Position numbers and translations under genes: made by a program. This document shows positions 1 to 64,000 of a DNA stretch of 64,000 nucleotides, one piece after another (the first letter of the stretch is position 1; every line of letters begins with the position of its first letter). This DNA comes from Gammaproteobacteria bacterium (GTDB lineage: Bacteria; Pseudomonadota; Gammaproteobacteria; Eutrophobiales; Eutrophobiaceae). The notes below the pieces were generated by a model. That model had not been told where the DNA came from. It saw only the letters and a list, made by a program, of their open reading frames with translations, and searched no databases. The stretch lies in contig OZ244905.1 of the NCBI GenBank assembly GCA_965221695.1, positions 3,072,001-3,136,000 of the forward strand, in the 5' to 3' direction.

Positions 1-1671
1 TTGGTCAGCGCCGCCAGGCACGCCGAATTGCGCACGACCAATACCCTGGCGGCGTTGGAGAGCTTGCGCAAACTGAATTTTATAGGACGCGAAGAAGAAC
101 TGGAAATCAGAGAGGCCTACCTGTTCCTGCGGCGTCTTGAGAATCGCCTGCAGATGGTGGATGAAAAACAGACACACGCGCTGCCGGATGAGGTTGCAAG
201 CAGGATCAGAGTGGCGCGCTCCCTGAAAATGGAAGGCCGGACCGACCAGGAGGTTCTGGCGAGTTTCGAGCAGCGCCTTGCCGCACACCGCAAAATTGCC
301 GAGAAATTTTTTGAAAAAATCCTGCCGGAGGCGGAAACAGACCAAGAGCAAGCGGGCAGGGCGTCCCAGGTCAGCTACGCCGGCGCCTGGAACAAGGTGC
401 AGGCGGAAGTCAGCCTGACCCGATGGATTGAATTGTGTGAGCGGGAACAATGGGGCGATAAACCGGCGGATAAGGCGCTGCTGGTCAACATTTTCGGCGC
501 CAGTTGGTATTTCACCCGGTACATTTTCTTTCGCGGCATCGAAATTGCCGATTTAATCGATCATTACCAGGACAAACCGATCACCCCCGACGAGATAATG
601 CGCACCTTCCAGGTTGGCGCGTTCAAGCTGGATCTGGAGCACGAGTTAAATGTATTGTCATCGATCAAAAACCAGTGGATGTTGTTGTTTCTGATCCGTT
701 TTCTGCAGGGAGACATGGCGCTTGCAGAAGTGGAAAAAAACCTTACCCTGCTGGCTGAATGTGTTTTCCAGGCCATGGTCAGGCAAATGTCCCGGGCCAA
801 CAGTAAACTGTTCGACAATGTGGCCGTGCTGGGCATGGGCAGGATGGCCGGCTATGAGATGATCTTCGGTTCCGACCTTGACCTGATATTTCTGTATCGG
901 CCGGAATCTGCGGGAGACTCCAGCCAGGTCGCGCGCGAACTCCAGACTATGATTCGCCACCTGGCCCGAATATCGCCGTCCGGCCTGCTCTACGAAGTGG
1001 ACATGCGTCTGCGTCCCCACGGCACATCAGGCTCGCTGATCACACAGGTGGATTCGTTCATCGATTATCATCGTTCCGACCGGGCTGTCTGGGAACGCCA
1101 GATGATGACTCGCTGCCGGCCCATCTATGACCCGCACGACATGGGATTGGATGCGTTGCAAGCGATCTCCGCGTCCATCTACGGCGACTACGACGCTGAA
1201 ATATTGCGGGACGAGATCGTGAAAATGCGCGAACTGATAGAGGAGACCCTGGGCAGCCCGCGTAACAAGCATGAGCTTAAGCGGGGCAGGGGCGGGATCA
1301 TGGATATTGATTTCATCACACATTTTTTGCAACTTCTCCACGGCAAAAACCATGTGGAATTACAGACTACCAGCGCCAGGTCCGCATTAAAAAGCCTGTC
1401 CAAATTGAACTATATTACCGCTGAGCGAGCGCAATTTTTGCTGAAAGCCTATGATTTTCTGAAGCAGGCGGAAATCTGCATGCGCCTGATAGATCTGAAG
1501 CCCAGCAGCACGATACCCGCCGACCCTGAACAGAACGCGGTTTTGTCCAGGGGTATGGGCTTCGCGGAAGGCCAGACCGAGGAGTTCATGGCGGAATTTC
1601 TTGAGATCAGGGAAAACGTCAGAGACACATTTATTGAGATCGTCGGGGCGCCGGATACAGTAGCCAATTGA
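1..1671 (+). CDS. glnE: Bifunctional glutamine synthetase adenylyltransferase/deadenylase, C-terminal part (5' end outside window)
   Basis: AYLFLRRLENRLQM..QTHALP, GMGRMAGYEMIFGSDLDLIF, YEVDMRLRPHGTSG and LKRGRGGIMDIDF motifs; the frame is open from the window edge. Confidence 0.93.
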   Translation: MVSAARHAELRTTNTLAALESLRKLNFIGREEELEIREAYLFLRRLENRLQMVDEKQTHALPDEVASRIRVARSLKMEGRTDQEVLASFEQRLAAHRKIAEKFFEKILPEAETDQEQAGRASQVSYAGAWNKVQAEVSLTRWIELCEREQWGDKPADKALLVNIFGASWYFTRYIFFRGIEIADLIDHYQDKPITPDEIMRTFQVGAFKLDLEHELNVLSSIKNQWMLLFLIRFLQGDMALAEVEKNLTLLAECVFQAMVRQMSRANSKLFDNVAVLGMGRMAGYEMIFGSDLDLIFLYRPESAGDSSQVARELQTMIRHLARISPSGLLYEVDMRLRPHGTSGSLITQVDSFIDYHRSDRAVWERQMMTRCRPIYDPHDMGLDALQAISASIYGDYDAEILRDEIVKMRELIEETLGSPRNKHELKRGRGGIMDIDFITHFLQLLHGKNHVELQTTSARSALKSLSKLNYITAERAQFLLKAYDFLKQAEICMRLIDLKPSSTIPADPEQNAVLSRGMGFAEGQTEEFMAEFLEIRENVRDTFIEIVGAPDTVAN

Positions 1672-1888
1672 TAGCGCGCCAGGATAGGCGGTAAAACAAA
1701 AGTATGTGTTTGCCTTCGATAAAACATGGCGCCAGGATCACTGGTAGAGTAGTACCATATCCACCGATAACAAGGTATACTGCCGTAAAATGGCTCTGGC
1801 ATGTGCCAATAGTTCCATGCAATCGTGGTGAGCAGTTCACTGATCATGGCGGGGTGTGTATCCGGCATGCCGGTATATAAACAATCTT

Positions 1889-6461
<4,573 letters not shown>

Positions 6462-6469
<8 letters not shown>

Positions 6470-7910
6470 GGTTACCGGTTTTATCGAGTTTGAACGGGAG
6501 AAACAACCGTATCGTCCCGTTCCGGAAAGGCTGGGCGACTGGCGCCAGGTCATGGCGCCGTGGCCGGTCGAACCGCTGAAGACCCAGGCATCCCGCTGTA
6601 TGGACTGCGGTATTCCGTTTTGCCACCAGGGCTGCCCGCTGGGCAACCTGATCCCGGACTGGAACGACCTGGTTTACCGGGACCAGTGGCTGGAGGCGAT
6701 TCACCGCCTGCATGCCACCAATAATTTCCCGGAATTTACCGGCACCCTGTGCCCGGCGCCCTGTGAAGGGTCATGCGTGCTGGGGATCAACGACGACCCC
6801 GTAACCATCAAGGCGGTGGAACTCTCCATCATTGACAAGGCTTGGGAGAACGGCTGGATCAAGCCGGAACCGGCATCGGTAAAAACCGGCAAGCAAGTGG
6901 CCGTGATCGGTTCCGGGCCGGCGGGCTTGGCCGCAGCCCAGCAACTGGCGCGGGCAGGCCATGCGGTGACGGTGTTTGAGCGGGACGACCGTATCGGCGG
7001 CCTGTTGCGCTACGGCATCCCGGAATTCAAGATGGAGAAGCGTGTCCTGGATCGGCGTCTTGAGCAGATGGAACGCGAAGGCGCAGTGTTCCGGCCGGGC
7101 TGCAATGTCGGCGTTGATATCGACCCGCGCGACCTGTGCGAGGAATACGACGCTGTGCTGCTGGCCGGCGGCGCCACCCATTCCCGTGATTTGCCGGTCC
7201 CCGGTCGGGAACTGGACGGCATCCACCTTGCAATGAACTACCTGCCCCTGCAGAACAGGCGTTGTGAAGGTGACGACATCGCCGACGAGCAGTTCATCAG
7301 CGCCCGGGGTAAACATGTGATCATTATCGGCGGCGGCGATACCGGCGCTGACTGCCTGGGCACCGCCAACCGCCAGGGCGCAAAATCCATACACCAGTTG
7401 GAGATCATGCCAAAGCCCCCGAACAGCCGCGCGCCGGACAACCCGTGGCCGGAATGGCCTCGCATCTACCGGGTCGCATCGGCCCATGAGGAAGGCGTGG
7501 AGCGGGTTTACGCGGTATCGACGCGGCGCTTTATCGATGATGGCAACGGCCATGTCAAGGGCTTGGAGCTGGTCGAAGTGGAGATGAAACAGGAGGACGG
7601 CCGGTTACGCTTTGAGGAGATACCGGGGACGGATAGCGTGCTTCCCTGCGACCTGGCCTTGCTCGCAATGGGCTTTTTGGGACCGGAAAAAGAAGGAATG
7701 CTGGAGCAGTTGGGCGTCGAACTGACGGAAAGGGGCAATGTGAAAAGAGACCGGAACTGGATGACCAGTGTAGACGGCGTATTCACTGCCGGGGATATGC
7801 AGAGGGGCCAATCCCTGATCGTCTGGGCCATTGCCGAAGGCCGCTCCGCCGCCCGCGCTATCGATCAGTTCCTCATGGGAGCGTCTGATCTGCCGGCGCC
7901 GCTCACATAA
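6462..7910 (+). CDS. gltD: Glutamate synthase small subunit
   Basis: MGKVTGF start overlapping the gltB stop; [10 protein letters not shown] and CPAPCEGSC clusters; GSGPAG and GGGDTGADC nucleotide-binding motifs. Confidence 0.97.
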
Positions 7911-7960
7911 GACCTGAGTTGGTTCTCGCCATCCTCTGGTAAACAATACGGCAGCCCGCC

Positions 7961-8878
7961 ATGTCCGATCCCTTCGACAGCATGGTCTACATTCACAGCC
8001 AGGTCCCGGAGCGAGCGATGACGGCGGATATTCTCGGCACGGAACGCAACGGTCATGGTGTCCGTATCAGAGAAGATGGACTGATTGCAACCGTGGGCTA
8101 TCTGGCGCTGGAGGCCGAACACATCTGGATCAGAACCAGGGAAGGGCGGGGCGCGTCTGCTTATATCATTGCCCAGGATTATGATTCCGGCATTACCTTG
8201 CTGAAACCGACGCTTGCCCTGGAAGGCAGTCACCTTATCCCGAGGCTAAGCAGTGAATTATCCCAGGATGAACCCTTGTTCATCTACCGCAGTGAGCATG
8301 ATGAGGCATACAGGTGCGCGCTTTTTTCCAGGCAAGAGTTTGCCGGCCGTTGGGAATATTTGTTGGACTATGCCCTGTTTACCTCGCCCGGCTGCAATGA
8401 CTGGGCCGGCGCGGCCCTGGTAGACCAATACGGACAGCTTTGCGGCATTGGCTCGTTATTGCTGGAACTCCACCATGATGACGATGAAGAGCTGCTGGGC
8501 AACATGTTCATACCCATCGATCTGGTGTCGCCTCACCTGGATGAAATGTGCGAATTCGGCCAACGCCGCGGACCGCCAAAACCCTGGATGGGCGTCCTGA
8601 TCCAGGAATATGAGGGCAAACTGGTGGTTACGGGCGTGTACTCGGGGTGTCCCGCTGATCTTGCCGGGATCAAACCGGGCGATGTGGTCTTGTCGGTAGA
8701 CGATGAACCGGTAAATAATCTTTCCGACATCTTCCGTAAAGTGTGGAGTCTGGGCAGCGCCGGCGTCGAAGTGCCTTTGCTTGTGTCTTCATCGGGAAGC
8801 CTGCGCAACTGCCTGCTTAAATCAACCGACCGCTCCGTCTTCTACCGGTCGGTCGCCGCCGCAGGACAGGTCAACTGA
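7961..8878 (+). CDS. S1C/trypsin-like-fold protein with C-terminal PDZ domain, probably catalytically inactive
   Basis: ERNGHGVRIREDGLIATVGYL, DYDSGITLLK, GAALVDQYGQLCGIGS; PDZ-like PWMGV..PADLAGIKPGDVV. Confidence 0.75.
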   Translation: MSDPFDSMVYIHSQVPERAMTADILGTERNGHGVRIREDGLIATVGYLALEAEHIWIRTREGRGASAYIIAQDYDSGITLLKPTLALEGSHLIPRLSSELSQDEPLFIYRSEHDEAYRCALFSRQEFAGRWEYLLDYALFTSPGCNDWAGAALVDQYGQLCGIGSLLLELHHDDDEELLGNMFIPIDLVSPHLDEMCEFGQRRGPPKPWMGVLIQEYEGKLVVTGVYSGCPADLAGIKPGDVVLSVDDEPVNNLSDIFRKVWSLGSAGVEVPLLVSSSGSLRNCLLKSTDRSVFYRSVAAAGQVN

Positions 8879-9039
8879 CCCTGGTACCGTAGATGCTCCA
8901 TGCTCTGCGACCTGCGCACTGTCTTGACGTCGCCGTGTCGTTTTGAGCATATCAAAATTAACTGGAAAGATTACTGGTATATGCTTGTTCAATCTGATAT
9001 ACTGTTCAAGCACAATCCAAACAAAGTGAGAAGCAAGAC

Positions 9040-9243
9040 ATGCGATATCTTACGTTAGCATTTTTTCTGACGCTGATTATGGGGTTTGCGGGATGCGCTG
9101 ACTCAGGTAACGGTGGCGATGCCGACGCTGGCAACGGCGCCATGGAGGAGATGGGGGCTGAAGAATCTGCTGCCATGGATGAAGGATCAGACGATACGCC
9201 GGCTTGGCAGGTTCTGGAGCAGAACGTAGTACATTCCGAATAA
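9040..9243 (+). CDS. Small acidic lipoprotein, unknown function
   Basis: Basic N-terminus, hydrophobic stretch, lipobox FAGC, then acidic low-complexity tail. Confidence 0.65.
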   Translation: MRYLTLAFFLTLIMGFAGCADSGNGGDADAGNGAMEEMGAEESAAMDEGSDDTPAWQVLEQNVVHSE

Positions 9244-9255
9244 TTTTGGTCAGAC

Positions 9256-9287
9256 GCGGGAGGGAGGTTACCTGCCTCCCTTTCCGC
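9256..9287 (+). terminator. GC-rich hairpin after the lipoprotein gene (putative terminator)
   Basis: GCGGGAGGGAGG-TTACCTG-CCTCCCTTTCCGC just after the stop; U-tail is weak. Confidence 0.4.
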
Positions 9288-9324
9288 ACTAATTTCCTTG
9301 GAATCGGCATTACTGGTTTAAGTC

Positions 9325-10137
9325 GTGATGCTGCCGGCTCGCGTCAGCGCTCCGATTCGTTATACGGTTGATACCGGGGTAAAACCCGTCAGCCTGTCAC
9401 GCACCCTGGGCGGAAGGATCGAACATCTCAACTGTACCTTTGTCGACCACACGGTCTCGATTCGCAATGGCCGTAACAAAACCGGGGGGTTCATTTTTGA
9501 TCGGCACGGTTTCGTGTTGGTGGACCATGTTACCCGGGTGAAGGATTTTTATCACAGGGAAGAAGTGGAACAGGTCTACTATCCCGAAGCCGCAGCGCTG
9601 ATCAAACAGGTAACCGGCGCCGGCAGGGTGCATGTTTTCGACCATACGGTGCGCTCCGGCGACACGGCAATGCAAGAGGCAGGTCTGCGCGAACCGTTGA
9701 AACAGGCACATAACGACTATACCGACCGTTCCGGACCGCAACGGGTGCGCGACCTGTTGCCGGAGGAGGCGGAACAACTGTTACGCGACAGGTTCATGAT
9801 CGTGCAGGTCTGGCGTCCCATTGCAGAACGGGCGCTCAGCGAACCGCTGGCTATCTGTGATGCCGGAAGCGTCGCCGATGAGGACTTGATCGCAACTGAA
9901 CGCCGGCATCCGAACCGCGTGGGCGAGACCTATACGCTCTCGTATAACCCTTCCCATCGCTGGTACTATTTTCCGGAGATGCGGCGCAACGAGGCAATCG
10001 TGTTCAAGGTCTATGACTCCGCAGTCGACGGCCGCGCCCGTTTCACCTGCCACGGGTCGTTCAATGACCCCCATACCCCCACCGGCGCCCCGCCGCGTGA
10101 GAGCATAGAACTCAGGGCGTTGGTATTTTTGTTATAG
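9325..10137 (+). CDS. CmcJ/NvfI/AsaB-like oxidoreductase (often annotated as methyltransferase)
   Basis: VYYPE, VFDHTVR, AHNDYT, VQVWRPI, PLAICDA, HRWYYFPEM, FTCHGSF, PRESIELRAL. Confidence 0.8.
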   Translation: MMLPARVSAPIRYTVDTGVKPVSLSRTLGGRIEHLNCTFVDHTVSIRNGRNKTGGFIFDRHGFVLVDHVTRVKDFYHREEVEQVYYPEAAALIKQVTGAGRVHVFDHTVRSGDTAMQEAGLREPLKQAHNDYTDRSGPQRVRDLLPEEAEQLLRDRFMIVQVWRPIAERALSEPLAICDAGSVADEDLIATERRHPNRVGETYTLSYNPSHRWYYFPEMRRNEAIVFKVYDSAVDGRARFTCHGSFNDPHTPTGAPPRESIELRALVFLL

Positions 10138-10431
10138 CGTAGCCACCAAAGTGGCGTCGTAATATTTCACCTGGGGAGGCTCGGCGAAACATTCAAAAAA
10201 GCCGGGCACGGTCGCTTGCATGAAATCACCGTTGAAATGCGCGTCATGAGTCTCTTGCGTTTCCCATTCCTCGAACAGAAAAAACCGCAACGAGTCAGCC
10301 GGGTCGGGATAAAAAGTATAGCGCACTATGCCCGCTTCGCTCCGTCCCACTTCGACTATTTGCGCCATAATGGACTTTGCCTGCTCCAGGCGCTCCGGTT
10401 TGATAAGAAAGTTTCCTGTTACCAGATACAT
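10132..10431 (-). CDS. Putative quinol monooxygenase / ABM-domain protein
   Basis: 99 aa; RSEAGIVRY, FFLFEEWET..HDAHF pattern of the ABM family. Confidence 0.8.
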   Translation of the reverse strand: MYLVTGNFLIKPERLEQAKSIMAQIVEVGRSEAGIVRYTFYPDPADSLRFFLFEEWETQETHDAHFNGDFMQATVPGFFECFAEPPQVKYYDATLVATL

Positions 10432-10535
10432 GTTTTAAACCTCCGCTTGAGTCTAATACACTGTAAATTATACTAACAAAACCTTATGATCAGGTTTCTA
10501 TATAAGCATGTAACTGTTGGCGTCGGCGTCTCGCG

Positions 10536-10559
10536 CCACTCCCGTAATTGTGGGAGTGG
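10536..10559. repeat. Short palindrome CCACTCCC-N8-GGGAGTGG (dRS3/REP-like)
   Basis: Perfect 8-bp stem with 8-nt loop; resembles the units at 30414-30501. Confidence 0.45.
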
Positions 10560-10618
10560 TTCGGTGGCTTGTTATTTAGCAAAACTTACACAGCAACAAA
10601 AAAAGGACAAATAAATTA

Positions 10619-10770
10619 GGGAAACTCTGAACAAGTCCATCCTGGACTTGTCAGAGTACGGAAAACAAAAATGCGATTTTTGTTTTCCTCACAATATCAA
10701 TGCCTTACAGTCATTGATATTGCCGATACATCCTTGTATCGTAGGAACCTCTGACTTTATCAGAGGTTCC
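10619..10770 (+). mobile_element. 152-bp five-hairpin MITE-like element, copy A
   Basis: Ends GGGAAACTCTGA...TCAGAGGTTCC, flanked by TTA/TTA; near-identical to 13075-13226 and 57573-57724. Confidence 0.9.
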
Positions 10771-10775
10771 TTAAA

Positions 10776-12293
10776 ATGAATATTGCCATTATCGGCGCCG
10801 GCATCAGCGGTGTTGCAGCAGCCAGTATCCTGAACAAGGCCGGCCACACAACCACATTGTTTGAAAAACACGACCGACCCGGGGGTGTCTGGGCGGTGAG
10901 TTATCCTGGAGTTACTCTGCAGAATACCGCGCGCCAGTATGGCCTGACGGAATTTCCCTGGCCCTTCAAGCCTTCGCTCCATCCCACCGGCGATGAGATA
11001 ATGCGCTACCTGGAACTGGCCATCGAAGGTCTGGGTCTGGATGTGCGCCGGCGCACCGAGGTTGTCGGCATGATTGAAAACGCCGACGGCTGGACAATGC
11101 AGTACCGGGACGAAACCGGCTTGCACGAGGGCCGCTTCGACTATGTATTATCAGCCATAGGCCAGTACACCGAGGGCAAACACAAACCGGTGTTTCCGGG
11201 ACAGGAGACATTCAAGGGCGGGATCATCACGGAACGGGATATCGACACGCCGGAGTTGTTCAAGGGCAAACGCGTTACCGTAGTGGGTTTCGGCAAATCC
11301 GCGGTCGATATTGCCGTTATGGCGGCGGCTGAGGCCAGCCAGGTCAGCCATGTATTCCGGACCCCGCGTTGGTTGATCCCGTTCACGCTGTTCGGCGTCC
11401 ATTACAGCAACCTGCTGTTCAGCCGCTTGACCACTTTTTTCATACCCTGCTGGGCATATCCTTCCCGGTTCGAGCGCTTTGTTCACGACCGATTAGGTTT
11501 ACTGGTTGACGCATTCTGGTATTTCATTTCAAGCCAGGTCGTATTCCTTTGCAAGTTGCGCGGCATGTTCAAGGGACGGGCCGCCAACAGCAGGCTGGAT
11601 ACCCTGCTTCCAAAGCACGAACTGGTCAGAGACCTGCGCTCGGCTACTGCGCTGGCGCCCAGGGATTATTATCGCCTGGTGGCGGATGGGTTGATAGAAC
11701 CTTTCCATGGACAGGTATCACATTTCTCTGAGCAAGCGCTGTGCCTGGAGGACGGGCGCGAGCTCTCCTGTGACGATGTGGTTCTGTGTGTCGGATCGGA
11801 AAAGCCCCGCTTCCCGTTCCTGCCGGAGACATACCGGCGTCTTCTGGAAAGTGAGAATGACGGCATACAGCTTTATCGCCACGTATTGCACCCGGATATC
11901 CCGCGCTTTGCCTGCGTCGGATATAACCACGGCTTTATGCATATTCCGTCAGCCGAGATCGGCACGATCTGGTTGTGCGCTTGTTTGAACGGCGATATCG
12001 AGCTGCCGGCGCGCGCAGAGATGCTCAGGTCTATGGAAACCATTCGGGAGTGGAAGCGCAAGCATATTAACTTTGAGCCTTCGCGTTCCTGCGCGGTGAA
12101 TACCCGGTTTCAGCAATACAACGATATCATGTTGAAGGAACTGGGCATTTCTCCTTACCGAAAAATGCCCAATTTCCTGGCAGAGGCATTTGTGCAATAC
12201 GGGGCGGATGATTACCGCAATATCGTGGATGAATATCTCAACAAGTCACGCTCTCGCAATGTGCCGTTGCCTTCACTGGCGTTGGATACCTGA
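10776..12293 (+). CDS. Flavin-containing monooxygenase (FMO family)
   Basis: IAIIGAGISG FAD motif, GGVW, FPGQETFKGGII, VVGFGKSAVD NADP motif. Confidence 0.88.
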   Translation: MNIAIIGAGISGVAAASILNKAGHTTTLFEKHDRPGGVWAVSYPGVTLQNTARQYGLTEFPWPFKPSLHPTGDEIMRYLELAIEGLGLDVRRRTEVVGMIENADGWTMQYRDETGLHEGRFDYVLSAIGQYTEGKHKPVFPGQETFKGGIITERDIDTPELFKGKRVTVVGFGKSAVDIAVMAAAEASQVSHVFRTPRWLIPFTLFGVHYSNLLFSRLTTFFIPCWAYPSRFERFVHDRLGLLVDAFWYFISSQVVFLCKLRGMFKGRAANSRLDTLLPKHELVRDLRSATALAPRDYYRLVADGLIEPFHGQVSHFSEQALCLEDGRELSCDDVVLCVGSEKPRFPFLPETYRRLLESENDGIQLYRHVLHPDIPRFACVGYNHGFMHIPSAEIGTIWLCACLNGDIELPARAEMLRSMETIREWKRKHINFEPSRSCAVNTRFQQYNDIMLKELGISPYRKMPNFLAEAFVQYGADDYRNIVDEYLNKSRSRNVPLPSLALDT

Positions 12294-12432
12294 ACAAGCA
12301 GATTGAACCTCCGGGATCGCGGGAGTCCCGCCCGCAAGCAGATGGGACGGCCAGCACGCAAGCGCTCATGTAGTCGACGTCTTAAAACAAAGCGGATGTT
12401 ATCCGGTTAGTCGTTACGCCGCGCCGTCTTTC

Positions 12433-12918
12433 CTATTCGCTGAGTTTCTCGAAGGCTTCGCTGTCCTTTAGCGCGGCATTGTCCTTAATATAATCCCAGG
12501 CCAGTTTACCGGCGTCCCGCAAGTTCACATCAGCGCCGGAATCCAGCAAGGTCAGGATGATATCCGGATTATTGCTCTGGTCGGCGGCGGCATGCAACGG
12601 GGTGCTGTGCCGATCATCGCGGGCATTCGGGTCCGCCCCCCCGTCCACCAGCGCAATAATGATGCCGGGATTGTCGTTGGACCAGGCCGCCCAATGCAGC
12701 GGGGTGGCGCCCCACTCCTTATCCCGCGCATCAAGATTAGCCCCAGCATCTACCAGGGCGGTTATTATGTCCGGCTCATCATTAAATGCCGCGGCAAAAT
12801 GCAGTGGGGTAAAACCCCACTCATCTTTGGCGTTGGCATCGACGCCCGTAGCAAGCATTCTTTCAACAATTTTTAACGTGGCCTTCTCAAAAAAAGCCAT
12901 TGTGTTCCAATCTGTCAT
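12433..12918 (-). CDS. Ankyrin repeat protein
   Basis: Three TPLH-AA...LVDAGADxNARD ankyrin repeats. Confidence 0.92.
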   Translation of the reverse strand: MTDWNTMAFFEKATLKIVERMLATGVDANAKDEWGFTPLHFAAAFNDEPDIITALVDAGANLDARDKEWGATPLHWAAWSNDNPGIIIALVDGGADPNARDDRHSTPLHAAADQSNNPDIILTLLDSGADVNLRDAGKLAWDYIKDNAALKDSEAFEKLSE

Positions 12919-12950
12919 TGTAATTTATCCAACCAATATCAAATGCTTTT

Positions 12951-13032
12951 GTAACCTCTGATTAAGTCAGAGCTTCCAACGGTACAGGGATGTGCTCTCA
13001 CAAGTCCCGGATGGACTGAATCATGTCTTCCC
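12951..13032 (-). repeat. Degenerate, internally deleted derivative of the 152-bp element (~82 bp)
   Basis: GTAACCTCTGATTAAGTCAGAGCTTCC + ACGGTACAGGGATGT + CTCTCACAAGTCCCGGATGGACT..CTTCCC aligns to both ends of the element; the central hairpins are missing. Confidence 0.7.
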
Positions 13033-13074
13033 CAATTATAAAATAACAGATCAATATTCCTGTGATCAAACTCA

Positions 13075-13226
13075 GGAACCTCTGATTAAGTCAGAGGTTC
13101 CTACGATACAAGGATGTATCGTCAATATCAATGACTGTAAGGCATTGATATTGTGAGGAAAACAAAAATCGCATTTTTGTTTTCCGTACTCTGACAAGTC
13201 CAGGATGGACTTGTTCAGAGTTTCCC
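13075..13226 (-). mobile_element. 152-bp five-hairpin MITE-like element, copy B
   Basis: Reverse complement of copy A with 2 differences; flanked by TCA/TCA. Confidence 0.9.
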
Positions 13227-13256
13227 TCATAATAACGCGGCAAGAAGCCGGTCCCG

Positions 13257-16200
13257 CTAAAACAGAAAATCCGACGCATCCAGACCGGCGCGGTCAAAGT
13301 CTTCCAATTCCACTATGCCGCCGCCGTGCTCCGTAAGATCCAAGACCACATTTGTTCCCTCCGTTGTAACATTGAGTGCGGTAAAATCTGCTATGTCAAA
13401 ATCGCGCAGATCGATTTTATCTTCTTCATCGCCGAAGTCTCTGATTATGTCATTTCCATGACCTGGAGAAAACCTGAAAATATCTACGCCTTCACCTCCC
13501 CTAAGTCTGTCATCGCCGTCACCACCAAACAGAGTGTCCGCACCTAGGCCACCGGAGAGATAATCATTGCCGCTTCCGCCTTCCAACCAATCGTCTCCTG
13601 CATTGCCATATAATTCATCATTACCTTCGCCGCCGTGTAGTGTGTCTGCGCCTGCATCGCCTTGCAACCAATCATTACCTTCGTCACCACTCAGTGAGTC
13701 CGCGCCTGTACCGCCTTCCAACCAATCATTATCTTCATCGCCGTGCAGTGTGTCTGCGCCTGCGCCACCATAAAGCGAATCAGAGCCGGTTCCGCCGTTC
13801 AGTATGTCATCTCCATTGCCGCCATGCAGTGAGTCTCTATCAGAGTAACCATGCAAGATATCCGTACCGCCGTTGCCCTTTATGGTGTTTCTGGATTCGT
13901 CCCCTGTCAGTGTATCTGCGTAGCTGCTGCCGATAATATCCTCGAAATCTCTGATAGTATCTCCTGTCGCATGTCCGCCGGAGACCTCATTGGTCAACAG
14001 ATTTACCGAGACGCCTGCATTCGACGATGCATAGGAGAGAGTATCAAGGCCACTGCCACCGTCCAGGATGTCCGCGCCGGCTCCACCTTCCACCTTATCT
14101 AAGCCACGCCCGCCCTCAATCACGTTGCTCCCATCATCTCCGGTCAGCGTATCCCAGTGCGAGCTGCCGATAATATGCTCGACATCTTGAAAACTATCCC
14201 CTTGCGCGTGGCCGCCGGAGGCTTTATTTGTACGCAGGTTCACCTTGACACCCGAGTTTGACCCTGCGTAAGAAACGGTATCATCGCCACTACCGCCGTC
14301 CAAGGTGTCGCTGCCCTCGTTGCCAAGCAGGATATCATCGCCGGCGCCACCAATAAGCGTGTCTGTGCCGGCATTGCCCCAAATGATATTATTTCTGTCA
14401 TCGCCGGTCAGTGTATCCGCGTGTTCACTGCCGATAATGTTTTCGACACTCAGGATACTATCCCCCTCCGCATCCCCACCAGAGGCCCCGCCAGTTTGCA
14501 AGTTCACAATGACGCCCAGGCTCGACCCGGTATAGGAAACGGTATCATCGCCTTCGCCACCGTCCAGGATGTCCGCGCCGCCGCCGCCTTGCAACTGGTC
14601 ATCGCCTTCGTCGCCGAGCACGGTGTCCGTGCCGGCATCGCCATGAAGCCGATCATTGCCGGTTCCGCCATTCAGTATGTCATCGCCATCGCCGCCATAC
14701 AGTTCATCCCAACCAGTGTAACCATCCAAGGTGTCTGCGCCGCCGTTGCCCCTAATGATGTTGTTGTCTTCATTCCCCGTCAGTGTATCTGCGCGCTCGC
14801 TGCCGATAATGTTCTCGGCATTCAGGATATTATCCCCCTCCGCCTCCCCGCCAGAGCTCTCGCCAGTTTGCAGGTTGACAATGACGCCCAAGTTCGATCC
14901 GGAATAGGAAACTGTATCATAACCGCTGCCGCCGTCCAGGATGTCTGCGCCAGCGCCGCCTTCCAGCTTGTCATTGCCAGCCGAGCCATTTATCACGTTG
15001 TTAGCATCATCGCCGGTCAACGTATCCTCGTGCAAGCTGCCGATAATATTCTCGAACCCCAGGATCTTATCCCCTTCCGCCTCCCCGCCAGATCCCTCGC
15101 CAGTTTGCAGGTTGACAATGACGCTAGCATCTGCCCATACGTAGGAAACAGTATCATTACCTGCGCCACCGTCCAGGATATCGGCGCCGTCAAAGCCCCG
15201 GATGACGTTGTCGCCGTCATCTCCAGTCAGTATATCCGCGTGGTCGCTGCCGAAAATATGTTCTATCCCCTGTATGGTATCTCCTGTGCCATGACCGCCA
15301 GAGACTTCATTAGTGTCCAGGTTTACCGTGACGCCAGCGTCTGACGTTCTATAAGAAACGGTATCATCGCCGTCGCCGCCATCCAGAGCATCGCTGCCTT
15401 CACTACCGATCAGTAAATCATCGCCACTACCACCATTCAAAATGTTATCACCATTGTCACCCAGCAACCAGTCATCACCATCGCCGCCATTCAGGATATC
15501 ATCTCCTTCGCCACCCACCAGCCAGTCATTGCCGTCGCCGCCGTCCAGGGTGTCTGCTCCAGGACCGCCCTTCAGGGTGTCCCGCCCTTCGCCACCGTCC
15601 AGAATATCGTGACCGTCGCCACCCTCAATTTCATCATTGCCGTTGCCGCCCTCCAAGGTGTCGTTACCCTCGTCACCGAACAGCGCATCATAACCTTCGC
15701 CGCCTTCCAGGGTGTCAGCGCCATTGCCACCGTATAGGCTGTCCCAGCCACCGTTACCTTTGATGATGTTGTTGCCGTCATCACCTGCTAGCGAATCCCT
15801 AGCCTCACTGCCGATAATATGTTCAAACCCTTGGACAGAAAACTCTGTCCTAAACCCATAGTAAAAGCTGGCTTTACCCGTATTCAGGTTTATTATGATT
15901 CCCGTATTCGATCCTGCATAGGAAACGGTATCCACACCTCCACCGCCATCCAGAGTGTCTTCACCGCCGTTACCATTGATGACGTTGTCGCCGTCATCTC
16001 CAGTCAGTATATCCGCGTGCTTACTACCGATAATATGCTCGACACCACGGATACGATCTCCCTCCGCATAACCGCCGAAACCCTCGCCAGTTTGTAGGTT
16101 CGCTATGACACCCTCTCTAGACCCTGCATAGGAAACGGTATCCGTACCCGCGCCGCCATCCAGGGTATCTGCGCCGGGACCGCCATCCAGCCAGTCCTCA

Positions 16201-19200
16201 CCATCACCGCCAGCGAGTGAGTCCGCGCCAAGACCGCCATCCAGTTGGTCATTCCCGCCACCACCAGCAAGTGAGTCCCTGCCAGTGCCGCCAATCAGCT
16301 TATCACTGCCTGTTCCACCTTGAAGGACGTCGTCTCCCACACCACCATCCAGTTGGTCATCGCCCTCGCCGCCGTCCAAGGTATCCGCGCCTGAGTCACC
16401 ATCCAGCCAGTCATCGCCCCCACCGCCATCCAGAATATCCGCGCCGGAGTCGCCAATCAGTTTGTCATTACCGCTCCCGCCTTGAAGCATGTCGTCACCC
16501 AGACCGCCATCCAGTTGGTCATTACCGCCTGCGCCATCCAAAATATCCGCGCCCGCATTGCCTCGGATGTCATTGATTTCATTATCTCCAGTCAGCGTAT
16601 CTGCGTGCTCACTGCCGATAATATGCTCGAAACCCTGGATGCTATCGCCCTTCGCATACCCGCCAGAGGCTTCGCCAGTTTGCAGGTCCACTGAGACGCC
16701 CGCCGTTGACCGCGTATAGGAGACAGTATCATCGCCGGCGCCGCCGTCCAGGGTGTCGCCGCCCGCGCCGCCCGCCAGCCAATCATTACCAGTCCCACCC
16801 CGTAGTATGTCGTCTCCCTGACTCCCATCCAGCCGGTCATCACCGCCGGCGCCAGTGAGTGTGTCTGCCCCCGCATTACCCTGGAGGTCATTGTTTTCAT
16901 CATTCCCGGCCAGCGTATCCGCGTGTTCGCTGCCGATAACATGCTCAAAATCACGGATACTATCCCCCTCCGCATACCCGCCAGAGGCTTCGTCAGAATC
17001 CAGGTCTACAATGACGCCTGCGTTCGAGTCTGCATAGACAAGGGTATCGTCACCTTCGCCACCGTCCAGAATGTCCGTGCCGTCTCCGCCATTTATCCAG
17101 TCAGCGCCATATCCGCCGATGATTATGTTATTGTCACTGCTTCCGATCAGCGTGTCCGCGTATTCGCTGCCGGTTACGTGTTCGAAACTTCGGATACTAT
17201 CTCCCGCGGCGTGACCTCCTGAAGCTTCATCAGTTTGCAGGTTTACAGTAACGCCCCTGTTCGATCTGGCATAGGAAACAGCATCATCCCCGTCGCCGCC
17301 ATCCAAGATGTCCGCGCCCTCGCCCCCATCCAGTTCGTCATCGCCGTCGTCGCCGACCAGGGTATCCGCGCCGGGGCCACCATCCAGCCGGTCATTGCCA
17401 ATCCCACCCTGTAGCATGTCGTCTGCCCAACCACCATCCAACCAATCATCACCGTCTCCACCAACCAGGCTGTCCTCGCCTTCAGCGCCATCCAACCTGT
17501 CATCGCCTGCGCCACCATCCAGCCGGTCATTGCCGTCCCCGCCGTCCAGCCGATCATCGCCTGCGCCGCCCTCCATCTCGTCATTACCGCGCCCGCCGTC
17601 CAACAGGTCATTGCCGTCGCCACCCAGAAGTCTGTCATCGCCCTCTTCGCCGTGAAGTTCGTCCTGGCCAGCGCCACTATCCAGGGTATCTGCGTCGTTG
17701 CCGCCGATGATGACATTGTCGCGGTCATTTCCGGTCAACATATCCGCGCTTTCGCCGCCGATAATGTGTTCGAAACCCCGTATAGTATCTCCTGTAGCAT
17801 CACCGCCGGATACTTCATCTGTATGCAGGTTCACCGTAACGCTCGCAATCGACCATGCATAGGAGATGGTATCGTCGCCCTCTCCGCCGTCCAGAATATC
17901 GGCGCCAGCGCCGCCATGCAGCAGGTCATCACCGGCATTGCCTGTGAGCGTGTCATCGCCTCCATCGCCCCGGATGACATTGTCACCGTCATCACCGGTC
18001 AGGATATCCGCAAACTCACTGCCGATAATATGTTCGAAATTACGAATACGATCCCCTGTCGCATCGCCGCCGGATACTTCATCAGTATGCAGGTTCACCG
18101 TAACGCCCGCAATCGATCCTACATAGGAGATGATATCGTTGCCCTCTCCACCGTCCAGAATATCGGCGCCAGCGCCGCCATGCAGCAGGTCATCACCGTT
18201 CCCGCCTTCAATCACGTTGCCTCCATGATCGCCGGTCAGCCAATCTCCGCCCTCGCCACCGATAATATTTTCGAAACCCTGAATTGTATCCGACCTCCAA
18301 AACCCCTCATCGGCTCTGCCATCGCCCAGGTCAACTATCACGCTCCAGGGCCATCCGGCATAGGAAACGGTATCATTACCCAGTCCTCCATCCAGGGTGT
18401 CCGCGCCACCGAAGCCCATGATGACGTTGTCGCCGTCATCCCCAGTCAGTATGTCTGCGTGGAAGCTGCCGAAAATATTCTCGAACCCCTGGATACTATC
18501 CCCCTCCGCATCCCCACCGGAGGCTTCGCCGGAACTCAGGTTTACCGTGACGCCTGCGTTCGATCCGACATACGCAACGGTATCTTCACCGGCGCCGCCG
18601 TCCAGGGTATCCGCGTTGCCGTTGCCCGTGATGACATTGTCACCGTCATCTCCGGTCAGTGTATCTGCGTGCATGCTGCCTATAACATTCTCAAACCCCT
18701 GGATACTATCCCCCTCTGCATGCCCGCCGGAGGCTTCGTCTGCGCGCAGGTCCACCATAACGCCCGCGTTTGACTCTGTATAGGAAAGCGTATCAACGCC
18801 ACCACCGCCGTCCAGGATATCCGCGCCGGCGTTGCCAACAATGAAGTTATCTCCATCAGTCCCGGTCAATGTATCCGCGTAGTCGCTGCCGATAACATGT
18901 TCAAAACCCCGAATGGTATCTCCTTCCGCATACCCACCTGCAGCTTCATCAGTTTGCAGGTTTACTGTCACACCGGCGTTCGATGATGAATAGGAAACGA
19001 GATCATCGCCCTCGCCGCCGTCCAGGACATCGTTGCCCGGGCTGCCGTACAGATCATCATCGCCGTTGCCACCCCACAGCTTGTCATCCCCGTCGCCACT
19101 GCGAAGGCTGTCATCCCCATCGCCGCCATCCAGAGTTTTTGCGCCATCGCCGCTAATCAGTGTGTCATTGCCGGCGCCTCCCCACAACTCGCTGTCTCCC

Positions 19201-22043
19201 ACACCGTCCAATAGCCGGTCATTGCCAGTCCCACCCCAGAGCCGGTTGTTTCCATCTCCGCCATCCAGCTCATCATAGCCGTCACCACCGTCCAGGGTGT
19301 CATCGCCATCGCCGGCAGATAGAATGTCATGGCCAGCCCCACCCCAGATACGGTTATTCCCATCTCCGCCATCCAGCGTATCATTGCCATCACCACCGTC
19401 CAGGGTGTCATTGCCCTCGCCGCCCAACAGGTTGTCATAACCATCGCCGCCGTAAAGCTGATCGTCACCGCCATTCCCATCCAAGTTGTCGTTGCCTTTA
19501 TCGCCGAACAGAATGTCGTCGCCGTTACCACCCGACAGCCTGTCATTGCCGCTATCGCCGTACAGGGCATCATCACCATCTTCACCTGTCAAATGATCCG
19601 AGCCGGTCTCACCTTTCAGCCGGTCATTTCCGGCGCCGCCAATCAGTTGATCACTACCGCTGCCACCAACCAAGGTGTCGGCGCCACCATTGCCCCTGAT
19701 GACGTTCCTACCCCCATCCCCGAACAGTGTATCCGAGCGCTCGCTGCCGACAATGTGTTCAACTCCACGGATAGTATCTCCTGCTGCGTGCCCGCCGTAG
19801 ATTTGACCCGTATCCAGGTTCACTGTCACGCCCGCGTATGACCCTGCATAGGAAACTGTATCATCGCGTCCATTGCCACCGTCCAGGATGTCCGCGCCGT
19901 CACCGCCTTCCAGCCAGTCATTACCGTCGCCGCCCTCAATCACATTGTTTCCTTCATCGCCTGTGAGCGTATCCTCGCGCCGGCTCCCGATAATGTGCTC
20001 GACTCTACGGATAGTGTCCCCTGCCGCATCCCCGCCAGAGGCCTGGCCCGTACTCAAGTTCACCGTCACGCCCCTATTTGACTCGGCATAGGAAGCGGTA
20101 TCATCGCCCTCACCACCGTCCAGGAAGTCTGCGCCGGGACCACCTTGCAGCCAATCGTTGCCAGTTTCACCCTGTAGCGTGTCCTCTCCCGGGCCGCCAT
20201 CCAGTCGGTCGTTACCGTCGCCGCCGGCAAGTGTATCTGCGCCTCTACTACCCCACAGGTTATTGGTTCCATCATCTCCGGTTAACGTGTCCGCGTGCTC
20301 GCTACCGATAATGTGTTCGACTCCCCGGATACTATCTCCATGCGCATGCCCGCCGGAGGTTTCACCAGTTTGCAGGTTCACCGTTATGCCCGCGGCTGAC
20401 CCTGTATAGGAAATAGTGTCATCGCCCTCGCCGCCATCCAGAATATCCGCGCCAGCCCCGCCAATAAGTCGGTCATCACCGTCAGCGCCACTGAGTGTGT
20501 CCGCTCCTGCATTGCCGTGGATGTCATTGTTTCCGTCATCCCCGGTCAGCGTATCTGCGTGCTCGCTGCCGATTACGTGTTCGAACCCCCGGATACTATC
20601 TCCCTCCGCATCGCCGCCGGAGGCTTCATTAGTACGCAGGTTCACCGTGACGCCCGCGTTCGACTCCCTATAGGAAACGGTATCATTACCCTCGCCACCA
20701 TCCAGGGAGTCTGCGCCGGCGCCGCCTTCCAACCAGTCATCACCGTATCCGCCAATGATGCTGTTGTTGCCGCCATCCCCGGTCAACATATCTGTGTAGT
20801 CGCTGCCGATTACGTGTTCGAACCCCCGGATACTATCTCCCCATGCATAACCGCCAGAGGCTTCATTAGTACGCAAGTTCACCGTGACTCCTCTGTACGA
20901 CTCCGCATAGGAAACAGTATCATCGCCCGCGCCGCCATCCATCCAATCAAAGCCTTCACTGCCGATGATGATGTTGTCGCCGTCATCTCCGATTAGCGTA
21001 TCCGAATCCCTGCTACCGATAATGTTCTCAAATCCCCGGATACTATCTCCCTCTGCATCACCGCCGGAGGCTTCATTAGTGCGCAGGTTCACCGTGACGC
21101 CCCAATCTGACCATGCATAGGAAACGGTATCATTACCCTCGCCGCCGTCCAAAACATCAGCGCCGCGGTTGCCTATAATGACATTATCGCCGTCATCCCC
21201 GATTAACGTGTCATCGTAGTTGCTGCCGATAAGGGTCTCGATATCCCGGAAAGTATCCCCTTCTGCATACCCACCGGAGCCTTCACCATTAAGCAGGTTG
21301 ACTATGACGCCCGCGTTTGACCATGAATAGGTAACAGTGTCATCACCCTCCCCGCCATCGAAAAGATCCATACCGTGGCCGCCCTCCAGCCGGTCATTGC
21401 CGTTGCCACCGTACAGATTGTTGGTTCCCGTTCCACCCACCAGCCGGTCGTTACCGTGTCCACCGTCCAGGTTGTCATCGCCATCACCGCCTTCCAGTTC
21501 GTCATTGCCGCCGCCGCCGTAAAGGTTGTCACTACCGTCTCCGCCCTGAAGCCGGTCATTGCCGCTGCCGCCGTAAAGGTTGTCACTACCGTCTCCGCCC
21601 TGAAGCCGGTCATTACCGTCGCCGCCGTCCAAGGTGTCATCGCCGTTGCCGCCGTCCAACCTGTCTTTGCCGTTACCGCCATTCAGCCGGTCGTTGCCGT
21701 CGCCACCATACAGTCTATCATCGCCCTCGCCACCATCCAGGGTATCATCGCCGTCGCCGCCATACAGGGCATCGTCACCATCGCCACCTTCCAGGGTGTC
21801 ATTACCCGAGTAGCCATACAATACGTCATTGCCGCCTCTGCCTTGCAGGTTGTCATCGCCATGACGGCCTTGCAGGAAGTCATGGTCGTCGTCGCCGATG
21901 TATATCTCCAAGCCATACAGCGAGGCGGTCTTTCCCAAGGCGCTGATCTTTTCTCTCTCCGTCGTGGCTAAGGGTTTTTCATTCTTCTCGGGGCTCGCGA
22001 CGGGGACTTCGGTTTTCAGGTTCGTTTTTATCATTTCAACCAT
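13257..22043 (-). CDS. Giant RTX-type (hemolysin-type) calcium-binding repeat protein, probable T1SS substrate or adhesin
   Basis: Long runs of GGxGxDxLx nonapeptides interleaved with 24 copies of a DTVSYxxSxxGVTVNL..GGxAxGDxIxxxEHIIGS module; C-terminal [24 protein letters not shown] typical of RTX secretion tails; no Sec signal. Confidence 0.92.
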
Positions 22044-22312
22044 AACCGCTGATGTCGGATATATCGCCGGCAGACTCGCCGGTTTCTGCAGTAGTTGTCA
22101 TTTTAGTTGAATATCCCCTTTTCAGGGCAGAACTGAGTAGAAATAGTAGTCAGGAAAGTGGATCAATTCAACCGTATTGATTTTCATGATGTATTACGGA
22201 TTTATTAGATGCTGCTTTTTGTGGTATAAGATATCGGTTATTTCTTTCCCTGGGATCGCGAGCTCCGCTGATAATTTAACGCGCTCTGAAGTTTATAAAT
22301 TCATTGGAAACC

Positions 22313-23383
22313 ATGCCTGAAAAACCCGTTAACGATCGTCTGTTGAGAGCATTGCGGCGCCAGCCGGTTGATGCCACACCCATATGGATCATGCGCCAGG
22401 CGGGGCGTTACTTGCCTGAATATCGCGCCACCCGGCAACGCGCGGGAGATTTTATGACCTTGTGCAAGACCCCCGAGCTGGCCTGCGAGGTCACGTTGCA
22501 GCCGCTGCAGCGTTTCGACCTGGATGCGGCAATCCTGTTTTCCGATATTCTCACGATACCGGACGCAATGGGTCTGGGCTTGAGCGTGGTGGAAAACATC
22601 GGTCCGCGGTTTGATCGGCCGCTGCGCACAGGCGATGATATTCGCAACCTGGGTGTGCCGGATGTTGAAGCCGACCTGGGCTATGTCATGAATGCTGTCA
22701 GGCTGATCAAGCGGGAACTGCATCGCAAAGTTCCGTTGATCGGTTTCGCCGGCAGTCCCTGGACTGTTGCCACCTACATGATCGAGGGCGGGTCGAGCAA
22801 GAATTTCAGCCTCGCCAAGGGCATGTTGTATGCGCAGCCGGACTGGATGCGTATGCTTTTGGAAAAACTGACCCGATCCATTACCGACTACCTGAACGCC
22901 CAGGTTGCGGCAGGCGTCGATGTGGTCATGGTATTTGACAGTTGGGGAGGCATATTGTCCCACGCCGCATACCTTGAGTTCTCACTGGACTATATGCGCA
23001 CTATTGTCCAAGGCATCAGGTCGGCAGGCCGGGGGAGCACAGTACCCATTATTTTATTTACCAGGGGAGGGGGGCTGTGGCTTGAGAACCTGGCCGAGTC
23101 CGGTTGCGACGCTGTAGGCCTGGACTGGAGCGTGGATATAGGCAACGCGCGCCACATTGCAGGGGACAGGGTCGCGTTGCAGGGCAACCTGGACACGGCG
23201 GTATTGTATTCATCCCCCGCAACGATTCGACGCCAGGTGGCCGAGGTACTGTCCGCATTCGGTGCGGCTGACGGTCATGTCTTCAACCTGGGGCACGGCA
23301 TTCATCCTGATATCGATCCGGATAAGGTAGCCGTGCTGGTGGACTCGGTACACGAACTAAGCCAGCCGTACCATTCCCGTTAA
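22313..23383 (+). CDS. hemE: Uroporphyrinogen decarboxylase
   Basis: [32 protein letters not shown]. Confidence 0.97.
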
Positions 23384-23388
23384 GCCGC

Positions 23389-24312
23389 ATGCTGAAACAA
23401 CGCGCCATCCTGGTCGCAAAGGGTTTTTGTATCGGTACCGCGGATATAGTCCCCGGGGTGAGTGGCGGGACCATGGCTTTTATCCTGGGAATCTATCGCG
23501 AACTGATTGCGGCAATCAAATCCTTTAACCTTGCCGCGCTGGCAGCATTGCTCAGGCTGGATGTCAGGCAGGCCCTGACACAGCCGCATTTCGGTTTTAT
23601 CTTGCCCTTGCTGCTGGGCATAATCGTAGCGTTACTTTTTTTTACCAGGGTGGCGCCGTTGCCGCAGGCGCTGCTGGATTATCCCGAGCAGATCTATGGC
23701 TTGTTCTTTGGCCTGATTGGCGGCTCCATCGTGGTTTTGTTGCGGGAAACAGTTTTCATGACCGGTAGGGAATGGCTGGCTCTGGCGTTGGGCGCAATCG
23801 GAGGCTATATCGTATTCAACCTGGCGCCTGCGCAGACCCCTGAGGATGGCTGGTTTATCTTTATCACCGGTATGCTGGCAAGCTGTGCGATGATGCTGCC
23901 GGGCATATCAGGATCGTTCATATTACTGATCCTGAACAAATATGTGTACATATTCACCGCAATCGGGTATTTCAAACTGCCGATCCTGCTGCCTTTTGCC
24001 GCCGGGGTTGTGGCTGGCCTGGTATTTTTCAGCCGGGTGTTATCCTGGACGCTAGAGCGTTACTATCGCGTGACCGTGGCGTTCATTATCGGTCTGCTGT
24101 TTGCGTCATTGACGGTAATATGGCCGTTCCAGCAGCGCGTCTATGAAACGGTGGGTAGCGCTCCGCGCCTGGTCGAAACCCATCCGGCATTCCCGCCTGG
24201 CCTGTCCTTGCCAGTGGCGCTGTCATTCGGATTCATTCTTGCCGGCGTCATAATCGTCCTGTTGATCAACTACCTCCATAAAAGGCAGTTGGATTATGCT
24301 TCTTCTCGCTGA
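23389..24312 (+). CDS. DUF368 family membrane protein
   Basis: GTADIVPGVSGGTMAFILGIY and AMMLPGISGS repeats; multiple TM helices. Confidence 0.88.
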   Translation: MLKQRAILVAKGFCIGTADIVPGVSGGTMAFILGIYRELIAAIKSFNLAALAALLRLDVRQALTQPHFGFILPLLLGIIVALLFFTRVAPLPQALLDYPEQIYGLFFGLIGGSIVVLLRETVFMTGREWLALALGAIGGYIVFNLAPAQTPEDGWFIFITGMLASCAMMLPGISGSFILLILNKYVYIFTAIGYFKLPILLPFAAGVVAGLVFFSRVLSWTLERYYRVTVAFIIGLLFASLTVIWPFQQRVYETVGSAPRLVETHPAFPPGLSLPVALSFGFILAGVIIVLLINYLHKRQLDYASSR

Positions 24313-25828
24313 CCAGCAGCGCCCAAACCAGCAGAACCAGGCACAGCGCAACAATCAGAATATCGCCGGTCAAGACATAGAGCGTGCTGCCTGTATACAA
24401 GGGAACTGTTGTGGCGACCGCGTCTGGTTTGAACTGGTGTGTTTTGCCCACTATGCTCCCTTTTGCATCGATGATTGCGCTGATCCCGGTATTGGTGGCG
24501 CGCAACAGGTAGCGTCCGGTTTCGATAGCGCGCATCCGAGCCATTTGCAGATGCTGATGGGGCGAGGCGGAATCGCCGAACCAGGCATCATTGCTGACGT
24601 TTACCAGCAGTTGGGCTTCGGGCAGGGCGTTTATCACTTCGGAGCCAAATACGGCTTCATAACAGATGGACAACCCCATGGAAAAACTGTCTGCATGAAA
24701 CAAGGGCGGATCGCCAGTAGGGCTGGGACTGAAATCCGCTATGGATACCCGCAGCGCGGCAAGCGGCCATCGCAACAGCGGTTTTAGCGGCAGGTACTCG
24801 CCGAAAGGCACAAGGTGGCGTTTATGATAGAGTTGTTGGCTGGCGCCGCGCCTCAGCATAACCAGGCTGTTATAGCGCTCGCCAAGCTCCGCATCCCTGG
24901 TGGGCAATCCAACCAGCAATATGGAATCGTTGTGGCTCGCGATTCTTTCAAGCGTATCGATATAGCCTTGGAATTGATGCAAATAACCGGGAACGGCAGT
25001 TTCAGGCCAGATGATCAAATCATAGCCCCAGAAGGGTTCCGTCAGCTCAGGATAACGTTCCAGGGACAGATTTCTGTATTCCGGCAGCCATTTTATTTCC
25101 TGTGGAATAGCGCCCTGGATCAAAGCGACTTCTATCTCCTTGCCGCTGTGGTCGGTCCATTCAAGCGCGCGCAATTGCCAGCTCAGCGCAAGAACCACAA
25201 GCAGGGCCAAGGCCAGCGATAGTCTCCTGTCTTTGCCGAGAACCAGGACAAGCCCGCCCGCCAGAAAAGCAATGAGAAAACTGATGCCGAATACACCGAT
25301 AAGACTACCGTAACCGGACAAGATGCCATCTGTTTGCGTGTATCCCAGGGTCAGCCAAGGGAATCCGGTGAGTAACCAGGAGCGGACCCATTCTCCCAGC
25401 GTCCACAGCGACGGCATGACAGCCAGGAAGAAAAAGTAGTCTGAGCGAGTCGAAAAGCAACTTCCCAGAAAACCGGTCAAAGCAGGAAACAAGGACAGAT
25501 AAGCCACGAGCAGGAAAGTCAGCAGATAAGCGCCAGTCAGGTTGATCCCTGAAAAAAGGTTGATGCTGATGTGCAGCCAGCTTACGCCCACCCCGAACAG
25601 GCCAAGGCCGAACAGGTATCCATTGATAAATGCCCGCCCTGCGCTGCACGCGCGCCACAGATGGAACAGGACCGCCAGGGCGACGAACGGAATGACGCTA
25701 ATATTACTCGGCGCAAACGCGAAGGCAGTTGCGCCGCCGGCCGCCAGGCTCAGCAACCCTTGGACCAGCAGTCCGGAGGATGTTCTAGGCTGGCGGCGCT
25801 CCAGGTTCTGAAACAGACGTTTTTTCAA
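24266..25828 (-). CDS. lnt: Apolipoprotein N-acyltransferase
   Basis: GFPWL, WPETA, KRHLVPFGEY, ICYE, NDAWFG, RAIE, RATNTGIS; downstream of corC; exact start uncertain. Confidence 0.95.
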   Translation of the reverse strand: MKKRLFQNLERRQPRTSSGLLVQGLLSLAAGGATAFAFAPSNISVIPFVALAVLFHLWRACSAGRAFINGYLFGLGLFGVGVSWLHISINLFSGINLTGAYLLTFLLVAYLSLFPALTGFLGSCFSTRSDYFFFLAVMPSLWTLGEWVRSWLLTGFPWLTLGYTQTDGILSGYGSLIGVFGISFLIAFLAGGLVLVLGKDRRLSLALALLVVLALSWQLRALEWTDHSGKEIEVALIQGAIPQEIKWLPEYRNLSLERYPELTEPFWGYDLIIWPETAVPGYLHQFQGYIDTLERIASHNDSILLVGLPTRDAELGERYNSLVMLRRGASQQLYHKRHLVPFGEYLPLKPLLRWPLAALRVSIADFSPSPTGDPPLFHADSFSMGLSICYEAVFGSEVINALPEAQLLVNVSNDAWFGDSASPHQHLQMARMRAIETGRYLLRATNTGISAIIDAKGSIVGKTHQFKPDAVATTVPLYTGSTLYVLTGDILIVALCLVLLVWALLVSEKKHNPTAFYGGS

Positions 25829-26651
25829 AACGTAACAGGTGTAGTCTTCGTTTGTCAGCCCGGAGCACTTTCACATTGTAATCCGCAAGGTCAATATTCT
25901 CTCCGCGTTTCGGCAGGTAACCAAATTCATTGATTACCAGTCCTCCTATCGTATCATAATCATCGTTACTCAGTTGTGTGCCGAAATAATTATTGAATTC
26001 GTCAATGGGCGTGAAGGCTTGAACCGTATAGCGGTTTCTGCCATGTTGATCGATAAAAGTTTCCTCGTTGAAATCGTGTTCATCTTCAATCTCGCCGACA
26101 ATTTCTTCAATGATGTCTTCGATAGTAACCAGTCCGGCGATGCCATATTCATCCACAACGATTGCCATGTGGTTGTGGTTGGTGCGGAAATCTCTCAGCA
26201 AAACGTTCAGACGTTTGCTTTCGGGCACGAACACGGCAGGCCGCATCAGTTTTTTTACTGCAAAATCTTCCGGATCGTCATCGACAAAGCAGGACAGCAA
26301 ATCTTTCGCAAGCAGTGTTCCCAGCACGTCATTGTGGTCGTCACTGACCACCGGAAAGCGCGAATGGCCTGATTCGATCACGGTTCTCATAATGCTGGCC
26401 GGTTCGGCTGAGTGCCTTATTACAACCATTTGCACCCGCGGAACCATGATATCGCGCACCTGCATTTCCGCTACAGTCAAAGCGCCTTCAAGCATCATCA
26501 GGACATCCGGATCGAGGATATTCCGGGTTTCGGAGTCCCGCAGGATTTCGATCAGCGCCGGCAGGTCCCGGGGTTTTTTTGAAAAGGTGGATCTGATGTT
26601 ATTCCACCAGTGGGAAATGTTAAAACTCGACGGAGGTTTGTCTTTACTCAT
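25785..26651 (-). CDS. corC: CNNM/CorC family Mg/Co transport-associated protein
   Basis: CBS pair (VRDIMVPR, SGHSRFPV, VPESKRL, VTIEDIIEEIVGEIEDEHD) plus CorC_HlyC domain. Confidence 0.93.
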   Translation of the reverse strand: MSKDKPPSSFNISHWWNNIRSTFSKKPRDLPALIEILRDSETRNILDPDVLMMLEGALTVAEMQVRDIMVPRVQMVVIRHSAEPASIMRTVIESGHSRFPVVSDDHNDVLGTLLAKDLLSCFVDDDPEDFAVKKLMRPAVFVPESKRLNVLLRDFRTNHNHMAIVVDEYGIAGLVTIEDIIEEIVGEIEDEHDFNEETFIDQHGRNRYTVQAFTPIDEFNNYFGTQLSNDDYDTIGGLVINEFGYLPKRGENIDLADYNVKVLRADKRRLHLLRFEKTSVSEPGAPPA

Positions 26652-26710
26652 TGTTTATCGGCGCGTCTGTTCGGCGTCAATCTGTTTTCGGATCAGTTGT
26701 TATCTCTATA

Positions 26711-26737
26711 GGAACCTCTGATTAAGTCAGAGGTTCA
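26711..26737 (-). repeat. Mini single-hairpin form of the 152-bp element, overlapping the ybeY stop
   Basis: GGAACCTCTGA-TTAAG-TCAGAGGTTC; ybeY ends ..EPLT-stop inside it. Confidence 0.8.
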
Positions 26738-27177
26738 TATAAATAAGGATCAGGGAATCCCATATCCTGCAGCAGCGCGGTTTCTTTTGCCTGCATCATT
26801 TCCGCTTCTTCCAGTCTAGTATGATCATAGCCCATTAAATGCAAAATGCCATGAATAATCATGTGCGCCCAATGCGCGCGCAGGGATTTGGCCTGTTGGA
26901 CGGCTTCCCGTTTGACAACGGGAGCGCAAACCACCAGGTCTCCAAGCATGGGGCTGCCGGTGTCGCGCAGCGGGAATGAGAGCACATTGGTTGGTTTATC
27001 GATGCCGCGCCATTTGTTATTGAGAGATTGCATCTCAGCTTCATCGGTAATTCGGATGGTGACTTCTCCCTGGTTATCGTCCGGCGCCAGCGCCGCCCCG
27101 GCCCAACGCAAGATTTCTTTTTCACCCGGAACAGAAGAGTCCGTGGTGACGAACTGAATGGTTATATCAGCAGCCAT
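26722..27177 (-). CDS. ybeY: rRNA maturation endoribonuclease YbeY
   Basis: PTNVLSF, LGDLVVC, HGILHLMGYDH zinc motif. Confidence 0.96.
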   Translation of the reverse strand: MAADITIQFVTTDSSVPGEKEILRWAGAALAPDDNQGEVTIRITDEAEMQSLNNKWRGIDKPTNVLSFPLRDTGSPMLGDLVVCAPVVKREAVQQAKSLRAHWAHMIIHGILHLMGYDHTRLEEAEMMQAKETALLQDMGFPDPYLYEPLT

Positions 27178-27257
27178 TAAGGTTCAGGCACAGCGATTAT
27201 TACGCGTTCATCTGCGCCTTGTCTTGTCGTCGCGATGTGGTTCTGAACATGTCAAAA

Positions 27258-28247
27258 TTAAGTTGAAAGAGTACTAGCCTCGTTTCGCTCATACGCGTTC
27301 AGGATGCGCGCGACCAGGGGGTGGCGCACCACGTCTCTGGATTTGAAAAAGGTGAAACTAATTCCGGCCTCATCCTGAAGAATATCAATCACGTGGCGCA
27401 ATCCCGAGGTTTTTCCCTGGGGCAGGTCAATCTGGGTAATGTCGCCCGTAATCACAGCCGTTGAGTTGAATCCGATGCGGGTCAGGAACATTTTCATTTG
27501 TTCGATTGTGGTATTTTGCGCTTCGTCCAAAATGATAAACGCTTCGTTGAGCGAACGGCCGCGCATAAAGGCAAGCGGCGCCACCTCGATGACGTTTTTC
27601 TCGATGAATTTCATCACTTGGTCAAAGCCCAGCATTTCATACAAGGCGTCATACAGAGGGCGCAGGTATGGGTCGACTTTCTGCACCAGGTCGCCGGGCA
27701 GGTAGCCCAGTTTTTCCCCGGCCTCGACTGCCGGCCGCACCAGCACCAGGCGTCTGACCCGGTTTTGCTCCAGCGCCACCACCGCGCTGGCCACGGCCAG
27801 GTAGGTTTTGCCTGTGCCGGCCGGTCCGATGCCAAAACTGACATCATGTTCCTGGATATTTTTCAGGTACAAGCGCTGGTTGGGGCTGCGCCCCTTGATG
27901 ATACCGCGTTTCGTTTTGATGATGACCTCGTCCTGCGCCTGCTCGTTGATGGAATCATCAATGGCCTTGTCCTGCAGCCAGAGGTGGATTTTTTCCGGCG
28001 ACAAGCTGTCCACCGCGGTCGATTCATACAGCTCGGTCAGCAACCTGCCGGCAATATTGACGATTTTGGCCGCGCCGTTTATGCGGAACGAGTTGCCGCG
28101 GTTGTTGATCTCAACGCCCAGCCGTCTTTCGATCTGGCGCAGGTGGGAATCCAGTGAGCCGCACAGGTTCGCAAGCCTCTCGTTATCCGCAGGTTCAAGC
28201 CTGACTTCGGAGCTTGCCGGATGAATGTTATCTCTGGTAATACTCAA
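27258..28247 (-). CDS. phoH: PhoH-like ATPase (YbeZ)
   Basis: GPAGTGKTYLA, RPAVEAGEKLGYLPG, PLAFMRGRSL, DEAQN, GDITQIDL. Confidence 0.95.
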   Translation of the reverse strand: MSITRDNIHPASSEVRLEPADNERLANLCGSLDSHLRQIERRLGVEINNRGNSFRINGAAKIVNIAGRLLTELYESTAVDSLSPEKIHLWLQDKAIDDSINEQAQDEVIIKTKRGIIKGRSPNQRLYLKNIQEHDVSFGIGPAGTGKTYLAVASAVVALEQNRVRRLVLVRPAVEAGEKLGYLPGDLVQKVDPYLRPLYDALYEMLGFDQVMKFIEKNVIEVAPLAFMRGRSLNEAFIILDEAQNTTIEQMKMFLTRIGFNSTAVITGDITQIDLPQGKTSGLRHVIDILQDEAGISFTFFKSRDVVRHPLVARILNAYERNEASTLST

Positions 28248-28250
28248 GAA

Positions 28251-29615
28251 TCAGCAGGCCGCGGTCTGTAATAAGGGTATTTCAGCGGGTGTTGCGGGCA
28301 ATACGCCGCGCAGGGAATTGGGCAGCGCCCGGGTAATTGTTACGTCCACCAGCTCACCGATGAGGTCGGCGCTACCGGGAAAGTTAACGACGCGGTTGTT
28401 TTCAGTGCGGCCGGACAACTCTCGTTTGTCCTTGCGGGAGGTTCCCTCTACCAGCACCTTCTGCACCGAACCGGTCATGCTGTTGCTGATAGTCCGGGCC
28501 TGTTGGTTGATCCGGGCCTGGAGGATTTGCAGGCGCTGTTTTTTCTGTTCCGGCGATATGCCGTCCGCATAGTTCGCCGCCGGTGTGCCGGGCCGTATGC
28601 TGTAGATAAAACTGAATGACTGGTCGAAACCGATGTCCGCGATCAGGTCCAGCGTGGCCTGGAAATCGGCATCGGTCTCGCCGGGGAAGCCCACAATGAA
28701 ATCGGAGGAGATACTGATATCCGGCCTGATTTTTCGCAGCTTGCGTATTTTCGACTTGTATTCAAGCACGGTATGGCCCCGCTTCATCCGCGCGAGTATG
28801 CGGTCCGATCCGCTCTGCACCGGCAGGTGCAGGTGGCTGACCAGTTCAGGCACTCGGCCGTACACATCTATCAGACGCTCGGAGAATTCGACCGGGTGGG
28901 ATGTCGTGTAACGTATGCGGCGGATACCGTCGATGGCGGCGACATACTCGATCAGGTCAGCCAAGTCAGCGCTGCCGCCTTCGAAAGTGATGCCGCGATA
29001 GGCATTCACGTTCTGGCCCAGCAGGGTAACCTCCTTGACGCCCTGTGCGGCGAGGTCGGCCACTTCGGTAATTACGTCATCCAAGGGCCGGGAGATTTCC
29101 TCCCCGCGGGTATAGGGCACGACACAGAATGTGCAGTATTTGCTGCATCCCTCCATGATGGAGACAAACGCAACAGGGCCTTCCGCCCTGGGTTCCGGCA
29201 AGCTGTCGAACTTTTCTATTTCGGGGAAAGAGATATCCATGGCCGGTTTGCCTGTCCGTTGCGCCCGGTCGTACAGAACGGGGAGCCGGTGCAGGGTCTG
29301 GGGGCCGAATACCACATCGACGAACGGCGCGCGTGCGTTAATCGCCGAACCTTCCTGGCTCGCGACACAACCTCCGACACCGATCATGAAACCGGGCTTC
29401 TCCTGTTTCCGCCGGCGCCAGCGGCCGAGTTCCGAGAACAGCTTTTCCTGGGCCTTTTCCCGGATGGAGCAGGTATTGAAGATGATGAAATCGGCCTCAT
29501 CCGGTTCCCGGGTTTCCTCCATGCCATGAGATACGCGCAGCACATCCCGCATCTTTGCGGAATCGTATTCGTTCATCTGGCAGCCGAATGTTTTGATAAA
29601 CAGTTTTTTTCCCAT
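28251..29615 (-). CDS. miaB: tRNA-2-methylthio-N6-dimethylallyladenosine synthase
   Basis: [28 protein letters not shown] radical SAM motif, C-terminal TRAM domain. Confidence 0.97.
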
Positions 29616-29767
29616 TGTTCGTCCGGTTTGCAGGGATCGGCTACGTTACACTTTCTTTCGCGTTTTTTCCAGTGTGAAATAAAGGACACCCGGGGTCAGA
29701 GTATAGTGACTCTGTTGGTGAAGCAGGGATCAAAGCGATTTTACCCTGATCCCTGAATACATACCTC

Positions 29768-29844
29768 TGGTGGCTATGGGTGGACTTGAACCACCGACTT
29801 CAGCATTATGAATGCTGCGCTCTAACCAACTGAGCTACATAGCC
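29768..29844 (-). tRNA. tRNA-Met (CAT), elongator type
   Basis: GGCTATGTAGCTCAGTTGGTTAGAGC..TTCATAA..GGTTCAAGTCC..CATAGCCACCA cloverleaf with paired 1-72 and encoded CCA. Confidence 0.93.
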
Positions 29845-29969
29845 ATAATCATCAGGGTTGACATTAGCCTAATCGGGATTGGAAGTCAATTCCGGCCGCT
29901 TGCTCATGATTACTTGCCGGTGAATATGTTACTCTTTTGCAAACGGAACAACCTGTGGGAGTGTTACTG

Positions 29970-30383
29970 ATGCAAACAAGTCTTACCTGGGCCGGAGGGG
30001 CCGCATTTATCGGCGAAGCGGAAAACGGCCGGAGCATAGTTATCGACGGGCCGCCCGAAGGCGGCGGCAAAAACCTGGGGCCGCGTCCGATGGAGACGCT
30101 GCTGTTGGGAATGGGGAGCTGCATGAGCTACGACGTGCTGTCCATCCTGAAGAAGTCGAGAAAGGACATCAGTGAATGCAGGGTCGAAATCTCGTCCACC
30201 AGGGCCGAAGAGCACCCCCGGGTATTCACCGATATTCGGGTACATTTCATCATAGCCGGCGCCGATCTCAAGCCAGCTCAGGTTGAACGTGCGATCAACC
30301 TGTCTGCGGAGAAATATTGCTCCGCATCAATCATGCTGGGCAAGACCGCGCAGATAACACACACCTTCGAAATCCGGAATTAA
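29970..30383 (+). CDS. OsmC/YhfA family protein
   Basis: GPRPMETLLLGMGSC, HPRVFT, AINLSAEKYCSAS. Confidence 0.9.
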   Translation: MQTSLTWAGGAAFIGEAENGRSIVIDGPPEGGGKNLGPRPMETLLLGMGSCMSYDVLSILKKSRKDISECRVEISSTRAEEHPRVFTDIRVHFIIAGADLKPAQVERAINLSAEKYCSASIMLGKTAQITHTFEIRN

Positions 30384-30413
30384 TCCGAACATTCATTCAA
30401 GGAAGGTCTGTCC

Positions 30414-30501
30414 ACTGGATTCCCGTTTTCACGGGAATGGGACGGGGGGCGCTACTGTGCGCCTTGCCACCGTACCACTCCCACGGAAATGGGAGTCCAG
30501 T
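30414..30501. repeat. Inverted pair of dRS3/REP-like palindromes between convergent genes
   Basis: ACTGGATTCCC-GTTTTCAC-GGGAATGGGACGG and the inverted partner CCGTACCACTCCC-ACGGAAAT-GGGAGTCCAGT. Confidence 0.65.
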
Positions 30502-30598
30502 CGAATTCTGTGTCGCCCGGAGGGCGACTCTTTGTTAACTGGAATACATACTCCAGACACTATGTGGGAGCAAGTCTCAATGCGTTTTCTGAGGCAAA

Positions 30599-30850
30599 TT
30601 ATATTTTCCTGGGGTTTTCTGCGCGGCTGATGGTGAAGCTGATGATTTCTTCACCTTTATCGATGCGCAGGATGGTATGGCCGGTCCTCGCGCAATAGGC
30701 TTCGAAGTCGACTACCGAATGGGGGTCGGTCGCCTCGACGAACAGGATTTCTCCCGGTTGCATCCTGTTCAGCGCGAGTTTTGTTTTAAGCACGGGCAAC
30801 GGGCAGTTCAGGCCCTTCGCGTCCAGGTGTTGATCATAACCGGTATCCAT
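30599..30850 (-). CDS. tusA: Sulfurtransferase TusA family protein
   Basis: LDAKGLNCPLP, ATDPHSVVDF. Confidence 0.88.
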   Translation of the reverse strand: MDTGYDQHLDAKGLNCPLPVLKTKLALNRMQPGEILFVEATDPHSVVDFEAYCARTGHTILRIDKGEEIISFTISRAENPRKI

Positions 30851-30862
30851 ATCCGTTACGGG

Positions 30863-31921
30863 TTAACTGTTGCGCCGCTGCCTGACCGCTCCGGCGAGGG
30901 ATTCCAGGACCGGTTCGGTCATGTCCCAGGATATGCAGGCATCGGTCACGCTCATGCCGTATTCCATCGATGCAAGGTCTTTCAGCGCCTGTTTTCCGGC
31001 TTTCAGGTTGCTCTCTATCATCACGCCGCAGATGCGTGTTGAGCCGGCTGCCAATTGCCGGCAGATATCCTCGGCAACAACGGCCTGGCGCGCATGGTCC
31101 TTGTTGCTGTTGCCATGGCTGAAGTCCACCATGACCCGGTCCGTAACGTTTGCCGCGCCCAGTTTTTTCGCCGCAGCCTCGATATCTGACTCGGAATAAT
31201 TGGGCCCTTTGGACGCGCCGCGCAAGATCAGGTGGCAACAGTCGTTCCCGGTGGTCGTTACGATCGCGGAAATACCCTGCTTGGTGACTGAAAGGAAATG
31301 GTGTGCGCTTTGTGCGGCGCCGATGGCGTCTATCGCGATCTGTATGTTGCCGTCCGTCCCGTTTTTAAAGCCTACGGGCATCGAGAGTCCCGACGCCAGT
31401 TCCCGGTGTATCTGGCTTTCCGTGGTACGCGCCCCGATCGCGCCCCAGGACACCAGGTCGGCGATGAACTGCGGCGTGATGGTATCGAGAAACTCCGAAC
31501 CGGCCGGTATGCCCATGTTCCCCAGGTCCAGCAGCAGTTTGCGGGCTTTGCGCAGACCGGCATTGATATTGAAACTGTTGTCCAGGTTCGGATCGTTGAT
31601 CAGGCCTTTCCAGCCCACCCTGGTACGGGGTTTTTCGAAATAGACCCGCATGATCACGAGCAGGTCGTCCTGCAGGCGCTCTGCAGCGCCGGCCAGGCGG
31701 CCGGCATAGTCCAGTGCGGCTTCCGGATCATGAATGGAACAAGGCCCGGTTATCACCAGCAGCCGATCATCTTCACCCTTGATGATGGCGCCGGCAGCTT
31801 TGCGGGTGGTGGCCACGAGGTTCGATACCTGTTCGCCGACCGGCAGCTCTTCCATGAGGATGGCAGGCGATACCAGCGGGCGCAGTTCGGCAATTCTTAA
31901 ATCGTCTGTAAGCTGAAACAT
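30863..31921 (-). CDS. aroG: DAHP synthase class I-alpha, paralog 1
   Basis: GPCSIHD, RVYFEKPRT, GWKGL, GARTTESQ, FKNGTDG, DFSHGNS, SVTDAC; allosteric type (aroG/F/H) not determinable. Confidence 0.9.
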   Translation of the reverse strand: MFQLTDDLRIAELRPLVSPAILMEELPVGEQVSNLVATTRKAAGAIIKGEDDRLLVITGPCSIHDPEAALDYAGRLAGAAERLQDDLLVIMRVYFEKPRTRVGWKGLINDPNLDNSFNINAGLRKARKLLLDLGNMGIPAGSEFLDTITPQFIADLVSWGAIGARTTESQIHRELASGLSMPVGFKNGTDGNIQIAIDAIGAAQSAHHFLSVTKQGISAIVTTTGNDCCHLILRGASKGPNYSESDIEAAAKKLGAANVTDRVMVDFSHGNSNKDHARQAVVAEDICRQLAAGSTRICGVMIESNLKAGKQALKDLASMEYGMSVTDACISWDMTEPVLESLAGAVRQRRNS

Positions 31922-31988
31922 AATATCTGTCTGACCCGAATGTTGAACAGGCTGGCCTGTCCCCAACGGTGTGACTCAAAAACGCAGA

Positions 31989-33284
31989 TTATACCCCAAA
32001 ACTATCCCGGTTGATGCTCGCGTACCAGCTACGGGCGTAGGCGGCCTCCTTGGCGCGGTACTCTTTGGTGGCCCTGAGCGGGCTCAACCCGCCTGCGCGT
32101 TCCACCAGTTTCATTTTGTTGTCTTCGTAACGGTACATCGCATTGATGGAAAAACCGTAATCCGGCGCAACCAGGCTGTAGCAGGTATTGTGATACAACA
32201 TCGGCCCCGGATCGCGATCGCGTAACAGCGACACGACCGCAAAACTGCATACCTTGGCCTGGCTGTTGGCGGAGGTCGCCGATTTCGGCATTCCACCGCT
32301 CAGGCAACTGTCGCCGAGGATGTGGATATCCGGCGCCAGCGTCGATGCAAACGTTTGCAGGTCGACCGGACACCAGCCGCTCTCATCGGCAAGCCCGTGA
32401 TCGACAGCCAACCGGCCTGCCTGCTGAAACGGGATGACGTTGGCCACATCCACCTTGAACTCACCTGCTTCGGCCTGCAGGCTCATGTGTTTGGGGTCCA
32501 CGCCGATGACCAGGCCGCCCGCGGATATCGGGATATGTTCAATCATGCCGGGGTAAAGCGTCTCCCAGGCTTCCTCGAACAGGTCGTGCTTGGAGAACGT
32601 TTCATTGGCATCCAGGATCAGTACTTTGGCGCGCGGGTTGTTGCGCTTGAGGTAATGGGCCACCAGGCTGGCGCGCTCGTAAGGGCCGGGCGGGCAGCGA
32701 AACGGCGTGCCCGGGACCGCAATGGCAAATACGCCGCCGTCCCGCATCCCGGCCAGTTGTTTCCGCAACAGCTTGAGCTGGTCTGCTCCGTGCCAGGCGT
32801 GAGGCATGCTCAAACTGGCTGCCTTGTCATAGCCGGCAAAGAATTCACTCCAAAGAAAACTGATCCCGGGCGAGATTACCAGCCGGCGGTAGGGCAGGGT
32901 GGCGCCATCTGCAAGTGTGACGGTATGTTTTTCAGGATCAATCGCGCTTGCCCTGGCGTGGATGATGTTGACGCCGTACTGTTTCTCCAGGTTGCCATAC
33001 CCCAGGGAGATGGATGACATTTCCTGCAGGTCGCTGAGTACGGCGTTGCTGAACGGGCAGGTGAAATAGCGCGTATCGGCCTCGATCAGGGTCACGTCGA
33101 TATCCGGGTCCAGGTGGCGTATGTACCGGGCGCAGGTCGCGCCGCCATAACCGCCGCCAATGACGACGACCCGGGGCGCGCCCTTGCTGGGCGGGCGGGA
33201 GCAGGCGGGCAGTAATCCACCGCCGAGGGTTGCCGCGCTCGCCGTCAGGGTGTTGGCAAGAAAGTGGCGCCGGGTTAATGGCAT
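31989..33284 (-). CDS. fccB: Flavocytochrome c sulfide dehydrogenase flavoprotein subunit
   Basis: Tat signal TRRHFL, VVVIGGGYGGATCA, TCPFSN, PFRCPPGPYERA, MPKSA, NTCYS. Confidence 0.9.
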   Translation of the reverse strand: MPLTRRHFLANTLTASAATLGGGLLPACSRPPSKGAPRVVVIGGGYGGATCARYIRHLDPDIDVTLIEADTRYFTCPFSNAVLSDLQEMSSISLGYGNLEKQYGVNIIHARASAIDPEKHTVTLADGATLPYRRLVISPGISFLWSEFFAGYDKAASLSMPHAWHGADQLKLLRKQLAGMRDGGVFAIAVPGTPFRCPPGPYERASLVAHYLKRNNPRAKVLILDANETFSKHDLFEEAWETLYPGMIEHIPISAGGLVIGVDPKHMSLQAEAGEFKVDVANVIPFQQAGRLAVDHGLADESGWCPVDLQTFASTLAPDIHILGDSCLSGGMPKSATSANSQAKVCSFAVVSLLRDRDPGPMLYHNTCYSLVAPDYGFSINAMYRYEDNKMKLVERAGGLSPLRATKEYRAKEAAYARSWYASINRDSFGV

Positions 33285-33285
33285 T

Positions 33286-33630
33286 TCAGCGTTCCTCCCG
33301 GCCCAGCAACGCGCTGATACGGTCGATTTCCGCATCAGTCAGGGCCTTGCTGATACGATTCATAATGGTTACCTGTTCCCTGTCGGTTTTGTAGGAGACC
33401 AACAGCTCTTTTACCTTAGCCTCAGACAGTCCCTGGAGCGACGGGATACCGTCGTCGCCTGCCGCGCTTGCACCGTGGCAGGTATAGCAGGTTGCAATGA
33501 TCAGGTCAAAATAGGCGCTGTCGCTGTCGGGCGCCTGTTCCTCCCCCGCGCTTGCCGGATTCCAGGCAGCCAGGGTTTGCAGGAGCAGGATCACCAAGGT
33601 AAATTTATTTGACCTATAGGCAACGCGCAT
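33286..33630 (-). CDS. fccA: Monoheme cytochrome c, FCSD cytochrome subunit
   Basis: Signal peptide, CYTCH heme motif, IPSLQG, TIMNRISK; directly upstream of fccB; true start is internal to the listed 233-aa ORF. Confidence 0.82.
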   Translation of the reverse strand: MRVAYRSNKFTLVILLLQTLAAWNPASAGEEQAPDSDSAYFDLIIATCYTCHGASAAGDDGIPSLQGLSEAKVKELLVSYKTDREQVTIMNRISKALTDAEIDRISALLGREER

Positions 33631-33659
33631 CGCAACAGGATAACAGGAATCCTGTAACT

Positions 33660-35243
33660 CTACACTACGGTAAGTTCGTCCAACAGCGGTCCGCTGATAC
33701 AGATCACGCCGGGCCTGGGCAGTGCCGTGCCGCCATCGGGCCAGTGACTGTTCGGCGCGTCCGTAGAGGAGGCGTTTTCGCCCGGGTGTTGCACCGACAG
33801 GAACAGGGTGCGCCCGTCCCGACTGAAAGTGGGACCGGTCAGTTCCGCCCCGTTCGGGGCTGAAGCGACCTGCACGGGTATGCCCGCATCGGCGCCTGAC
33901 ATGGCAATGTAAAACAGGCCATTGTTTTTGAACGGCGCGTAAACCAGCCCATTGAGATCGTGGGATGAAATGTCCGTACACATCCACAGGTTGCCGCGCG
34001 GGTCGAAGGCCAGGTTGTCCGGGCAGGCAAAGCCGTTTTTACTGCCGCCGGCCAGGAAGGCGCTGGCAGTGAACGCTTCTGCGGACGGATCGTTATCCTT
34101 TTCCACCAGTTTCAGGATGGAACCATACGGGCGCAGCGGGTGCTTGGTCAGCGCGATCAGCACCGCGCCTGTGTGCGGGTCGATCCCGATATCTTCGGGA
34201 CGGTCCTGGGGGGTTGCGCCAACGAGCTTTGCCGCTTCGCGGGTGCGGATCAGCAGTTCTGTCTCTGTTTTGAACGCCTGTTGCAGACGTTTGTCCCGGC
34301 GCCTTGCCAGCGGCAGCCAGCGGCCCCGGTCCGTATCGGCGGCGTACAGCACACCGTGCGCCAGCGAACCGGGTTCTGCGCCGACAAACTTGTAGATGTG
34401 CTCATCGGTCTTGTCGTCTCCCATGTAGACCACCGGCCTGCCGTCCGGCGCCAGGGTCACGGTCGCACCCTCGTGGGCAAACCGTCCCAGCGCAGTGAGC
34501 TTGTTTGCGATGCCCGTGAACGGATCGATTTCGACCACCCAGCCGTAGTGTTCGGGGGGATAGTCGAGATGGCGTTCCCAGCCGAGCAGACTGTCTTTAT
34601 CATGAATGCGCATGCCGTCCTCGAACCTGACGTCGCCGTAGAAGAAGTGGAAGTTCTCTTCACAACTGAGCGCCGTCTGCCACGGCGTCACGCCGCCGGC
34701 GCAGTTGCCCAGGGTGCCGATGGCTTCACGCGCGCCGGCAATGGCTGCCGGAGAAATGAACGGTATGCGCGTGGTGGCGTCGATACGCCGGTTAAATCGA
34801 TCATCCTGCAGCAGGCGCCAGCGTCCGTTAGTGTTGCGGATACGGACGATGCTGCCACCGACTTCCCGCATCTCCCGGTCGATGTCCGACCTGGATTTGC
34901 CGGCCGGGTCACGCGGCGTGGAGAAATAAGCCGACAGCACTTCCTCGTGGTTCACCCATAACAGGCCGTCATCGGGATTGCCGTCTATCGGAAAGAAGGC
35001 GGTATAGTCGTTATTGAAACCGAAGCGGTCTCCTTTGCCGTTTAGCCTGTCCGGCCAGGAAACCAGGATTTCGTATTCCAGTCCTTCGGCCAGCGCCACC
35101 TCATCGTCCGTGCCGGGTGGTATGCCGGCCAGCGTCGAAGCGCTGCGGCGGTCTGAGCAGGACAGAACCGGCACAGCGACAGTGGCCGCGCCCACCGTTC
35201 TTCCCATGAAGCTCAGGAATTCACGGCGGGACCACTGTTTCAT
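33660..35243 (-). CDS. phoX: PhoX family alkaline phosphatase (DUF839), Tat-exported
   Basis: SRREFL Tat motif, GFNND, WVNHE, NCAGGVTPW..SCEEN, LGRFAHE, DRPED, PDN, ELTG, SVQHPGE. Confidence 0.92.
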   Translation of the reverse strand: MKQWSRREFLSFMGRTVGAATVAVPVLSCSDRRSASTLAGIPPGTDDEVALAEGLEYEILVSWPDRLNGKGDRFGFNNDYTAFFPIDGNPDDGLLWVNHEEVLSAYFSTPRDPAGKSRSDIDREMREVGGSIVRIRNTNGRWRLLQDDRFNRRIDATTRIPFISPAAIAGAREAIGTLGNCAGGVTPWQTALSCEENFHFFYGDVRFEDGMRIHDKDSLLGWERHLDYPPEHYGWVVEIDPFTGIANKLTALGRFAHEGATVTLAPDGRPVVYMGDDKTDEHIYKFVGAEPGSLAHGVLYAADTDRGRWLPLARRRDKRLQQAFKTETELLIRTREAAKLVGATPQDRPEDIGIDPHTGAVLIALTKHPLRPYGSILKLVEKDNDPSAEAFTASAFLAGGSKNGFACPDNLAFDPRGNLWMCTDISSHDLNGLVYAPFKNNGLFYIAMSGADAGIPVQVASAPNGAELTGPTFSRDGRTLFLSVQHPGENASSTDAPNSHWPDGGTALPRPGVICISGPLLDELTVV

Positions 35244-36298
35244 GAAGACCGCGTGCGGCGCTCCCTGGCGGCTGCTGCGAGTTCACCGATCAACGCTTCG
35301 GAATCGTCCCAGCCCAGGCAAGCATCGGTGATGCTCTGGCCGTAAACAAGTTGCTGACCCGCCTCCGCGTCCTGGCGGCCTTCCTGCAGGTGGCTTTCGA
35401 TCATCACACCGAAGATCCTGCCGTCGCCGTCGCGCAACTGACTGCAGATGTCGGCGCCTACCTGCAGTTGATTTTTAGGTTGTTTCCGGCTGTTCGCGTG
35501 GCTGAAATCCACCATCACGCGCACCGGGAGTTTTGCCGCGGTCAACTCGGCCGCGGCGGAGTCGATACTCCAACGGTCAAAGTTGGGCCGTTTACCGCCA
35601 CGCAGTATGATGTGGCAGGCATCGTTGCCGCTGGTGGTATAGATCGCCGACGTGCCTTCCTTACGCATGGACAGGAAGTGGTGCGGGACTCTTGCGGCGC
35701 CGATTGCGTCCACGGCAATCTTCACCGAGCCATCCGTCCCGTTCTTGAACCCGACCGGACAGGACAGCCCCGAGGCCAGTTCCCGGTGCACCTGGCTCTC
35801 CGTGGTGCGCGCGCCGATGGCGCCCCAGCTTACCAGGTCGGTAACGTATTGGGGGGTGATGATGTCGAGAAACTCGGTGCCTGCCGGGACTCCCATTTCA
35901 TTCAGGTCCAACAGCAGCGAGCGCGCAAGCCGCACCCCCTTGTTGATGTGAAAACTGTTGTCCAGGTCGGGGTCGTTGATCAGGCCTTTCCAACCCACGG
36001 TGGTCCTGGGTTTTTCGAAGTATACGCGCATGACGATGAGCAGGTCGTCGCGGTACTTTTCACTCAAGGTTTTCAGGCGACCGGCGTATTCTCTGGCCGC
36101 GCCGACATCGTGTATCGAACAGGGGCCGGCCACTACCATCAGGCGGTCATCCGCGCCATTCAGCAAGTCGCTAATCGCCTGCCGGGCTTGCCAGGTGGTC
36201 TCGGCTGCGGCCTCACTGATGGGGATCTCCTCACAGATCTCCACGGGTGGGGTAACAGCCTTGATGGAGGCGATGCGTAAGTCGTCGGTTGCGTGCAT
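35240..36298 (-). CDS. aroG: DAHP synthase class I-alpha, paralog 2
   Basis: Same conserved motifs as paralog 1 (GPCSIHD, KPRTTVGWKG, DFSHANS, SITDAC); 4-nt overlap with the phoX start. Confidence 0.9.
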   Translation of the reverse strand: MHATDDLRIASIKAVTPPVEICEEIPISEAAAETTWQARQAISDLLNGADDRLMVVAGPCSIHDVGAAREYAGRLKTLSEKYRDDLLIVMRVYFEKPRTTVGWKGLINDPDLDNSFHINKGVRLARSLLLDLNEMGVPAGTEFLDIITPQYVTDLVSWGAIGARTTESQVHRELASGLSCPVGFKNGTDGSVKIAVDAIGAARVPHHFLSMRKEGTSAIYTTSGNDACHIILRGGKRPNFDRWSIDSAAAELTAAKLPVRVMVDFSHANSRKQPKNQLQVGADICSQLRDGDGRIFGVMIESHLQEGRQDAEAGQQLVYGQSITDACLGWDDSEALIGELAAAARERRTRSS

Positions 36299-36304
36299 CG
36301 CGAC

Positions 36305-37186
<882 letters not shown>

Positions 37187-37229
37187 GCTAACGGCGCAAC
37201 CTGCGTCTTTTTCTTGGGGATTTTAATCC

Positions 37230-37871
37230 ATGGCCGATGACTTTTCAGCCCTGCGGCAGGAATATCGCCACGTACCGCTGCTTGAGCGGGACGCAAACGC
37301 AGACCCCATAGCACAGTTCCGCGACTGGTTCGGGCAGGCTGTCGATTACCGCGTGCCGCTGCCCAATGCAATGGCGCTGGCAACGGCGACCCGGGACGGC
37401 AAACCCAGCCTGCGGTTTGTGCTGTTAAAGGATATCAGCGAACAGGGGTTTTCATTTTACACTCATTCAGTCAGCGCCAAGGGCAGGCAAATCGCGGACA
37501 ACCCGGATGTCGCCCTGGTGTTTTACTGGAGTCCGATGCACCGCCAGGTGCGGGTGGAAGGCAGGGCGCACCTGCTGTCGGATGAGGAGGCTGACGCTTA
37601 TTTCAACACCCGGCCTCAGGACAGCCGTGTTGCGGTCTGGGTCGCTGACCAGAGCGCTGAGGTGGAGAGCCGGGAGTTCCTTGAGAGCAGGATGGCCGAG
37701 ATGGCGCTACGGTACCCGGACGAGGATGTCCCCCGCCCCGCAACCTGGGTCGGTTACCGGGTCGTTCCCGAGCGCATCGAATTCTGGCAGGGCAGGGAAA
37801 GTCGCCTGCATGACCGGTTGTTGTACACCAGGGAGGGCACAGGCTGGAAGATCGTCAGGCTCGCGCCTTGA
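37230..37871 (+). CDS. pdxH: Pyridoxamine 5'-phosphate oxidase
   Basis: LRQEY, RFVLLK, RQVRVEG, EFWQGRESRLHDR, RLAP. Confidence 0.96.
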   Translation: MADDFSALRQEYRHVPLLERDANADPIAQFRDWFGQAVDYRVPLPNAMALATATRDGKPSLRFVLLKDISEQGFSFYTHSVSAKGRQIADNPDVALVFYWSPMHRQVRVEGRAHLLSDEEADAYFNTRPQDSRVAVWVADQSAEVESREFLESRMAEMALRYPDEDVPRPATWVGYRVVPERIEFWQGRESRLHDRLLYTREGTGWKIVRLAP

Positions 37872-37954
37872 AAGTTGTTGAGGTTTGCCGCGCGTGGCTT
37901 AACCCGGATTTCGTCTGATCCGGCAAGTGGCGGGTTAGGTGCAGCCGAGGTATC

Positions 37955-38031
37955 TGGTGGGCCCGGTAGGACTTGAACCTACGACCAATGGATTATGAGT
38001 CCACTGCTCTAACCAACTGAGCTACAGGCCC
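37955..38031 (-). tRNA. tRNA-Ile2 (CAT, lysidine-modified type)
   Basis: GGGCCTGTAGCTCAGTTGGTTAGAGC..CTCATAA..GGTTCAAGTCC..CGGGCCCACCA; Ile2-like acceptor stem and position after rpoD, as for E. coli ileX. Confidence 0.88.
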
Positions 38032-38041
38032 ATGTAATTCG

Positions 38042-39883
38042 TTATGAACTGCCCTCGATAAACGTCCGCAACTGCTCGGAACGGCTAGGGTGGCGCAGTT
38101 TCCGCAACGCCTTGGCCTCTATCTGGCGGATACGTTCGCGGGTTACATCGAACTGTTTGCCCACCTCTTCCAGCGTGTGATCGGTATTCATCTCAATGCC
38201 GAAACGCATGCGCAACACCTTGGCCTCCCTGGATGTCAACCCGTTCAGCGATTCCCGCATGGTCTGCCGCAAACCCTCGAAACTGGCATATTCGGACGGC
38301 GCCTGGGTGTTCAGGTCTTCGATGAAGTCGCCCAGGTGGGAATCATCATCATCACCTATCGGTGTCTCCATGGAGATGGGTTCCTTCGCGATCTTCAGCA
38401 CCTTGCGTATCTTCTCTTCGGGCATGTCCATTTTTTCCGCCAGTTCCTCGGGCGTGGGCTCCCGGCCCTGCTCTTGCAGAATCTGTCGCGAGATGCGGTT
38501 CAGTTTATTGATGGTCTCGATCATGTGCACCGGAATACGGATGGTCCTGGCCTGATCCGCAATGGAACGGGTAATGGCCTGGCGGATCCACCAGGTTGCA
38601 TACGTGGAAAACTTGTACCCGCGCCGGTATTCGAACTTGTCCACCGCTTTCATGAGGCCGATATTGCCTTCTTGTATCAGGTCGAGAAACAGCAGCCCGC
38701 GATTGGTGTACTTTTTCGCAATGGAAATAACCAAGCGCAGGTTGGCCTCCACCATTTCCTTTTTTGCCTTGCCCATTTTTGCCTCTCCGATGGATATCTT
38801 CTTGTTGACTTCCTTGATTTCAGCAATGGAAAGCAGGTTGTCTTTCAGCGCTTCGACCAGTTTCTGCTGTATTTTGATCACCGCGTCGTTCACTTCCACC
38901 AGAGCTTTTGAATAGGTGGCGCCGGCATTAATCTGCTCCGTGATCCAAGCGGTATTTCTTTCGTTGTCGCGAAAAGAAGCGATAAAGTCTTTGCGGGGCA
39001 TATTTGCGGTCTTGACGCAAAGGCGCATAATCTCGCGTTCCGAACCCCGGATCAGTTCAAGCGCGCTCCGGACATTGGCGGTCAGGGCAGCAATAAATTT
39101 GGGCGCCAGGCGTATCCGTATGAATTTTTCCGTGATGTTGGTCTGAATGGCGGTTGTCTTATCGTGCTCTTTCCCATAACGTTTAATGGATGCCACCAGT
39201 TTCTTGTACAGTTTGTCAAGCTCGGTAATGGCCTTGCGCACTTCTCCCAGATCCACGCTGTCATCCGTGTCGGAATCACTGCCTTCGTCATCATCGCTTT
39301 TCCGGCTTGCTTGTTTCTTGGACTTGGGCGGCAAGCCGCCATCCGGGTACTCATCATGAACATTGAATCCGAGAATGACATCACTCAGTTTCAGTTCCCG
39401 ATTCTGAACACTATGGTATGCGTCCAGCAGCATATCGATGGTTCCGGGGTATAACGACAGCGCATACAGCGCCTGGTTCATGCCGCCTTCAATGCGTTTG
39501 GCAATCTTTATTTCTCCTTGGCGCGTGAGTAGGTCCACCGTGCCCATTTCCCGCATGTACATGCGCACCGGGTCCGTTGTCCTGCCAAATTCGTTTTCAA
39601 CATTGACCAGCGACGCATTTGCATCGTTTGATGAATCAGTATTGTTTGGGATTAATTGATCAAGATCCGGCGGGAATTCATGGACTTCGATTCCCATATC
39701 GGTGATCATGTTGATGATATCTTCTATCTGTTCCGGGTCTACAATCTCCTCCGGCAGGTGTTCAGTCACCTCATGATAAGTGATAAAGCCTTGTTCCTTT
39801 CCCTTTGCAATTAAAAGTTTTAATTGCGATTCATCATCATCGTGGTCCAGTTCGTGTTCTTCAAGCGTTTCAATTTCCGACAT
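38042..39883 (-). CDS. rpoD: RNA polymerase sigma factor RpoD
   Basis: [64 protein letters not shown]. Confidence 0.99.
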
Positions 39884-39906
39884 AAGCGTAAGAATCCGGT
39901 TATTAA

Positions 39907-39934
39907 GGGAAACTCTGACTCAATCAGAGGTTCC
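39907..39934 (+). repeat. 28-bp mini form of the element in the rpoD leader
   Basis: GGGAAACTCTGA-CTCAA-TCAGAGGTTCC flanked by TAA/TTA. Confidence 0.85.
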
Positions 39935-40055
39935 TTAGTAGAAAATTTACCTGCCAAACAAAAAAGTAACGAACCATCTGATTTAATCGCTGATGGGCCC
40001 GTTAAAACCAAAACCTCTATTATAGCATATAAAATTAAACAAGCCCTTAATTTAA

Positions 40056-40207
40056 GGGAAGCTCTGAACAAGTCCATCCTGGACTTGCCAGAGCGCGCAA
40101 AACAAAAATGCGATTTTTGTTTTGCTTACAAATTCAATGACTTATTGTCATTAAATTTGGCGACACATCCCTGTGCCGCAGTAACCTCTGACTTAATCAG
40201 AGGTTCC
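40056..40207 (+). mobile_element. 152-bp five-hairpin MITE-like element, divergent copy C, overlapping the dnaG 3' end
   Basis: Same length and ends as copy A; 23 substitutions by hand alignment; flanked by TAA/TAA. Confidence 0.9.
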
Positions 40208-41959
40208 TAAGGTCTTATTTTTGTCATTTGAGTAATGCCGGCGCAGTTGCGTTTTGGCTTCCTCGGAAAGTTTGCTGGGGGGGGCGCGTGCGATGTCTCG
40301 GATGGACTGTCTGGCTTTGATTGCTTTCAGCTTTTCCACCCGGTCGACAAATTCACGCTCCAGGTCGAAAGTTTCGTCCTCCGGCAGGCTAGGAGCGGAG
40401 GCCAGTTCATTCAGGCGTGTTTCATAGCGGCCGCCGCGCCAGTGTTCCAGTATGCCGGCGCAGGTGATTTCCGGATTTGAGTGAATCAGTGAGACAAGCT
40501 CCCGTACAAAATCGGCGCCGGGGACGGCCAGGTCGGAAAGCTGTTCGGGATCTTCCACCAGCATCGCTAACCCCGGTTTATTCAGGATATACGCGATCAG
40601 GGCGCTGATATCGCCTGTTTTTTCCCGTTGCTGCGCAAGGCGGGGTTTGCCGCCGCGCCGCGCTGCGCCCGAGCGGTAATCCTGCAACAGTTTGAGTAAC
40701 CCGTCCATGTCGATTTGCGCTATCTCAGCAGCTTCTTGGAGCATTAACTGGCGCAGGCCGCTGCCGGGCATTTTGGCAAGGTGGGGCAAGATCATATCCA
40801 GGAATGTCGCTCTGTCTTCTCTTGTGGCAACCCCGGTCCTGGCTTGGATTGAAGCCAGCAGGAAATCGGATAAAGGCGCGGTTCTTTCTTCAGAACAGAA
40901 CTTTTCGGCTCCGTGTTGCCTGATAAAGCTGTCGGGATCGTGTCCCTCAGGCATGAAGTTGAATAAAGCCTGACGGCCCTCGCGTAACTGAGGGATCGCG
41001 ATCTCCAGGGCTCTCCACGCTGCTTTTTTGCCGGCTTCGTCGCCATCGAAACAAAAAATAAGCCGGCTGGTAACGCGGTACAATTTCTCCAGATGGCGCT
41101 CGGTAACAGCAGTCCCAAGGGTGGCTACTGTGTTTTTAATGCCGTGTTGGGCCAGCGCGACGACATCCATATAGCCTTCCACCACATACAGTGATTCCGG
41201 CTGTTTCCTGTTGTCGAGCGCCTGGTACAAGCCGTACAATTCACGACTCTTATGGAACAGGGGTGTTTCCGGGGAATTAAGATATTTTGGCGTATCCTCA
41301 CCTAGCACTCGCCCGCCGAAACCGATTACCCGCCCTCTTTGATCGCGGATCGGGAACATAATGCGGTCGCGAAAGCGGTCGTAATAACCTTCGTTGGAGC
41401 CGCGTGCGATCAGTCCTGCTTCAAGCAGACGAGCCTTAGCCCCGTCGGACCCGCCCAGAGCATTCAAGAGTCGTTGCCATCCCGGCGGAGCATAGCCGAT
41501 CTCATAATCCTCTATGACTGCGCCGCTGATGCCGCGCGCCTTCAGGTAGTCCGCGGCTCTGCCTTTGTCCTCTTGCAACTGCTTTCGGTAGAGCCGCGTG
41601 GCCTGTTGCAGCAACTCATACAACTCGTCGTGCGACCTTGTCGCGGGTAGGTAGCCCGCCTCGCGCGGGATTTCCAGGCTATAGCGCCCGGCAAGTTCTT
41701 CGATGGCCTCGACAAAACCCAGCCTGTTAAACTCCATGACAAAGCCGATTACGGTGCCGCTGGCGCCGCAACCAAAACAGTGGTAGAACTGCTTGTCCTG
41801 GCTTACCGTAAATGAGGGTGTTTTCTCCTCATGAAACGGGCACAGGGCCTGGTGGTTTTTACCGGCCTTGCGCAACGGGACATAGCTGTCTATGACCTCG
41901 ACGATATCGGCCCGGGCGAGTAAGTCATCGATGAAAGCTTGTGGTATTTTGCCCGCCAT
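40193..41959 (-). CDS. dnaG: DNA primase
   Basis: CPFHEEKTPSF..HCFGC zinc finger, KYLNSPET, VEGYMDV, FDGDEAG, DPD. Confidence 0.98.
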   Translation of the reverse strand: MAGKIPQAFIDDLLARADIVEVIDSYVPLRKAGKNHQALCPFHEEKTPSFTVSQDKQFYHCFGCGASGTVIGFVMEFNRLGFVEAIEELAGRYSLEIPREAGYLPATRSHDELYELLQQATRLYRKQLQEDKGRAADYLKARGISGAVIEDYEIGYAPPGWQRLLNALGGSDGAKARLLEAGLIARGSNEGYYDRFRDRIMFPIRDQRGRVIGFGGRVLGEDTPKYLNSPETPLFHKSRELYGLYQALDNRKQPESLYVVEGYMDVVALAQHGIKNTVATLGTAVTERHLEKLYRVTSRLIFCFDGDEAGKKAAWRALEIAIPQLREGRQALFNFMPEGHDPDSFIRQHGAEKFCSEERTAPLSDFLLASIQARTGVATREDRATFLDMILPHLAKMPGSGLRQLMLQEAAEIAQIDMDGLLKLLQDYRSGAARRGGKPRLAQQREKTGDISALIAYILNKPGLAMLVEDPEQLSDLAVPGADFVRELVSLIHSNPEITCAGILEHWRGGRYETRLNELASAPSLPEDETFDLEREFVDRVEKLKAIKARQSIRDIARAPPSKLSEEAKTQLRRHYSNDKNKTLGTSD

Positions 41960-42062
41960 CGTTTTCACCCGAGTTATAACGTGTGAGAAGAGACAGCCCC
42001 ACTGGCGTCGGCCCTTCGGGCGGGATGACGTCAGGATTGTCTGATGGCTGTGCCAGGATATA

Positions 42063-42512
42063 CTACGGACTCAGCCGGGCTTTTACCACCGCGCTGACCT
42101 GGCCCATATCCGCGCGCCCTTGCAATGCAGGCTTCAATTGCCCCATGACCTTGCCCATATCTTTCATGTTGGCGGCGCCGGTAGCTGCAATAATCTCATC
42201 AATCCTGTCATTGATTTCCGCGGCGTCCAAGGGTCGGGGCAGATATCCCTGGATAATATCGAGTTCGAACTGTTCTTTTTCAACCAGGTCCACGCGACCC
42301 GCAGCAGTATATTGTTCGATGGAATCCCGATGCTGTTTTGCCATTTTATTCAGCACAGCGACAACCTGAGCGTCATTGAGGCTGATGCGTTCATCCACCT
42401 CACGTTGTTTCACGGCCGCGGTGACAAGTCTTAATGCGGCCAGGCGCTGCTTTTCCTTGCTGCGCATCGCAGTCTTGACGTCTTCGTTGATCCGGTGTTT
42501 GAGATCGCTCAT
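42063..42512 (-). CDS. yqeY: GatB/YqeY domain protein
   Basis: AMRSKEK..LRL, KQREVD, SIEQY..AGR, YLP, DMGKVMG, GRADMG. Confidence 0.93.
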   Translation of the reverse strand: MSDLKHRINEDVKTAMRSKEKQRLAALRLVTAAVKQREVDERISLNDAQVVAVLNKMAKQHRDSIEQYTAAGRVDLVEKEQFELDIIQGYLPRPLDAAEINDRIDEIIAATGAANMKDMGKVMGQLKPALQGRADMGQVSAVVKARLSP

Positions 42513-42539
42513 GGGAAGGCAGGCAAGCAGGAGTGACGC

Positions 42540-42755
42540 TCAGTACTTTCTGAACTGGCGCGGACCCATTCTCCCCTGGCGTTTCTGGTGGCGTTTTACC
42601 GCTGCGGCAGCTTTTCTTTTTCTCATTTGCGTGGGTTTTTCATAAAATTCACGCCGGTGGACTTCAGCGAGAACTCCGGCTTTTTCACAAGCGCGCTTGA
42701 AGCGGCGCAATGCGAAATCAAACGGCTCGTTTTCTCTTACTTTGACACTAGGCAT
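42540..42755 (-). CDS. rpsU: 30S ribosomal protein S21
   Basis: [28 protein letters not shown]. Confidence 0.98.
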
Positions 42756-42910
42756 AGAGTAAGTTGATCCTGTTGGTTGTTGGAATACTCCGAATCAAAA
42801 TAACCGGAAAATCCCTTGTTGCAAGGAACCAAACATACTACCAGATACTGCGCAAAATACCAAAGTATTCTTTCGCTTGCGGTAGAATATGGCAAACAGT
42901 GAGTAATTGA

Positions 42911-43921
42911 ATGCGCATCCTTGGAATAGAAACCTCATGTGACGAGACCGGAGTTGCTATCTACGATTCCGACCAGGGTCTATTGGCAAACCAGCTTCAC
43001 AGTCAGGCCCGCCTGCACGACGCTTATGGTGGCGTAGTGCCCGAGTTGGCGTCCCGCGACCATGTCCGGCGTATAACGCCGCTGTTGGCTGCGGCTATGC
43101 AGGAAGCCGGCCTGGATTCGGGAGACATTGATGGGGTTGCTTACACCGCAGGTCCCGGATTGATTGGAGCATTGCTGGTCGGGGCCAGCGTCGGCAGAAG
43201 CCTGGCCTATGCCTGGCGCGTGCCTGCGCTGGCAGTGCATCATATGGAAGCGCATCTGCTGGCAGTGAATCTCGAAGCAGATCGTCCTGACTATCCGTTT
43301 TTAGCGCTGCTGGTCTCAGGAGGGCATACCCAACTATTGGAGGTCAGAGCGGTAGGAGATTACACATTACTAGGAGAATCTCTGGACGACGCGGCGGGCG
43401 AAGCCTTCGACAAAACGGCAAAATTGCTTGGGTTGGGTTACCCGGGCGGTCCGCAAGTGTCGGCGCTGGCCGCGCGCGGGCGCGCCGGCAGGCACACTTT
43501 CCCGCGCCCCATGACCGACAGGCCGGGTCTGGATTTCAGTTTCAGCGGCTTGAAAACAGCCGTGGCGCTGGTTGCCGGAGAACTGGAAGACGGCGATGTA
43601 CAGGCGCGCGCCGATATTGCCCGCGCCTTTGTGGATGCGGTCGTGGATACCCTCACGATAAAATGCAAGCGCGCCATGAACCAGACCGGCATCAACAAGC
43701 TGGTGGCGGCCGGCGGAGTCAGCGCCAACAGCCAACTCAGGGAGAAATTGAAGACAATGGCTGATGAGATGGGCGGACGAATCTACTATCCGCGACCGGA
43801 ATTCTGCACCGACAACGGCGCCATGATCGCTTATACGGGATATGTCAAACTGAGCGCCGGCGCAAGCGAACCACTGGCATTTGCCGCTTATCCACGCTGG
43901 CCGGTATTTTCAGCGCCTTAA
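42911..43921 (+). CDS. tsaD: tRNA threonylcarbamoyladenosine biosynthesis protein TsaD
   Basis: [48 protein letters not shown]. Confidence 0.98.
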
Positions 43922-44503
43922 CCTGATCCTGTTTTCTGTGCCGTTTAACAGTTGTTTTAGGTTGGACCGATGCCGCCAGACCAGCATCACGGACATCAGG
44001 CTTACCCCCGCGAGATAAGGCCAGGGAGTTATCAGCAACCAGCAAAACAGGGGCGTTAGTAGAGCAACGGCGATTGCCGCCAGGGAGGCATACCTGAATA
44101 GCAGCGCGACCAGCAACCAGCCAAGCACGAACGCCGTGCCCAACAGCCAATGGAAGCCAAGCAGGACTCCAATTAACGTTGCCACCCCTTTGCCGCCGCG
44201 AAAACCAAAAAACAGCGGATACAAATGTCCGCTGAATGCGGCCAGACCGGCTGCGACGACGAACACATCGGGCGCCTGGACATAACGCAATATCAGGACG
44301 GGAAGCAGCCCTTTCAACAAATCGCCGCTGAGAGTGAGCAGCGCGGCAGTTTTGCCGTACAGGCGCAGCACGTTGGTGGCGCCGGGGTTGCCGGAGCCTT
44401 GTTCTCTGGGGTCGCCGAGCCCCAGGGTTTTGCAAACTATCACGGCGCTGGCAAGAGAACCTGCCAGGTAGGCAAGGATTACCAGGGCAATGTGAGTGAA
44501 CAT
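43910..44503 (-). CDS. plsY: Glycerol-3-phosphate acyltransferase PlsY
   Basis: [31 protein letters not shown]; start at MFTHIAL. Confidence 0.96.
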
Positions 44504-44571
44504 GTGTTTAACCCGGATTACAAAACACGATATTCTACTTTGACAACAGGATTCAACCAACCCTCGTTCGT

Positions 44572-45426
44572 TTGGAGCAATTTGCCAGGCACATGACGAT
44601 ATTGTTTTCATGTGCATTGAGTGAAAGAGTACTAGGCGTGCGGGCGCTCCATTGGCTGGGGACAACAATAACGCGGGACATAACCTTATATAGGGAACAG
44701 GCTCCGCAGAATTTGGAATACGACACCAAAGCCCAAATCTATACCCGCTCTAATGCCTACCAACCACTGTTCAACTACACCTCCCAACAGGCGCTAGCGG
44801 CACTGGCACATGGGTTAGGCGATGATTTTCTCACCACTCAGAAGGCACACATTGCACGCGAAACCCCGACGCAACTCAACAGACCACAACTGGATACACT
44901 GGTAGCACTGACTAGAGCCATCCATCAACAAAAGGTTGTAGAAATCGCCTACCGCTCACTGAGCAGTGGTCAAACGACACGGAGAATTGCTCCCTATGTT
45001 CTGGTCGATAACGGCCTGCGCTGGCATGTACGCGCATTTGATTGCAAGCGCTCCCGCTTCACTGATTTCGTCATCAACCGGATATCTGCCCCGAAACTTA
45101 TCGATAACGACCAGATTCATGAGTCAGAAAAAAAAGATAACGACATCCAGTGGAATCGGATCTTCGAACTGGAGATCGTTCCTCACCCAAGACTTAAGTA
45201 TCCGAAAACAATCGAACACGAATACAACATGGCCAACGGCACGCTACATCTCAATGTGCGTGTTTCTGTAGCAGGCTATGTACTGAGAAGGTGGAATGTC
45301 GACTGCTCCGAAGAGCACAGTCTTAATGGCCCGGAGTATCACCTATGGTTAAAAAATCGCCAAGCACTCTATGGTGTAAAAAACCTGGTCATCGCACCAG
45401 GCTACCACCCGGACGAACCGGAATAA
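44572..45426 (+). CDS. WYL-domain transcriptional regulator (BrxR/CapW-like), N-terminal wHTH possibly truncated
   Basis: TRDITLYRE.APQN, IAYRSLSSG..RRIAP..LVDNGLRWHVRAFD..FTDFVINRI, GYVLRRWNVDCS; first ~30 aa do not look family-like. Confidence 0.8.
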   Translation: MEQFARHMTILFSCALSERVLGVRALHWLGTTITRDITLYREQAPQNLEYDTKAQIYTRSNAYQPLFNYTSQQALAALAHGLGDDFLTTQKAHIARETPTQLNRPQLDTLVALTRAIHQQKVVEIAYRSLSSGQTTRRIAPYVLVDNGLRWHVRAFDCKRSRFTDFVINRISAPKLIDNDQIHESEKKDNDIQWNRIFELEIVPHPRLKYPKTIEHEYNMANGTLHLNVRVSVAGYVLRRWNVDCSEEHSLNGPEYHLWLKNRQALYGVKNLVIAPGYHPDEPE

Positions 45427-45514
45427 TCAAAGAAGACCCATGCTCGAATATAATGAGATAATAGATGTCAAATTCGGGAGCTATAGCAAACAAAACAAGG
45501 CAGGATCAAGCTGA

Positions 45515-47095
45515 ATGACTAACAACAAAGAAATCGAGCGCTCGGAACTCCATAGAACCATTTGGCGGATCGCTAACGATCTGCGCGGCAGCGTCGACGG
45601 CTGGGACTTCAAAAGCTATGTCCTGGGCATGCTGTTCTACCGTTTCATCTCCGAGAACCTGGCCGGATACCTCAATGAATCTGAGCGCAAGGCAGGCAAT
45701 CCGGTCTTTGATTACGCGAAAATGACAGACGACGATGCCGAATTTGGCCGCACTGAAACAGTTAAGGAAAAAGGTTTCTACATCCTGCCTTCTGAACTCT
45801 TCAGCAATGTACGGAAACGGGCAAGACACGATGAAAACCTCAATGAAACTCTGAGTCAAATTTTCGCCGCTATCGAAGGTTCAGCGACAGAAACCGAAAG
45901 CGAGGACGATTTCAAAGGGCTATTCGACGATCTCGACGTAAACAGCAGCAAACTCGGCCCCACGGTGACCAAGCGTAACGAGAAGCTCGTTAACCTGCTA
46001 GAAGCCATCGGCGACTTGCCGCTGGGTAATGGCGCGGGTAGTTTTACCGAAAATACTATCGACCTGTTCGGTGATGCCTATGAATTTCTGATGACGATGT
46101 ATGCATCTACTGCTGGGAAATCTGGTGGTGAATTCTTTACACCACAGGAGGTCTCCGAACTGCTTGCTCGTATCACCGTGGTGGGTAAGAGTGAGGTCAA
46201 CAAGGTGTACGACCCAGCCTGTGGTTCAGGCTCGTTGCTGCTGAAGTTCGTCAAGGTGCTTGGGCATGACAAAGTGCGCCAGGGTTTCTTTGGTCAGGAG
46301 ATCAACCTGACTACCTTCAACCTATGCCGCATCAACATGTTTTTGCACGATGTCAATTACGAAAAGTTCGACATCGCCCACGGTGATACGCTCACCGATC
46401 CCACCCATTGGGACGATGAACCATTCGAGGCCATCGTCTCCAATCCTCCATATTCGATCAAGTGGGCAGGCAAGGACAACCCACTGCTTATCAATGACCC
46501 GCGCTACGCTCCAGCAGGCGTGCTCGCGCCCAAGAGCAAGGCCGATCTCGCCTTCACCATGCACATCCTGAGTTGGTTGGCGGTAAACGGTACAGCGGCC
46601 ATTGTCGAATTCCCTGGCGTGCTCTATCGCGGCGGCACAGAAAAGAAAATCCGCCAATATCTGATCGACAATAACTACATCGACACCGTCATCCAACTGC
46701 CGCCCGATCTCTTCTTTGGCACCACCATTGCCACCTGTATTATCGTGCTGAAGAAATCCAAGTTCGATAATGCCACGCTGTTTATTGATGCCTCTGAAGA
46801 ATTTAACCGCGGCGGCAACAAAAACAAGTTGTCAGTCGAACATCAGCAAAAGATTCTTGATGCTTTTACCAAGCGTGAAGATATTGAACATTTTGCCCGG
46901 CTGGTACCGAACGAAGAGATTGGCGAAAACGATTACAACATTTCCATTTCCTCCTATGTGGAACAAAAAGATGGACGAGAAGAGATTGACATCGTGAAGC
47001 TGAATGCCGACATCAAGGAAATCGTCGCAAGGCAAACGGAACTGCGGGCGCAGATTGATGCCATCGTGGCCGATATTGAGGGGGGACAAGCATGA
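45515..47095 (+). CDS. hsdM: Type I restriction-modification methyltransferase subunit
   Basis: [38 protein letters not shown] (motif I), NPPY (motif IV, m6A). Confidence 0.97.
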
Positions 47096-48324
47096 GTCAG
47101 ATTGATGAATTGATTACCGAGCATTGCCCGGAAGGGGTTAAGTTCGTGCAACTCGGTATATGCGCTGCATATTCAGATACAAAAATTTCTGCCAGCGAAC
47201 TTGATAAAACAAACTTCGTCGGTGTCGACAATCTTCTTCAGAACGCCGCGGGAAAAATAGATGCAATTTATCCACCGAATACAGCTCGGCTTACAGCATA
47301 CAGGGCTGGTGACATTCTTCTTGGTAACATTCGGCCTTATCTGAAAAAAGTCTGGTTTGCTGATAACAATGGTGGATGCAGCGGTGACGTATTAGCAATT
47401 CGTATTTCTCAGGAGTTTCAACAACAGCTATTGCCAAAGTTTTTGTACTACCCTCTCTCTTCTGACCATTTCTTTGCCTACAACATGCAACACGCTAAAG
47501 GCGCGAAGATGCCACGAGGAAGTAAAGACGCCATTCTGAAGTACCTCATTCCCGTTCCGCCCATCGAAGTGCAGAACGAAATTGTGAAAGTGCTTGACAG
47601 CTTCACCAAGTTGGAGGCGGAGTTGGAGGCGGAGTTGGAGGCGGAGTTGGAGGCGCGTCGTCGGCAGTACGCGTACTACCGCTACGCATTACTGAGCTTC
47701 GATGAGCGTATGCGCGGCGCAAGCAAGCAACTAAGGATAGAATGGAAGACCTTGGGTGAGTTATGCAAATCTGTGACGTCCGGTGGGACGCCTTTATCTA
47801 CTCGCACCGATTATTACGGCGGTGATATTCCGTGGTTGCGTACACAGGAAGTCCGATATTTTGACATTCACAGCACTGAAATCTCAATCACAGAAAAAGG
47901 GCTTATAGAGTCAGCAGCAAAGTGGATTCCTGCTAACTGTGTAATCGTCGCTATCTCTGGTGCTACAGCCGGACGGTCTGCAATTAACAAAATTGCGCTA
48001 ACTACAAACCAACACTGCTGCAACTTGGAAATTGACCCAGAACAGGCGAACTACAGATATGTGTTCCACTGGGTGAGCAAGGAATACGAAAAGCTCAAAG
48101 CTCTCGGACAAGGCGCGAGGGCTGATTTAAATTCAGGGATTATAAAGAGTTACCCGATCCCTGTTCCCTCCCTCGAAGAGCAAGCCCGCATCGTCGTCAT
48201 CCTCGACAAGTTTGATGCCCTGGTGAATGAGCTCTCCAGCGGCCTTCCCGCCGAAATTAAGGCCCGTCGCCAACAGTACGAATACTACCGCGACCGGCTG
48301 CTCCATTTCCGGGAGGCCGCATGA
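47092..48324 (+). CDS. hsdS: Type I restriction-modification specificity subunit (type IC-like)
   Basis: Two TRDs separated by the conserved [32 protein letters not shown] helix; ATGA overlaps with hsdM and hsdR. Confidence 0.95.
47611..47655 (+). repeat. 12-bp tandem repeat (TTGGAGGCGGAG)x3.75 encoding LEAE in hsdS
   Basis: Perfect tandem copies read directly. Confidence 0.92.
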
Positions 48325-51300
48325 GCGAAGACCTCACGCCGTACCGCATTGAACCGATTGCGCTTTCAGAGGAAAGCACGGTCGTTGCCGAATTCCAGTT
48401 CGATGAAGTTCGAGAAACAGCATATCAGTCCGAAGCAGAACAGGAACAAGCCTTTATCAGGCAATTGCAGTTGCAGGCCTATGAATACCTAACACTCACC
48501 TGTGAGGCCGATCTGATCGCCAATCTGCGCCGCCAATTGGAAGCGCTGAACAAGGTATCGTTTTCCGATGCAGAATGGGATCGCTTTTTTACCACTTCCA
48601 TTGCCGGAGCCAATGAAGGCATCGTCGAAAAAACCACGCGTATTCAGGAAGACCATATCCAGGCGCTCAAACGGGACGACGGCACGGACAAGAACATTTA
48701 CCTGATAAACAAGCAGCACATCCACAACAATCGCCTGCAGGTCATTAACCAATACGAGGTAAAGGGAAGGCGGGCAAATCGCTATGATGTGACGGTGCTG
48801 GTCAATGGTCTGCCAATGGTACATATAGAGCTTAAACGAAGGGGCGTGGATATCCGCGAGGCTTTCAACCAGATCAACCGCTACCAGCGTGATAGTTTCT
48901 GGGCGGGCTCCGGCCTTTTCGAGTATGTGCAACTGTTTGTTATCAGCAACGGCACGCTGACCAAGTACTACAGCAACACGGTACGTCATGGTCACCTGGT
49001 GGAACAGCGCAACAAGCGTAGTCGGCATAGAACCTCCAACAGCTTTTCATTCACCAGTTGGTGGGCTGACGCGAAGAACCAGTCGATCATGGAGCTGATG
49101 GGCTTCACCAAAACCTTTTTTGCCAAGCACACGCTGTTGAACATCATGACTCGGTACTGCGTGTTCGATGTAGACCGAAAGCTGCTGGTGATGCGGCCCT
49201 ACCAGATCGTGGCGGCGGAACAGATTCTGCTACGTATTGCGACGGCCACCAATCACAAGCAGTTGGGCACAGTAGCCGCAGGTGGTTACATCTGGCATAC
49301 CACCGGCAGCGGCAAGACACTGACCAGTTTCAAGGCAGCTCAACTGGCGCGGGGTCTGTCGGATATCGAGAAGGTGCTGTTTGTGGTAGACCGCAAGGAT
49401 CTGGATTATCAGACCATGCGCGAATACGAACGCTTTGAAAAAGGCGCGGCCAACTCCAACACATCGACAGCGGTGCTGCAACGGCAGTTGGAAGACCCGA
49501 ACGCTCGCATCATCATCACCACCATTCAGAAGCTCAGTCGCTTCGTGGCAAAGAACAAAAAACACCCGGTCTATGATGCGCATGTGGTGGTAATTTTTGA
49601 TGAATGCCATCGCAGCCAGTTCGGCGACATGCATGCGGAAATCATCCGGGTCTTTAAACGTTACCACCTGTTCGGCTTTACCGGCACACCGATCTTCGCC
49701 GATAACGCGGGGACTCACGGCAATCCGCTCAAGCGTACCACCGATCAAGCATTTGGCGACAAGCTGCACACCTACACCATTGTCGATGCCATCAGCGACA
49801 AGAATGTGCTGCCCTTTCGCATCGACTACATTAACACGATCAAGACATCACCGGGTCTTAAGGATAAGAAGGTATCGGCTATTGATACGGAGCGGGCATT
49901 GCAGGCGCCGGAACGCATCACACAGGTTGTGAGCTATATCCGGGAACACTTCGGCCAGAAAACCAAGCGTAGTTCCATGTACAGCTATCATGGCAAACGA
50001 CTGGCCGGATTCAACTCACTGTTCGCCACGGCCTCAATTGAGGCAGCCCAACGCTATTACGTAGAGTTTTCGAAGCAACAAGAGGATGTGCCACCCGTAC
50101 AACGGCTGAAGATTGGCCTGATCTATAGCTTTGCCGCCAATGAAGAAGAAAGCGATGGATTGCTGGGTGAGGAAGTATTTGAGACCGAAAGGTTGGATCA
50201 AGGCGCACGGGATTTTCTGGATGCCGCGATCAATGACTACAATGCCTTGTTCGCTACCCGTTTCGATACGTCAGCCGATAAGTTTCAGAATTACTATAAA
50301 GACTTGTCGGAACGCCTGAAAAAACGTGAGCTGGACCTGGTGATCGTAGTCAACATGTTCCTGACCGGCTTCGATGCCACCACGCTTAACACGCTCTGGG
50401 TGGACAAGAACCTTCGAGCACATGGGCTGCTCCAGGCTTACTCGCGCACCAACCGAATCCTCAATTCGGTAAAGACCTACGGCAACATCATATCCTTCCG
50501 CGATCTCGAACAGGAAACCAATGATGCACTGGCGCTGTTCGGTAACAAGGATGCCAAAGGCATCGTGTTGCTGAAGCCTTACGCCGAATACTACAAAGAG
50601 TACCAGGATCGGATCGAAGAAATTGTCGCCGGTTTTCCGCTCGGCAAGGCCATTGTAGGTGAAGCGGCCCAGAAGGCGTTTATCATGCTCTTTGGCGCAA
50701 TCTTACGTCTGAAGAATATTCTTACGGCGTTCGATGATTTCGCAGGTAATGAAATCCTCAGTGAGCGTGACTTCCAGGATTACCAGAGTCTGTATCTTAA
50801 TCTGTACGCCGAATTCCGCAGCGCTTCTGATGCGGAAAAAGAGTCGATTAACGATGATGTGGTGTTCGAGATCGAGCTAATCAAGCAGGTCGAGATCAAT
50901 GTTGATTACATCCTGATGCTGGTCGAAAAGTATCTGAAGAAGAAAGGCTCAGGCGAAGACAAAGAGATCCGGGCTACCATTGAACGTACAATCAACTCCA
51001 GCCCCAGCCTGCGCAACAAGAAAGACCTTATCGAACAGTTTGTTGACTCCGTCTCTGTGAACGCCAAGGTCGATTCGGAATGGGTCACCTATATTACGGC
51101 CAAAAAGGCAGAGGAGCTTGATCGAATTATCGCGGACGAAGGACTCAATGCCGATGAGACGAAGGTGTTTGTTGACAACGCTTTCCGGGATGGGGCAATC
51201 CCGGTCACCGGCACCGCCATTACGAAAATTCTGCCACCGGTTTCAAGGTTCAATAAAAACAACGACCACGCAGTAAAAAAGCAAACTGTGCTGGATAAAC

Positions 51301-51338
51301 TGGGCGTGTTCTTCGAGCGTTTCTTCGGTCTACTCTGA
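48321..51338 (+). CDS. hsdR: Type I restriction endonuclease subunit R (EcoR124I-like)
   Basis: RYDVTVLVNGLP..IELK nuclease motif, HTTGSGKT, DECH, FTGTP, MFLTGFD, QAYSRTNR. Confidence 0.97.
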   Translation: MSEDLTPYRIEPIALSEESTVVAEFQFDEVRETAYQSEAEQEQAFIRQLQLQAYEYLTLTCEADLIANLRRQLEALNKVSFSDAEWDRFFTTSIAGANEGIVEKTTRIQEDHIQALKRDDGTDKNIYLINKQHIHNNRLQVINQYEVKGRRANRYDVTVLVNGLPMVHIELKRRGVDIREAFNQINRYQRDSFWAGSGLFEYVQLFVISNGTLTKYYSNTVRHGHLVEQRNKRSRHRTSNSFSFTSWWADAKNQSIMELMGFTKTFFAKHTLLNIMTRYCVFDVDRKLLVMRPYQIVAAEQILLRIATATNHKQLGTVAAGGYIWHTTGSGKTLTSFKAAQLARGLSDIEKVLFVVDRKDLDYQTMREYERFEKGAANSNTSTAVLQRQLEDPNARIIITTIQKLSRFVAKNKKHPVYDAHVVVIFDECHRSQFGDMHAEIIRVFKRYHLFGFTGTPIFADNAGTHGNPLKRTTDQAFGDKLHTYTIVDAISDKNVLPFRIDYINTIKTSPGLKDKKVSAIDTERALQAPERITQVVSYIREHFGQKTKRSSMYSYHGKRLAGFNSLFATASIEAAQRYYVEFSKQQEDVPPVQRLKIGLIYSFAANEEESDGLLGEEVFETERLDQGARDFLDAAINDYNALFATRFDTSADKFQNYYKDLSERLKKRELDLVIVVNMFLTGFDATTLNTLWVDKNLRAHGLLQAYSRTNRILNSVKTYGNIISFRDLEQETNDALALFGNKDAKGIVLLKPYAEYYKEYQDRIEEIVAGFPLGKAIVGEAAQKAFIMLFGAILRLKNILTAFDDFAGNEILSERDFQDYQSLYLNLYAEFRSASDAEKESINDDVVFEIELIKQVEINVDYILMLVEKYLKKKGSGEDKEIRATIERTINSSPSLRNKKDLIEQFVDSVSVNAKVDSEWVTYITAKKAEELDRIIADEGLNADETKVFVDNAFRDGAIPVTGTAITKILPPVSRFNKNNDHAVKKQTVLDKLGVFFERFFGLL

Positions 51339-51582
51339 GAAATCGGTAATAATGCAGCAGATTAGAGTCATTAGCGCGGCCATAGAGAGAGCCACTTAGG
51401 ATATATGTCGGGATGGAACAGAAATAGCTCGGTGCGCTGATGAAGCTGGGAAACAGTTCGTCCCCTCATGCAACAGCAAACGCCGCCCCGACAAATACCC
51501 CGCGGTCTGCCGGAACAACGCCTCCGTTAATCGATGTTGAATCTGTTCAATTAATTCTGGGGACACTACTGTTGCCCGTATA

Positions 51583-54500
51583 TTATTGTCCGTGCTGGCG
51601 CGAATACTTCATGAGCCATTCATAGCGATCATCAGTTGCCAGCTCAGGCGCCGATTTTTTGATTTCCTCCAGGCATTTAACGAGGCGCCGCGGTAGCCAT
51701 TGTGTCTGCTCGCCAATCACCAACTTCAGAAAGTCCAGCGCCTCCTGTGGAAACTTGTCGCAAAGACCGGCCTCATGAAGTCGCTGGACCAGATGGTCCG
51801 GGTGGGACAACGGTTGAAGCCAAACCTTGAGCCGCGTGAGCGCTTCGGGGAACGCCTCCCGTGCCGTCACGCACAGGAGACCGAGACTTTCGGCGATGGT
51901 GGGTGTATTTTTGTCGCTGGTATTGGGCCAGATGTTATGCAGATATGGGTCGACTCGGTTGGCCCAGTAGTCAGCGCGTTGGTCGCCTGCATCCTCAAGA
52001 GACCTTACCAGTGTATGCGCTGCATTGTGCAAAACATCCGGAGGCAGCGAGCGGGTGGCAACCGCCAGTTCGTCGATGGTGAAAGTGTCACCCCGGTCGA
52101 GCGCAGCGATTGTCAGCAGCGAAGCGTATTGCCGGCCGTACTCGCCCAATTCCCCGTAATGCCTCGCGGTATCAAGGAAGGATGACTTGAGCATTTCCAT
52201 TAAAGGGTGATACAACTGCGCTGACCAAAGGAAACCTTCCCAGGCTGCACTCGCTTCGGCCCTAGAGCGTTGCCAGTCGAAAAACGGCAACAGGTGTTGT
52301 TTCACCCAATCCGGGTCAATGCGGAATAATGGGACGATATGGGCAGCCAGCAACACGCGGCCATGTCTGAACTTGCCCACCCCGGTATCACAAAGCTCGG
52401 TGAATATAGGCTTGATCTTCTCGGGCAAGCCTTGTCTATCCTCCAGCGATCGTCGATACCACCAGCGCAGCAGCGCTTCCGAGACGTGGCCTACGGGATG
52501 ATTGATGGCACGCGTGACGTGATCGTTGGTTTCGACACCATCCTGAAGATCCAGTGTCAGGATACGGCGACCGAGCGTGAAGAAATGTGCTTCGTGACCT
52601 TCAAATGTCCTGGAAACGGCTTTCAGCCACAAACTGACACCATGGCCCAGAGATTGCATATTTGCGTCAGGAGCGGCGACAAGAATAGGCGCCATGTAGC
52701 GCCAGGACCGCGACAGGTGTTTCTCCTCTGACCATACCTGAAGGGCTTCGCACCAGCGTTCAATAGGCCAGACACCTTCTTTGGCCAACGCGCACAAGGC
52801 ACAAGCGGCAGTCGCAAAGTTATCGCGGCAACGCTGCATCCAGTCGTCTTTCTGCCAGTGATCTTTGTTGGATTGTTGCCTTAGCCATTCAACCAGCTTT
52901 TGGCGACGCCGCGGTGAGCGGACGAACTTGCGTAACTCGTCGCCATCGCTCTCCCAGTAAGGAAACTCATCTCGCTGATCCGCTGCCAGTTCCCACTCCG
53001 GGTACTGCTCAGTAAGCTGAGTCAGCCTTTCCTTACTGGACGAACTCAAGACGCCGCCGCTCCCGGCTATCTTCGCCAGACGCAGCCAGATTTCGCGATC
53101 CATGATCCGAGTCCAGAGATCGGGATCAACATCGTCCCTGAACATTTCGCGGGGTGGCTTACCAAGAATGGCCTGTTCCAGCTCCAAGAGCATCGCACTA
53201 TCGAGTTTCGGTGCGAGCGCAATTATCAAGCGCATGGCCTCCCGCTGGGTTTCTCCGGACCACAGCCACCAATGGTCGTCCGCAAGCAACCAGTCGAGTG
53301 CGCGGCGGAGAGGTATCAGGTTGTCCTGTGCTGCGGCAAAGAAGGCCAGACGCCGAAACAGCGGGTAAGGTGTATACCACCACGACTCGGCTACAAGCGC
53401 AGCTTGCTTGGGTAACCGCCTTAGCGTGGCTAGCCAGGCGTCCCGGGTCAGGTCGATCAAGACTGTCCAATCGCGGAAGTCCTTGTTTTGCGGGTGCTCG
53501 CTGATAGAGGGCTGATGAAAGTATGACCGATCGCTTCTGTCCCCGGCGCTGCCGAGTTCGCGCATCAAATCAAGCGCGTCACGCAATAAGGCACTGACAT
53601 CGGATAGTAGTTCAGGCAATGCGGCAATCCAGCGATCATCGTTGGTCAGATCGCGCAGGCTTGAATACACGTGTTCCGTCGATAGCACAATCTCCCACCC
53701 AACCAGATCGTTGATGTCCTCCGGTTCGCCAGTTTCTTCTTCTTCGACTAGCCTGGGGAATGGCTCGCGTAACAATATGCGCGGGGTCAACATTTCTCGC
53801 AGTTCTAGGCGTAGGGTAGCGGTGAGGCCATCGCGTTTGAAGCGGTCGCTCCAGAGATATCGGTCGAAGACGCTCTGCCACGATCTCAAGCGTCCGGTCA
53901 GCAACAGTCGCCACAAGGTGCGCATCAACGGGCCGGGGATCGCCTTGGGTGCGTTCGCGCTAATGTGTGTTAACTTTGCCGTGTTGCCTTCGCGTTCGAG
54001 TTTGGCCTGTTCGTCCAGGCGATGTTCAATCAACCCAGCCATCTCATCATGCAACTGACCACCACACTTGGATAGCCACAACACCAGCGCCGGGTCGTCG
54101 AGATGACGGACGAGCCAGCGCGCCAACTGCCACATCACTTTGTCCCAGCGCCCTCCACGAGATCCATCATCGACGACACACATCAACGGCGCCAGGGGAT
54201 AAGGCGACGGCCGACATATCAGGCTGAAGGCGAGTTCGTCATCCACATCTGCCTTGGGTGGGACGCCGAAGCAGTCAAGGTCTGCATGATGGTAGCGTTC
54301 CTCGCTCAAGGGATCCAGCCAAGCCAGTGATGGTACAGGGTCCAGATCAGCGAAGCGCCTTGCCGGCAGGCCAGTCGGATCGCTCAACGCCCACAACATG
54401 CGGCCAACGAAGTTGTTCTGTCGGGTGTTCGCCAGAGGGTTTTCTTTGGCGCACTCGACGACAATGCGCTCTTTGCCGCGCACGCCGTCGCGGTAGGTCT

Positions 54501-55362
54501 CGGCCCATGCGCGCAGTGTCTTGTGCAGATAGGCGTGGCGATTGTGCTCGCGGTAAAGGATGGGCGTGACGTTCTTGGTCTGCCACTCATTGGCTTGCGT
54601 CGCTTCCTTTCCCCTGGAAAAGCTGCCGAACGCGAATATTTCCGGTAGTGCCTTGCCGAGCAGACTGTCGTAAGCCAGTGCGTCCATCATATAACGCAAC
54701 ACAGGATCGTTGATGCTGTAGCCGACGAAGCATACGGTGTAATTCCGAAACAGTTCGCTGACGAAGCGAGCTGCCCAGCGATCCATAAGATAGGCCTGGC
54801 TGAAATCGCTGCTAGAGAGCACCAGCCGGTCCAGTTGGCTCGCTGTCGGTGCGGCGCTGAGCAAGCCATGAAGATACACCAGACCGTGCCAGCGGTTCTT
54901 TGGCACCGGCAGCGACGGGGCTTCAAAGCGCTCGATGGTCAGATGCTCGGATGTAATCACTTTCTCGAAGAGGCGATCGAAGTTCGTGGTGATAAGCCGT
55001 GTGTGACCAGCGCGGCTCTTGCCAAGCATCAACAAGGCTTCGTGAGTCGCAGTTGCATTCGGGACGCTGAAGTCGGGATCCAGGATGCTCGCTAGCTTTC
55101 CTCGCACATTCTCTCGTCCGCCGATGTTGCGCGTTTCCAGCAACTCAATCGCGATATCGAACTGCTTTGCGTTTATCGCTGCTTTTTGTTCAGCGTCGGG
55201 TGTGACTGCGAGAGACTCGTAGAGCTTCTTGACCAGGTCCAAAAAGCTCGGCAACCCGGCTGGAAATGAGATACCTGCGCCGCTGAAGAATACTACGCGG
55301 CCGTCTTCATGCGCCTGCAGCAGGCGTTCGGGTATTTCGGGTCCATTGCGGACGAACTGCAC
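51583..55362 (-). CDS. Large SIR2-domain anti-phage protein, Dsr1-like
   Basis: N-terminal SIR2 motifs FFSGAGIS..GLPSF, ITTNFD, YLHG, FVGYSINDP followed by ~1000 aa of helical, Trp-rich sequence including AINHPVG; size and N-terminus match my recollection of Dsr1. Confidence 0.8.
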   Translation of the reverse strand: MQFVRNGPEIPERLLQAHEDGRVVFFSGAGISFPAGLPSFLDLVKKLYESLAVTPDAEQKAAINAKQFDIAIELLETRNIGGRENVRGKLASILDPDFSVPNATATHEALLMLGKSRAGHTRLITTNFDRLFEKVITSEHLTIERFEAPSLPVPKNRWHGLVYLHGLLSAAPTASQLDRLVLSSSDFSQAYLMDRWAARFVSELFRNYTVCFVGYSINDPVLRYMMDALAYDSLLGKALPEIFAFGSFSRGKEATQANEWQTKNVTPILYREHNRHAYLHKTLRAWAETYRDGVRGKERIVVECAKENPLANTRQNNFVGRMLWALSDPTGLPARRFADLDPVPSLAWLDPLSEERYHHADLDCFGVPPKADVDDELAFSLICRPSPYPLAPLMCVVDDGSRGGRWDKVMWQLARWLVRHLDDPALVLWLSKCGGQLHDEMAGLIEHRLDEQAKLEREGNTAKLTHISANAPKAIPGPLMRTLWRLLLTGRLRSWQSVFDRYLWSDRFKRDGLTATLRLELREMLTPRILLREPFPRLVEEEETGEPEDINDLVGWEIVLSTEHVYSSLRDLTNDDRWIAALPELLSDVSALLRDALDLMRELGSAGDRSDRSYFHQPSISEHPQNKDFRDWTVLIDLTRDAWLATLRRLPKQAALVAESWWYTPYPLFRRLAFFAAAQDNLIPLRRALDWLLADDHWWLWSGETQREAMRLIIALAPKLDSAMLLELEQAILGKPPREMFRDDVDPDLWTRIMDREIWLRLAKIAGSGGVLSSSSKERLTQLTEQYPEWELAADQRDEFPYWESDGDELRKFVRSPRRRQKLVEWLRQQSNKDHWQKDDWMQRCRDNFATAACALCALAKEGVWPIERWCEALQVWSEEKHLSRSWRYMAPILVAAPDANMQSLGHGVSLWLKAVSRTFEGHEAHFFTLGRRILTLDLQDGVETNDHVTRAINHPVGHVSEALLRWWYRRSLEDRQGLPEKIKPIFTELCDTGVGKFRHGRVLLAAHIVPLFRIDPDWVKQHLLPFFDWQRSRAEASAAWEGFLWSAQLYHPLMEMLKSSFLDTARHYGELGEYGRQYASLLTIAALDRGDTFTIDELAVATRSLPPDVLHNAAHTLVRSLEDAGDQRADYWANRVDPYLHNIWPNTSDKNTPTIAESLGLLCVTAREAFPEALTRLKVWLQPLSHPDHLVQRLHEAGLCDKFPQEALDFLKLVIGEQTQWLPRRLVKCLEEIKKSAPELATDDRYEWLMKYSRQHGQ

Positions 55363-55458
55363 TTAGGCAGGTCTCTTCAGAGGCATGCAACCGATCACGA
55401 CTAATGAGTAGAATGTGATTGTTATCAATAGCCTACATTAAGCTGAAGAGGAGATACC

Positions 55459-55521
55459 ATGAACACAGAGTGTACGGCAACCCAACTTGAATTTCAATCC
55501 TTTGGCTGACGATGACAGTAG
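55459..55521 (+). pseudogene. N-terminal remnant of an IS1380-like transposase
   Basis: GAGGAG RBS then MNTECTATQLEFQSFG followed by stops; resembles the MxTECxxxQLEF start of IS1380-family transposases. Confidence 0.5.
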
Positions 55522-55532
55522 GCTCACCTCGG

Positions 55533-55605
55533 CACGGATTCCAGTTGAACGTGGACACCGATTCTGGTCCATCGTGAACATCTGTTCCGGTTGAACGTGA
55601 ACACT
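55533..55605 (+). mobile_element. IS21-family-like terminal fragment with three 23-bp repeats
   Basis: GATTCCAGTTGAACGTGGACACC / GATTCTGGTCCATCGTGAACATC / TGTTCCGGTTGAACGTGAACACT in tandem. Confidence 0.6.
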
Positions 55606-55830
55606 TTTCGGGTGATCCCAGAATGTATGTTCATATGCTGTTAATAGCCGTTCACGTGACGCCATAAGTGCCCGCACCTGACCGGCAACTGGTCTGTGAG
55701 TAATACACCTAGCGCTACCCGAACCGATGTTACAGTTATTCCCAGTTCTGCGACCGTTATCGCCACTGTCGTCTGTTGTTCGCGTACGTCCGTTAGCGTG
55801 GTAACTCGGCGACGTTTCTCCGTTGAGCGC

Positions 55831-57069
55831 TTAATCGTTCAGGCGTTTAGCGCGTTTTTCAATAGTGGCGATGATGTCATCAAACACACCAGATGCCAGC
55901 CCATCTTCTGTCAGGCTTGCTTTCAGACTTGGCGCTGCCTCCATCATTTTCTCTGTCATCGTTTTAATCTGCCGGTTCAAAGCTGATTGTGCAGCCTTGG
56001 TATCGGCCACCAGCCTGTGAAAGTGCCTCAGATACACATCCTTAGGCTTATATTTGCCACCAATCTTCATGGCCATCTTTTCAGACAGATCAGGATATAT
56101 GGCTGTACTCAACAAATCATAGGCTGGCGCTAGTTCTGGTTTGTTACCCTTATAGAGCAATGAAAAATTCTTCCCATGGGCATCGGCGTTGCCTACCAGA
56201 TAATTATAAAGCACCATGTTCAACAGTTTAGTCTGATCTGCAGCAGGACGTGCAGCATGTTTGGCTATAACTTCCTGACATGCAGCAATATTAGGACCTC
56301 CCTCACGTTCGTATTTTATCTCAGGTGCAATACCCAACACCTGACAGAAATCTTCCTGATGGATGCGCGTTATTGTGCCATTTTCCGCAATATAACGATC
56401 ATAACGCTCCACCAGGTAATAAGGTGTGTCATCCACAAAATGCAATGATGCTTCCGGCACATCAAGACCGACCATTTTGGCAAGCTTCATACAAAACAAC
56501 TCATTATGAGGACTGTCTTTCACGCGCTCAATCATGGACTTTAAGATATGCGTGGTTGGAGCGCCGCCTTTGATAAGTAGTACATGTCCATCTTTAAAGC
56601 CGACCGCCAGCTTATCCTGTGCGCCAGCCAGAGATAGGCGGTACCCATCCTCACCCGCCAGCATTGGACGGCGTTTTATCAGATCCAACACCTCTCTCAA
56701 TCGGTTATCATCTAAGATTTTAACATGATCTGAGGCCACGGGTGGTTTATCGCCATGCGGGTATAGCGCCAAAGCTCCCGCACAATCGCCACCAACTGCC
56801 TCCAGCAAGGCAAAAGGATTCTTTTTGGAAAGTCCTAAATACTTCGCCAAGCGATCTCGCACGCTTTCCTCAGGCAACAGGCCAGAGAAGAACGCTTTGA
56901 CCTGTTTGCCTGTAAAACTCTCGGCCTGCAAAGGCAGTGAAAGCGAGATGCCGCATGATGCTGAATCCAAATAATCGGCGTCATAGGTAAAGACCAATTC
57001 GCCGCTATCGGTTTGCTCAAGGCTTCCAGCCGGCTTGTCCTGTAAATAGACATCTAATACCCGGCTCAT
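55831..57069 (-). CDS. hipA: HipA family toxin kinase
   Basis: ISLSLPL, FFSGLLPE, SLAGAQDK, THILK, HQEDFCQ, GNADAHGKNFS, LAPAYD. Confidence 0.95.
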   Translation of the reverse strand: MSRVLDVYLQDKPAGSLEQTDSGELVFTYDADYLDSASCGISLSLPLQAESFTGKQVKAFFSGLLPEESVRDRLAKYLGLSKKNPFALLEAVGGDCAGALALYPHGDKPPVASDHVKILDDNRLREVLDLIKRRPMLAGEDGYRLSLAGAQDKLAVGFKDGHVLLIKGGAPTTHILKSMIERVKDSPHNELFCMKLAKMVGLDVPEASLHFVDDTPYYLVERYDRYIAENGTITRIHQEDFCQVLGIAPEIKYEREGGPNIAACQEVIAKHAARPAADQTKLLNMVLYNYLVGNADAHGKNFSLLYKGNKPELAPAYDLLSTAIYPDLSEKMAMKIGGKYKPKDVYLRHFHRLVADTKAAQSALNRQIKTMTEKMMEAAPSLKASLTEDGLASGVFDDIIATIEKRAKRLND

Positions 57070-57281
57070 AGGGTTTCATCACCCACTGTGACATCAATAC
57101 CGAGCATAGATACAACGGTCAGCGCCTTGCCGATGTGGCAGGACTCTTTGCCTTGTTCCAGCTCGCGGATAAACCGTACCCCCACGCCTGTAGTGGCAGC
57201 CAGTTGCTGTTGTGTCAAGCCTTGCTCTTTTCGAGCTTTCTTCAAAATAGCGCCGAGTTTTTCGATTTTGCTGTCTGTCAT
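57066..57281 (-). CDS. hipB: HipB-like XRE-family antitoxin
   Basis: ARKEQGLTQQQLA..GVGVRFIRELEQGK HTH; ATGA overlap with hipA. Confidence 0.9.
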   Translation of the reverse strand: MTDSKIEKLGAILKKARKEQGLTQQQLAATTGVGVRFIRELEQGKESCHIGKALTVVSMLGIDVTVGDETL

Positions 57282-57286
57282 AAATC

Positions 57287-57400
57287 AACCCTTTCGGGAT
57301 GATTTTAGCATTTTTTAGCAAAAAAACTATAAAATAAACCCGTTCGGGTCTGTTTTGTCGTTTAAGGCGAGATCTATATCCTAATCATCCCGTTCGGGGT
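57287..57400 (-). promoter_or_regulatory. Three palindromic operator-like sites upstream of hipB
   Basis: ACCCTTTCGGGA, ACCCGTTCGGGT and TCCCGTTCGGGG with CCC starting at 57289, 57339 and 57389. Confidence 0.7.
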
Positions 57401-57440
57401 TATATTGGGTGATTTGCTGCATGTCGGAATGCGACAATTT

Positions 57441-57477
57441 TGGCGGAGAGGAGGAAGATTCGAACCCTCGATACGCT
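57441..57477 (-). other. Degenerate 3' fragment of tRNA-Ser (att-like relic)
   Basis: Reverse strand reads AGCGTATCGAGGGTTCGAATCTTCCTCCTCTCCGCCA (T-arm plus acceptor 3' strand); no 5' half. Confidence 0.65.
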
Positions 57478-57572
57478 ATTAACTCCATTGACATGTTGTA
57501 CTCTTCTTACTCGCCGCAGACAGTTACTGGATGTCCGTTTCTTATCGGAACGGGGATAGTTTAAGATATTTA

Positions 57573-57724
57573 AGGAAACTCTGAACAAGTCCATCCTGGA
57601 CTTGTCAGAATACGGAAAACAAAAATGCGATTTTTGTTTTCCTCACAATATCAATGCCTTACAGTCATTGATATTGACGATACATCCCTGTATCGTAGGA
57701 ACCTCTGACTTAATCAGAGGTTCC
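57573..57724 (+). mobile_element. 152-bp five-hairpin MITE-like element, copy D
   Basis: 3 differences from copy B; flanked by TTA/TTA. Confidence 0.9.
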
Positions 57725-57907
57725 TTAAATGTGAGTAAGAAGTCAGGACTGCGCCGCTGCTGGAAACGCGTCCCTTTTCCAGCGCGGGAATGGTTCTGAT
57801 GCGCAGAGATTGGATCTTTGCCGGCCTGGCAGGGCTTGTATTCCTGGTTCCATCTGTTTTAATCTGGCAAATTCCTTAACACTACGATACAACGCAACCG
57901 GGGCGGC

Positions 57908-58318
57908 ATGGATATCATCTACCTGAACGATCTGCGCATAGACACCGTGATTGGTATCTACGAGTGGGAGCGCAAGATAAAGCAGACTTTGATCTTCGAT
58001 ATCGAGATCGCTGCGGATACCGGCATAGCGGCGTTATCAGACAGTATTGAGGATGCCGTCAGCTATGAGGCGGTGGCGCAACGTTTGATCAGTTATGTGA
58101 GCGCAGCGCAGTTCGAGTTGCTTGAGACCCTGGCGGAAAAAGTCGCCGGCATTCTGATGGATGAGTTCAACGCGCGCTGGTGCCGCATCCGGCTCAACAA
58201 ACCCGGCGCGGTCCGCGGCGCGCGCAACGTGGGCATAATTATAGAGCGCGGCGACAGCCCGAATATTTCATCGAATCCGGCGCAATCTTTGCGCCAATCG
58301 ATGAAAGATTCGGATTAG
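57908..58318 (+). CDS. folB: Dihydroneopterin aldolase
   Basis: IGIYEWER..KQ, SDSIEDAVSY, FELLETLAE, KPGA, GIIIER. Confidence 0.95.
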   Translation: MDIIYLNDLRIDTVIGIYEWERKIKQTLIFDIEIAADTGIAALSDSIEDAVSYEAVAQRLISYVSAAQFELLETLAEKVAGILMDEFNARWCRIRLNKPGAVRGARNVGIIIERGDSPNISSNPAQSLRQSMKDSD

Positions 58319-58326
58319 GGACTGAA

Positions 58327-58824
58327 ATGGCGCAAATTTATATCGGCGTGGGCAGCAACCTGGAGCGGGGGAAACACATCCGGGCCGGTATCCGGGCGCT
58401 CAAGGCAGAATTTCGGAATGTGCGCGTCTCGACCATTTACGAAAACAGGGCAGTAGGGTTTGACGGCGCGGATTTCTACAATTTCGTGGCGGGTTGTGAG
58501 ACCGACCTTGAGGCGGATCAGGTGGTCAAGCGATTGCGCCGGATTGAAGACGACTACGGGCGCGACCGGAGCGGACCGTATGTCTCATCCATTACCCTGG
58601 ACCTGGACTTGTTGCTTTACAATGATCTGGTTACCAGGTCTGATACATTTCAATTGCCTCGTTCGGACATCGATCGGTACGCTTTTGTATTGCGTCCCCT
58701 GGCGGAGCTTGCGCCGGAGCTGCGCCATCCTGTGTCCGGTAAAACCTGCGCCCGGTTATGGTCTGAATTCGACCAGTCGGCACAGAAATTATCGCCGGTC
58801 GAATTTGACCTGGAAGTGGAATGA
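58327..58824 (+). CDS. folK: 2-amino-4-hydroxy-6-hydroxymethyldihydropteridine diphosphokinase
   Basis: YIGVGSN, FYN, IE..GR, TLDLDLLLY, FVLRPLAELAP; start at MAQIY. Confidence 0.93.
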   Translation: MAQIYIGVGSNLERGKHIRAGIRALKAEFRNVRVSTIYENRAVGFDGADFYNFVAGCETDLEADQVVKRLRRIEDDYGRDRSGPYVSSITLDLDLLLYNDLVTRSDTFQLPRSDIDRYAFVLRPLAELAPELRHPVSGKTCARLWSEFDQSAQKLSPVEFDLEVE

Positions 58825-60044
58825 GGCATTTCCATATGGATCATGGTTCTGGTAGCGGCTTGGGCGCCGAACTGCAATTACCGGTCCCGTCGCGAGCGGC
58901 CCGTAAACATAGCGATGCGCTAGCAGGACTAATTTGTGAGCAGATTCACAGCAGCGGAGGCAGCATCAGCTTTGAACGTTTTATGGAAATGGCCTTGTAT
59001 GAGCCCGGTTGGGGTTATTACAGCGCCGGCGCGGCCCGGTTTGGCGCGGCTGGAGATTTTATCACTGCGCCCCAGGTTTCGCCCCTGTTTTCCCGCTGTC
59101 TGGCACGGCAATGCAGGCAGGCGCTGGCGGCGCTGCGCGCCGGTGATATCCTGGAACTGGGCGCGGGCTCAGGGCTTATGGCGCAGGATCTTTTGCTGGA
59201 ATTGGAAGCGTTGGACAGCTTGCCGGAACGTTACCTGATATTGGAAACCGGCGCAGATTTGCGCCGGCGCCAGCAGCAATTGTTCTCCAGCCGCATACCC
59301 CACCTGTTGCCGCGCATAAGCTGGCTGGATGCATTGCCTGAACAACCGTTGCGCGGTGTTATCGTCGCCAATGAGGTGGTTGATGCGTTGCCGGTAAAAC
59401 GGGCGCTGCTGAACCAGGGGAGGTTGCATGAGCTATGCGTAGGTCATGGCAGAGATGGTTTTTTCTGGATAGAGGCGCCCTGTGAGGACGATCAGCTCTC
59501 CACGGCCTGGGATGAGATCGCCGCAGGGCTGCCGGCGTCGCTTCCCGAACCCTACCGGACGGAGATAAACGTACGCGCCGATGCTTGGATGCGGTCGATG
59601 AGTGAGATTTTAAGACAAGGGGTGATATTGTTAATCGATTATGGCTACCCGCGCCGCGAATATTATCACCCCCAACGCGACCGGGGCGCTCTGGTGTGTC
59701 ATTACCGCCATCGTTCCCACGACGAGCCATTTTTTTATCCCGGCTTACAGGATATCTCCGCATCGGTGGACTTCAGCGCTCTGGCGCAGGCGGCTCAGGA
59801 AAGCGGATTGCGCCTGGCCGGCTATACCAGCCAGGCGCACTTCCTCATCGGCTGCGGCATGACTGAAATGGCCGCGTCCTTGCACAACGGTAACGGCTAT
59901 CTCGACCCCGCCATATCCGGCCAGGTCAAACGCCTGCTCCTACCGGGTGAGATGGGCGAACGTTTCAAGGTCATAGCCTTTGCCAGGAATTTCACGGAGC
60001 CCTTGTTGGGGTTTCAATTCATCGACCAACAGGAACGTCTTTAG
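58821..60044 (+). CDS. Class I SAM-dependent methyltransferase, MidA/NDUFAF7 family
   Basis: FMEMALYEPGWGYY, GDFITAP, ELGAGSG, ANEVVDALPV, DYG, QDISASVDF, MGERFKV. Confidence 0.9.
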   Translation: MRHFHMDHGSGSGLGAELQLPVPSRAARKHSDALAGLICEQIHSSGGSISFERFMEMALYEPGWGYYSAGAARFGAAGDFITAPQVSPLFSRCLARQCRQALAALRAGDILELGAGSGLMAQDLLLELEALDSLPERYLILETGADLRRRQQQLFSSRIPHLLPRISWLDALPEQPLRGVIVANEVVDALPVKRALLNQGRLHELCVGHGRDGFFWIEAPCEDDQLSTAWDEIAAGLPASLPEPYRTEINVRADAWMRSMSEILRQGVILLIDYGYPRREYYHPQRDRGALVCHYRHRSHDEPFFYPGLQDISASVDFSALAQAAQESGLRLAGYTSQAHFLIGCGMTEMAASLHNGNGYLDPAISGQVKRLLLPGEMGERFKVIAFARNFTEPLLGFQFIDQQERL

Positions 60045-60056
60045 CGGCGCAAATAA

Positions 60057-60848
60057 ATGGACAGTCTGCATGCCATCGTCCTGGGCCTGCTCCAGGGGCT
60101 GACCGAATTCCTGCCCATCAGCAGCTCAGCCCATCTTATCCTGCTGCCGAAGTTGGCGGGGTGGGCTGACCAGGGTCTGTTGTACGATGTTGGCGCGCAT
60201 TTCGGCAGCTTGCTGGCGCTGCTGATTTATTTCAGGACAGACCTGGCGCGTATGGGCGCGAGTTGGTTTAACTCGTTCAGCGCCGGGCGCAACCGCGCTG
60301 CTGACATGGTTTGGTTACTGGCGCTTGCTACTGTGCCAATCTGCCTGGCCGGCCTGTTGCTTCATCATACTGCCGAGCGCTTGCGCGACCCAATGGTTAT
60401 CGCCGCAGCGACGGTATTGTTTGGGCTGTTGCTGTGGTGGGCGGACCGCGCCGGCAAGCGCGCGCGAGATCTGGACGCGTTGGGAGTTCGTGATGCCCTC
60501 GTTATCGGTCTGTTCCAGGTATTGGCCCTGATACCGGGCGCATCCCGTTCGGGTATCACGATGACCGCAGGATTGTTGCTGGGCTTGAACAGGGAGGCTG
60601 CGAGTCGATTTTCCTTCCTGTTGGCAATCCCGACAATCCTGCTGGCTTCCGGTTATGAATTACTGAATGCCTCATTCTCTTCGGCAACCGTGGATTGGAC
60701 TGCGCTCGTCACGGTCAGCGCGCTGGCCTTCATCAGCGCTTACCTGACAATCCATTGGTTCCTGAAACTGGTGGAGCGTACCGGAATGTTGCCTTATGTC
60801 ATCTACCGCCTCGCGCTGGGTGGGGTATTGTTCATCCTATTCCGATAG
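60057..60848 (+). CDS. uppP: Undecaprenyl-diphosphate phosphatase
   Basis: QGLTEFLPISSSAH, PGASRSG, FSFLLAIP, YR. Confidence 0.96.
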   Translation: MDSLHAIVLGLLQGLTEFLPISSSAHLILLPKLAGWADQGLLYDVGAHFGSLLALLIYFRTDLARMGASWFNSFSAGRNRAADMVWLLALATVPICLAGLLLHHTAERLRDPMVIAAATVLFGLLLWWADRAGKRARDLDALGVRDALVIGLFQVLALIPGASRSGITMTAGLLLGLNREAASRFSFLLAIPTILLASGYELLNASFSSATVDWTALVTVSALAFISAYLTIHWFLKLVERTGMLPYVIYRLALGGVLFILFR

Positions 60849-60882
60849 TGTAAATCGTGATCTGAAACTTCATGCCTGCAGC

Positions 60883-62193
60883 ATGCGTCAATTTTTCTAC
60901 CTGACTTCAATCAGCAATTGTGCAAGACTGCTCCTGAAGATCGAAGCCCATGAGATCAGGGCGGCGCTGACCGCTTTCAGCTTCCTGTTCACTCTCATGC
61001 TGGCCTATTACACCTTGCGTCCGGTGCGTGATGCCATGGCCAGCGACTGGTCCGATGCCGAGTTGAGTTGGCTTTGGACATCTACCTTTGTCATCAGCCT
61101 GGTCGTCGTCAGCGTGTACAGCGGCGTGATTTCCAGGATCAGTTTTAAGCGCATCGTTCCGGGTGTGTACGGCTTTTTCTCACTATCTTTCCTTGCGTTC
61201 TACCTGGGCGCGCGCACGATGGACAACCCGGTTTACGCTGACAAGGCATTTTACGTCTGGCTTAGTGTCTTCAGCTTGTTTCATGTCTCCGTGTTCTGGA
61301 GTTTTATGACGGACATGTTCTCGAAGGAGCAGGGTAAAAGACTGTTCGGTTTTATCGCTTCCGGCGCCAGCATCGGCGCGGTGGCCGGGCCTGCTGTTCC
61401 GGTCTTTTTTTCCGCTTACCTGGGTGTTTATAACCTAATCCTGCTGGCAGCCGCGTTGTTAGCGCTGATGATCCCGCTGAGCGCGCGCCTGGAAAAACTG
61501 AAACGCATGGACCTGCAAGACGATCAGGCCGGCGCCGATGAGTCATCCTGGGTTGCCACAGGCGGCAACCCTTTGGCCGGTTTTGCCGATTTCTTCAGCA
61601 ACCGTCACCTGCTCGGGATCGGCTTGTTCATCCTGTTGTACACTGTGATCAGCGCGTTCGTTTATTTTGAACTGAAAAATATGCTGGCCGATTTCGACCG
61701 CGCCACCCGCTCGCAATACTGGGGGCTGATGGACTTGATTGTAAATTCACTTGCCGTAATTACCGCTATGTTTGCCACCAACCGCCTGGCCGTGCGCTTT
61801 GGGTTGCGCGTGACCTTATCGATAATACCTTTCGCGATCGTCGCCGGCTGGTTGATTGTGGCGATTGCTCCGCTGTTATCTGTGCTGATGGGTCTGCAGA
61901 TCGCGCGCCGCGCCGGCAACTATGCGATCACTCGTCCCGGCAGGGAGATGCTTTTCACCGAGGTAAGCCGGGAAACCCGATTCAGAACAAAACCGGTTAT
62001 TGATATCGTAGTCTACCGTGGCGGCGACATGTTGAGCGGCTGGGTGTACACCGGCCTGGCCGCTGGCTTTGGCCTGGGCCTGACGGGCATGGGACTGATC
62101 GGCGCCAGTATTGCGTTATTATGGGCAATCGTGGCAATATTCATCGGCAATGCGTATGATCGGGACCGTATAGCCACGGGTGAACCGGAATGA
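60883..62193 (+). CDS. NTP/NDP exchange (TLC/NTT-like) MFS-fold transporter
   Basis: YYTLRPVRDAM, SVFWSFMTD, KRLFGFIASG, YAITRPGREMLFT, IDIVVYRGGD; start uncertain. Confidence 0.8.
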   Translation: MRQFFYLTSISNCARLLLKIEAHEIRAALTAFSFLFTLMLAYYTLRPVRDAMASDWSDAELSWLWTSTFVISLVVVSVYSGVISRISFKRIVPGVYGFFSLSFLAFYLGARTMDNPVYADKAFYVWLSVFSLFHVSVFWSFMTDMFSKEQGKRLFGFIASGASIGAVAGPAVPVFFSAYLGVYNLILLAAALLALMIPLSARLEKLKRMDLQDDQAGADESSWVATGGNPLAGFADFFSNRHLLGIGLFILLYTVISAFVYFELKNMLADFDRATRSQYWGLMDLIVNSLAVITAMFATNRLAVRFGLRVTLSIIPFAIVAGWLIVAIAPLLSVLMGLQIARRAGNYAITRPGREMLFTEVSRETRFRTKPVIDIVVYRGGDMLSGWVYTGLAAGFGLGLTGMGLIGASIALLWAIVAIFIGNAYDRDRIATGEPE

Positions 62194-62250
62194 AATACAT
62201 CACAGGCTGCAGTCCGGGCCAATCCTGGTGAGAAATCCGGGCTAAACTCC

Positions 62251-63492
62251 ATGCAGGTATATCTGGTTGGCGGCGCGGTGCGCGACGAGTTGTTGGGGCT
62301 TGAGACAAGAGACCGCGATTGGGTTGTAGTCGGCGCAACGCCCGAACAGATGAGCGCCCTGGGATACCGGGCGGTCGGCAAAGAATTCCCCGTTTTCATT
62401 CACCCGGAGACCGGCGAAGAATACGCCCTTGCCCGTACCGAACGTAAAACCGGCCCGGGTTACAAGGGGTTCATCTTCGATACTTCAGATCAGGTCACCC
62501 TGGAGCAGGACCTGGCGCGCCGGGACATTACCATCAACGCGATCGCAAAAGACACAGACGGTAATCTGATCGACCCGTTCAACGGCTGCAAAGACCTGGC
62601 GAATAAGATTATCCGTCATGTCTCGGACGCATTTGTCGAAGATCCGCTGCGCACGCTGCGGGTCGCCAGGTTTGCCGCGCAATTCAATTTCTCCATCGCG
62701 GACGAGACACAATCCCTGTTAAAACAAATCAGCGCCACCAGTGAACTGCATACGCTTACGCCTGAGCGGGTCTGGGTCGAAACCGAAAAAGCGTTGCAGA
62801 CCCCGCGCCCGCGGCGTTATTTTGAGACGCTCAGGGAGTGCAACGCGCTGGCTGCATTGTTCCCTGAAATCGACCGGTTGTTTGGTGTTCCGCAACCGGC
62901 GCGCCATCATCCGGAAATCGACAGTGGCGCGCACACGCTGATGGCGCTGGACCAGGCATCCCGACTCAGCGCTGAGGTCGAAGTGCGCTTTGCCGCGCTG
63001 GTCCATGACCTCGGCAAGACCGCCACGCCGCGGGAACTGTTGCCCAGCCATCATGGCCATGAGCAGCGCGGCGTTGAACTGATCAACAAGCTGTGTGACC
63101 GATTGCGGATTCCGAACAAAAGCCGGGAGCTAGCCATCCTTGCCGCGCGTTACCACATGAACTGCCATCGCATCCGCGAGTTGAGCCCGGCCGTGGCGCT
63201 CAAAAAGTTGGAGGGGCTGGATGCCTTCCGCCGCCCGCAACGATTCGAGCAGTTCCTGCTTGTCTGTGAAGCCGACGCGCGCGGCCGCAAAGGCAAAGAG
63301 CCGCAAGACTACCCGCAGGCCGGGTTGTTCAGAAAATACCGCGACGCCTGTCTCACCGTGGATACCGGATATCCTGACCTGGATAAACTGTCAGGAAAGC
63401 AGATAGCAGAACGCATACGCGCGCAACGGATCCAAGCGATCAGGGAAGTGAAGGCGATGGAAAAATACGCCATAACATCGGATCAATATTAA
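62251..63492 (+). CDS. cca: Multifunctional CCA-adding enzyme
   Basis: YLVGGAVRD..DRDWVV, EYALARTERK, RRDITINA, EDPLR, HHPEID, HDLGK (HD domain). Confidence 0.97.
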   Translation: MQVYLVGGAVRDELLGLETRDRDWVVVGATPEQMSALGYRAVGKEFPVFIHPETGEEYALARTERKTGPGYKGFIFDTSDQVTLEQDLARRDITINAIAKDTDGNLIDPFNGCKDLANKIIRHVSDAFVEDPLRTLRVARFAAQFNFSIADETQSLLKQISATSELHTLTPERVWVETEKALQTPRPRRYFETLRECNALAALFPEIDRLFGVPQPARHHPEIDSGAHTLMALDQASRLSAEVEVRFAALVHDLGKTATPRELLPSHHGHEQRGVELINKLCDRLRIPNKSRELAILAARYHMNCHRIRELSPAVALKKLEGLDAFRRPQRFEQFLLVCEADARGRKGKEPQDYPQAGLFRKYRDACLTVDTGYPDLDKLSGKQIAERIRAQRIQAIREVKAMEKYAITSDQY

Positions 63493-63522
63493 GGGAAGCT
63501 CTGACTTAATCTCAGAGGTTCC
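63493..63522 (+). repeat. 30-bp mini form of the element at the cca stop codon
   Basis: TAA|GGGAAGCTCTGA-CTTAATC-TCAGAGGTTCC|TAA; the left TAA is the cca stop. Confidence 0.85.
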
Positions 63523-63549
63523 TAAGGCCTAACGACGAGGGTTATTTTT

Positions 63550-63954
63550 ATGTCTACGGTAAAGCTGGTTGAATATGACGAAGCAAGCCCGGAGGTAAGA
63601 GCGGTTTATGATGATATACGCCAGGTTCGGCAGACTGATTTTATCAATAATTTCTGGAAGGCCCTGGCCAATCACCCGGCTTTGCTGGAACAGGTCTGGT
63701 CCCGCGGGAAGGAGGTAATGGCGTCGGGGAAACTCGACGCGCTGACCAAGGAACTGATCTATATCGCGGTCTCGGTGGCCAATGCCTGCGAATACTGTGT
63801 GCATTCCCATACCGCTGCGGCCTTCGACAAGGGGATGAGCGAGGCTCAGTACGGGGAACTGCTCGCGGTCATTGCCCTGGCTCAACAGAACAACGGGCTG
63901 GCAAGTGGCATGCAGGTCGCCGTTGATGAAACCTTCCTCAGGAGAACCGAATGA
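63550..63954 (+). CDS. Carboxymuconolactone decarboxylase / AhpD-like protein
   Basis: NNFWKALANHP, KELIYIAVSVANACEYCVHSH. Confidence 0.88.
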   Translation: MSTVKLVEYDEASPEVRAVYDDIRQVRQTDFINNFWKALANHPALLEQVWSRGKEVMASGKLDALTKELIYIAVSVANACEYCVHSHTAAAFDKGMSEAQYGELLAVIALAQQNNGLASGMQVAVDETFLRRTE

Positions 63955-63963
63955 ATAAACTAA

Positions 63964-63991
63964 GGAACCTCTGACTTAATCAGAGGTTCCC
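63964..63991. repeat. 28-bp mini form of the element
   Basis: TAA|GGAACCTCTGA-CTTAA-TCAGAGGTTCCC|TAA. Confidence 0.85.
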
Positions 63992-64000
63992 TAACGCCGC

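Follow-up and report, generated by a model that had tools for sequence, protein, structure and literature searches.

The window, a stretch of 64,000 nucleotides from a gammaproteobacterial genome (G000) assembled as a single contig of 3,539,060 bp with 55% G+C, carries four copies of a small non-coding element of 151 bp, GGAAACTCTGA...TCAGAGGTTCC. Copy 1 (10620-10770, forward strand), which contains five hairpins, lies between TTAG (10616-10619) and TTAA (10771-10774), and its right end is located 5 nt upstream of an ATG at 10776, a start codon confirmed by an N-terminus that is conserved in four relatives. Copy 2 (13075-13225, reverse strand; 98.7% identity to copy 1), flanked on the element strand by TGAG/TGAG, sits between the stop codon of a gene for a 2928-aa repeat protein and a 161-aa ORF. 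Copy 3 (40057-40207, forward strand; TAAG/TAAG) represents an older subfamily with 84.9% identity to copy 1, its differences within stems being compensated changes, and copy 4 (57574-57724, forward strand; TTAA/TTAA) is 97.4% identical to copy 1. A repeat search of the window joins all four copies, as one direct family plus inverted pairs.

The earlier note on this DNA had located these near-identical copies and their imperfect inverted ends, found here as GGAAACTCTGA and TCAGAGGTTCC; its suggestion that three copies differ by few nucleotides and spread recently likewise holds for copies 1, 2 and 4, which are 97.4-100% alike by identity to copy 1. The length of 152 bp that it had assigned has to be shortened by one, as each of its intervals takes in one base of the target duplication. 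Most alignments of the 152-bp version to the genome start at query base 2, and the base preceding GGAA covaries with the fourth base following ...GGTTCC.

The genome-wide copy count that the note had proposed yielded 265 BLASTN matches in G000, comprising 86 near-full-length copies with terminal inverted repeats GGAA[A/G]CTCTGA ... TCAGAG[G/T]TTCC and many short derivatives. Altogether, 204 merged loci belong to the family, covering 19,278 bp or 0.54% of the genome. In sequencing runs, read-assembly (Logan) contigs end at the element borders, and depth bins over the element far exceed the neighbouring bins, although these depths are totals over all contigs and do not represent copy numbers.

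By crude ORF calls, 72 of the 86 near-full copies are intergenic, their flanks averaging 43% G+C. Divergent (27/86) and convergent (22/86) spacers are over-represented compared with 18% each genome-wide, and relative to co-directional genes 24 copies point the same way and 13 the opposite way. Where the start of a called ORF is no more than 8 nt away from an element, it is the right end that faces this start in all nine cases (again by crude ORF calls), whereas starts 13-40 nt away are divided between right (10) and left (9). Adjacency to the right end places a GAGG 6-12 nt before the ATG, and this GAGG is paired in hairpin 5 in the predicted fold of copy 1. The right-end GAGG apparently serves as a ribosome-binding site where the end abuts a start codon. 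For annotation, the element accounts for approximately 200 intergenic loci in G000, and at least nine genes can be flagged that seem to owe their ribosome-binding site to the right end.

Target duplication and empty sites

The element is flanked by a duplication of 4 bp, mostly TTAA or, more generally, YTAR. Among the near-full copies in G000, identical flanking 4-mers were found in 63 of 86 and 4-mers with one mismatch in 16, as opposed to 1 of 86 in a shifted control. The perfect duplications consist of TTAA (33), CTAA (7), TTAG (6), TAAA (5), CTTA (2), TAAG (2), CTAG (2) and six singletons, so that 48 of the 63 conform to YTAR; outside G000, a perfect 4-bp duplication flanks 37 of 55 copies. 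The earlier note had read a 3-bp TNA duplication from the window copies and proposed that flanks be tabulated throughout the genome. Such a tabulation does reveal a regular duplication, but one base longer: the fourth base agrees as well in 63 of the 67 copies (among 86) with identical 3-mer flanks, and the empty site described below overlaps by 4 bases.

Empty-site alleles, which the note had also proposed to look for, exist with base precision for copy 4. At the exact position, one TTAA is present in the sister genome G008 (...ATATTTAAATGTGAG...), which reads ...GATAGTTTGAATATATTTAAATGTGAGTAAGAAGTCA... where G000 reads ...ATATTTAA + 151 bp + TTAAATGTGAGTAAGAAGTCA..., and BLAST alignments of the two flanks overlap in G008 by exactly these 4 bases. 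A nested insertion in G000 (93895-94078) provides a further case, with a 151-bp copy sitting in the TTAA loop of a 29-bp family member and the TTAA duplicated. At the locus of copy 1, the same two genes enclose spacers of 24, 57, 59 and 42 bp in G008, G019, G021 and G003, respectively, in each case without the element; the spacer is too diverged in these relatives for this to be more than an absence at the level of the locus. Absence of that kind holds for copies 1 and 3 only, and no base-precise empty site was found for copies 1, 2 and 3, for which the relatives' intergenic DNA is too diverged or synteny is broken. A search with the flanks of all 86 copies for paralogous empty sites within G000 returned no left-right pair that is adjacent elsewhere. 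A junction joining 10446 to 10776 (skipping 329) in sequencing runs X2 and X5 was set aside as a candidate empty site, as it may come from a related strain.

The comparison was also made in reverse, using 62 duplication-flanked elements from fetched loci of other genomes, nine of which were assigned a position in G000. Of these, G000 and a relative share four at the same site, namely three 151-bp copies and one 42-bp form. G000 is empty, with a gap of -4, for a 151-bp copy (L128) and a 30-bp form (L096) of relatives, and it is empty to within one base for a 151/152-bp copy (L009). One 27-bp case is unclean, and one 223-bp copy corresponds in G000 to a 36-bp remnant that is flanked by the same TTAA pair and is not what a clean deletion would leave. 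Where G000 and G008 share a copy by orthology, its two versions differ at 0-1 of 151 positions. Since copy 4 is missing from G008, the family was evidently still moving after these two lineages had split, unless G008 lost this copy by precise excision.

Hairpins and reduced forms

When copy 1 is folded as DNA, all five consecutive stems (H1 to H5) that the earlier note had written out are predicted, at -50.6 kcal/mol compared with -11.9 +/- 2.7 for shuffled sequences (z -14.5; 0 of 200 as good). The opposite strand, folded as RNA, likewise forms five hairpins (-76.4, z -12.3). The predicted structure is therefore far beyond chance and symmetric between strands.

Among 73 distinct rows from G000, stem cells are paired to 96.1% and both sides have changed in 18 of the 58 pairs; 0 of 500 shuffles reached such values, and partners slid out of register were 36-46% paired. 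A cross-genome alignment combined the four window copies with 55 copies of other genomes at 68-99% identity. From this alignment, RNAalifold unaided recovered H1, H2, H4 and H5, with 13 of 38 pairs compensated, and lost H3 to misalignment of very unlike sequences. On the supplied structure, 93.9% of 3356 cells are paired, both sides have changed in 22 of 58 pairs and in 256 cells, and covariation scores 0.206 vs 0.086; none of these four measures was reached in 500 shuffles, and slid controls gave 35-46% pairing and 6-12 pairs. The number of further pair types does not exceed shuffles (40 vs 43.7; 491 of 500 as high). The rows share ancestry, so that cells are not independent events, and an exact match to hairpin 5 was the criterion for including rows L061-L152, which renders that helix invariant by construction. 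Between genera, the sequences of H2, H3 and H4 are nearly all replaced, while the stems persist with unchanged loop sizes and a length of 151 bp.

The manner in which the stems change is distinctive. G-T wobble pairs are rare (45 of 4234 cells in G000, 20 of 3356 across genomes), A-C mismatches number 87 and 78, respectively, and many of the swaps are between transversion pairs that offer no wobble path, such as A-T/T-A at 29/29 in columns 95-117 and C-G/G-C/A-T at 28/15/12 in columns 45-86. Across 46 young copies, substitutions occurred at 0.0247 per paired column vs 0.0329 per unpaired column, a small difference that points to almost neutral decay of copies once inserted. Taken together, rare wobble, transversion swaps and near-neutral decay favour palindromes that matter at the level of DNA or equally on both strands, and that would do so in the propagating lineages and not at every locus where a copy has inserted.

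Next to the full-length copies, the window holds five short family members, which the earlier note had overlooked together with one insertion sequence (IS) relic described below. A truncated variant with H5, part of H4 and part of H1 (12951 to approximately 13017, reverse strand) emerged from the repeat analysis of the window. The other four consist of the ends only: three of 27 bp at 26711-26737 (flanked by TATA/TATA), 39908-39934 (TAAG/TTAG; site without the element in G002 and G008) and 63964-63990 (CTAA/CTAA), and one of 29 bp at 63494-63522 (TAAG/TAAG).

Such length classes are apparent throughout the genome when left- and right-end motifs are paired within 420 bp, allowing one mismatch. 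In G000 they lie at 27 bp (141 pairs, 73 of them outside full copies), 29 bp (65, with 58 outside), 79-91 bp, 149-155 bp and 223 bp. The 27-29-bp forms comprise the two ends and a 5-7-nt loop and nothing else. Of the 131 free 27- and 29-mers, 47 have a perfect 4-bp duplication and 34 one with a single mismatch, compared with 3 in a shifted control. Forms of 79-91 bp, which retain H1+H4+H5 or H1+H2+H5, are less common than the 151-bp form, and six 223-bp copies carry an extra 72-bp segment of three hairpins between H3 and H4, which recurs in another, larger repeat family whose ends are different. H1-type palindromes made of both ends occur three times in G000 under a strict pattern, none with a duplication, and the 42-bp form mentioned above, which G000 shares with a relative, is flanked in that relative by a CTAG duplication.

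The origin of the ends-only forms can be approached through the left end, which has a direct repeat within hairpin 5 that matches it at 10 of 11 positions. For 49 of the 73 free 27-mers an oriented loop could be tabulated, and 26 of these 49 have the base of the left end rather than that of hairpin 5 at position 5. This suggests that the 27-29-bp forms probably descend from whole elements by deletion of what lies between the left end and the hairpin-5 repeat, a process that would leave ends-only forms behind in the fashion of solo LTRs. Alternatively, they may be minimal elements in their own right, and the data look the same for forms that collapsed in place and for collapsed forms that transposed.

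The partner insertion sequence

The earlier note had regarded the element as non-autonomous and moved in trans, and had proposed to look for a transposase ORF bounded by similar ends, of either DDE (IS5-like) or HUH/RAYT type. A PF01609 search of the genus detected transposases in 16 of 23 genomes, and scanning 30 fetched PF01609 loci for the MITE ends led to two loci in G022 (L017, L033). Both hold an IS of approximately 1150 bp with inverted ends of 22-23 nt that start GGAACCTC(T/C)GATCAAGCCC. Its 273-aa ORF matches PF01609 (DDE_Tnp_1; 5.7e-28, 98.5 bits) and DUF772 (1.9e-19, 69.8 bits), and scores 320.3 bits against the NCBIfam model NF033581 'IS5 family transposase' (IS5_4), the cut-off of which is 140. 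The ORF sought is thus found in related genomes and encodes an IS5-family DDE transposase, not an HUH/RAYT protein.

Further copies of this IS are present in G001, G014, G137, G110 and G099. The copy in G110 (L166) has two unlike ends, one of which, GGAACCTCTGATTAAGTCCC, is identical over 18 bases to the MITE right end read in reverse complement, while the other, GGAACCTCTGAACAAGTCCC, agrees with the MITE left end at 18 of 19 positions. In G137 (L165), the right-end type occurs at both ends, and the copies in G137, G001, G022 and G014 share an 11-bp end core with the MITE. All seven IS copies listed lie between YTAR 4-mers, which are identical pairs in three of the seven. MITE and IS are alike at their termini only and share nothing in their interiors, leaving descent of the MITE from the IS by simple deletion unsupported. 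Among plasmid-borne proteins, those nearest to the partner transposase carry the annotation of IS5 family transposases and reach no more than 57% identity to it.

Both MITE ends thus have their counterpart in this IS, and the family is very probably one of MITEs that carry the ends of an IS5-family IS and are mobilised by it in trans. We infer such mobilisation from the anatomy of the two elements and from the empty site; G022, which has an intact IS and no match to the 151-bp MITE at E<=0.001, counts against it. The IS transposase, with its DDE_Tnp_1 and DUF772 domains, would bind the termini of approximately 18-19 bp and insert the element in AT-rich intergenic DNA at YTAR, mostly TTAA, thereby duplicating 4 bp. 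The affiliations named in the earlier note have to be replaced. The IS1031 and ISL2 groups generate duplications of 2-3 bp at TNA, whereas the 4-bp YTAR/TTAA duplication observed here is that of IS5 itself. PIF/Harbinger (Tourist-like) MITEs duplicate 3 bp (TAA/TTA) and have a DDE_Tnp_4 partner; apart from the length of the duplication, PF13359 has no match in G000 and the partner is matched far better by PF01609.

The genome of the window itself returned no match to PF01609, PF13359 or PF13586, with positive controls. Three candidates for a resident partner were rejected: a single DUF772 match (2871239-2871460) belongs to a truncated 202-aa ORF with only 25% identity to the partner transposase over 65 residues, and the IS3-like 1.3-kb (three copies) and IS21-like 2.6-kb (two copies) elements, which are found among the 33 merged multi-copy regions of at least 500 bp in G000, have unrelated ends. 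With the IS as query, three remnants of 62-110 bp were recovered. One of them, a 109-bp relic at 51428-51536 (reverse strand), falls within the window, for which the earlier note had noted the lack of a cognate transposase; there is indeed no working one, but the relic is 76% identical over 110 columns to positions 403-512 of the IS and encodes 26-28 residues of its transposase. The other two span 99 columns at 88% and 62 at 84%, the latter covering the left end of the IS. Because only these short relics are left, the approximately 200 family loci of G000 are, judged by its genome sequence, orphans of a lost IS and immobile unless the transposase re-enters.

This situation extends well beyond one genome. 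At E<=0.001, the MITE is found in 55 of 126 genomes and 23 of 34 genera of the order, and three genomes of other families in the class match as well. The partner transposase is found at E<=1e-30 in 12 of the 126, and an intact close version (whole length, at least 75% identity, without stops) in four: G022, G001, G137 and G110. G008, G013 and G002 have the MITE and no PF01609 match at all. Searching one genome per species for the exact hairpin-5 motif gave at least 92 stretches, and the matches listed are nearly all from metagenome-assembled genomes of uncultured Gammaproteobacteria that bear the labels Acidiferrobacterales, Chromatiales or Methylothermaceae, a few being labelled otherwise. 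With MITEs in 55 and an intact partner in 4 of 126 genomes, these small elements can apparently long outlive their transposase.

Readings of the hairpins and known systems

Why an element with IS ends should be filled with five hairpins can be answered in several ways. We prefer, tentatively and with slightly less than even confidence, that the hairpins aid the transposition of so short an element. They would collapse as cruciforms or as single-strand hairpins, allowing the two ends to meet, and H1 and H5 would present these ends as duplex stems. A bolder version, in which the stack is a DNA-level device selected for transposition and the ends-only palindromes of 27-29 bp are themselves mobile, is unlikely. 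In that case, a DDE transposase could act even though the element's shortness and stiffness prevent looping, and the mobile 27-29-bp forms would be the smallest transposable units described. The strongest challenge to our preferred reading comes from a mutational process. If the palindromes were made and perfected by template switching from arm to arm, the hairpins would be functionless and the element an otherwise ordinary MITE. Template switching is documented and can create compensated patterns in one step without selection, as set out in the relevant part of PMC8794818, and it would account for compensated changes with very few wobble intermediates as well as for the many transversion-pair swaps. 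Yet single copies do gather broken pairs (approximately 4-6% of cells), indicating that correction is not fast, and the process leaves unexplained why 151 +/- 2 bp and the same five stems persist at 75% identity and across 23 of 34 genera, and why the full form outnumbers those of 79-91 bp. We therefore consider it a serious rival, somewhat improbable as the entire explanation, and insufficient on its own for the kept length and number of stems.

Two further readings assign the hairpins to the host's RNA or to another class of transposase. In the former, they would act in transcripts through stabilisation, termination, processing or translation, along the lines suggested for REP, ERIC and Correia repeats, and the benefit to the host would keep the structure. 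The placement of the copies is in keeping with this, as 72 of 86 lack an overlap of more than half with a called ORF and nine adjoin start codons with the GAGG upstream, which, given its predicted pairing in hairpin 5, could gate translation; a promoter-like TTGATA-17-TATCGT is present at 10714-10742. However, the stems of young copies are barely constrained, G-U wobble is rare on both strands, the bias in orientation is at most weak and no terminator-like site was found in the element, all of which makes this reading unlikely. The promoter-like site was not retained as a feature of the family: two such sites were found vs 0.9 +/- 0.9 in shuffles, which is within chance, and the one inside the element is lost in diverged subfamilies. 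The latter reading, a REP/RAYT-like or IS200/IS605-type single-strand element whose hairpins are read by an HUH (Y1) transposase, draws on the resemblance of serial hairpins, kept in structure with changing sequence, to REP/BIME and to IS200/IS605 ends (cf. the pertinent passages of PMC3184786). It is contradicted by the clear 4-bp duplications and the empty site, by termini that are those of a DDE IS and by the absence of Y1_Tnp (PF01797) matches from G000, a search whose control was positive in 6 of 14 genomes, and we give it almost no credence. Irrespective of which reading is correct, the family constitutes a natural data set for separating selection on structure from template-switch mutation behind compensated stem changes in DNA repeats, offering numerous copies that have diverged to graded extents, together with five independent stems, hardly any wobble and near-neutral decay.

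The earlier note did not recognise the element as a described family, and this stands as far as Rfam, the plasmid and phage collections and the literature searched extend. Rfam, which the note had suggested searching, returned two tRNAs only for the window at gathering thresholds; for 10500-10900 at E up to 10, it gave five matches, the best scoring 20.2 bits against a threshold of 42. Plasmid and phage collections had no match to the element, four terminal motifs retrieved only unrelated primer matches from the literature, a 17-mer loop motif retrieved nothing and a topical literature search found no paper on this MITE family. Judged by these searches, this is a new MITE family of an established kind. 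Its notable traits are independent hairpins kept by compensation, duplication-flanked ends-only forms of 27-29 bp and wide survival without a transposase, and it gives a large, uncultured order of Gammaproteobacteria a well-documented pair of MITE and IS.

Correia, ERIC and RUP elements duplicate TA, form mainly one long hairpin from their two ends and are IS630/Tc1-like. The present family resembles them in being MITE-like, in the size range of 100-170 bp, in folding stably and in lying next to genes, to which such elements can donate promoters or processing sites. It differs in its 4-bp duplication, on account of which membership in this group was rejected, and in its architecture, in which each end finds its pairing partner in an internal copy of itself, with three further local hairpins in between. 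The 27-29-bp forms recall REP/BIME, palindromic units of 20-40 bp dispersed in hundreds, but unlike REP, which lack duplications and depend on Y1 transposases, they are IS ends placed back to back between 4-bp repeats. Several independent stem-loops per repeat, with variants that gain or lose modules, are also characteristic of bcr1 and of pneumococcal BOX; BOX is not known to have a regular target duplication or an IS partner, both of which the present family has. Correia (CREE), ERIC/IRU and RUP, along with bcr1 as a multi-stem-loop repeat of the Bacillus cereus group, are treated in the corresponding sections of the review PMC3184786.

Closer still are IS5 and its relatives. The partner transposase stands apart from plasmid-borne IS5-family proteins by its identity of at most 57%, and TTAA dominates among the target sites (33/63). 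The ends of IS5 begin with GGAA, as do those described here, and the transposases are of the same DDE_Tnp_1 type. In Escherichia coli, IS5 targets the 4-bp YTAR (C/T-T-A-A/G) and prefers non-coding DNA, according to the part of PMC5009759 that deals with its insertion sites, and both properties recur in our family. MITEs with IS5-family ends are known as well, e.g. BrickBuilt and MITE464 in Porphyromonas gingivalis and ATR in Neisseria (PMC4596501). As far as the descriptions in that paper extend, these are likewise small, non-coding, multi-copy and intergenic, with ends matching those of a resident or related IS5-family IS, predicted stem-loops and no inner remnant of a transposase. What distinguishes the present family from them is that both asymmetric ends of the IS are matched over 18-19 bp, that the YTAR duplication is a regular 4 bp, that five independent hairpins are compensated across genera and that most of its hosts live without the IS.

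MITE right ends at start codons

In all nine of the close cases among genes of the source genome (G000), the ATG lies 2-8 nt past the right end of the MITE, the 151-bp five-hairpin element. One of these nine is the gene whose 505-aa ORF starts at window position 10776, next to copy 1, and the other eight lie elsewhere in G000. In each of the nine, the right end places a GAGG at ribosome-binding distance of the ATG, and it is this same GAGG that is paired within hairpin 5, the right-most hairpin of the element.

Transposase genes and relics of the cognate IS

The IS5-family insertion sequence that shares the MITE ends in related genomes is represented in the window by a relic at 51428-51536, which is 76% identical to IS positions 403-512. 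Two further relics are found at G000 1594559-1594654 and 2325191-2325252, the latter adjoining a 27-bp ends-only form of the MITE. At G000 2871239-2871460 (1279-1887 of the fetched locus L185, minus strand), a 202-aa ORF that is truncated but has a DUF772 domain was considered as the MITE partner and rejected as unrelated, being just 25% identical to the partner transposase over 65 residues; it is a broken IS5/IS1182-like transposase. The only multi-copy IS candidates in G000 are a 1.3-kb IS3-like element with three copies (187833-189147, 440967-442275 and 2302879-2304194) and a 2.6-kb IS21-like element with two (1958047-1960653 and 2116931-2119537), both names having been assigned by eye from ORF sequences.

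A second repeat family sharing a 72-bp segment

Besides the MITE, G000 has another family of non-autonomous repeats, each roughly 330-400 bp long and bounded by CCCGAAWATCTCACCAATTG... on the left and ...CAATTGGTGAGATWTTCGGG on the right. It has at least seven copies, and all those listed lie outside the window, whose own place is G000 3072001-3136000 (around G000 39516, 2083232, 2798607, 2832395, 2919441, 3195502 and 3247046). A 72-bp three-hairpin segment is common to this family and to the six 223-bp MITE variants, in which it is inserted—a distribution indicating that modules pass between families.

Flanks of copies 1 and 2

At the copy-1 locus, contigs from the public sequencing runs X2 and X5 link window position 10446 to 10776, skipping 329; this is suggestive of a related, co-occurring strain whose spacer here differs. 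Copy 2 sits about 30 bp beyond the stop of a 2928-aa ORF (window 13257-22043, minus strand) that is made up of repeats with a 27-nt period (families D1-D8); its product resembles the giant RTX-like proteins with calcium-binding repeats.

Follow-up and report, generated by a model that had tools for sequence, protein, structure and literature searches.

MITEs are usually regarded as inert DNA that is defined by its ends. The bcr1 repeat of the Bacillus cereus group is described as a mobile-element-like repeat of ~155 bp with short direct-repeat flanks, which is transcribed and in which compensatory changes preserve a multi-stem RNA structure (PMC3184786). A repeat of MITE type with hairpins kept by compensation thus has a precedent. 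The Correia elements of Neisseria and the ERIC elements of enterobacteria are MITE-type repeats whose folded transcripts are reported to alter mRNA fate, with RNase III or RNase E as the nucleases named, and Correia elements are further reported to carry IHF sites (PMC10969869). As to mobility, IS5 is described as having the target motif YTAR and a 4-bp duplication (PMC5009759).

The repeat family considered here was met in a 64,000-nt stretch of DNA, called the window. It occurs in another phylum than bcr1. Its parent IS is identified and CsrA is a candidate for its partner, whereas neither a parent IS nor a protein partner is named in the accessible text on bcr1 (PMC3184786). Correia and ERIC elements fold mainly end to end via their terminal repeats, whereas the present element is made of five local hairpins (H1-H5). 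With IS5-group insertion sequences and MITEs it shares the GGAA start, 15-17 of 19 end positions and the 4-bp YTAR duplications, but its interior is a chain of covarying hairpins rather than the remnant of an IS deletion, and each end is itself palindromic. Like REP/BIME sequences with RAYT, it combines short palindromic modules into mosaics; unlike them, it ends in terminal inverted repeats and is flanked by target duplications, in a genome that lacks a Y1/RAYT gene. Several short GGA-loop hairpins, and an H4 that corresponds to the CsrA SELEX consensus, recall the CsrB, RsmY and RsmZ RNAs. Each of these, however, is a single regulated gene, whereas ~100 dispersed copies with no promoter found are present here, their Rfam scores lie far below cut-off, and H2, H3 and H5 are without GGA loops. 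Against the view of MITEs as inert, the interior of this family consists of five hairpins that are kept by paired changes across several bacterial families and show a measurable preference for one strand.

The element and its IS5-type ends

Copy C, a 151-nt member of subfamily II, lies between two 4-bp target duplications (Table 1). The initial annotation had placed it at 40056-40207; the end stands, whereas the start falls one base too early, G40056 being the last base of the left duplication. The site is empty in two relatives (G007 and G001), an insertion polymorphism, and a 5-kb contig spans copy C unchanged, with short contigs breaking at repeats, when the contigs of four sequencing runs are set against the window. 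The terminal hairpin pattern has eight matches in the window compared with 0.00 expected from 100 shuffles, far beyond chance. Copy C differs from copy A (10619-10770) at 23 of 152 positions without indels, a count that recomparison reproduced exactly, and copy D likewise differs from copy C at 23 positions.

Table 1. Positions, within the window, of copy C with its hairpins, of related elements and of a transposase relic
Feature	Position	Strand	Basis or remark
MITE copy C, 151 nt, subfamily II	40057-40207	+	+ strand runs from IRL-like end to IRR-like end
Left 4-bp target-site duplication, TAAG	40053-40056		flank comparison
Right 4-bp target-site duplication, TAAG	40208-40211		flank comparison
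H1, 15-pair hairpin: left terminal repeat and inner inverted copy	40061-40094	-	predicted fold, pair changes
H2, 13-pair A/T-rich hairpin	40097-40125	-	double changes in 7/13 pairs
H3, 11+2-pair hairpin	40129-40159	-	double changes in 7/11 pairs
H4, 8-pair hairpin, CsrA consensus on minus strand	40160-40179	-	double changes in 6/8 pairs
H5, 27-nt palindrome: two abutting 11-bp terminal repeats, 5-nt spacer	40181-40207		pattern match
MITE copy A, subfamily I	10620-10770	+	sequence match
MITE copy B, subfamily I	13076-13226	-	sequence match
MITE copy D, subfamily I, TTAA on both flanks	57574-57724	+	sequence match
Degenerate short form: only H5, H4 and part of H1	12951-13019	-	sequence match
Solo 27-nt H5-type palindrome, 122 nt upstream of copy C	39908-39934		pattern match
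Solo 27-nt H5-type palindrome	26711-26737		pattern match
Solo 27-nt H5-type palindrome	63964-63990		pattern match
IS5-family transposase relic, 28 residues, resembles parent IS	51456-51539	-	75% identity to residues 72-99, E=2.3e-5

With ~90 full copies in the genome (G000; 89 near-full copies), each ~150 bp long, intergenic and without an ORF, the element is very probably an IS5-type non-autonomous MITE. The sequence GGAA-N-CTCTGA, present at its left end and, in reverse complement, at its right end, makes up the terminal inverted repeats. Identical 4-bp flanks border 64 of 88 full copies, compared with 1 of 88 in the control, and 49 of these 64 have the YTAR motif. E. coli IS5 agrees with the MITE end at 15-16 of 19 positions of its left terminus. 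A parent IS of 1149 bp, flanked by TTAA, is present in a congener (G001, L213:1357-2505); its ends match those of the MITE at 17/19 and 16/19 positions, and its reading frame scores 305.7 bits against the NCBIfam IS5 family transposase model (cut-off 140) and also matches Pfam DDE_Tnp_1 and DUF772. It came to light when the first 30 DDE_Tnp_1 loci of relatives were scanned for MITE ends, of which only one (L080) fitted. The parent IS is absent from G000 itself, where only relics are present. First-look candidates are most numerous in G000 (240) and in another genome, G008 (177), which also give the near-identical matches, yet DDE_Tnp_1 has no match in either genome.

Anatomy and comparison indicate that the element moves as double-stranded DNA. 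The transposase, of the IS5-family DDE type, would act in trans, and insertion into YTAR sites would create the 4-bp duplications. The element is a chain of short hairpin modules, in which H1 and H5 are terminal repeats paired with inner inverted copies. The parent IS has neither the internal hairpins of the MITE nor, at the matching place, the TCC loop motif that corresponds to the CsrA motif, and H2-H4, together with the three further hairpins that the 222-nt form has beyond the standard set, are cargo not derived from it. Short, standard and long forms occur as a mosaic together with solo units. The 27-nt H5 unit is found alone 97 times in the genome, with identical flanks in 39 cases and in none of the control. 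Plasmids, phages and viral contigs gave no match to the element. On the minus strand H1 is followed by a U-rich tail; the terminator scan did not call H1, and it flags a related solo unit as terminator-like.

Compensated pairs and strand preference

In the 152-nt numbering, five base pairs differ on both sides between copies A and C: pair 6-39 of H1 (A-T to G-C), pair 43-69 of H2 (G-C to C-G), pairs 77-101 and 78-100 of H3 (T-A/A-T to A-T/T-A) and pair 109-120 of H4 (T-A to C-G). At the base of H4, pair 105-124 is A-T in copy D, G-C in copy C and a C-T mismatch in copy A. The five paired changes first proposed are therefore real, as is a sixth, which holds with respect to copy D. Four pairs are uncompensated in copy C, namely 12-33 (A-C), 80-98 (C-A), 108-121 (A-C) and 127-151 (T-C), and pair 7-38 is C-A in copy D. 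It had been noted that + strand A-C mismatches account for three of the four uncompensated pairs of copy C and for one in H1 of copy D, and this reading of the mismatches was correct.

The covariation persists in a larger alignment, of 133 copies from other genomes. Here 36 of 60 stem pairs have changed on both sides, compared with 16.8±1.9 in shuffles, and none of 500 shuffles reaches the observed number, which upholds the earlier proposal that structure is conserved beyond the ends. Paired cells amount to 93.7% in the same copies and to 87.8% after shuffling. The covariation score is 0.168, as opposed to 0.071 in shuffles (0 of 500 reach the observed value) and no more than 0.048 with the structure shifted along the sequences. 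Private changes per site in young clusters are about half as frequent in stems (128/840) as at unpaired sites (65/215; p=7e-7). The compensated differences separate entire subfamilies and genomes, and across species and families it is compensatory change that has preserved the stems.

The mismatches that remain are not distributed evenly between the two wobble classes. On the + strand, mismatched cells of the 133 copies from other genomes comprise 194 A-C and 87 G-T. Counted by pair, the numbers are 36 and 14 (p=0.003); replication gives 35 and 14 in the other genomes (p=0.004) and 30 and 13 in G000 alone (p=0.014), these p-values being approximate because the cells and pairs counted share ancestry. 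The A-C excess also appears in cluster consensus sequences and is replicated in two disjoint sets of copies, and parsimony yields 186 A-C against 108 G-T events. It is marked in H2 (43 versus 17 events) and absent from H5 (24 versus 25). An A-C mismatch on the + strand becomes a G-U or G-T wobble on its complement. It is therefore the minus strand that folds, as the initial annotation had said; the bias it had described in a few copies persists in the larger sample, in G000 and in other genomes alike. Among the most recent private changes the bias is not significant (37 versus 29). Unpaired sites lean in the opposite direction, which makes a mutational strand bias unlikely.

The energetic consequences point the same way. 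The mismatches actually present reduce folding energy by 5.25 kcal/mol on the + strand, compared with 2.98 kcal/mol on the minus strand, and the greater folding loss falls on the + strand in 74 copies and on the minus strand in 18. For the same 50 sequences, RNAalifold gives -43.6 kcal/mol and 45 pairs on the minus strand, compared with -30.4 kcal/mol and 29 pairs on the + strand. Mismatches have thus been filtered such that the minus strand retains G-U/G-T wobbles. Since G-T wobbles stabilize DNA hairpins too, the bias alone cannot tell RNA from single-stranded DNA. The hairpins are probably under selection on the minus strand, and it is rather likely that selection acts on a folded single strand of what is otherwise a cut-and-paste element.

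A CsrA consensus on the minus strand

The TCC loops of H1 and H4, which read GGA on the minus strand, are 98-100% conserved (for H1, in 201 distinct copies). In copy C the H1 loop corresponds to + strand TCC at 40077-40079, and the loop and closing pairs of H4 read ACA-N-GGA-UGU on the minus strand at 40165-40174; the N beside GGA varies and the H4 stem covaries. This arrangement resembles the SELEX consensus described for CsrA, RUACARGGAUGU with GGA in a hairpin loop (PMC4347634), a likeness that was recognized after the fact and not predicted beforehand. GGA lies in the loop of H4 in the predicted fold, the stem of which is backed by the doubly changed pairs. Of 220 copies, 155 carry the full 12-mer in the minus strand of H4 and 178 the ACA-N-GGA-UG core; copy C itself matches 11 of 12 consensus positions. 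Of the 103 full 12-mers in the genome, 96 are inside these elements, all of them on the minus strand. The 151-nt form has two GGA-loop hairpins and the 222-nt form up to five.

The genome encodes CsrA (108.8 bits, cut-off 73), with a core protein of 52 residues. Over the whole genome no match to the RsmY, RsmZ or CsrB models exceeds the cut-off. The best RsmY match (20 bits) was rejected, as it coincides with the 3' end of a cold-shock-like gene and the terminator that follows. The element itself is below cut-off for the Rfam Csr/Rsm models (clan CL00106), at 12.4-13.1 bits for RsmY (cut-off 57) and 12-13.1 for RsmV (cut-off 100). In E-value mode, three long copies match these models with E-values of 0.43-3 and match nothing in Rfam significantly, the best hit being Xanthomonas sX7 with 22.5 bits against a cut-off of 55. 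At the gathering threshold Rfam finds only two tRNAs in the whole window. In a scan for the GacA box, all 12 intergenic matches listed carry at least two mismatches; one GGA-rich stretch was rejected because it lies opposite the sense strand of a coding gene. The element showed no conserved promoter, a single weak match being present on the + strand in subfamily I only. Genes in tandem around the element are co-oriented with its + strand in 25 versus 15 cases in G000 and in 18 versus 8 elsewhere, or 43 versus 23 combined (p=0.019, with crude ORF-based gene calls); the minus strand is thus not preferentially co-oriented with the genes nearby, and the trend runs the other way.

The best explanation of the whole, to be held tentatively, is that of an IS5-type MITE with a minus-strand hairpin RNA that binds CsrA. 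The selected molecule would be a minus-strand transcript, in which H4 would present the high-affinity CsrA/RsmA consensus with GGA in a 4-nt loop, while H1 and the extra modules would offer further GGA loops and H1 with its U-rich tail may end the transcript. Such an RNA would bind CsrA either as one of a dispersed set of sites or as a sponge-like multi-hairpin molecule. The match of motif and loop makes CsrA a possible partner of the hairpins, although a somewhat doubtful one; because H2 and H3 covary and show the bias without a GGA loop, the fold in its entirety is not accounted for by CsrA. Transcription, CsrA binding and a benefit to element or host are what we infer from this arrangement. 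No link between CsrA and a MITE was found in the literature searched. Were CsrA the partner, a mobile element would supply nearly all perfect CsrA consensus sites of this genome, a new route to rewire or titrate a global post-transcriptional network, and its copies would be candidate CsrA antagonists that have gone unrecognized in many uncultured gammaproteobacteria. A further step, which we consider rather unlikely, is that of a transposon-borne CsrA decoy, whose cargo would be the minus-strand CsrA-binding hairpins and whose stems and GGA loops would be preserved because spread or retention depends on binding. Each burst of transposition would then scatter ~100 high-affinity CsrA sites through the transcriptome, so that the global regulator would be titrated or would gain new target genes, and in lineages without a recognizable CsrB/Rsm RNA the copies could act as the antagonists that are missing.

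Competing readings of the hairpins

The hairpins might instead serve mobility at the DNA level, as cruciforms, or as hairpins in DNA that is single-stranded for a short time, which help to pair the ends or load transposase; only intact copies would then multiply, so that master copies would change by compensation. The separation of subfamilies and genomes by compensated differences does imply selection on proliferating copies, and H1 and H5 as terminal repeats paired with inner copies, the apparent movement of the 27-nt H5 unit by itself and the stabilizing effect of G-T wobbles on DNA hairpins are all consistent with such a role. So is an IHF-like site in H3 in 96 of 220 copies, the + strand of H3 fitting the IHF consensus in many copies. 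A cruciform, however, involves both strands, and no asymmetry between A-C and G-T would be expected, yet one is observed. Copies are orientated 44:44 relative to replication (origin and terminus from GC skew), the transposase of the parent IS does not need hairpins or a TCC loop that the IS lacks, and short forms without H2 and H3 still have target duplications. We consider a DNA-level role unlikely on this evidence. The bias to one strand and the conserved loops on covarying stems would also fit an undescribed mobile system with a single-stranded DNA intermediate, a prospect that the initial annotation had raised; hairpins would then be recognized on one strand in the manner of IS200/IS605 or REP/RAYT. 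Those systems are not known to make terminal inverted repeats or target duplications, both of which the element has, the latter at YTAR sites, and they show an orientation bias relative to replication that is not seen in the 44:44 distribution. Moreover, a matching IS5-family DDE parent exists, and the Y1 transposase (PF01797) has no match in G000 (96.85% complete), the control finding it in 6 of 14 reference genomes. The prospect is not supported, and such a system is highly improbable here.

Neutral upkeep of palindromes would require no selected fold: template switching would copy one arm to the other, so that a change in one arm would be undone or matched, and common descent of the copies would produce a spurious strand bias. 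Short stems with small loops are a favoured substrate for template switching, and those of the element are of this kind; such repair would also give fewer private changes in stems than at unpaired sites, and the recent changes are without significant bias. We nevertheless hold this to be improbable, as it leaves unexplained the highly conserved loops beside variable ones, the A-C excess in two disjoint sets together with the opposite lean of unpaired sites, and the exact fit of H4 to a 12-nt protein-binding consensus. Equally improbable in our view is an RNA-level effect without CsrA, whereby the hairpins would be terminators, RNase III/E targets or stabilizers in host transcripts and GGA would be incidental or would serve another RNA-binding protein. 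The minus-strand bias agrees with it, the tandem orientation suggests that it matters in transcripts which way round the element lies, H1 with its U-rich tail and the terminator-like solo unit fit a terminator, and RNA-level effects are reported for Correia and ERIC elements (PMC10969869). It does not account for a match to all 12 consensus positions in H4 of most copies, and in copy A the terminator scan called nothing terminator-like. The MITE with a CsrA-binding minus strand remains the reading that we prefer. As to the transposition machinery itself, the 27-nt solo, short, standard and long forms provide a natural series on the requirements of a DDE transposase.

Mobility and IS5 parentage

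Comparison of gap lengths indicates that copy C is an insertion: the orthologous intergenic gap is ~106-110 nt in two relatives (G007 and G001) as against 317 nt in G000, the genome holding the window, and the G007 site resembles an unduplicated target. Identical 4-bp flanks border 64 of the 88 full copies in G000, with a one-base difference in 17 more, whereas four bases further out only 1/88 control flanks are identical. The target duplications are TTAA (33 copies), CTAA (7), TTAG (7), CTAG (2) and a few others, and the IS5 target motif is described as YTAR (PMC5009759, in part). Insertions at orthologous sites are not conserved between genomes, a point against the reading of a selected transcript given below. 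In a further relative, G008 (C4, locus L207), the region orthologous to 39900-40220 carries a different insert of ~418 nt at the copy C site, with short tandem-like repeats.

At 15-16 of 19 positions the ends of the element agree with those of E. coli IS5 as given in the K-12 record. Relatives were screened for DDE_Tnp_1, then for one candidate protein, and the congener G001 holds a 1149-bp insertion sequence with TTAA on both flanks, ends equal to those of the element at 17/19 and 16/19 positions, and a 319-codon open frame that scores 305.7 bits on the NCBIfam model 'IS5 family transposase'; broken copies of this parent occur in G022 and G014. G000 and G008 gave the most first-look candidates among the genomes searched (240 and 177), the copies listed for them being the most alike, and neither has a match to DDE_Tnp_1. 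What remains of a transposase in G000 is a truncated DUF772 frame and a short relic within the window, and a search of this genome for a Y1 transposase found none. It seems that a burst was followed by loss of the parent insertion sequence, or else that the enzyme came from outside.

In light of the duplications, the empty site, the matching IS5-type ends and parent, and the lack of Y1, it was concluded that the element is a non-autonomous IS5-group MITE, and its mobility is that of an ordinary IS5-type MITE. The interpretation in the initial annotation is supported for the conserved fold and strand bias considered below, whereas the separate single-strand mobile system that it envisaged is unsupported.

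Conservation of the fold and strand bias

Re-comparison of copies A and C reproduced every detail of the hand alignment on which the claim of a selected fold was based, with 23/152 differences and zero indels. Both partners had changed in five pairs, and in a sixth, at the foot of H4, when copy D is the reference; uncompensated changes give A-C on the + strand in three of four cases in copy C and in one in D. The sample was enlarged to 220 near-full copies, all distinct, of which G000 contributed 88 and loci of ~20 other genomes 132. Covariation was assessed on 133 copies aligned with MAFFT, 129 of them taken from other genomes' loci and four from the window. There, conservation of the fold rather than of the ends alone holds: paired cells amount to 93.7% (87.8% when shuffled), 36/60 pairs have double changes (shuffled, 16.8±1.9), and the covariation score is 0.168 as against 0.071 for shuffled and 0.023-0.048 for slid controls, values attained in 0/500 shuffles. 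Double changes affect 6-7 pairs in every helix, and in distant genomes the stems of H2, H3 and H4 are wholly different in sequence with pairing kept. Private changes in young clusters are fewer in stems (128 changes over 840 site-clusters) than at unpaired sites (65 over 215; p=7e-7), and therefore the stems are guarded after insertion too, through selection or arm-to-arm repair.

Strand-symmetric mutation is expected to leave equal numbers of A-C and G-T mismatches in the stems. The strand-biased wobbles noticed in the few window copies persist in the enlarged sample as an A-C excess on the + strand, seen in each of H1-H4 and absent from H5 (24 vs 25), which comprises two transposase sites.

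Stem mismatches on the + strand; cells and pairs are not independent, owing to common ancestry, and the tree is built on only 151 nt
Sample	Unit	A-C	G-T
133-copy alignment	cells	194	87
133-copy alignment	pairs (p=0.003)	36	14
G000	cells	96	57
G000 alone	pairs	30	13
Other genomes	pairs	35	14
All copies	pairs	40	13
45 cluster consensus sequences	cells	120	79
Tree	parsimony events	186	108

The + strand loses 5.25 kcal/mol to mismatches, as against 2.98 kcal/mol for the minus strand; the larger energy loss falls on the + strand in 74 copies and on the minus strand in 18, and it is equal in 23. For one set of 50 sequences, used for both strands, RNAalifold gave -43.6 kcal/mol and 45 pairs, with all five hairpins, on the minus strand, as against -30.4 kcal/mol and 29 pairs on the + strand, a gap part of which may come from the separate alignment of the two strands. 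Unpaired sites, serving as control, lean the opposite way to the stems, and the copies in G000 are divided 44:44 with respect to replication direction. Among the newest private changes the counts are A-C 37 and G-T 29 only. We regard the strand bias as real with moderate confidence.

A CsrA-like motif on the minus strand

In 201 distinct copies the interior is most conserved (98-100%) at the TCC in the loops of H1 and H4; the base beside each TCC is variable, and the other loops are 75-89% conserved. On the minus strand each TCC becomes GGA, and H4 becomes ACA-N-GGA-UGU, its stem covarying and its 4-nt loop containing the GGA. This is the CsrA SELEX consensus, RUACARGGAUGU, for which ACA and GGA are reported to be invariant, with GGA placed in the loop of a hairpin (PMC4347634, in part). 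The complete 12-mer occurs in 155/220 copies, its core in 178/220 and a related H1 loop motif in 177/220; 96 of the 103 occurrences of the 12-mer in G000 are inside these elements, every one on the minus strand. The match was noticed post hoc, and the chance of the 12-mer in a 151-nt element, by our estimate ~7e-5, is uncorrected for the many motifs that might be recognised. The three hairpins added in long forms likewise have GGA in or next to their loops on this strand, and the parent insertion sequence has no CsrA-like motif at the corresponding place. Against the CsrA reading, H2 and H3 covary and show the strand bias although neither carries GGA in its loop.

The CsrA motif and the wobble bias were observed independently of each other, and both point to the minus strand. 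Our tentative reading, held at somewhat less than even confidence, is of an IS5-group MITE whose selected folded molecule is a putative minus-strand transcript, with CsrA as its likely, predicted partner. A single csrA gene is present in G000, in which no RsmY, RsmZ or CsrB could be recognised. The Bacillus repeat bcr1 has a compensated multi-stem fold and is transcribed (PMC3184786, in part), and Correia and ERIC elements are known to act at the RNA level (PMC10969869, in part); literature linking CsrA with MITEs was not found in the one library covered.

Orientation between genes is contrary to the simple prediction of a useful site in mRNAs: between tandem genes the + strand is more often the co-oriented one (25 vs 15 in G000, 18 vs 8 elsewhere; combined, 43 vs 23, p=0.019, on crude ORF-based gene calls). 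Minus-sense copies within transcription units may be harmful and hence removed, an effect that would even so act at the RNA level and depend on orientation. A conserved promoter was searched for in the element and none was found. A sigma-70-like match in copy A (9/12 positions) has a 17-nt spacer, extends over H3 and H4 and faces outward via H5; it occurs in subfamily I and is not called in copy C. The IHF consensus is matched by the + strand of H3 in 96/220 copies and by the minus strand in 1.

Family forms and features of the window

Copy A has 307 blastn matches in the single 3,539,060-bp contig of G000, 89 of them spanning at least 135 nt. Compensated changes in all five hairpins set two main subfamilies apart. 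Short forms, missing H2 and H3, consist of H1+H4+H5 or H1+H5, and long forms (~222 nt) carry three further hairpins between H3 and H4, the family as a whole being a mosaic built from hairpin modules. Consisting of two 11-bp terminal repeats and a 5-nt spacer, the 27-nt H5 unit appears to be a mobile element by itself, unusually small: G000 has 97 solo units, with identical 4-bp flanks in 39 as against 0 in the control. The H5-type pattern has 8 matches in the window (0.00 expected), four of them outside full copies and three of these solo.

The element is present in 22/41 genomes searched, among them 17 of the 22 other congeners and, from outside the genus, four (one of the same family, three of other families); named records containing it are uncultured gammaproteobacterial MAGs, and the plasmids, phages and viral contigs searched gave zero matches.

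Features in the window and, where marked, in contig C1 of G000
Feature	Position	Strand	Remark
MITE copy A	10620-10770		full copy
IHF consensus, example	10693-10707	+	in H3
Sigma-70-like match	10714-10742	+	in copy A
H5-type hairpin, 27 nt	at 12951		part of degenerate short form, not solo
MITE copy B	13076-13226	-	full copy
Degenerate direct repeats	13489-21743
Solo H5-type hairpins, 27 nt	26711-26737, 39908-39934, 63964-63990
tRNA genes, two	29771-29844, 37958-38031	-
Similar stretches, 300 nt	31216-31515, 35596-35895
MITE copy C	40057-40207		151 nt; + strand folds to five consecutive hairpins, H1-H5
Relic of parent IS5-family transposase	51456-51539	-	28 residues
MITE copy D	57574-57724		full copy
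Long forms (C1)	1137680-1137911, 1316929-1317155, 382595-382824		loci L228-L230
Partial copy near csrA (C1)	1649605-1649690		locus L231; H1, H2 and part of H3

The partial copy near csrA lies ~340 nt downstream of the gene with its + strand co-oriented, which may be coincidence. One contig of run X2 links 57554 to 57725 with 15 other letters between and may represent a population variant without copy D, on weak evidence, as its shorter side has only 21 letters. Elsewhere, the very long run of direct repeats has a 27-nt periodicity and higher-order units of ~210-300 nt and probably codes for a giant repeat protein, and the two 300-nt stretches, 4380 nt apart, are 72% alike.
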